Below are positions 1-32,556 of a DNA stretch of 32,556 nucleotides, piece after piece. Position numbers and translations under genes: made by a program. The notes under the pieces were generated by a model that had not been told where the DNA came from, did not search any database, and worked only from the letters and a program-made list of their open reading frames with translations. Positions within the stretch are counted from its first letter, which is position 1, and each line of letters opens with the position of its first letter. This DNA comes from a virus (taxonomy: Duplodnaviria > Caudoviricetes): the IMG/VR virus record IMGVR_UViG_3300020413_000039, positions 1 through 32,556 of that record; one strand, written 5' to 3'.

Positions 1-121
1 CACGAATCACATCGTGTATCATACACATTGTCTTACCACCACCAGTAGGAACAATGACCTGTCCTAAGTCATTGTCTTCCATTGCCTGTAGTGCTTGTGT
101 TTGATGGGGTCTGAGTTGCAT
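1..121 (-). CDS. SF2 (DEAD-like/ResIII-type) helicase, N-terminal fragment running off the window edge
   Basis: Manual translation from ATG at 121: MQLRPHQTQALQAMEDNDLGQVIVPTGGGKTMCMIHDVIR, with a Q-motif (LRPHQ) and Walker A (PTGGGKT). SD-like AAGGA lies just upstream. Not in the ORF track because it is truncated. Confidence 0.85.
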   Translation of the reverse strand, partial: MQLRPHQTQALQAMEDNDLGQVIVPTGGGKTMCMIHDVIR

Positions 122-141
122 AATTTCCTTTCGATGTACTT

Positions 142-194
142 ATTATAGCACAAGAATTACCCCATAGGGGTATCTTGTGACAGTTGTACAACTG
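142..194 (-). promoter_or_regulatory. Early-type promoter of the helicase, with palindromic upstream elements
   Basis: Extended -10 TGCTATAAT (minus strand, 142-150). Inverted repeat CACAAGA-at-TACCCC-ata-GGGGTA-TCTTGTG (149-179). Perfect 14-bp palindrome CAGTTGTACAACTG (181-194). Confidence 0.7.
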
Positions 195-202
195 GTTTCA
201 CT

Positions 203-823
203 TCAAGTAAATTGTTCATGTCTAATTTTTATATTAAATGATACTGATATTCGATCATCATTCGATTTATTTTCTTCTACTTTGTGTTGTAAATGTGAGG
301 GGAACATCAACATTGTTCCTTCCTTTGGTAGAAAATTGTATGTGTGGTAATTATTAGTTTGCCTTTTAAATTCGTCTGTATAAGAGAATATCTCTATAAA
401 ACTTGTAAAATCTTTTGGAGAAATAAAAATAATATCACCAGAATCTTTTGGTATTTTTAACCACAAAACACCTGCCAAATCACTATTAGGATGATTATGT
501 TTTGTATTGTATGCACCTGTGGGATTTATATTTAACCAATAATAACTGTCTAAATGTATTTTATCATTAAATGCGGGTACACTTTTAAAAATATTAAGTA
601 ATAAACTTTCTAAAAAATTATCCCCTTTTACTGTATATACATCAGATTGCCAACCACCCCTGTTAGAGTTTTGTATATTGTAATTAGTGGACTCTCTTAA
701 ATTGTAAGCAAATTCAATGAGTTCCTGTTTTTTATTTTCAAATTCATCAATCTGTAGATGATGAAGTGTTAGTGGAAATAAATTTATATAATCATAATCC
801 AAATTAATAGTTTCTTGAGTCAT
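203..823 (-). CDS. 2OG-Fe(II) oxygenase-like protein (TIGR02466-type)
   Basis: SNRGGWQS, WLNIN...HNHPNSDLAGVLW and PKEGTMLMFPSHLQHKV...RISVSFN are typical of this cyanophage-abundant family. Confidence 0.85.
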   Translation of the reverse strand: MTQETINLDYDYINLFPLTLHHLQIDEFENKKQELIEFAYNLRESTNYNIQNSNRGGWQSDVYTVKGDNFLESLLLNIFKSVPAFNDKIHLDSYYWLNINPTGAYNTKHNHPNSDLAGVLWLKIPKDSGDIIFISPKDFTSFIEIFSYTDEFKRQTNNYHTYNFLPKEGTMLMFPSHLQHKVEENKSNDDRISVSFNIKIRHEQFT

Positions 824-827
824 ATGT

Positions 828-1709
828 CTAATCTATAATTTTTAATTTGTTTTTTGTCTCACTATATGCTTTCACAACTAATGATTTACCACCCACGTTC
901 GGAGCACCCATATTGGATACATAATTTTTCCATTCAATCTGTTCAAAGATAGTGCGAACATAATCTTTATTTGATTTAAACAGATAGTGTGTGGTTGTCT
1001 CAGGTGTAACTACATCCATATCACAAACCCCTATCTTACCCCAATACTTGAGAGCAAAATCCCAATACTCTTGATTCTCGATTTGCTTTCTTACCTCTGG
1101 AAGTCTTGGAACATTATCACAAGTCAAGAACATTTCAAAGTCTTGATGTTTTGTTGGTGGTCTTTCTCTAATTCTAATGTCTTTATATCCCTTTGACTTC
1201 GACCACACTTGCATACAACAAGGAACATTATAGGGTTCTCCTTTGAATACAAAACTATTCTTAGGTAGTAACTCACTATAATACAATGAGAAAGACTTAT
1301 CTAGTTGAAACTGTACCTTCCAAGATGTTGACCACTTTGCAGGAACTATAAAGGCAATGAGTTCACTAAAAGTTGCTGCGTGATTAAAGAAACCCTTTGC
1401 CAACGGATTCATATAACCTGTTCCAAATGGAGGGTTAGTAACTGTAGCAATTCTTATATTATTAGTAAGTGGATGATATGGTGAATTATATTTGAAAAAA
1501 TCTTGCTTGATAATATTACTATCCTCTGGTTCTATATCCATTCCTACTGAACTCGATGGTAGATACTGTAATATATTTCCACACCCTGCAGCTGGTTCAA
1601 TAACCATATCGAAAGAATCTAGTGGATAGTATTGATTGACAACATCCACGAACCTTTTAGCAATATCAGGGTGTGTATAAAACTTATCTAAATCCTTTTC
1701 TTTTGCCAT
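828..1709 (-). CDS. SAM-dependent DNA amino-methyltransferase (probably N6-adenine, gamma-like motif order), orphan
   Basis: DKFYT (motif X), IEPAAGCG (motif I), DIEP, QDFF and catalytic TNPPFG (motif IV). No cognate endonuclease is recognisable in the window. Confidence 0.8.
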   Translation of the reverse strand: MAKEKDLDKFYTHPDIAKRFVDVVNQYYPLDSFDMVIEPAAGCGNILQYLPSSSVGMDIEPEDSNIIKQDFFKYNSPYHPLTNNIRIATVTNPPFGTGYMNPLAKGFFNHAATFSELIAFIVPAKWSTSWKVQFQLDKSFSLYYSELLPKNSFVFKGEPYNVPCCMQVWSKSKGYKDIRIRERPPTKHQDFEMFLTCDNVPRLPEVRKQIENQEYWDFALKYWGKIGVCDMDVVTPETTTHYLFKSNKDYVRTIFEQIEWKNYVSNMGAPNVGGKSLVVKAYSETKNKLKIID

Positions 1710-1729
1710 ATAATGCTTGCATTGATCCC

Positions 1730-1758
1730 ATTATAGCAAAAAATCCCACCTTTTGCAA
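1730..1758 (-). promoter_or_regulatory. sigma70-like promoter for the methyltransferase/oxygenase pair
   Basis: Minus strand TTGCAA-17 bp-TATAAT with extended TG, about 20 nt upstream of the ATG at 1709. Confidence 0.7.
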
Positions 1759-1762
1759 GTCG

Positions 1763-1825
1763 GGTCTTAAAAAAACATAGAGTCTCTAGAACAACCATAC
1801 CAAAGGTATGTATGATTTTTAGACC
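1763..1825. other. Structured intergenic element between divergent promoters (candidate ncRNA or DNA site)
   Basis: Imperfect outer arms GGTCT-T-AAAAAAA-CATA ... TATG-ATTTTT-AGACC enclose TAGAG-T-CTCTA and the hairpin CATACC-AAA-GGTATG. Confidence 0.35.
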
Positions 1826-1826
1826 T

Positions 1827-1854
1827 TTGACAAATCATATAGATATGCTATAAT
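1827..1854 (+). promoter_or_regulatory. Consensus sigma70 promoter for the two plus-strand oxygenases
   Basis: TTGACA (1827-1832), 16 bp, TATAAT (1849-1854) with extended TG; 21 nt upstream of the ATG at 1876. Confidence 0.85.
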
Positions 1855-1875
1855 AATTGATATATCTTTTTTTTA

Positions 1876-2496
1876 ATGGAAAGTTTAAAAGCAGAGACAT
1901 TTGAAAAACCTTTCCCATATATGATTATATACGATTTTTATAATGAAGATGAATTGAAGTTAATATGGGAAGAATTAAATTTTTATACTAAACCAAATAA
2001 ACTATTAGAAGCAAAAGATTATGGTGGAGTTATTGATGGTACAAATGCTAAAGCAATATGTCTAGACCAAATATACAAGGAACATCGAAATTTATCTAAT
2101 ATACTCACTGTCAGTCGTAAATTATTTAATAAAGATATCTTAAAGGCTATTCAAGAAATGGGTAGAGAATTTACAATCGCACCCTATGTAAATTATGATA
2201 TTACTAAAGTAAGATACTATCATGATCAGGAATATTATGACCCTCATACTGACAGGATATATAATTTTCTAGGTTTTTCATATTTTTTTAAAGAACCTAG
2301 AAAATTTGATGGGGGAGAATTATTTTTCCCTGATCACGAATTTGATTATATGTGTGAAAACAATTCAATAATTATATTTCCTGGTTGGGTTAAACATGGT
2401 GTAAGAAAAATATCAATTAATAACTCAGATTATTTTGATGGGTATGGTCGTTATGCCATTACAAGTTTTTTTGGATGTGGAGATATAGAAAAATGA
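1876..2496 (+). CDS. 2OG-Fe(II) oxygenase (prolyl-4-hydroxylase-like)
   Basis: YY...YYDPHTD (HxD), FDGGELFF, IIIFPGWVKHGV (distal His), GRYAIT (2OG-binding Arg). Confidence 0.88.
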   Translation: MESLKAETFEKPFPYMIIYDFYNEDELKLIWEELNFYTKPNKLLEAKDYGGVIDGTNAKAICLDQIYKEHRNLSNILTVSRKLFNKDILKAIQEMGREFTIAPYVNYDITKVRYYHDQEYYDPHTDRIYNFLGFSYFFKEPRKFDGGELFFPDHEFDYMCENNSIIIFPGWVKHGVRKISINNSDYFDGYGRYAITSFFGCGDIEK

Positions 2497-3032
2497 GTGA
2501 ATTGAAACTGACAATATATGATAACAAGATACCTTTCACACAAAGAGATGTGATTTATAAATTTTGTTTAAATTCTACATATAAGTTGGGTTGGGTAGAT
2601 ACTAATGAACCACACAAATATGAATTAAATACTTTCAGTTCTTGGTCAATAGATGATTTGCAAACTTGTGGCATTTATCCTTATCTTGAAATGGCATTGA
2701 AGAGCACAGATTGGTTTACAAATACAAAAATCGAAAAAATTGTCGTAAATCTAGTTCGCCCTGATGATGTTCATTTCATTCACGGACATCCAGAAACTCA
2801 GGTTTTTTTATATTATGTAAATCTAGATTGGCAAGATGGTTGGTATGGAGAAACTGTGTTTTATAATCCAGATGATATTAATTCTATCGAATATACATCC
2901 TCATATATTCCTGGTAGAATAATATTATTTGATGGGAATATACCTCACGCAATTCGCCCACAATCAATTAATGCTCCAAAATATAGATTCTCTTTAAGTG
3001 TATTCTACAGTGTTGATAAAATTCTTAAGTAG
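2493..3032 (+). CDS. 2OG-Fe(II) oxygenase-like protein (HxH variant)
   Basis: HGH...FLYYVNLDWQDGWYGETVF, PGRIILFDGNIPHAIRP and YRFSLS. Start moved to ATG 2493, which overlaps the upstream stop (ATGA); the ORF track gives 2475. Confidence 0.82.
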   Translation: MSELKLTIYDNKIPFTQRDVIYKFCLNSTYKLGWVDTNEPHKYELNTFSSWSIDDLQTCGIYPYLEMALKSTDWFTNTKIEKIVVNLVRPDDVHFIHGHPETQVFLYYVNLDWQDGWYGETVFYNPDDINSIEYTSSYIPGRIILFDGNIPHAIRPQSINAPKYRFSLSVFYSVDKILK

Positions 3033-4182
3033 GATTTGCATTTTGTGTGCCACCAATAAGACTACCAGCGTATCCAGATGTATCAAGTGTTTTATTTGAG
3101 GTTTTTACAATAGCGTATCCGTTTCCACCTGCACTTCCACCACCATACACACTAGGTCCCCATTGCCACTCACCTTCACCTGCAGTACCACCAGCTTCTC
3201 CATTATTTCCACCTAATGCTGTTTGCTCCGAGTCTGCACCACGACCACCTGCACCTCCACCTATATACCCACCTTCTCCACCATGATTGATATCTCCTCC
3301 AGCAGCACCGCCATTTCCAGCAAGAAGAGCTGAACCATTAAATCCATTATTTCCATCCGCATATGGATAACCATTGGGAGCAACTTCTTGACCACCTGAA
3401 CCTGCTGGTATACCAGCACCTCCACCTCCACCACTGCCCTGTCCAACAAGGGTAGGTTTATTACCATTTTCAGTTGTGCCACTAGCCCAACCTCCACCTC
3501 CACCGCCAGCATAACCTCTCTGTATCTTTGCTCCTGATGTGCCTATAAGTTTTGTTGTTCCAACATATTCAATACCAATTGCACTTGTTCCATCTCCTCC
3601 ATTTGGAACATTTGTTGGACCACCAGTACCACCATCACCACCAGCACCAGATATAAGACCACCATTCCTTACATTTATTCTTAAATCAGTACCAGTAGTC
3701 CAAGTTCCTGTCCTGAGAGCAACTACTGTAGTACTGTTTATTTTTTGAGATCCTATTTCTTTATTAACTAAAATGGTAATTTTTTTACCACCTGTATTTG
3801 AAGGAGGTGAATCTGTAGAGGTTGAATTATCACCACCTTTGGGACCAATTATTCTAAAATTACCTGGTTGTGATACTGCTGTATATTTATCTTTTGCACT
3901 GACACGATTTTGATTTGATGTGTAACAATCTACCAACACATTTAATCTTGAATTATAAAAATCACTGAATTTAATTTCTTGACTATCGACTGGGATGCTT
4001 CCATTCCCTAAAATTCCACAACCATCTCCATCAAGAGGGATCTCAGTTAATCCACCTATATTTAAATTTTCCATTCTATATCCACCTAAAGATTTCGTAC
4101 TATTTTCTCCAAATTCATCAATTATATCTTGAAATCTTAATGGATTTGTTGGTGGATTTGCGTTTGCTGGATCGATTGCCAT
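3025..4182 (-). CDS. Glycine-rich tail-associated protein, T-even gp38 adhesin-like
   Basis: Short N-terminal module (LRFQDIIDEFG...IKFSDFYN), a beta-rich middle, then polyglycine blocks (ISGAGGDGG, YAGGGGGG, GGGGGAG, GGSAGGNGYAI). Last gene of the late fibre operon. Confidence 0.6.
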   Translation of the reverse strand: MAIDPANANPPTNPLRFQDIIDEFGENSTKSLGGYRMENLNIGGLTEIPLDGDGCGILGNGSIPVDSQEIKFSDFYNSRLNVLVDCYTSNQNRVSAKDKYTAVSQPGNFRIIGPKGGDNSTSTDSPPSNTGGKKITILVNKEIGSQKINSTTVVALRTGTWTTGTDLRINVRNGGLISGAGGDGGTGGPTNVPNGGDGTSAIGIEYVGTTKLIGTSGAKIQRGYAGGGGGGWASGTTENGNKPTLVGQGSGGGGGAGIPAGSGGQEVAPNGYPYADGNNGFNGSALLAGNGGAAGGDINHGGEGGYIGGGAGGRGADSEQTALGGNNGEAGGTAGEGEWQWGPSVYGGGSAGGNGYAIVKTSNKTLDTSGYAGSLIGGTQNANPT

Positions 4183-4185
4183 GAC

Positions 4186-5856
4186 TTAAGAGGTTGTTTG
4201 ATACCTAACTCTAGGATATTTAACTGTGGAAGTATTTCTGTTCTTATGTAGTTGTGCTGGACTTGCCATACCACTATCAGGTCTTTTCTTAGGAATAAAG
4301 GCATAACGATTATCACTATCACCTAATCCTTCATATGGTGATTGTTCTGGCAATCCTTGTGTTCCAACCTCTGAGAGAGAGTTTTCAATTAAATGTTGTA
4401 GTGCTTCTGCCTGAGTAAGATTTGGTTCTTGTTCTGCAACACAAGCGACTATACCAGCAACTTGAGGACCTGCCATACTCGTGCCACTAATAGATGCTAA
4501 ATGATAGGAACTATTTCTAGGATCTTGTGCTGTAGAACCATAATTTTCAGCGGTAGCACTCGCCTGATCAAAAACAGCAGAAATAATATCACTTCCAGGT
4601 GCCCAAATATCTACACGACTACCCCAGTTACTAAAATTAGATTTATATTCTGCAACTTTAGAACCAATTGATCCTACATTAATAACATTATCTGCTGATC
4701 CAGGCGATGACCCTCTTGAAAAATAATAGGGGGTTGAACCTACTATCAGATTATTGTTGTAATCCTGACCTGTTGTAATTTCACAATTCCAATAACTATT
4801 TCCAGCAGATGCTATGACAATGACCCCATCATTTATAGCATCTTGTAAATCAGCATCAATAGATGCATTTCTGGCAGGTACTCTATAAAGAATACTTGCG
4901 TATCCATATGGACAAGGAATACCATTTGCCTCGAAAGCTGTTGCCTTCTGACTGTTTGACATCGAAGAAATATCAGTAAATGTACCTCGATAGTTTATAC
5001 CGCTGAATAAAGAGAAACTTAAATTACCATAAGAGGATCCCCAACTGTTATTCATTACAGTTGGATTTCTTCTTCCTGTACTGGTATTAATTGGTTTGTT
5101 TTTATGAAAATAACGAACGTAATCCCACATATATTGAGCCCAACTACTTCCCCCGTAACCAGAGAGAGCACTTGAAAATGCAATATTGTAGATATTTGCG
5201 TCTCTTGCCCATCCTTGTGTATTGCCACATGCGGTTCCTGCAACGTGAGTGCCATGATTTTCATTTGGAGATGCACCAGAGGTACTATACGTATATGTTG
5301 CAGGAGTTCCAGAGTATCCTAAAGCAGAGCTATATTGATACCAATTAAATTGATTTACTCTACTACCACCAGTTCCATTAGGATTAACAGCAAACTCAGG
5401 ATGATTAGGATTTACATGACTGTCAGCGATTACGACATCAACATTTTTTCCTGATGAAGTTGTATTAATAGTTTGATTTGATATCTCTGTTGTTGAATCA
5501 CTTCCCCAACTTGATACGGAATCTCCTTTTATCATTCTATAGAGACCCCAGTTTTTATCATCAGTTTCAAGAGTTCCTGCAGTTTTTTCAAAATCACCAG
5601 TTTGTGTCCAATATGATACAAATTCAATACCTTGGTCTAATGGATTCAATTCACAAGCAAGCACTCTACTATCTTGACTTATCTCATTCGCTTCTGCCTC
5701 GGTAAGCATATAATGTGTATTTCGACTGATATTTCTTCTTTGTAATAATTCTACTGCCCTATCTGGAATATAAAGACTTCCACCTGGTGTCTCCATATCA
5801 TCATAGAGACTTTGAAGATCTTCGTGAGTCTTACAGGTAACAATATATTCTTTCAT
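4186..5856 (-). CDS. Subtilisin-like serine protease (peptidase S8)
   Basis: Catalytic motifs VDVVIADS (Asp), NHGTHVAG (His), SGTSMAGPQVAG (Ser) and oxyanion ASAGN, plus SNFSNWGSRVDIWAPG. N-terminal KEYIVT prodomain-like region; no signal peptide. Confidence 0.93.
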   Translation of the reverse strand: MKEYIVTCKTHEDLQSLYDDMETPGGSLYIPDRAVELLQRRNISRNTHYMLTEAEANEISQDSRVLACELNPLDQGIEFVSYWTQTGDFEKTAGTLETDDKNWGLYRMIKGDSVSSWGSDSTTEISNQTINTTSSGKNVDVVIADSHVNPNHPEFAVNPNGTGGSRVNQFNWYQYSSALGYSGTPATYTYSTSGASPNENHGTHVAGTACGNTQGWARDANIYNIAFSSALSGYGGSSWAQYMWDYVRYFHKNKPINTSTGRRNPTVMNNSWGSSYGNLSFSLFSGINYRGTFTDISSMSNSQKATAFEANGIPCPYGYASILYRVPARNASIDADLQDAINDGVIVIASAGNSYWNCEITTGQDYNNNLIVGSTPYYFSRGSSPGSADNVINVGSIGSKVAEYKSNFSNWGSRVDIWAPGSDIISAVFDQASATAENYGSTAQDPRNSSYHLASISGTSMAGPQVAGIVACVAEQEPNLTQAEALQHLIENSLSEVGTQGLPEQSPYEGLGDSDNRYAFIPKKRPDSGMASPAQLHKNRNTSTVKYPRVRYQTTS

Positions 5857-8357
5857 TAATCCTCCAACTTAAGATAATGTAGAGTGACTTGTATTGGGTA
5901 TGCACTGCTCTCTTTATTCACAACTTTAACATAAGTGTTAGTTGAAGGAGTACTATCATTGTTCCACCCAATTACACCTGGTGTTAGTATTTGTGTTGCA
6001 GAACCACTTGTAATTACTTCAGCAATCACACCAGAACCAGGTGTTGGGTCTGTAGTCTCTGCTCTACTTGCATCATTAGTTCTTGAAGTTCCATCAGTAT
6101 ATACAGTTACCCATGCAGCATAATTTGTTTGAATTTTTTGTAAAACATAAGATTTTGCTGTAGTCATATTCAAATCAGAAGCACCTCCAGATGCTAAACT
6201 AGAAGTGGTTGCTGTATCAGTGGTTCTTGATTGAAGACTACTACCACCTCCACCTCCACCGCCTGAAGCGTTAATTGTAATTTCATCACTTGAGTCATCT
6301 GTTGTAATTGTTACATTTGTTCCTGCAACAAAAGTGACAGTATCTTGTTTTGCATCTGCCTGTACAGTGGCTTGACCACTAACTGCAAAATTTGAGAAAG
6401 CATTCTGATTAACTTCTCCTCCACCTGAATTAGCTTCTAATGCTGTCCAACTACCACCACTATAAACTTCTAGTTTATTGGTGGTTGAGTTGTAAATAAA
6501 TGCACCATTTTCAGCTGGAGTAATATTAGCATTTCTATCTGCAGTTGTTAAAGACGGGGGTATAATATACCTATTGTTTAAGGAACCAGCAGTTCTAAAA
6601 TCTACAGCAGAATCAGGATTTGTTGTTCCAACTCCAAGACCGTAGAAACCTGCAATAGTATCTACAGTGCCATCAATTCCAAATACAGTATCAAGAGCAG
6701 CATCTGTATTAATTCCTATTCTGAAAAATGTTGAAACGCCAGCATTAGCATATACATTTCCATTTAAATTACCAGTGAAATTTCCATTTAAATTTCCATT
6801 CAGACTTCCATTTACATTAATATTTCCATTTACAGTTAAATTATTTTCAATAATACCAGAACCAGCAACAGAAAGAGTGCCACCAACAAACGATGCTCCA
6901 GTGGTTGTTGAAATTCCAGAAACATATAATGTTGTGGTTGGTTGAGTTTCACCTATTCCAAGACGACCTGTATTTGTAAGGGTCATTAATCTTGTAGACA
7001 TCCCCTTATGCCAATAAAAATCTCCCTGAACATTACCAGAATTAGCACCACTTAAATGATAATTAAAATTACCAGTTCCATAATTAATTAAATCGAATGA
7101 TTGTGCTGAACTGTATGGTGCACCAGAACCACCACCAAATCTCATTTCCGCATTATTTACATTACTGGTGCTAGATTCACGACCAACTGTTATACCTGCA
7201 ATCCCTGTGTCACTTGTAACTTGAATTTCTGCGTTTCCAGTCTTTCTAACATGAATTTCATTTTGTGGATTTGCAGTACCAACACTTAGGCTAGATGTTG
7301 CAGTTATTATACCTGATGAATTAATACTACCTACATTATAAACTTCTGTGCCTGTTCCAACTCTTCCGTCTAATTCTTTATTTACTAATTCATAATAATT
7401 ACTAGCGTGAGCAAAATATCCTCTACCAGTTGCATGAACATGAGCAAACAATCCGTGATATGTACTAGCATTGGGTAAAGAACCCATATTAGCATATAAG
7501 GATGGTATTTTATTTTCACCAGATATACCTTGTATAGTGCTACCAAATGTAGCTGGTTCTGAGACAACAAGAGAATCTAAATTAGTTAATCCATCAACAT
7601 CTAAATTACCATCTAAATCTGTATTACCATTAACATTAAGATTTCCAGTAGCAGAAATTGTGTTTACTGTTATATTTGGAATACTAATTAATCCACTAGC
7701 ACTACCAGATGTATTCTGATTACCAAGTACATTAACACCAGGAAGATTTATATCGGCAGTACCATCAAAAGATACTCCACCTACAAGTCTTGCAGTTTGT
7801 AATTTTACTGCTTCATCTGCTAAAGTTGCAGTGGTTACATTACCATCAAATGAACCAACAAACGATGTTGCAGATATGATACCTGACGCATGAATATTAC
7901 CTACAGAACTAATACCTACTCCCATTTGTGAAGGTGGGAAACCTCCAACTTGAAATGTGCTAGTAGCGTTAGTTGTTCCAATTCCACAATTCTGTGATGT
8001 AAGAGCAATACCAGTATTTGAACTTACGAATTGTGTGCTTGGAAGATTTTGTAAATATTGACCATCACCATAAAATGTTACTATTCCTCCTCCACCTGTG
8101 CTTGTAACTACACCACTCTTTATACTTACACCCGCACCAATGATCTCTGTTGGGTTAAGAGTTGATATTGTTGCTACACCTGATTGAACACTGAAAAAAC
8201 TTGATATTCCAGATACGATTAAATTCCCCTCAACATCAAGTGCTTCAGTAGGAACAGTTTTTCCTATGGCAACCAAACCACTAGAAGTTACTAACAGATT
8301 GTCTTCATCAACCTGAACACCGTTCCTAAAATTAAAACTCTTCTTAATATTCGCCAT
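5856..8357 (-). CDS. Tail fibre / virion structural protein
   Basis: Recurrent GIGTT/GVGTTNP fibre motifs, FYGDG.YL.NL, ARLVGGVSFDGTADINLPG; G/S/T/N-rich; in the late operon. Confidence 0.75.
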   Translation of the reverse strand: MANIKKSFNFRNGVQVDEDNLLVTSSGLVAIGKTVPTEALDVEGNLIVSGISSFFSVQSGVATISTLNPTEIIGAGVSIKSGVVTSTGGGGIVTFYGDGQYLQNLPSTQFVSSNTGIALTSQNCGIGTTNATSTFQVGGFPPSQMGVGISSVGNIHASGIISATSFVGSFDGNVTTATLADEAVKLQTARLVGGVSFDGTADINLPGVNVLGNQNTSGSASGLISIPNITVNTISATGNLNVNGNTDLDGNLDVDGLTNLDSLVVSEPATFGSTIQGISGENKIPSLYANMGSLPNASTYHGLFAHVHATGRGYFAHASNYYELVNKELDGRVGTGTEVYNVGSINSSGIITATSSLSVGTANPQNEIHVRKTGNAEIQVTSDTGIAGITVGRESSTSNVNNAEMRFGGGSGAPYSSAQSFDLINYGTGNFNYHLSGANSGNVQGDFYWHKGMSTRLMTLTNTGRLGIGETQPTTTLYVSGISTTTGASFVGGTLSVAGSGIIENNLTVNGNINVNGSLNGNLNGNFTGNLNGNVYANAGVSTFFRIGINTDAALDTVFGIDGTVDTIAGFYGLGVGTTNPDSAVDFRTAGSLNNRYIIPPSLTTADRNANITPAENGAFIYNSTTNKLEVYSGGSWTALEANSGGGEVNQNAFSNFAVSGQATVQADAKQDTVTFVAGTNVTITTDDSSDEITINASGGGGGGGSSLQSRTTDTATTSSLASGGASDLNMTTAKSYVLQKIQTNYAAWVTVYTDGTSRTNDASRAETTDPTPGSGVIAEVITSGSATQILTPGVIGWNNDSTPSTNTYVKVVNKESSAYPIQVTLHYLKLED

Positions 8358-8375
8358 CAGTTATTTATTTTTAGT

Positions 8376-8382
8376 TATTTAT
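8376..8382 (-). promoter_or_regulatory. T4-type (gp55) late promoter
   Basis: ATAAATA on the minus strand overlapping the upstream stop codon, with a second copy at 8362-8368; upstream of ATG 8357. Confidence 0.55.
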
Positions 8383-11300
8383 TTGTTTTCAAGAGTATTA
8401 ACTTTCGCAGTAAGTTCTTTCACTGCTTCAATTAAGACTGGAATTAATCTATCATAACGAACACCCAGTGTACCATCACCTCTCTTCTTGGAAACACCTG
8501 GTAATCCAAGTGCTTCGACCTCTTGAGCAATAATACCTGTGTCTAATCCACCTTCACCAAGTATACCAGCACCTGATTTCCAAGCAAAGGTATTACCAGA
8601 TAATGAATTAATCATGTCAAGTGCATTTTGGATTGGTGATATATTTTCTTTAAGAGTCATATCAGATGAACTAAATGCAATGATATCATCAGTTGCTTCT
8701 ACTTTACCAGTTACTTTTATTCCATCGTTAGTGGTTTCAAATTTCTTACTACTATTATAGTATATTTCTACATGATTATTTGTCGAATTAAAACATTTAA
8801 TAAAATTAGGATTACCACCACCAAAAGCTTCAAAAATCAAATTTCCAGCAGATTGAATTCGTAATTCACTACCAGAAACTTGACCTGAATTAATATGCCT
8901 TACATAGCTGTCTGTACCATCATGCGTAAGAAGTAGATCATTTCCAGTTCCCGCTGTAATGGCTTTATTATCCATTACATTTATATTAAGATTTGTACCA
9001 GTCAATTGACCTGTAGAATCATTGTAATTTAAATTGTCGGATGTAGCGGTTGTATTAGTTGCACTATTAAATAAGATTCTATTAGCAGTACCAACAACAT
9101 TTGTCGCTATATTTGATGAAGAAGAGTTTCCTGAAAAACTACCAGAGAAGGTTGTACAAGATAAAGTATTACTACTTGCATCGAATGTTAAAGTATTATC
9201 ATCTATTGCTGCAGTAATCATTGGATTACCTGAAGTTTCACTTGTAACAACAATTTTTTGTATACCTGATGCTGTTGATAATTGAGCACCAGTATTTGTT
9301 AAGTTAGCCCCATCTCCGTAGAAATTAACACCGTAAACATCTTGAAAACGTAAACTTGAAGTTCCTATATCAAAAGTATTATCAGCACTCGGTTTTATAT
9401 CTCCCCCTATTATATCTCCTCCTATATAAACGTCTTTAGCGATACCAACACCACCCTTAACAACCAAAGAACCTGTTGTGGTGCTTGACGAATTTAAATC
9501 ATTGTTGGCATTTAAAATACCTTGGACGCTAAGATTATCATTATATCTTACAGTACCATTAAATGTAACTGGACCATCAAACTGTGATAATATATTTTTA
9601 GAGGTACCACCTTCAACAAGGAGTCTTTCTTTAACAATAACTTCATCAGCAACTATGCTTAAGCGATTGGGATCCTCACCAGTGATAGTTGGTACAGGAA
9701 TATCAAACGTGGTTTGTTGTCCACTTGCTGATGATGTTTTAGTATTTCCAATATAGAAATCACCTTTATCATTCATACCAGTGTAAACAACGTTTCCACA
9801 AGATGTTTCTTGTGCCTGTGATAAGAACTCTTCTCTTTCACTTAATGTTCTATTCTGTAACTGTGGTAACGCAGTGGAGTAGTTACCTGGACCATAACCA
9901 ACATATTCAAATGTATGTCCCGAAGCTCTTAATATGGAGGGTCTTCTTAATTCAATTGGTAATGGTTTTATCTTTTTAAGATGTGAGTATCGCTTATGAG
10001 TATTATTTCGAGTACCTAAAACACCACGAATAACTTCGATTGCTTGTCCAGCACCTAAAGTACTCTTTGCAACTCGCATTACCTCATCATTTACCTGTAG
10101 ATAAGATCCAATAGGAAAACGAGATGTAATATTTTCACCAGTTGTATCACCATTAGGAAGCAAGATATTAATTGTTGTCTCCGACTTATCGATATCATCT
10201 GCCTCGTTTACAACAAGATAATCATGATCATAAACGGACATACCTCTTACACCAACATTTTCATCTCCTACACCTGATGCAGCGTTATGAGCAGATAATC
10301 CATGTTTTAAAATATAAACTGGACTTGTAACATCGCTTGGTGATGTTGCAGATATAGTTTCTTCTAATTGACCAGTTGTAGTGTTAACTGTGCTAGAAAG
10401 TGTATTGACAATAAAATCACCTAAATTTTCATTAGACGCATTAAGAAGTCTAAAACTGTTTCCAACCATTAAACTGGTTGCTGAGTTAGAAGTAATAGTT
10501 ACAATCCCTGCAACAGAGTCATATATTTTAGAACCACTTTTGATACTTGACCAAGCACCCATATCAACAACTTGTTGACCATTTAATATTAAGTCACTTG
10601 CTTCCTTGTTAATAGAAATTGCATCTTTAGAAGTAATAGTGTTTACAGTATGATAAGAATCTGTTCCAGTTGAAATACCAGTGATTTGTACATAGTTTCC
10701 TGTCGCAGATGTTATACCAGCACTTGAAGTAACAACAAATGCACTTGCATTTCCACCAATACCACCACTTACTTCATCTGAACTATCAAAATATAATTGC
10801 TCCCCATTTCCATATGCTGAACCACCAGCAGTCATTGTAGCAGCAATGGCAACACCATTTTGAACTGTAACATCTGCAGTAGCACCATCCCAGTTACTAT
10901 TAGTTGGAGAAGATGTATCATTCAATAATTTAACATTATGATGTGTTTTTTGACCTGATGCAGGAAGATGACCTGATCCACCAGTTAATGATGAAAGATA
11001 TTTTATTGACCCAAAACCATGTTCCTTATCAAATGTAAGTGTTGCAACAGTACCAGCACCATTTAATGATACGGATGAAATTGTATTGCTAACATCAAAT
11101 CCACTTAAGAAATTATTTGTAGTTTCTCTTGTAATACTTTTCTTTAAATCATTCGTTACAACAGAACCTATAGGGAAATTTTTGGCAAATGAATTTGCTT
11201 CAGGTGGATTATCGGTAACATTGTCACGATCATATTCTGGATATAAGTTAACAATATTCTGATTAAACTTATCCTCAGAGAACTCATTTGATGGGTCAAC

Positions 11301-14255
11301 CATCTTATTATTTGAGTTTAATACAAATAAGTGATAGATACCATCCTGTACATTTTCAATATATGGTGTTATAACTGTTGATCTATAAACAAAAAAGTTT
11401 TCTTGGTTATTATTTCTATCAACTCTAGGTAGTTGATTATCTCTTACATTAGTTGTATTAATGAAAGTTCCAAGTGTATGTGCTACACCCTCAACATCAA
11501 TGTTTGAATATCTGAATTCTTTACTATTATCCCTATCAGTTACAATAAATGTACCGTTAAATCCTTTATCATCTATTCCATTTTGATTTTGAGAACATTT
11601 GATGTTTCTAATAATAACTTGTTCACCAACATTTAAATTATGAGGTTTATCTGTTCTAATAACTGCTTTTGCAGGAGGACCACTCACAAGTACAGCATTT
11701 GATATGAATCTAGTATTACGTTCAAAATCAAAATTATTAGAAGTAATCTGTGTTTTTGTAAAGTCAGTATTTGAAGATACGTTTGTAGAACTTGAATCCT
11801 GTAGTACGAATCCATCACTCGGATCTTTACCATTTCTTAATTCTTTAGGAACAACATAACGTATTTTGTATGTCTTATCATCAAGACTACGATTATCCTC
11901 GTTTCTTAGAATGTAACTTATATCTGTATCAGCAGCATTTGCATATATTGATGAACCATTATGAATTGTATTTCCTGATGCTAATGTATGAATAAACCAA
12001 CTAGCTCCATCATATTGAATTGGATGTCCAGCATCGTTTGGTTTTTTATCTGATACTCTACTAATAATATTAAATTCACCTAGATTAGATACTGAATCAA
12101 TAAACACACCATTTTGTGCGTTAGTGAATGAAGATGCTAATTTAATTTCATCTGCTGCTAACTCTGATGCAACTGTAGTTGTAATTGCATAGTAAACTCT
12201 ATGTGGATCAATATTTTCTGGTAGATTTCCTGAGTCAGATATAAGTCTTACAGTTTCTCCAGTTTCTAAATTATGATTTTGTCTAAGTTTGTAGAAAGAT
12301 TTTTTTGAAGAGGTGGGAGAACTGTGAATACCTTTATATTTTTTCTCCGATGTATCTGTCGAACTAGATGTAGCTCCAGATGCACCATTTGCCATAACAA
12401 TGGTTGCTTCAAAAGTTGAAGCACCCTTATCAATGTATAATTTTTCATTTACCTTCGCACCGATACGATATCCTTGAGCAAAATGTGATGGTGGTAAAGT
12501 TTCATCAGCATATCCAAGCAAGTGAGCTTTAGTTGATGTTGTTTCAGAGACATCAAGTTGAAGATATTCAATATTTTGATTTTCAGTTGTAACTGAACGT
12601 GGAGTGATAATTGATGTGGCAAATCCTTTATCATCCTTTGCAAATGCTTGTTTCTTAAATCCTTCAGCAGCAAGAGCAAATGTACCAAAGTTAGAGTTAG
12701 AGTTTGTTACGGATGCGTCAGCACCATTAATCATATTAAAATGACTATGGAAACCAATCGCAAAAACAGATACTATCTGGACAACAGAATCATTAGATAC
12801 TTTGATATGAGTTGTGCGGAAACCTTTTCTATAGTTTGCTTCTTGATCTAAATGATATACTGTGTTTGGATTTGTTGATGATGATTCAGATGAAAGTAAT
12901 TCACCAGATTGTTTTGAGAATACAATTCCATTGTATCTGCGATTTGTCTTATCATATTTTACGAATGCTCTATCATCTTTTTGTAGGGATACAGCAGTAA
13001 ACTGTGCCACAACCATTGATTTAAATCCCGTTGCCTTCTTACCATCAGCATGCATACCTTGCATACCATATACTGAACGCATTGATATGTTAAAGATATA
13101 TGGAGATGCACCTGATACTGTATCAGTCTCAACTAATACCTGTGCGTTTGCAGAACTTAATCCACCTATTTCACCAGCAGGTAAATTACCTCTAACGAAT
13201 GGTAAAAGATAAGTAAATTTATTTTCGTTTACTACGGTTGAAACCTTTGTTGATATATTATAATCAGCAACATTAACTCCTCTAACTTTAATAGGAGTGC
13301 CACCTGTTAAATTATGAGGTAAAGCAGTTGTTACAGTAACAACCTGACCTGGTGTTGCTCCATCACCTGATTCAATAGTTGTAACATTAAGAGGATCTGT
13401 TGCAAATGCACCAACAATCTCAAATTCAGGTCTTTGTGGTGCAAAACCTTTTGGTGCAGAAGGATATTTTTGAGTAATCTCTCTATTAGCAGATGCCTTA
13501 TTGTAAGCATTTGATAGTTTACTATAGTAAATATCTAAATCTGTAAGATCACTAAATTGAGATAATTTAGTAATACCATCTGCATATTCAAAACAAGTTA
13601 ACTTATGATGTGAGAAGGTTGGTATTGATTTATTTGATGTGTTAAAATTAACAGGGTCTGTATATACTGTTTCTAATTCATTTCCATCAAAAATTGTAAA
13701 CTGCCAGAAGTAACAAGCACCTGTTATACGAAATATTGCACTTTGCTTAACATTAGTGTCTGTTGGGTTTGGAACATATTTTGGTCTTATTTTTGTTTTT
13801 CTTAAATCCAATCCAACAATCGATGTACCTCTAGGTACAACAACACCACCATTTACACTATTAAACTTGTAAAGTATATTATCTTCTTGTGTTAAATCAA
13901 AATTAGAATCTAATGTAAGTGATAAAGTATTGATTGCTCCTGTTACATCACCACCTGGACTTACTGCTTTTGCCTGTCCTGACTCTGATTTAATACCAAA
14001 ACCTGGTCTATTATCTATTAGATGTTCGCCAGGAAATAAAAGTATAGTTGTTCTCTCTATGAAGTCATTATCATTTCCTTTTAAGTATGAGAATCTAGCA
14101 GCTTCAACTAAAGCTCTCTGTATCGTTTTGAAAGGTTTGGTTAAGGAGTTTCCTTGATTTTCAATTCCATCGGTTGAATCAAGATCATTTGGATTCACAT
14201 AAAGTATACGTCCTTCTGCGTTCTTTATGAAATTCTCTAACTTATTAAGAGGCAT
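8379..14255 (-). CDS. Large tail fibre/tailspike-like structural protein with C-terminal intramolecular chaperone (peptidase S74)
   Basis: N-terminal ILYVNP...GNSLTKPFKTIQRAL followed by a beta-helix-like region. C-terminal SSDMTLKENI...GIIAQEVE...VRYDRLIPVLIEAVKEL coiled coil is the S74 signature. Confidence 0.85.
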   Translation of the reverse strand: MPLNKLENFIKNAEGRILYVNPNDLDSTDGIENQGNSLTKPFKTIQRALVEAARFSYLKGNDNDFIERTTILLFPGEHLIDNRPGFGIKSESGQAKAVSPGGDVTGAINTLSLTLDSNFDLTQEDNILYKFNSVNGGVVVPRGTSIVGLDLRKTKIRPKYVPNPTDTNVKQSAIFRITGACYFWQFTIFDGNELETVYTDPVNFNTSNKSIPTFSHHKLTCFEYADGITKLSQFSDLTDLDIYYSKLSNAYNKASANREITQKYPSAPKGFAPQRPEFEIVGAFATDPLNVTTIESGDGATPGQVVTVTTALPHNLTGGTPIKVRGVNVADYNISTKVSTVVNENKFTYLLPFVRGNLPAGEIGGLSSANAQVLVETDTVSGASPYIFNISMRSVYGMQGMHADGKKATGFKSMVVAQFTAVSLQKDDRAFVKYDKTNRRYNGIVFSKQSGELLSSESSSTNPNTVYHLDQEANYRKGFRTTHIKVSNDSVVQIVSVFAIGFHSHFNMINGADASVTNSNSNFGTFALAAEGFKKQAFAKDDKGFATSIITPRSVTTENQNIEYLQLDVSETTSTKAHLLGYADETLPPSHFAQGYRIGAKVNEKLYIDKGASTFEATIVMANGASGATSSSTDTSEKKYKGIHSSPTSSKKSFYKLRQNHNLETGETVRLISDSGNLPENIDPHRVYYAITTTVASELAADEIKLASSFTNAQNGVFIDSVSNLGEFNIISRVSDKKPNDAGHPIQYDGASWFIHTLASGNTIHNGSSIYANAADTDISYILRNEDNRSLDDKTYKIRYVVPKELRNGKDPSDGFVLQDSSSTNVSSNTDFTKTQITSNNFDFERNTRFISNAVLVSGPPAKAVIRTDKPHNLNVGEQVIIRNIKCSQNQNGIDDKGFNGTFIVTDRDNSKEFRYSNIDVEGVAHTLGTFINTTNVRDNQLPRVDRNNNQENFFVYRSTVITPYIENVQDGIYHLFVLNSNNKMVDPSNEFSEDKFNQNIVNLYPEYDRDNVTDNPPEANSFAKNFPIGSVVTNDLKKSITRETTNNFLSGFDVSNTISSVSLNGAGTVATLTFDKEHGFGSIKYLSSLTGGSGHLPASGQKTHHNVKLLNDTSSPTNSNWDGATADVTVQNGVAIAATMTAGGSAYGNGEQLYFDSSDEVSGGIGGNASAFVVTSSAGITSATGNYVQITGISTGTDSYHTVNTITSKDAISINKEASDLILNGQQVVDMGAWSSIKSGSKIYDSVAGIVTITSNSATSLMVGNSFRLLNASNENLGDFIVNTLSSTVNTTTGQLEETISATSPSDVTSPVYILKHGLSAHNAASGVGDENVGVRGMSVYDHDYLVVNEADDIDKSETTINILLPNGDTTGENITSRFPIGSYLQVNDEVMRVAKSTLGAGQAIEVIRGVLGTRNNTHKRYSHLKKIKPLPIELRRPSILRASGHTFEYVGYGPGNYSTALPQLQNRTLSEREEFLSQAQETSCGNVVYTGMNDKGDFYIGNTKTSSASGQQTTFDIPVPTITGEDPNRLSIVADEVIVKERLLVEGGTSKNILSQFDGPVTFNGTVRYNDNLSVQGILNANNDLNSSSTTTGSLVVKGGVGIAKDVYIGGDIIGGDIKPSADNTFDIGTSSLRFQDVYGVNFYGDGANLTNTGAQLSTASGIQKIVVTSETSGNPMITAAIDDNTLTFDASSNTLSCTTFSGSFSGNSSSSNIATNVVGTANRILFNSATNTTATSDNLNYNDSTGQLTGTNLNINVMDNKAITAGTGNDLLLTHDGTDSYVRHINSGQVSGSELRIQSAGNLIFEAFGGGNPNFIKCFNSTNNHVEIYYNSSKKFETTNDGIKVTGKVEATDDIIAFSSSDMTLKENISPIQNALDMINSLSGNTFAWKSGAGILGEGGLDTGIIAQEVEALGLPGVSKKRGDGTLGVRYDRLIPVLIEAVKELTAKVNTLENK

Positions 14256-14305
14256 CTTTTTTATCTACTATAAAATTTGATGGCGAGACCATACAATACT
14301 AGGTC

Positions 14306-14312
14306 TATTTAG
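14306..14312 (-). promoter_or_regulatory. T4-type late promoter
   Basis: CTAAATA on the minus strand in the intergenic gap, 50 nt upstream of ATG 14255. Confidence 0.6.
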
Positions 14313-14336
14313 CTTCACAGTCGTCCCATTAAATGA

Positions 14337-14528
14337 TTATTTATCTTCTTGAGTGACCAATTCCTTGTATATTATTGCATTTGGTGGAAGCAATTCATCA
14401 CATACTCGTAACACTCTCATAAACTCATCAGTTGTATCACATTTTATTTCTCTAGTATCTGACTCACTAATTAAATAAAAACTTCGAGAGCATAAGTCTA
14501 CTATGACATTGAGAACAAAATCTTCCAT
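14337..14528 (-). CDS. Small acidic hypothetical protein
   Basis: 63-aa ORF filling the gap on the coding strand, with its own consensus promoter. It resembles a small conserved cyanophage ORF (from recall). Confidence 0.7.
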   Translation of the reverse strand: MEDFVLNVIVDLCSRSFYLISESDTREIKCDTTDEFMRVLRVCDELLPPNAIIYKELVTQEDK

Positions 14529-14547
14529 ACTTAACTTAGGATGTTCT

Positions 14548-14575
14548 ATTATATCATATGTATGAAAATTGTCAA
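14548..14575 (-). promoter_or_regulatory. Consensus sigma70 promoter inside the late module
   Basis: Minus strand TTGACA-ATTTTCATACATATGA-TATAAT (16-bp spacer, extended TG), 19 nt upstream of ATG 14528. Confidence 0.8.
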
Positions 14576-14576
14576 A

Positions 14577-15044
14577 TTAAGAATAAGGACTCGCTCCAAG
14601 TATACTTGTATCCCATTGTGCTTTTAATTCTGTCGCATTTGCAGCAGTAGTAATACCAGCAGCAGCGGGTGCATCTCTTAGTGCTTGTTTATTTGCCACA
14701 ATTGTGGTTATACCTGCACTTGTTTCTTGTGCTATTTGAAATTGAATATCAAGTTCAGCAAGTTTTGGTTCTCTTGCTGCCCTTATGAAAGATTTATGAA
14801 TTTCTTTGGCTTTCGCCATATCAATATCAATTCCACTTATTTCACCAGAGGTATATGTCCAAGCGTCCCTAAAACTGATATCAGTAGGAATTACTGATTT
14901 GTCTACTACGTATGATGTTTTTCCTGATGGTACATCTTTTGCCCGTATTTGTTCGAGAGTTAAACCACAATTGTCTGTTGGAAACATAATAGCGATGCGA
15001 CCATCATCAGATTCAAAAATAATTCTTTTATCAGAATTTGCCAT
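14577..15044 (-). CDS. Putative tail fibre assembly/chaperone-like protein
   Basis: Immediately follows the collagen fibre. Motifs KDVPSG...IPTDISFRDAW and IRAAREPKLAELD...KQALRDAP resemble fibre-assembly proteins. Confidence 0.55.
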   Translation of the reverse strand: MANSDKRIIFESDDGRIAIMFPTDNCGLTLEQIRAKDVPSGKTSYVVDKSVIPTDISFRDAWTYTSGEISGIDIDMAKAKEIHKSFIRAAREPKLAELDIQFQIAQETSAGITTIVANKQALRDAPAAAGITTAANATELKAQWDTSILGASPYS

Positions 15045-15057
15045 TTTTTTTATTGAT

Positions 15058-15064
15058 TATTTAT
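15058..15064 (-). promoter_or_regulatory. T4-type late promoter
   Basis: ATAAATA on the minus strand at the end of the upstream gene, 13 nt before ATG 15044. The AT-rich context lowers specificity. Confidence 0.45.
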
Positions 15065-18000
15065 TAGGAAAAGACGATCACACTACAATAAGGTTGTTCT
15101 GCTTTCTGACTAGAGTTTTCAGTTTTGTAGCATATAAATCTTACATGGTTTCTATCACCACTATGGATAAAGGGATGAGTGTGTGCATATTGACCTGATA
15201 CATTATACACTGTTCCTGTAATCGCAAAAGAAACTGCTTGATAATCTGTTACATTACCAGCACTATCCGTAAGTTGATTTGTATAATTAACTTGATAATC
15301 TCCAGTACCATGATAAGTATATGAACTTACATTATGATTACTATAGTTGGTCATAGTTCCATTGCTCGCTCCAGCAAAGTGAGCCCAAACTTTTGCTACA
15401 GATCTATTAATAATATTACCCCTAACACTTAAATCGCCACCAGTTTGAGGGTAATCATATATGTCTAATCTATTATTAGCTCCATTTTGTTGAATTCTTA
15501 TATCAAAATCGTCAGTTGCAGAATTTTTAAAATCAATAAATGCATCACCAGTATATCTTGTAATTTCTATACAACCATCAGAAGCAACCAACTCAACTTT
15601 ACCAGTAGAGTGACTCGCTAGAAGAGTGCCTCCATCCCAAGTTAAGTTTGATTCACCCTGTAAAGTATTTGCAGTTCCAGTCGCAGTTATAACGTGGTTA
15701 TCAACATTACTGTTTATTGTTACACTTCCGCTGTTTACAGTTTCCCAAGAAACAGAACTACCTTTACCATTACTTGTTAAAACTTGACCTGTAGATCCAT
15801 ATTTTTGTGCATCAGTTCTAGTATTGGCCACATCTCCATTTCCAATATAAGCACCAGCTAATATTCCAATTTCTCCTGCCTTTCCAATACGCAATCTTTC
15901 TACTACTCTTCCTTGTGTATTGCTTGGATTGGAAGCACTATAATAACCATTTCCACCTGTTTGGAAAGTAATTGCAGAATAATCATCACTACTTGGACTT
16001 ATTGCTCCACCACTAGTATATCCATTGGCATAATCCATTTGGATACGAGCATCAAAATCAACCTGATCTCCATTACCAGAAGCCAATTGTGATGTAAAAT
16101 CAACATATGGACCACCAACGGGACTTACATTTCTACGCCTCATTAATTCTAATCCACCGTCCGCACGTACAACTGTTCTATTATAAGGAATACCATAAGT
16201 ATCAGTCTTTGTCTGAGCCATAATATTTCCATCGCCATAAGTGCTGTTATCACTTGAAGATGGTTTAAGTATTAACTGAGGTTGAGTCGTTGATTTATGA
16301 AATTCTAGTCCATCTGCACCAGCAAGAGTGCTACCACCATCATTAAACTGAACTTGCTTATCACTTCCAGCAACTCCTCCACCACTGCCCGATTCACCTT
16401 TTTGTCCTTCTTCCCCTTTATCACCTTTCGTGGATGATCCTGGTTCACCTTTTGTAGCTTGCCCTGGTTCTCCTTTATCAGACGTTCCTTCTTCACCTTT
16501 TTGTCCCTTGTCACCCTTGGTTGAATTGTCAACACCATCTTGTCCCTTTTCACCTTTATCACCTTTTGTGGATGATCCTGGTTCTCCCTTCACTGCTGCT
16601 CCCGCTTCTCCTTTGTCGCCAGTTCCCTTTTCACCTTTATCACCTTTATCACCTTTATCACCTTCACCTAGTTCACCTTTTGAACCCTTCTCTCCAATTT
16701 CTCCTTTTTGTCCTTCCACGGTTGAATCTGCACCTTTATCCCCCTTATCTCCTTTCTCACCTTGATCACCCTTTAAACCCAAATCTCCATCATTACCTTT
16801 CTCACCCACCTCACCTTTATCACCTTTCTCACCCACCTCACCTTTATCTCCTTGTACACCTAAATCTCCATCATTACCTTTATCACCTTTATCCCCCTTA
16901 TCTCCCTTAATACCTTTTTCTCCAACTTCGCCTTTCTCACCTTTTAGTCCTTCAATACCTTTTTCCCCAATTTCACCTTTATCTCCTTTAATTCCCTTCT
17001 CTCCCTTATCACCAGTTCTTGAGAAATTTAATACACATAGTTCTTGGTTTGAGGGAATGTTACCAAATCCATTTTGAACTCCTATGGTCACATAACCAGT
17101 AGAATTTGTAGCAGAAGTAATTTCAAATATTGCAAGAGTATTATCTGAGTTATCATTTGAAGTAACATACAGATAACCAGCTACAGCACTATTTGAATCA
17201 TCCCATGCCAACAGTTGATCTAATACATTGACAGAATTAATTTCTAAGACATCAATATATAATTGATTTACATTACTCACACTTGTATTGTTAAATCGAA
17301 ATATTCCTTGTCCAGGATCTCCATTTATAATAACAGTTGAAAATCTATATCTTAATCCTGCCTTTGCTCCTTGATCACCTACAATACCTTTTTCACCCTC
17401 ATTACCCTTATCTCCTTCAACTCCTTTCTCTCCAAATCCTTTTTCCCCAACTTCACCTTTATCACCCTTATCACCTTTTTCTCCTTTATCACCTTTTTCT
17501 CCTACCTCACCTTTCTGCCCTTCAATACCTTTTTCACCTTTATTACCCTGTGCTTCAACATCACCTTTTTCTCCCTTATCACCCTCAGGTCCTTGTCCAC
17601 CAGCATTTGCCATGACCCATTGTGAAGAATCAGCATCATCATAGCGTACAAATAAATCACCTGTATCACTTTCCCACCACAATTCTCCATTATTTGGATT
17701 AGTTGGAGGTTCATTACCAACTGTAACAGGTATCACAGTTACAGTCGCAGCAATACCAGGATGACCTGAAGGACTTTGTGCAGATACATTTGCAGTTACT
17801 GCTGCACCTACAAAATTCAATTGAGTGATACTACTTGCAACACTAACTTGTACCCCTTCGTCAAATATAGTGATTGCACCAGGTATCAGTCCACCACCTA
17901 CAGGAACCCAAAATCTTTGACCTGGATATCCTGGTATAGCGATCAATTGATATTGACCGCCTGGAGGAGGAGATGGTCCTGCAAGAGGATCAGATAAATT

Positions 18001-18096
18001 TGGTTCTGCTTGTTCTAGATTAAGATAACTATACCGATCATCTTTAAGTTGATCTTGAGGTGTTCTCTTAACTCTACCGCTTAAATATTTTACCAT
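15064..18096 (-). CDS. Collagen-like tail fibre protein
   Basis: Two long Gly-X-Y tracts (GEK/GDK-dominated), GELWWESDTGDLFVRYDD module, QVQFNDGG motif and a C-terminal AKVWAHF...NVSS...GTGDYQVNYT tip domain. Confidence 0.88.
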   Translation of the reverse strand: MVKYLSGRVKRTPQDQLKDDRYSYLNLEQAEPNLSDPLAGPSPPPGGQYQLIAIPGYPGQRFWVPVGGGLIPGAITIFDEGVQVSVASSITQLNFVGAAVTANVSAQSPSGHPGIAATVTVIPVTVGNEPPTNPNNGELWWESDTGDLFVRYDDADSSQWVMANAGGQGPEGDKGEKGDVEAQGNKGEKGIEGQKGEVGEKGDKGEKGDKGDKGEVGEKGFGEKGVEGDKGNEGEKGIVGDQGAKAGLRYRFSTVIINGDPGQGIFRFNNTSVSNVNQLYIDVLEINSVNVLDQLLAWDDSNSAVAGYLYVTSNDNSDNTLAIFEITSATNSTGYVTIGVQNGFGNIPSNQELCVLNFSRTGDKGEKGIKGDKGEIGEKGIEGLKGEKGEVGEKGIKGDKGDKGDKGNDGDLGVQGDKGEVGEKGDKGEVGEKGNDGDLGLKGDQGEKGDKGDKGADSTVEGQKGEIGEKGSKGELGEGDKGDKGDKGEKGTGDKGEAGAAVKGEPGSSTKGDKGEKGQDGVDNSTKGDKGQKGEEGTSDKGEPGQATKGEPGSSTKGDKGEEGQKGESGSGGGVAGSDKQVQFNDGGSTLAGADGLEFHKSTTQPQLILKPSSSDNSTYGDGNIMAQTKTDTYGIPYNRTVVRADGGLELMRRRNVSPVGGPYVDFTSQLASGNGDQVDFDARIQMDYANGYTSGGAISPSSDDYSAITFQTGGNGYYSASNPSNTQGRVVERLRIGKAGEIGILAGAYIGNGDVANTRTDAQKYGSTGQVLTSNGKGSSVSWETVNSGSVTINSNVDNHVITATGTANTLQGESNLTWDGGTLLASHSTGKVELVASDGCIEITRYTGDAFIDFKNSATDDFDIRIQQNGANNRLDIYDYPQTGGDLSVRGNIINRSVAKVWAHFAGASNGTMTNYSNHNVSSYTYHGTGDYQVNYTNQLTDSAGNVTDYQAVSFAITGTVYNVSGQYAHTHPFIHSGDRNHVRFICYKTENSSQKAEQPYCSVIVFS
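16385..17600 (-). repeat. Collagen (Gly-X-Y)n coding repeats, two tracts (about 17358-17600 and 16385-17013)
   Basis: 9-nt periodic TCACCTTT(A/C/T)-like units on the plus strand; KGEPGSSTKGDKG occurs twice. Boundaries are approximate. Confidence 0.9.
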
Positions 18097-18098
18097 AA

Positions 18099-19778
18099 TT
18101 ATGCAGTGCTATTCTCCAAGATACTTGCAATTAATTCCATTTCTAATGGTGCAAAATATCCACCTGAATAACTTTCACCAACGTTAACTACAAATGTATT
18201 AGAAGTATTGTAACTATTATTTTGTGCCCCACCAGAAACAGTAAGTTCAGCATCTGAGGCAGGATCTGTAACACGAGGATAACCATGTTCTGTTTCTCTA
18301 TTGTCCATCGAACAAGTAAAGATAATTCCGTTGTCTATAATTCTTATTTTATCTCCGTTTGAAAGATTATGTGCAGATTGTGTTGTAATTAAAAGTTCTC
18401 CAGCTCTTAAATCATATGTTTCTACAATTTGTTGATCAGGATCTCTTGAAGAACCACCACCAAAATATACCGCACGGTCAACATTATATCTTGTTCCAAC
18501 TTTAAAGATATTGTTCGATAATGAATTTGCTTGATTATAAGTATGAACTGAAGTATCTGATGAAGTTCCAATAAAAACAGTAACCCGATTAATATTTTCA
18601 ACTGATGCCCTTAATATTTTACCGTAAGCATAATCTGGTTTTCCAGCATTTTGACTCTGACCAGAATTTCTTGGATATTTTTTAACAGCACTATTACCAT
18701 CAAGTTGACAAGTAAATGCAAATCCCTCTTTTTCAAGTCTTACAGAATCACCATCAGTAAATCCGTGTGATGGTAAACAAACACTTAAATTACCAGTACT
18801 AGGAGCATATGTAGTTCCTTCTGGTGCTGCAATTGTGATAGTTGGTGCAGAGGTATAACCACTTCCACCACTTACACTTATCTGTGTAATCACATCATTT
18901 GTAATAGTTACGGTTGCAGTGCCACTACTTCCTCCACCACCAGATATAGTTACTGTTGGTGAAGCAACATATCCCATACCACCATCTGTTATGGTTAGAT
19001 TACCAGTTAATGCACCAGCACTTATATTAGATAATGATGCAGTTGCTGTCGCAGTAGTTCCCGCTGATGAACTTTTCTTATTATATCCTGTAGGTGAACC
19101 TGATGCTGTTACAACTTCAACAGCAAGGGGTTTAGATCTTGCATAGTAATGGATTGCTGAATTATAGTAATGAGAATAATCTTTACCACTGACTCCAACA
19201 GGAACTGATCCACCAATATGAGAAGTAAATGTTTTTGAAGTACCAACAAATCCTTGAATAGATTCGACTGTATATGATTGAGGTGGATCTGGGAATATAT
19301 TTGTAGTAATACCTGTTTGTCCTGGTTTACAGGTAAGAGCGATTCCAGTAAGAGTGATTGGATCACCAGCTTTAAATGGATGAGGTTCTTTTGTGTTTAT
19401 AGTAACGATACCCGTCGGTTCATCATAATCTACAAAGGTTATAATACCAACCTGTTGTTGAACTCCTTCGATGAAAAGTTTATCTAAAATTAAAGGGGTT
19501 TTTTCAAGAACCAATCTACCATCTACTATTATTGCAGCATCATTTGGTGGAACCTCTACATTTTTTATTACTCTAATTTCTCTTTTATTACCTGTGCTTC
19601 TTTGTGTTCTCTGTTGAGTAAATGTGACTTTTGGAAATGTTGTACCAGCACCAACGTTAGCTACCTGAAGATATAATAAAAGTGCAGAAGTTCCAGTTGG
19701 TACCTCATAAAGTTTTTGTTTACCAACTGAGACAGGAACTGCTACAGATATAAATTTATTGACTGGTGCTATCGCCAT
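18099..19778 (-). CDS. Virion structural protein with three internal beta-domain repeats
   Basis: Three copies of Y...G...(HPF/HGF/HNL)..GD.(I/V)......(L/F)TC, plus an ITDGGMGY...PTVTISGGGG...GSGYTSAPTITI motif typical of cyanomyovirus structural proteins. Confidence 0.7.
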   Translation of the reverse strand: MAIAPVNKFISVAVPVSVGKQKLYEVPTGTSALLLYLQVANVGAGTTFPKVTFTQQRTQRSTGNKREIRVIKNVEVPPNDAAIIVDGRLVLEKTPLILDKLFIEGVQQQVGIITFVDYDEPTGIVTINTKEPHPFKAGDPITLTGIALTCKPGQTGITTNIFPDPPQSYTVESIQGFVGTSKTFTSHIGGSVPVGVSGKDYSHYYNSAIHYYARSKPLAVEVVTASGSPTGYNKKSSSAGTTATATASLSNISAGALTGNLTITDGGMGYVASPTVTISGGGGSSGTATVTITNDVITQISVSGGSGYTSAPTITIAAPEGTTYAPSTGNLSVCLPSHGFTDGDSVRLEKEGFAFTCQLDGNSAVKKYPRNSGQSQNAGKPDYAYGKILRASVENINRVTVFIGTSSDTSVHTYNQANSLSNNIFKVGTRYNVDRAVYFGGGSSRDPDQQIVETYDLRAGELLITTQSAHNLSNGDKIRIIDNGIIFTCSMDNRETEHGYPRVTDPASDAELTVSGGAQNNSYNTSNTFVVNVGESYSGGYFAPLEMELIASILENSTA

Positions 19779-19779
19779 T

Positions 19780-22700
19780 TTAGTTTAATGCTAATATTAG
19801 AGGAGTAAGTTGTGCTTGAATCGCTCTGTTGAAATCTCTTCCACGAATAGTTGAAGTTGTTTGGTCTATGGTAAGTCCATCACCAATACGGAAATTACCC
19901 TTTTGGTCTGTGCTTGTAAACGGAACTTGACCTCCGTTAATTGCAACTACCTCATTTTCAGGTATAGGAGCTCCTGCCTGGAATGGGTTAGCTGTATTTA
20001 TGTCTGTACCTGCACCGATATATTCAAATGAATGTGAACTAGTGATGATGCGACTCAATCTAACAAATTCAACTGTCACACCAGACGTAATTGGATATGG
20101 AATAAACTCATTAAACACGACAGTTGATAAACCAACCACTGCTGATGTTTCAGTTGCTTCACTGACAGTAAATAATATTGGATCCATATCAACCACTAAC
20201 TGAGCTGATCCACCACCAGAAATATTTACATTCAACGTCTGGTCTGGTAAAAAATTACGACCACTGTTTATTATATCAATTGATGTAATAGTTCCTGCTG
20301 CACTGACATTAGGAGAAAATTCAGGTAATATTGATTCAGGACCATTAGGCGGTTCACTCAGTGTAACTATAGGAGGAGCAGCAGCAGTATAATCACCATC
20401 ATTACCACCATTTACAACTCTTATTCCTCTCACTAATTCTAATGGTTTAGTAATTGATGATGTGGAAGAACTATCAGCATAATTATTCATATTCAAATGA
20501 AAATATGCTCCTTGTCCATCAAAAGGAGTTCGAGGATTATTTGACATATCTTTTGTATTTGTAGATATAATTCGATCAGCACCACCTATTGTTGATGTGG
20601 ATGTAGTTCCATCAAATTCTATATCACCAAATCCATCTGCCATCAATCCAAGTCTACCAAAAGATGAGTTTGAGTTTGTCAAATCACATTGTCCACCAGA
20701 TGTTGCAGCAATACCTATATCAGAACAAATTGTAAATATAGAAACTAATTGTGCATAAGCATTGTTTGATAATGATACACCAATACCTGCTTCATTATAT
20801 TGTGTAAATGAATCACATACCATTGATTTTAAATCTTGACCCAAATCATTTGTACCTGTGAAAGCAGCATCTGCATGATCTCCATTAATTTTCATACCAA
20901 TACTTTTTGACATGAAATTGGTACAGTTACGAACATAAGGTGAACGCCACCTTCCAGCAGAACCCTCATTTGCTGGTCCTAAATCAGTAAAACCAGTTAC
21001 TGCTTGGAAAGCAAATCCAGCAGATACATCAGCAGCGGTAGGTGGAAATGCTACAGCACCACAATTAGAATGATCATCATTAATATTAGCACCTGTAAAA
21101 CTTAAATTCTCGATTAAACATCCTCTTCTAACGTGGAAGAAATCCTTATTTTTATTTTCTGGTACCAATAAAACTAATCTTAAGTCTTCACCATTTATAG
21201 CAACATCATCTCTTAAACCAATAGGATTATTTTCAAGATAAGTTCCAGATCTTACTCTTATTGTATCTCCCTGCTGTGCAATCGCTGCAGCAGCTCCTAT
21301 TGTATATTTTGAATCACCCTCTAATAATCCACTATTCGTATCACAACCATTTTTTGTAACCCATATAGTTCTCTTTGTTTGAACTCCAGATGGTCTCCAA
21401 GAAACACCCATTCCTACACCACTCGTATCAAATGATGATAAACGATAATCAGTCTTACATATTCCTACCCCGTTATTACCAAAGAAATCAATGATGCGTT
21501 TATCTAATTCTAAATCACCCGTTATTTTTGCATCTCCTGCTACATCAAGATTTTCACCTATAAAAACATTTTTGCCAATTCCCACACCACCATCTATGAC
21601 AGCAGCACCAGTTATTACACTTGTAGACTGTGTTTGATCGTCTACATCTAATCTTCCTGTAATGACTGTATTTTGTCCAACGTTCAAATTAAGAGCAATT
21701 CCAACACCACCATCTACTACAGCAGCACCAGTTGCAATATTGGTTGATTGTGTAGTATCATCTACATCGAGTCTTCCCTTAATTACTGCATTTACACCAA
21801 CATTTAAATTTTTCTCAATTCCAACACCACCTTCAACTACTAATGCACCTGTGTCTTTATCTGTACTATCTGTTGTTCCTAAAATTTTAGTATCATCACC
21901 GACAAATAATTTTTTAACAATTCCAACACCACCATCTATTTGAACTGATGCAGACGTTGTGCTTGATGCATCTAACGTACTGTTGAATGTGGTATTTCCA
22001 TCTACATCGAGAGTGTTGTTTAGTGTAGTAGCACCATTAACATCCAACTGAACTCCAACAAAGAGAGTGGATCCATTGAAAGTTAAATTAGCATCATCTT
22101 CTATCTCCCCACCAGCTCCAGCAATAACAACACGATCATTTGTTAAGTCTTCTACTTTGAAAGTATTTGCCTGACCACCAGCATTTATGTCAAGAAGACC
22201 ATCAGTGGTGGTTGCTTCAAGTGTAGTACTACCATCTACATTAAAATCAGAATCAAAATCAACATCACCAGTTGCATGTACAGTTCCAGTTATGTCTAAT
22301 TGAGTAGAAGGATTATTATTGTTGATACCAACTTTAGACATCCTATAGATGTCATTTGAACCAACATATCCCCATAAATCTTTGGTTTGTATATCTACTA
22401 TTTGAGTTGGGTTTGATGGATTCGGTATAGGTACTAAAGTATCATGACCAGTACCTAGACTGTCTATCTGTTTAAAATTAAAAACTGTGAATGATTGTGC
22501 AGCACCAACTAGAGGAATATATTGACCTTCATCTTGAACAAATACACCTTCAGTAAATGATGGTTCAAAAGACACCCATCGAATACCAACTTCATCACGA
22601 TTTAAGAAGAATCCATTTCCACCAGGTGATCCAGCAGAATCATAAATATTTCTCGCTATATGAATACTTCCATCAACATCTAATTTTAATTCTCCTTGTG

Positions 22701-23358
22701 TACTACCATCATACAATGTATTGTTCTTAGCCCAATCACCACCAACACTTGTAGTACCAATACCAACTGTTCCTATTCCAGTGACTACAAAACTATCATT
22801 ACCCTGATTTATTTGGAATTTATCTACAGGTTGAGTAGTCCCAATACCCACATGACAATCATTAGTAACAATAAGACAATTACTATCTACCTGAAATTTT
22901 CCTACAGGTTGAGTGGTTCCAATACCTACAGCACCTAAATCAGTAACATTAAAAGAAGTTTCACCAACACCTACTTGAAATCTATTATCAGGTTGAGTTG
23001 TACCAATACCAACTCGACCTCCAACTTGACCATCTAAGTCAGATGTGCTTGATATTGCAACAAATACTGTACCAGCAGCACCAACATTATGTCTTTGAAA
23101 AACAGTTAGGTAATCAGTTTCAATGTCAAAGTGAAATGATGTGCCAATGAAAGTTGATAGTCCACTTACAAATAAATTTTCGTTGATTGTGACATTTTCA
23201 AAATCAACATTAGTAAAATCTATATCTGAAGCATCTATATCAGCATATAGTGTCCCGTAAACATAAACATCATCCAAGAATTCGGTTTTTTCACCAAACT
23301 GATTTGCATCCGAATTATAACCTGGATTTGTAACTTGACCTTTTTTAAATCCTGGCAT
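19780..23358 (-). CDS. Tail fibre / structural protein with repeat shaft and C-terminal beta-helix-like domain
   Basis: GIGTTQP repeats and GGVGI repeats. The C-terminal domain shares motifs with the 1958-aa protein (KSMV..FT, TNSNS.FG, H.FEY.G.G, KG.F.IG). Confidence 0.78.
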   Translation of the reverse strand: MPGFKKGQVTNPGYNSDANQFGEKTEFLDDVYVYGTLYADIDASDIDFTNVDFENVTINENLFVSGLSTFIGTSFHFDIETDYLTVFQRHNVGAAGTVFVAISSTSDLDGQVGGRVGIGTTQPDNRFQVGVGETSFNVTDLGAVGIGTTQPVGKFQVDSNCLIVTNDCHVGIGTTQPVDKFQINQGNDSFVVTGIGTVGIGTTSVGGDWAKNNTLYDGSTQGELKLDVDGSIHIARNIYDSAGSPGGNGFFLNRDEVGIRWVSFEPSFTEGVFVQDEGQYIPLVGAAQSFTVFNFKQIDSLGTGHDTLVPIPNPSNPTQIVDIQTKDLWGYVGSNDIYRMSKVGINNNNPSTQLDITGTVHATGDVDFDSDFNVDGSTTLEATTTDGLLDINAGGQANTFKVEDLTNDRVVIAGAGGEIEDDANLTFNGSTLFVGVQLDVNGATTLNNTLDVDGNTTFNSTLDASSTTSASVQIDGGVGIVKKLFVGDDTKILGTTDSTDKDTGALVVEGGVGIEKNLNVGVNAVIKGRLDVDDTTQSTNIATGAAVVDGGVGIALNLNVGQNTVITGRLDVDDQTQSTSVITGAAVIDGGVGIGKNVFIGENLDVAGDAKITGDLELDKRIIDFFGNNGVGICKTDYRLSSFDTSGVGMGVSWRPSGVQTKRTIWVTKNGCDTNSGLLEGDSKYTIGAAAAIAQQGDTIRVRSGTYLENNPIGLRDDVAINGEDLRLVLLVPENKNKDFFHVRRGCLIENLSFTGANINDDHSNCGAVAFPPTAADVSAGFAFQAVTGFTDLGPANEGSAGRWRSPYVRNCTNFMSKSIGMKINGDHADAAFTGTNDLGQDLKSMVCDSFTQYNEAGIGVSLSNNAYAQLVSIFTICSDIGIAATSGGQCDLTNSNSSFGRLGLMADGFGDIEFDGTTSTSTIGGADRIISTNTKDMSNNPRTPFDGQGAYFHLNMNNYADSSSTSSITKPLELVRGIRVVNGGNDGDYTAAAPPIVTLSEPPNGPESILPEFSPNVSAAGTITSIDIINSGRNFLPDQTLNVNISGGGSAQLVVDMDPILFTVSEATETSAVVGLSTVVFNEFIPYPITSGVTVEFVRLSRIITSSHSFEYIGAGTDINTANPFQAGAPIPENEVVAINGGQVPFTSTDQKGNFRIGDGLTIDQTTSTIRGRDFNRAIQAQLTPLILALN
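21555..21975 (-). repeat. Four tandem 34-40 aa fibre-shaft repeats
   Basis: ASVQIDGGVGIVKKLFVG / GALVVEGGVGIEKNLNVG / GAAVVDGGVGIALNLNVG / GAAVIDGGVGIGKNVFIG. AATTCC(A/C)ACACCACC recurs at 102, 120 and 120-nt spacing. Confidence 0.85.
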
Positions 23359-23897
23359 CAGCCGAACCCTCCAGAAGAAAATGCATTAGTAACAACATCT
23401 TGTCCAACTTTTGTTCCAGCAAATGTACGTGCACCAAAAGTAACACCTCTGGGTGCAAGGTTTCCTGTCAAAGCATTTGTATTTAAATTTGGAGTGTCTA
23501 GAAATATACTATTCGATCCAATCAATGTTAAATTTTTTGAAGATTTTACAACAAGATTATTATCTGCTTCTACTGTTATATTTGTACCTTTTATTAATAT
23601 ATCACCATTCTGTTCAGCAGTTATTGTGACATCACCATTTTTTCCAACAATATTAACACAGGTTCCACCCTGTTTAGTTACTCCACCAACAATTGTTAAA
23701 CAATCATCATTAAAGATATTCATCTGACCATCTTCAGTCATTCCCCACAAACCAGTCTGGTTATTCTGCTCCATGATTTGTTGGTACACACTTCCACCAC
23801 CAAAACCAACAGTGGGATTACCCGTGTTAACTCTGAAATTGGGTCTTTCATCAAAGTCCCATAAAGCCCAATTTTGAAGATCTGGATTTATTGCCAT
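23358..23897 (-). CDS. Spike beta-helix-like protein (gp5 C-terminal-like)
   Basis: Approximately 8-residue periodic strands (GDVTITAE/GDILIKG/NITVEAD/NLVVKSS/NLTLIGS) directly downstream of gp5. Confidence 0.55.
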   Translation of the reverse strand: MAINPDLQNWALWDFDERPNFRVNTGNPTVGFGGGSVYQQIMEQNNQTGLWGMTEDGQMNIFNDDCLTIVGGVTKQGGTCVNIVGKNGDVTITAEQNGDILIKGTNITVEADNNLVVKSSKNLTLIGSNSIFLDTPNLNTNALTGNLAPRGVTFGARTFAGTKVGQDVVTNAFSSGGFG

Positions 23898-23922
23898 AGT
23901 TATATTCTCGTATTAATATTTA

Positions 23923-26295
23923 TTAGTAACCATACCCACCGCCACCTGATGGAGGAGAACTAGGTGGTGAAGATGGAGGAGAACTAGGTGGACTCTCTGG
24001 AGGATCCATAGATGGAGTGCTTGGAGTTGAAGTATCTGTTGTTTCAGTTACAGGTGATGACTGCTGTAAAGTAACTGTTGTGGAGGTAGAGACTCTTGCA
24101 GTTGACGATCTACTTTCTGCTGGTGTGTCATAAATTGTCGAATGAGCAGTAGTAGTATGAGCAGCACCAACCATCTTTGCACCTGTAGTGGGATGAACGT
24201 GGAAAGATCCATAATAAGGTTCACCATTAATATATCCTACAATACCATCTCTCGGAGTGATACAATCAATAACTTGTTTTGTCTCACCTTGATATGATGG
24301 TCTCGGAGCAATTTGTGGTTTTATAATTGCACCAAATCCAGTAGTTGATTCAATGAATAATTTTGGAAATCCACCTACAGGTACAGGTACAACATTAAAT
24401 AATGCTGCATTAGGTGGTATTACATTTAATATTCGTCCTTGTTCATCTAAAATCTTTTCATATTCATTTCCAACATTATCGGTAATTCTATCATTTGCAG
24501 TATAATTTTCACCTGGATTGATAACTGCAACATGATCAACTGTATATTCATTATCATTAGAATTTTCATCAATTACAGGATAATTTTCACCAGGTGTTAC
24601 AACGTAAACATCAATTACTTGTTGATATGTTGGTGACGATGGATCATAATCAATCACTGCTCTTGCATGTGCACCATATCCCTGATCACAATTATCAGTG
24701 ACTTCAACTAAAGGAGGAACAGTATATCCTTGACCTGGATTCGTTAATTTAATTCCAATAAGACTACCAGTTTGTTGTGCAAATGCATCACCCACCAAAG
24801 CTCCTATAATTGGTTCTGCCAATGAACCTTCACCATCTGCTCCAAATAATTTTATCTGCACCCCTCTACAATTTGATGGAGGAGATGCTTTACAATCTCC
24901 AGTGTAATTAGGATCACTAACATCACTATTCATAAAATCAAATTGACCAAATCCAAGTAATGAACCAGCGATACCACCAGGTGCAGCTGCTGCTTCCTGT
25001 AATGATTGAGCAGCATTAGCAGCTGCCATTATCATTTCACCTGTTACACCTGGTGCATTCAAAGGACCCTTTCCTAAACCCCAAAGACCAGTTTTCATAT
25101 TTGCTGTACCTGGTGCAACACATTTAATTGCCTCCTGTATTCCAAGTAATCCCTCTGCCTTTCCTCTCAAATCATTTACTAAATTAAATCCTCCCAATAT
25201 CTTACCAACACCACCTAACTCAGGACCGAGAGCATCACCTATACCATTCACAATTTTGTTAAAAATTGCTCCTGTAAACTGCTCAGACATACAAGCAGTT
25301 GAATTTTGAACATTATCCAAATATGACGTTAGTAATGATCTTACATCACCCAACATAGTATTACCAACTGCCTCCATCACGCAAGGAAATTTCTTTTGTA
25401 ATGCTGCTACAGGATTTACCATTGCTGTTTGTGCTGCTTTACCTGCTTTTTTTGCAATCGCTGTGTTTTGTGTTGCTGCGAGCACAGTCGCAAATACATT
25501 TGAATATAATAAATCAAGTCCAGAATTTAATTTTGGAATGAGAGATGTCATTGCAGTTTTTGTTAAATCACTAGTAAATGAATTTGATATACTCGTAATT
25601 TTCTTAGAATAATTTGATATTATTTCATTTTTTTTAGAACCTATTGCATTTGCGTATGATGGTACAGCGTTCTTTAAATTATTTGATATTGCAGTTTGTG
25701 CTGGTGTTCCAGCAAAAGATACAACTTGACCCATTGCATCTGATGTTGATCGAAACTCTATACCTGTTTGTTGTTTTAGATTATCAATTAATTTTTTGTC
25801 TGCATTGATAACTGGTGAATTTGTAGATGTACTATCATCACCAGATTCATTTTTTATAATTCTCTTATTTTCAGGTGTTGTTTCTGGTGTATATCCAGAG
25901 AAAGGGGTAAAAGGTGATGGTGGTTCTTTGTTAACAACATACTTTGAATTACCTATTACACCAAAGATGACTGGTTGTTGTGCATCATCTCCATCTAAAA
26001 AGAAACCAACAACAATATCACCTTGTGTAACACGAATTTTCTTTTTTGTTCCTCCTTTTCCTGAACCGTGATTAGTAGGAAGTAAAACAGTTGCCCAAGG
26101 TAAATCTTCATCAGCAAGTTCAATAGTATTTTGAGGATGATACCCCATAATACGAACTTTTACACGATTACCCCAAGCATCTGGTCTTTTATTAAATTGA
26201 AGTGCCCAACTTTTCGCAGGTGGTATTTGACCAATCCACCAACGGAATCCATCCTTACCTAGAAAATTACTTTTTAAGAGAAGATTTTCAATCAT
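23923..26295 (-). CDS. gp5: Baseplate central spike protein gp5 (N-terminal OB-fold)
   Basis: FLGKDGFRWWIGQI, RVKVRIMGYH, LPWA and GDIVVGFFLDGDDAQQPVIFG match the gp5 OB-fold signature. Confidence 0.88.
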   Translation of the reverse strand: MIENLLLKSNFLGKDGFRWWIGQIPPAKSWALQFNKRPDAWGNRVKVRIMGYHPQNTIELADEDLPWATVLLPTNHGSGKGGTKKKIRVTQGDIVVGFFLDGDDAQQPVIFGVIGNSKYVVNKEPPSPFTPFSGYTPETTPENKRIIKNESGDDSTSTNSPVINADKKLIDNLKQQTGIEFRSTSDAMGQVVSFAGTPAQTAISNNLKNAVPSYANAIGSKKNEIISNYSKKITSISNSFTSDLTKTAMTSLIPKLNSGLDLLYSNVFATVLAATQNTAIAKKAGKAAQTAMVNPVAALQKKFPCVMEAVGNTMLGDVRSLLTSYLDNVQNSTACMSEQFTGAIFNKIVNGIGDALGPELGGVGKILGGFNLVNDLRGKAEGLLGIQEAIKCVAPGTANMKTGLWGLGKGPLNAPGVTGEMIMAAANAAQSLQEAAAAPGGIAGSLLGFGQFDFMNSDVSDPNYTGDCKASPPSNCRGVQIKLFGADGEGSLAEPIIGALVGDAFAQQTGSLIGIKLTNPGQGYTVPPLVEVTDNCDQGYGAHARAVIDYDPSSPTYQQVIDVYVVTPGENYPVIDENSNDNEYTVDHVAVINPGENYTANDRITDNVGNEYEKILDEQGRILNVIPPNAALFNVVPVPVGGFPKLFIESTTGFGAIIKPQIAPRPSYQGETKQVIDCITPRDGIVGYINGEPYYGSFHVHPTTGAKMVGAAHTTTAHSTIYDTPAESRSSTARVSTSTTVTLQQSSPVTETTDTSTPSTPSMDPPESPPSSPPSSPPSSPPSGGGGYGY
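23948..23991 (-). repeat. 20-bp direct repeat (24-bp period) encoding the PPSS tail of gp5
   Basis: GATGGAGGAGAACTAGGTGG at 23948-23967 and 23972-23991. Confidence 0.9.
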
Positions 26296-27620
26296 TTATC
26301 CTTTTTACCCGTAGTATCTCTAATCAATTTCAATTTTGTAAATGAACCTTTATTATCATAATAATGTACTAGTTCCTTAATCATATATAGACCGCTTTGT
26401 TCATCATCTCTTACTTTAACATCATTTGTCGTAATTTTTGCAAAGTTCATTTGAATAATACTTCCAGCAGTGAGTTGAGTATTCAATGGAATAGTTGCTG
26501 AAAGAATTTGAGTAAAGATTGTATTATATCTCATCATCGCTTGTGAATGATATTCCATAGGATCAGCATTTTTCTCTCTTGATTTTGCCTCTTTCTTCTC
26601 AGTAATTCCAAAATCTAAAACACCTGTCATATACCTACTTGGAACATCACCCAAACTTTTATTTGATTTATCCACTGGTGGTAATAATATTTCAAAGTCT
26701 TTTCCAAGATTTTCCATTTTTTTAGCATATTGGGAAACTTTGAATTGACCTTGTTGAGGTGTAGTGAAGGTACTATCAATAGGATTATAATACATTCGAT
26801 AAGTACAATATGCACCCTTTTCTAAATTTTCAATCATTTTTTGATTTCTTATTGTACTGAATTCTAAAATTTTATAATCCTTCATAGGATCTTGAGTATC
26901 TACAATACCAGGTGTATAATTATATTCAGTTGGAAATGGATCTTGATTTATCAAACTATCAACTGATCTAAAATGATATCCCAAATAACTTTCATAGAAA
27001 AAATAACCTGCAGTTGCACTACCACCCGACACATTACCTGGCACAGATTTTGTTGCTAACCATGTTAATAAGGTAAATGGTTTTTTCAAATTACCTATAA
27101 AACCATAAGGATTTTGCGTCTCATCAACATCTACATTTTTATCAGACAGTAAATATTTTTTAATTATTTCTTTTACACTATCAGATATAGGTTCCGATGA
27201 TGGAAATTTTTTACCTACTCTTGATGTTTCATTTGTTATCGCCTCTCTTGAAACCAAATTTATTGTGAATGTTTCTCTCTCAGCATCAACTAAAACATTA
27301 GTAATTGATGCAACATATAGTTCATTATCATTTTGTTCAGTAAATTCTAATCCTGGTCCATCACCTGTTGCAGGAATTTTTATACTTACTTTTTCACCAC
27401 CATTTAATGGTAGACCATTATACACTGAACTTATTTCATCATCTTCATCATTAATAACATTACCTGTATTCACAATTATTGCTTGTGCAGTAATCATAGG
27501 AGATAATACATTTTCAAAATAACTGAAAGTAATAACACCTGATGACAAATCAACAGTTTTTGAACCATCATTTGATCTTATCTCAAATATTTCATATAAA
27601 CTTTTATCTTGTGCTGCCAT
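26292..27620 (-). CDS. Baseplate hub protein (gp27-like)
   Basis: Directly upstream of gp5 with an ATGA overlap. Motifs YFENVLSP.ITA, LPLNGGEKV, GYFFYE...GYHFRSVDSL, IPLN..L.AG..I and SGLYMIKELVH are typical of hub proteins. Confidence 0.68.
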   Translation of the reverse strand: MAAQDKSLYEIFEIRSNDGSKTVDLSSGVITFSYFENVLSPMITAQAIIVNTGNVINDEDDEISSVYNGLPLNGGEKVSIKIPATGDGPGLEFTEQNDNELYVASITNVLVDAERETFTINLVSREAITNETSRVGKKFPSSEPISDSVKEIIKKYLLSDKNVDVDETQNPYGFIGNLKKPFTLLTWLATKSVPGNVSGGSATAGYFFYESYLGYHFRSVDSLINQDPFPTEYNYTPGIVDTQDPMKDYKILEFSTIRNQKMIENLEKGAYCTYRMYYNPIDSTFTTPQQGQFKVSQYAKKMENLGKDFEILLPPVDKSNKSLGDVPSRYMTGVLDFGITEKKEAKSREKNADPMEYHSQAMMRYNTIFTQILSATIPLNTQLTAGSIIQMNFAKITTNDVKVRDDEQSGLYMIKELVHYYDNKGSFTKLKLIRDTTGKKDK

Positions 27621-27623
27621 GTC

Positions 27624-29024
27624 TTATTTTAGGAGAATACTTTGGAAATCTAGCAAAGTCTGTTTACTATTATGAACACTCGAAACTATTTTTTTCATTT
27701 TTTTCGACATTGAAGGAATCTGAGCAGTTGATGTTTGATTTTGATTATTAATAATAAAAGTTGTTCTTGGTTTTTTTCTTCCCTTAAGATTATTTAACTC
27801 TTTTTTTACAGGTATAATTGATTTTACAAGTTTTTGTGGTGTAATTGATTCAGGTTCTAATTTTTCATTATTTCCTTGTGGCATACTAAATGACCCACCT
27901 GATGCTGATTGACCACTTGTCTTAGGAATTGGTGCTTCTTCTACACCATCAAGTTCATTTTCTAGTTGCATATCCTCATCACTCATAGTATTGACACCTT
28001 CAATACTTTCATCTTCAGTTTCAGTATTTACAGCAACCAAATCATCATCGATTGTATTAGTTCCTTCAATATTTTGATCTAATTGATTACTTGGAATTAT
28101 CGTACCTTTTACATTAGAAGTAAGAATCTCAGATCCTTCAATATTTTCATCTAATTGATTATTTGGAATTATCGTACCTTTTACATCAGGAGTAAAGATT
28201 TCAGGTCCTTCTTCACCAACAATATATGGCACCTTGGATTCAACTTCACCACCCATTGATTTACCTTCAATCGGTTCAACAGGTGAGTCCCCAGCTGCTT
28301 TTTTTGCTACAGATTTAATTTCTTCATCTGTCATTTTAAACTCAGACGAATCGATTGCTCCTATATCTTTTGCAACTTGTCCTGCTGATGCAATGTCTTT
28401 ATCTTTGGCAAATGATTGAACAGCCTCAGTAAAATCCCTATTCAATTTTGTTAGATTTGCCTCAGTCTTATCTATTGTTTCACGAATATTTTTATCATCT
28501 TCACGGAAATCAAAACGACTAAATGTTGACAAAACATTATCAATACCTGTTCCTAGAGATTCAAAGAAATTTTTCATTCCATCTATGAATCCAGTAAATA
28601 CACCAACTACTCTTGTTATCAATTTGAATAGTTTTTGGAAAGCATCAATAATTTTTGGTAAATTTAATAATGCCCATCCTATAATTAATGTTCCAACAAA
28701 ATCTAAAATTCTTCCTAAAAATCCTCTTGTACTTTTTTGTATAATATTTCCTTGTCTTTTTGTAACACCTGTTATGCTCGTTGCCTCAAGTTCATCCTCT
28801 CTTTGTTTTCTTAGAACATTTTCTCTTCTTCTCTTAAAAAATTCTGCATCTTGACGTATTAATTTACTTTTAAATAAATTTGTTTTTCTAGTCTGTTTTA
28901 ATAATTCACTTGACTGCCTTCCAATAGAAACTAAACCCTCAGATAAACCTGTAATCGATTTACGTATTGAATCAACTCCGATTGATGATTTTCTTAGTGA
29001 ATCTCTCCTTGATCTTATACTCAT
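27624..29024 (-). CDS. Tape-measure-like protein B
   Basis: N-terminal coiled coil, amphipathic helices and a GGEV....YIVGEEGPEIFTP motif common in tape measure C-termini. Start set at ATG 29024 (GGGGG upstream) instead of TTG 29030. Confidence 0.55.
   Translation of the reverse strand: MSIRSRRDSLRKSSIGVDSIRKSITGLSEGLVSIGRQSSELLKQTRKTNLFKSKLIRQDAEFFKRRRENVLRKQREDELEATSITGVTKRQGNIIQKSTRGFLGRILDFVGTLIIGWALLNLPKIIDAFQKLFKLITRVVGVFTGFIDGMKNFFESLGTGIDNVLSTFSRFDFREDDKNIRETIDKTEANLTKLNRDFTEAVQSFAKDKDIASAGQVAKDIGAIDSSEFKMTDEEIKSVAKKAAGDSPVEPIEGKSMGGEVESKVPYIVGEEGPEIFTPDVKGTIIPNNQLDENIEGSEILTSNVKGTIIPSNQLDQNIEGTNTIDDDLVAVNTETEDESIEGVNTMSDEDMQLENELDGVEEAPIPKTSGQSASGGSFSMPQGNNEKLEPESITPQKLVKSIIPVKKELNNLKGRKKPRTTFIINNQNQTSTAQIPSMSKKMKKIVSSVHNSKQTLLDFQSILLK
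28062..28211 (-). repeat. 72-bp (24-aa) tandem duplication
   Basis: TCCTTC recurs at 28062, 28134 and 28206. Protein: PEIFTPDVKGTIIPNNQLDENIEG / SEILTSNVKGTIIPSNQLDQNIEG. Confidence 0.9.
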
Positions 29025-29026
29025 TA

Positions 29027-30703
29027 TCAACTAACCCCCGTTAAAGCTGTTGCATACATTGTATGTGGATTATTATTATCAAATTCTATTGCGGGCAAGG
29101 TGACTGACTTACCCGAAGGATCTGATTGTGCTCCAGAAGATTGATTATTTTTATTTCCTGTGTTCATATTTACTACTTGAGGTGCATCTTCATCAAAGTT
29201 ACTGATTTGATTTGCAACTTCCGTATTATTATTTTTTGTAGGTGTGATAGAATCATTAGAACTTGTAAAATCTTCGTCTGTTAAAGTATCTCCTACTTTT
29301 TTATTAAATAATTTTATATCATTTACACCAAATGCTTTCATTAACGTTTTTGACAATCTCTTAAATGCTTCTTCACCTAAAATACCACCAACTATTGCAC
29401 CAACAACTGGTATTGGTATAAGTGCCTGTCCTAACGCAGCACCTGCAAGAAACCCTGCAGTAGCAGCTGCTGCTGAAACTAAACCACCGTCTTCACTAGT
29501 AAGTTCAGTAAAAAAAGTAATAAGTGGTCCAAAAATATTAAGTAATTTTGAAAATAATTTCCCGACCCCCAAATTCTTCAAACCTTTCAGTTTTGATAAA
29601 AACCCTGATTTTTTTGTAATTTCTTTTCCTGTGCCTGTTGTGACTTTGGATGATATATCTTTGGAGAATTTTTTTGTCAATTTCTCAGTTGCTTTAACTC
29701 CTACATCATCTGCAGAAGAAGATAATACTGCTGTTCCCCCTGCTCCTGCACCAATTGTTGCTGGTACTTTCCCTTTTGAGAATACCTTTTTAATATTTTT
29801 TGTTAAATTTGGTAGAAATTTTCTGGTTGGTGCTGGTTTTAAAGCTGGGGTAGCAATTCGTGCTCCTGTTGCAACCTTTGCTGCTGTTGTTACTTTATTA
29901 AATCCAGGTATAAATTTTCCAAGTTTTATTCCAACAACTGTTGCTACTATTTGTCCAATTATACTTTTTAATCCTGCTCCTCCAAAGAATCCTAAACCAA
30001 GACCTGCAGCTTTCTTTACAAGACCTGCAAGTAGTGCTTGAACACCTTTCAATCCTACTCTCAACATACCACCAAATGCCACTCTTGCAACATTTCCTGC
30101 AAACACACCTAATATACCTATAACTTTTTTTATTCCAACTGAAATTGCAGTAAACGATCCTACAATTACTGTTAATCCAACTATGAATTTTGTTTTTAAT
30201 CTGTTTATTTTATCAACATTTCCCTCAGACATCGCCTGAAGTAAATCAATTCCCGTAATTGTTAACCATCCACCAGCAAGTGTAAATAAGAAATTAGTTA
30301 ACCTACCTAAAATACCCTGTGTTTTTACACCAATCCGTTGAACAGGTTGAGTTAATGATGATTGTATCTTATTTTCTAACGCACTTTCCTTTCCTTCTCT
30401 TAACCCTTGCTCTGCTAAAATTCTTTCACGGTTTTGATTTGCTGCTTCTCTCTGTCTCTCTAATTGTTCGTTTAATGCTAAATTCTCTTTTACTGCTTTT
30501 AGATTAAAATCTAGAACAGATACTTGTCTGGATATGTTTTGTAACTGTCCAGATACTGATGTTAATTGTAATGACTGTTGTTGAAGTAAGGAAGTAGTAA
30601 CTGGATCTGCCTTTGCTTGTCTAGGTGCACCAAGAAAACTAGAAGAAATATTTCTTCTAACTGCTCTTATTCCTCCTGATAGTGGTGATCCAAACTCATC
30701 CAT
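29027..30703 (-). CDS. Tape-measure-like protein A
   Basis: 558 aa with an N-terminal coiled coil and long Gly/Ala/Lys-rich hydrophobic helices (GAALGQALIPIPVVGAIVGGILG). Lies between gp26/gp51 and the hub. Confidence 0.58.
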   Translation of the reverse strand: MDEFGSPLSGGIRAVRRNISSSFLGAPRQAKADPVTTSLLQQQSLQLTSVSGQLQNISRQVSVLDFNLKAVKENLALNEQLERQREAANQNRERILAEQGLREGKESALENKIQSSLTQPVQRIGVKTQGILGRLTNFLFTLAGGWLTITGIDLLQAMSEGNVDKINRLKTKFIVGLTVIVGSFTAISVGIKKVIGILGVFAGNVARVAFGGMLRVGLKGVQALLAGLVKKAAGLGLGFFGGAGLKSIIGQIVATVVGIKLGKFIPGFNKVTTAAKVATGARIATPALKPAPTRKFLPNLTKNIKKVFSKGKVPATIGAGAGGTAVLSSSADDVGVKATEKLTKKFSKDISSKVTTGTGKEITKKSGFLSKLKGLKNLGVGKLFSKLLNIFGPLITFFTELTSEDGGLVSAAAATAGFLAGAALGQALIPIPVVGAIVGGILGEEAFKRLSKTLMKAFGVNDIKLFNKKVGDTLTDEDFTSSNDSITPTKNNNTEVANQISNFDEDAPQVVNMNTGNKNNQSSGAQSDPSGKSVTLPAIEFDNNNPHTMYATALTGVS

Positions 30704-30875
30704 TACGTTCTTGTTGTGCTTTTAAATTTTCCTCTTCAATATATTGTTGGAGAAGTGAAACATAAATTTCTCTCTCCCACGGAATCATATTCTCAAGTTC
30801 AGTTAAACTATATTTATGATGCTGCATCAAGGCAAAATTCAATTTATAGTATGACACTAAATCCTCGTGTGCCAT
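30696..30875 (-). CDS. gp51: gp51-like baseplate hub assembly protein, short form (59 aa; absent from the ORF track; probably the C-terminal part of a frameshift fusion)
   Basis: Manual translation MAHEDLVSYYKLNFALMQHHKYSLTELENMIPWEREIYVSLLQQYIEEENLKAQQERNG*. It exactly fills the gap between gp26 and the next gene. Confidence 0.88.
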   Translation of the reverse strand: MAHEDLVSYYKLNFALMQHHKYSLTELENMIPWEREIYVSLLQQYIEEENLKAQQERNG

Positions 30876-30904
30876 ACTTATCCGAAAAAACTCTGCAGCC
30901 CCTC
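30848..30904 (-). other. Candidate -1 programmed ribosomal frameshift signal (gp26 to gp51)
   Basis: mRNA: GAGGGG, 8 nt, U UUU UUC (30890-30884), GGAUA, then hairpin AGUAUGGCAC / 11-nt loop / GUGUCAUACU. The -1 frame is open into gp51. Confidence 0.7.
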
Positions 30905-31594
30905 TATTGTAATCTCACTCTCAACCTTTGTATTTGGATTCATGACCTTAACTGTATGAGAAAGTTTTGGCATAGTATCGAAAAATTTCTCAATATCTTT
31001 AAATTGAGATGAATTCATTTGCTCTAAAAAGTCAACTAATTCTTTCTTTGTACAATCTTCCTGAGTCCAAGATTCTTCCTCTGAATAAACTTGATCAATA
31101 CACGATGCAATAAGTTCAAAAGTATCATCTACTTTAATATCACCTGCATCAAAATTAGATTTAATAAACTCATTTAGAGATGGATATCTCATTTTTAATG
31201 TAAAAGTGTCGTCTAATTTGATATCTGATTTGTGGTCTTTTGATTTTTGAACTTTAATAGAATCAATATTAATTGACATTGGTACTTGTGTTTTCCCATC
31301 ATCAGGGCAAGTAACCATCACTTCAATCTGTTCTCCAACAGATTTACCACGTACATTTAAAAACAAATATTCAATGTCAAAGGTAGATAGTTTTTCAACT
31401 TTTATCCCTTTAGTCAAAATACAAGATACTAAAATACTTTTTACAGCATTCGCTATTTGTTTTTGATCTTGAGACTCTAAGGCAATAATTAAAATCTTCT
31501 CCTCTTTTACAAGAAATGGTCTGTATTTGATCTTTCTATTTGATGAGGGAAGAACCAACTCATAAGTTGGTGTTGCGATTGTTGGTAAAGGCAT
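30878..31594 (-). CDS. gp26: Baseplate hub assembly protein gp26
   Basis: MPLPTIATPTYEL.LPS...IKYRPFLVKEEKIL, FDIEYLFLNVRGKSVGE, MRYPSL, FFDTMPKL and C-terminal EGLQSFFG. Confidence 0.92.
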   Translation of the reverse strand: MPLPTIATPTYELVLPSSNRKIKYRPFLVKEEKILIIALESQDQKQIANAVKSILVSCILTKGIKVEKLSTFDIEYLFLNVRGKSVGEQIEVMVTCPDDGKTQVPMSINIDSIKVQKSKDHKSDIKLDDTFTLKMRYPSLNEFIKSNFDAGDIKVDDTFELIASCIDQVYSEEESWTQEDCTKKELVDFLEQMNSSQFKDIEKFFDTMPKLSHTVKVMNPNTKVESEITIEGLQSFFG

Positions 31595-31619
31595 AATATT
31601 CTGAGCACTTCAGTGTGAT

Positions 31620-31627
31620 TATTTATA
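31620..31627 (-). promoter_or_regulatory. T4 late promoter (perfect consensus)
   Basis: TATAAATA on the minus strand, 25 nt upstream of the gp26 ATG. Confidence 0.85.
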
Positions 31628-31635
31628 GTGGTTTT

Positions 31636-32502
31636 TCAAACGTTAAATGTGTTAGATGTTCCAGAACCTAAATTCGTTCCACCTAATGTTGATACAGCAC
31701 CATTTGGATTACTACTATTATTTGAACCTGCTCCAGAGTATGGTAAATTTGAATTACTTACTCCATCTCTTATTATACCATATGCATTCTGATTTAAAAT
31801 ATTTCTACTATTAGCAACACTACCACCATCTTTAATAGGATTACCTCTTAAACCAAATATTTCATTAAACGCTATTCCCAAATCTCTCGCTAATGAAGAT
31901 GATTCACCACAAATATACCTATCAAAACTAAAAGATGCAGATGCCTTTAAAACCTGAGAACCTTGATAAGATACTCTTGTTGAATTTAATGCTAATGGAA
32001 ATAAACCTATGAAACGATATTCTAAAAAACGATTGTAGTCCCTTTCAAACTTTACGATTTTTGTTTCATTTGATTTATATTCTTCAGGATAATTAAGTTC
32101 AAAATGATAAGCATCACTTGTTGGATCAGATACTGCACCTGTTATATACTCAATCCAATGTTCTAGAAATTTCATCGATTTATATTCATTATCAACATAA
32201 AATTCTAGATTGATTTGAGTAAAGTTTCGAGTATGTGCAAATCTTTCAATTACTCCTTGAAAATTACCACGAGTATCAACTGATGCTAAAGCACTGCCTG
32301 GTAGAACTGCATTACTACATAACAATCCTGCATCTTCTAAAATAAATCTATCATTTACACCTTTTCTTCTTAAATGTGAACGCAAACTATTTCTCTCAAA
32401 ACTATGAGGTAGTGCAAATTTTACAATATAATGTGAAGATTGTGCTACATTTTGAAATCTTGGTAATAAATCAGATATTGGTCTTGGTCTTGGTGCTGGC
32501 AC
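31636..32502 (-). CDS. Tail tube-family protein (gp54/gp19-like baseplate tube initiator)
   Basis: LLCSNAVLPG, FAHTRNF..INLEFYVD..Y..MKFLEHW and Y.FIGLFP.....VSY....VLK.SASF.F match the tube-fold pattern. GTG start. Confidence 0.68.
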   Translation of the reverse strand: MPAPRPRPISDLLPRFQNVAQSSHYIVKFALPHSFERNSLRSHLRRKGVNDRFILEDAGLLCSNAVLPGSALASVDTRGNFQGVIERFAHTRNFTQINLEFYVDNEYKSMKFLEHWIEYITGAVSDPTSDAYHFELNYPEEYKSNETKIVKFERDYNRFLEYRFIGLFPLALNSTRVSYQGSQVLKASASFSFDRYICGESSSLARDLGIAFNEIFGLRGNPIKDGGSVANSRNILNQNAYGIIRDGVSNSNLPYSGAGSNNSSNPNGAVSTLGGTNLGSGTSNTFNV

Positions 32503-32503
32503 T

Positions 32504-32510
32504 CTAAATA
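32504..32510 (+). promoter_or_regulatory. Late promoter for the gp4-like gene
   Basis: CTAAATA on the plus strand, 24 nt upstream of ATG 32535. Confidence 0.65.
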
Positions 32511-32527
32511 AAATTACATATCATATG

Positions 32528-32534
32528 TATTTAG
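32528..32534 (-). promoter_or_regulatory. Late promoter for the gp54-like gene
   Basis: CTAAATA on the minus strand, 25 nt upstream of GTG 32502. Confidence 0.65.
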
Positions 32535-32556
32535 ATGTCTTATAAGGGAAAATACT
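32535..32556 (+). CDS. gp4: Probable head completion nuclease gp4, first 7 codons (truncated by the window)
   Basis: ATG TCT TAT AAG GGA AAA TAC = MSYKGKY, matching the recalled gp4 N-terminus and its usual position divergent from the gp54/gp26 genes. Only 7 aa are visible. Confidence 0.55.

Follow-up and report, generated by a model that had tools for sequence, protein, structure and literature searches.

A Likely −1 Ribosomal Frameshift Joining the gp26-like and 'gp51' Reading Frames in a T4-like Phage

We propose, with a probability of about 0.9, that the gp26-like ORF and the 59-codon 'gp51' ORF that follows it in virus record IMGVR_UViG_3300020413_000039 are a single tail assembly chaperone (TAC) gene, read with a −1 frameshift to give a short and a long protein. 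The evidence for this is at the level of sequence and consists of a slippery heptamer, an open −1 frame, the conservation of both, and the colinearity of the predicted long form with T4 gp51. Nearly all related genes (280 of 282) keep the T run, so that a fraction of the ribosomes likely moves back by one base at this point and synthesizes the longer chaperone in addition to the short one. In the proposed mechanism, termination at the gp26 stop codon TAA would be the fate of most ribosomes and give the short form of 238 aa; slippage on U UUU UUC, probably by two tRNA-Phe in tandem, would occur in a minority and give a 299-aa equivalent of T4 gp51. By analogy with lambda gpG/gpGT, the part common to both forms may coat the tape measure protein, the added domain may recruit the tail tube protein, and the ratio of short to long form would be set by the shift rate.

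Organization of the gp26/gp51 locus

The window (the whole stretch of DNA that was analysed) is 32,556 nucleotides long, and all features given here by coordinates lie on its minus strand. The source virus is a T4-like phage, likely a marine cyanophage. The gp26-like ORF (30878..31594, 238 aa), a short chaperone form of the TAC-N, G-like type, matches Pfam family PF12322 (T4_baseplate, E 1.6e-75), positions 5–232 of the 282 of phrog_150, and T4 gp26 (25% identity, E 4e-10, BLASTP). Its 3' end reads ATA GAG GGG CTG CAG AGT TTT TTC GGA TAA and is followed by GT ATG. The heptamer T TTT TTC (30884..30890), which encodes Phe236–Phe237, is the shift site predicted from sequence and conservation. From 30890, the −1 frame is free of stops over 64 codons up to the stop at 30696 (30696..30890) and takes in the 59-aa 'gp51' ORF (30875–30696). 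The predicted long form thus comprises 237 gp26 residues, 3 junction residues and the 59 residues of the short ORF; past the junction, the predicted peptide of the −1 frame is ISMAHEDLVSYYK, and the tryptic junction peptide would end in FFR as against FFG. The phased heptamer, the stop-free −1 frame and the predicted 299-aa fusion beside the 238-aa protein had all been put forward in a sequence-only reading of this DNA, and the sequence bears them out.

The 59-aa ORF or its −1 frame matches phrog_634 (E 2.8e-28), positions 239–278 of phrog_150, and residues 207–246 of T4 gp51 (E 4e-6); the frame is predicted to encode the C-terminal (T-like) domain of the long form. A tail-tube-family ORF (PF23849, phrog_45) lies directly upstream of the gp26-like ORF. 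Downstream, a 558-aa ORF (29027..30703) shares 8 nt with the 3' end of the short ORF and is a candidate tape-measure-like client; it matched no Pfam family and no PHROG family, and the Atlas search gave unnamed phage clusters only. The 468-aa ORF beyond it has weak local matches to tape measure PHROGs (E 4.8e-6). In the record of Caulobacter phage Cr30, a tape measure gene is named two genes on, and Vibrio phage D532 and Acinetobacter phage SH-Ab 15599 carry different neighbour genes at the locus. The motif TATAAATA (31620..31627), which we take to be that of T4-type late promoters, is found 25 nt 5' of the gp26 start; it is the sole match in the window against 4.9 expected by chance, so that the promoter-like match is suggestive by position, not by count. 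A scan of the window for sigma-70 promoters and terminators remained at chance level.

Conservation of the predicted slip site and the −1 frame

We compared 282 related loci that reach the gp26/gp51 junction; they are related by descent, and the counts are not numbers of independent events. The in-frame heptamer T TTT TTC, T TTT TTT or T TTT TTA is present in 280 of them (TTC in 266, TTT in 7, TTA in 7). All of these 280 loci have an open −1 frame, which is complete (57–70 codons) in 275 and runs off the contig in 5; the +1 frame is open over ≥45 codons in 1 of the 280. The comparative tests that the sequence-only reading had suggested come out in favour of the −1 fusion, the G/GT reading and the comparison with T4 gp51.

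The constraint exceeds that on the protein. At the junction, Phe-Phe is written TTT TTC in 93/96 cases and preceded by T in 96/96; for Phe-Phe pairs in the interior of these genes, the corresponding values are 3/96 and 15/96, and a T run is found in 22/543 internal Phe-Phe or Phe-Leu pairs. The T run persists through the change from Phe-Phe to Phe-Leu (7 loci), and the codon before it is one of seven different codons, every one ending in T. In the window alone, the motif TTTTTTCNNNTRR has one match against 1.29 expected, which is the level of chance; the evidence for the slip site is comparative, and across the relatives it is far above chance.

The two exceptions among the 282 loci, Vibrio phages D532 and VAP7, have no X XXY YYZ heptamer, yet their −1 frame is open. 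Each of ten cultured cyanophages compared carries T TTT TTC with an open −1 frame, and in seven of nine distant cultured phages GAT TTT TTY is kept and the −1 frame is open (Caulobacter Cr30, Pseudomonas pf16, Aeromonas phiAS5, Stenotrophomonas Mendera, Acinetobacter SH-Ab 15599, and Vibrio phi-Grn1 and nt-1).

Flanking RNA elements and other explanations

Two elements flank the heptamer, both claimed in the sequence-only reading and both located as described. A hairpin of 10 bp with an 11-nt loop (30848..30878; arms 30878–30869 and 30857–30848) begins 5 nt 3' of the heptamer and covers the AUG of the short ORF, and an SD-like GAGGGG (30899..30904), formed by Glu-Gly codons, lies 8 nt 5' of it. 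We consider them a candidate clade-specific stimulator and a candidate second stimulator, respectively, which may increase the shift rate in the clade of the source phage. Against dinucleotide shuffles, the fold z-score of the hairpin is −2.85 when 34 nt are folded, but no more than −1.53 with 64 nt and −1.08 with 94 nt. Within the clade the hairpin covaries, with covariation at pair 30870/30856: 85.1% of the alignment cells are paired and 44 cells are altered on both sides; the controls gave 0 of 500 for shuffles and 24–50% for slid positions. Across all distinct junctions, however, the 3' fold is weak in 59 of 191 (energy above −6 kcal/mol), so the hairpin is dispensable in places. GAG occurs at the Glu of the SD-like site in 130 of 211 distinct genes, compared with 33% of the other Glu codons in those genes (1674 of 5076); 81 genes have GAA instead, and Glu-Gly itself is a protein motif. 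There are whole clades that retain the heptamer although their 3' hairpin is weak or GAG is missing. Hence, of the three-part dnaX/IS-type −1 signal (SD, heptamer, hairpin) initially proposed, the heptamer holds in 280/282 loci and the universality of the other two parts does not; the covariation to be looked for in the hairpin is found in the source clade.

A broader reading, tentative and in our view rather improbable as a whole, is that T4-like cyanophages use one slip site with RNA elements interchangeable between clades, natural variants that would tune the short-to-long ratio. The clade of the source phage would rely on the covarying 3' hairpin, which would also gate the AUG of a third product, a free T-domain protein; in the P-HM1 clade another 3' hairpin, of 6 bp, would take its place; and the clade of Syn33 and S-RIM2, without a 3' hairpin, would pair an SD-like GAGG/GAAG with a CUCCUUC-like tract, the heptamer lying in the loop. 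In 40 distinct sequences of the Syn33-like clade, the enclosing stem has a weak consensus (−0.93 kcal/mol) and 0/6 pairs changed on both sides, and for this reason we do not regard it as established.

Two explanations make use of the AUG (30875–30873), which stands 2 nt past the gp26 stop TAA (30880–30878; 30873..30880 together). If there were two separate genes linked by translational coupling only, ribosomes would terminate at TAA and re-initiate 2 nt further along, the frame would be set by the stop–start spacing, and the T run would be a mere Phe-Phe. The arrangement TAA GT ATG agrees with this, as do the TGATG/TAATG stop–start overlaps in Cr30, Mendera, phi-Grn1, nt-1, D532 and VAP7 and the presence of the AUG in 45 of the 48 rows from the source clade. 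But this position of the AUG is mostly confined to that one clade, and Syn33 and S-RIM2 are among the phages that lack it. In 82 of 198 distinct junctions, ATG, GTG and TTG are all absent from −1 codons 2–12, the SH-Ab 15599 frame has no ATG at all, and in 8 loci the gp26 stop sits 8 codons past the heptamer. Coupling also leaves unexplained the fixed TTT TTC preceded by T, the survival of the T run when Phe-Phe becomes Phe-Leu, and the occurrence of both parts in the single chain of T4 gp51; we judge it very unlikely. The same AUG, being kept in the source clade, means that the short ORF could be made by re-initiation in addition to the frameshift, a ribosome terminating at the stop presumably melting the hairpin that hides the AUG and releasing a free 59-aa protein. 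This third product is possible, though we doubt it. Leu codons replace the Met in other clades, as they do in a small number of source-clade members, so the Met may be no more than a hydrophobic residue that is tolerated; the stem of the hairpin includes the AUG and can itself hold it in place; and GAGGGG, at 23 nt from the AUG, is too far away to serve it as an SD.

Slippage of RNA polymerase, which would insert an extra U at the T run with no part played by the ribosome, would use the same homopolymer, yield an identical product from one extra T, and suit the runs of 7–8 T in some relatives. However, the run here is just 6 T and is closed by C in 266 of 280 loci, the slippage of bacterial transcripts having been described on runs of 9 A or T (review PMC5009743), and the strict codon phasing and the hairpin at 5-nt spacing fit a ribosomal event better; we hold this route to be highly improbable. 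That a base was lost in assembling the source contig, the true gene being one fused ORF, is so improbable as to be negligible. Fused proteins of 279–302 aa do exist in the database, but we rejected them as evidence of natural fusion: nine of the ten examined are single-member clusters, the tenth consists of two members from one contig, and the junctions of the ten are scattered, the pattern expected from sequencing indels. The two-frame layout with its conserved stop codon recurs in 280 loci, including finished genomes, and refutes such an error. Weakly in line with this, contigs of four sequencing runs list no indel at the T run, although no piece shown bridges the run by the rule of the tool; as contigs drop rare variants and RNA cover is thin, we draw from these data no inference on transcript slippage or expression.

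Relation to T4 gp26 and gp51 and to other tail chaperones

The profile of the fused form aligns with residues 13–244 of the 249 of T4 gp51, across the junction (probability 90.7, E 1.3e-6), and its alignment with T4 gp26 stops at the Phe-Phe (probability 97.8). The supposition that T4 gp51 joins a gp26-like domain to a C-terminal segment resembling the 59-aa ORF is thereby supported, and the profiles place the locus above the cut-off in the T4 gp26/gp51 families (PF12322, phrog_150, phrog_634). A model of a fused relative (P0027) was compared with 48,161 PDB chains, of which the best three were 3fgx (Z 7.7, rmsd 3.9, 86 residues aligned), 2ob9, the HK97 TAC (7.5, 4.2, 85), and 3klu (7.4, 4.2, 86); these Z-scores are modest, as values below 8 are, according to the tool, within the range of unrelated models. 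The match spans residues 1–95 of the model, and the next row has Z 5.3. All three chains are named tail assembly chaperones in PMC9603447, and we assign the TAC fold to the modelled first ORF. Together with the 280/282 heptamers and the open −1 frames, these matches support the view of the locus as a G/GT pair with the short 'gp51' as its T segment. A PDB sequence search with the alignment gave no match up to E 5, and the best match in the Atlas search of gp26 without PF12322 (0.85) was unnamed. Among the 50 matches listed by the BFVD fold search were 'baseplate hub' proteins of gp26/gp51 type and unnamed phage proteins, none named as a TAC.

If the frameshift reading is true, 'gp51' should be reannotated across cultured and uncultured T4-like cyanophages as the tail of a frameshift protein, not a small gene. 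This would explain why database records give it differing starts or omit it, and also its truncated appearance in the 2010 description. The rule of a short and a long chaperone, known from lambda-type tails, would then reach an abundant group of marine phages, and the locus would provide a compact cassette for −1 shift tests in cyanobacteria.

In cyanophages and vibriophages, the short 'gp51' was described as similar at its C-terminus to T4 gp51 but missing ~200 N-terminal residues of the latter (Sullivan et al. 2010, PMC3037559); where that paper treats it, it is handled as a reduced gene with no frameshift reading, whereas here it is taken as the −1 domain. T4 gp26 (208 aa) and gp51 (249 aa) are hub assembly chaperones (PMC3004832). 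Of the two, gp26 corresponds to the short form and gp51 to the short form plus the −1 domain in a single chain; unlike the source locus, T4 uses two divergent genes, gene 26 ending in GAG TTC TTT GAG TTA CTA TAA with no slip site. The likeness to lambda gpG/gpGT, part of a conserved tail-gene frameshift (PMC5009743), lies in a −1 shift near the end of the chaperone gene that would give short and long forms. The modelled N-terminal fold resembles the HK97 TAC (2ob9). Compared with the ~100 aa of the matched structures, the source short form has 238 aa with extra domains and lacks a sequence match among PDB chains, and its predicted slip site is U UUU UUC.

Work published in 2022 reportedly took genes 26 and 51 as the two T4 genes and found the shift conserved across several T4-like groups. 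Vladimirov, Gautam and Davidson (Virology 2022) are cited as identifying the tail-chaperone genes that T4-like phages carry, with poly-T −1 slip sites in the TAC-N genes of some and, in others, a short gene plus a separate fused long gene without frameshifting (PMC10885494, PMC12846349). The initial belief that the arrangement was undescribed is contradicted by these citations. The literature searched, which took in papers citing Vladimirov et al. 2022, held no report of the shift in cyanophages; the 2022 paper and its supplements may list them. Because both the principle and its connection with T4-like phages have been published, the gain here is confirmation and detail. The source locus fits the 2022 picture, as far as the citing papers convey it, and is a well-supported further example of the −1 chaperone shift proposed then, to which the sample of 282 loci, the AUG loss and the two flanking elements (hairpin and SD-like) may be additions.

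Layout of the gp26 locus

On the minus strand of the window, gp26 (31594-30878, 238 aa) ends in ATA GAG GGG CTG CAG AGT TTT TTC GGA TAA, with the heptamer T TTT TTC (30890-30884) in phase, a Shine–Dalgarno-like (SD-like) GAGGGG 8 nt 5' of it, and a 10-bp hairpin enclosing an AUG (30878-30848) that begins 5 nt 3' of it, so that every element of the layout first described is present. The short ORF of 59 codons (30875-30696, minus strand) starts 2 bases 3' of the gp26 stop. Counted from the heptamer, the -1 frame has 64 codons before its stop; a shift there would thus yield a predicted product of 299 aa. The hairpin has z-scores of -2.85 (34 nt) and -1.53 (64 nt) against dinucleotide shuffles, and the heptamer-plus-stop motif does not exceed chance within the window by itself (1 found vs. 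1.29 expected).

gp26 matches PF12322 in a Pfam profile search (E 1.6e-75) and, in PHROGs, positions 5-232 of phrog_150 (282 positions); the 59-aa ORF matches positions 239-278 of the same profile, as well as phrog_634 (hub assembly catalyst). Since its top-ranking annotated relatives are marine cyanophages and the best-matching sequencing runs are mostly marine metagenomes, we infer that the phage is a cyanophage.

A tail-tube-family gene lies upstream of gp26. The downstream 558-aa ORF, which overlaps the short ORF by 8 nt (30703-30696) and a 468-aa ORF by 4 nt (29030-29027), had no family match in Pfam or PHROGs searches; because residues 254-312 of the 468-aa ORF weakly and locally match tape measure PHROGs, the tape-measure function may be split across these two ORFs. 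On the minus strand, TATAAATA (31627-31620), 5' of gp26, and CATAAATA (30818-30811), within the short ORF and also coding for a conserved His-Lys-Tyr, resemble the T4-type late promoter motif, and the latter could be a candidate late promoter serving the next gene. The window also holds a 1958-aa ORF (8379-14255, ORF listing) and a 1010-aa ORF with collagen repeats (15064-18096, minus strand; PF01391, E 1.7e-26), probably a fibre.

Conservation of the probable slip site and the -1 frame

The comparison covered 286 loci: 267 from four IMG/VR scans (80, 80, 80, and 27, with the first three limited to the top 80 among 599, 580, and 591 confirmed stretches) and 19 cultured phages chosen among 60 listed of 688 records, with T4 analysed separately. 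Four loci that stop short of the junction (L039, L191, L208, and L248) were excluded, leaving 282. Some scans gave copies of the same phage, there being 198 distinct 65-nt junctions, and related loci are not independent events.

An in-frame X XXY YYZ heptamer occurs within the last gp26 codons of 280/282 loci, as T TTT TTC (266), T TTT TTT (7), or T TTT TTA (7) and in no other form. In all 280 the -1 frame is open (57-70 codons in the 275 complete cases; contig ends truncate the other 5), and the median length of the +1 frame is 8 codons, with a single case reaching 45. The two exceptions are the Vibrio phages D532 and VAP7, in which the heptamer is absent and the -1 frame is open. At the gp26 end D532 has CTT TTC and VAP7 GTT TTT, both with a TAATG overlap; slippage by a single tRNA or a switch to coupling, that is, restart at the short ORF's own AUG, are suggested alternatives for them.

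gp26 ends in Phe-Phe in 96 of the first 98 loci, encoded by TTT TTC (93) or TTT TTT (3) and preceded by T in 96/96, vs. 3, 30, and 15, respectively, for the Phe-Phe pairs in the interior of these genes (n = 96); among 236 distinct proteins, 22/543 internal FF/FL pairs carry the T run. Seven codons precede the run (AGT, GAT, AAT, TCT, GCT, GTT, and ACT), all with T as the third base, and seven junctions carry Phe-Leu instead of Phe-Phe without a break in the run. What is conserved is the nucleotide pattern rather than the dipeptide. The slip site is real and strongly conserved, and very probably functional.

RNA structure, start codons, and alternative readings

The 41-nt segments 3' of the heptamer (85 distinct) have a mean fold of -11.9 kcal/mol, vs. 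-2.6, -3.4, and -4.0 kcal/mol in three control windows, and z < -2 against synonymous shuffles in 67/85. In 79 aligned junctions, many from close relatives of the window, 85.1% of the 3' hairpin cells are paired (slid controls, 24-50%) and 44 are altered on both sides (0/500 shuffles), mainly owing to one pair (U-A 26, A-U 21, G-C 13) in which a synonymous Ala position tracks a non-synonymous one. The anticipated covariation holds in this set. In a wider sample, 59/191 distinct junctions fold weakly 3' of the heptamer.

A P-HM1-like clade (L091, L181-L245) has another 6-bp hairpin, GCCCUC/GAGGGC, with identical 5-nt spacing. The Syn33/S-RIM2-like clade (L101-L180) is without the 3' hairpin; there, base-pairing is possible between an SD-like GAGG/GAAG and a CUCCUUC-like tract past the stop, in a stem around the heptamer that would reach from 24 nt upstream to 20 nt downstream of the heptamer end. 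This candidate stem, with a mean of -10.9 kcal/mol and z of -1.86 in 59 junctions, tends to occur where the 3' hairpin is absent and showed no double-sided change among 40 sequences. GAG at the SD-like Glu is enriched, not a rule (56/65 and 130/211, vs. about one third elsewhere).

We put at about 0.9 the probability of a programmed -1 ribosomal frameshift, in which ribosomes would mostly make the 238-aa chaperone and a minority would shift to give the 299-aa form. Production of the short ORF product by coupling alone, with no shift, is very improbable: an ATG lies within -1 codons 2-12 in 107/198 distinct junctions and an ATG, GTG, or TTG in 116, with none in 82, and SH-Ab 15599 has no ATG anywhere in the frame. 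In eight loci (L264 and L268-L271 among them) the gp26 stop lies eight codons beyond the heptamer, overlapping the -1 frame. Public records of SH-Ab 15599, S-CAM4, and ACG-2014d leave the intact ORF unannotated, and other records start it at differing codons.

In a quickly built tree of 126 less redundant proteins, AUG occurs mostly in a single clade that includes the window's closest relatives (45/48 rows), and its state changes 11 times, of which strong branches force at least 6. As a point against the frameshift reading, re-initiation may be an extra route in this clade, and likewise in six distant phages whose gp26 stop overlaps a start codon; a free 59-aa product besides the shift, compatible with frameshifting, is unlikely, though less so than the other alternatives. 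Transcript slippage as the source of the long form is as improbable as coupling alone, and an assembly error behind the two-frame layout, set beside the 280 open frames, is scarcely credible.

Comparison with known chaperones

Vladimirov, Gautam and Davidson in 2022 reportedly name genes 26 and 51 and place the shift in several T4-like groups. The literature search found no report or test of the shift in cyanophages; their paper or its supplements may have one. The Adele paper cites their study (Virology 566:9-15) for poly-T -1 slip sites within the TAC-N genes of T4-like phages (PMC12846349; TAC, tail assembly chaperone), and the PRFect paper reports from it that in some T4-like phages short and fused long TAC genes stand in place of shifting (PMC10885494). 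The sequence-only reading knew of no description; as these citing papers indicate, the arrangement is already published, and the window site is a further case of it. Sullivan et al. in 2010 had remarked on the short cyanophage gp51 (PMC3037559).

According to a 2016 review, which calls the G-T shift conserved "except T4", the part common to both lambda products binds the tape measure protein, and the major tail protein is bound by the T domain, in a set ratio (PMC5009743). By analogy, the same roles may apply to the window phage.

A model of P0027, a fused relative, has pLDDT 78, with junction residues 239-249 below 50. Its N-terminal 95 residues gave the three best matches among 48,161 PDB chains, 3fgx, 2ob9, and 3klu (Z 7.4-7.7, rmsd about 4, 85-86 residues; next chain Z 5.3), all termed tail assembly chaperones in PMC9603447. 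As all three are of one family, the match has weight despite the modest Z, and suggests a TAC-like fold for this region. Fused database proteins were rejected as natural fusions, being near-singletons with scattered junctions and likely sequencing indels; their short domain bears the precomputed Pfam label PF28602, for which the Pfam profile search of window proteins gave no match.

gp26 matches T4 gp26 by BLASTP (E 4e-10), with no significant match to T4 gp51 (E 0.5), and the 59-aa ORF matches T4 gp51 residues 207-246 (E 4e-6). The fused profile (31 rows, led by a database protein reading through the junction) aligns with T4 gp26 as far as FF (prob 97.8) and with T4 gp51 over residues 13-244 (prob 90.7), a span that fits the reading of T4 gp51 as a gp26-like part plus a C-terminal part like the 59-aa ORF. 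T4 has no slip site in gene 26 and carries gene 51 separately, whereas the window gp26 carries the heptamer, with the short ORF in the -1 frame.
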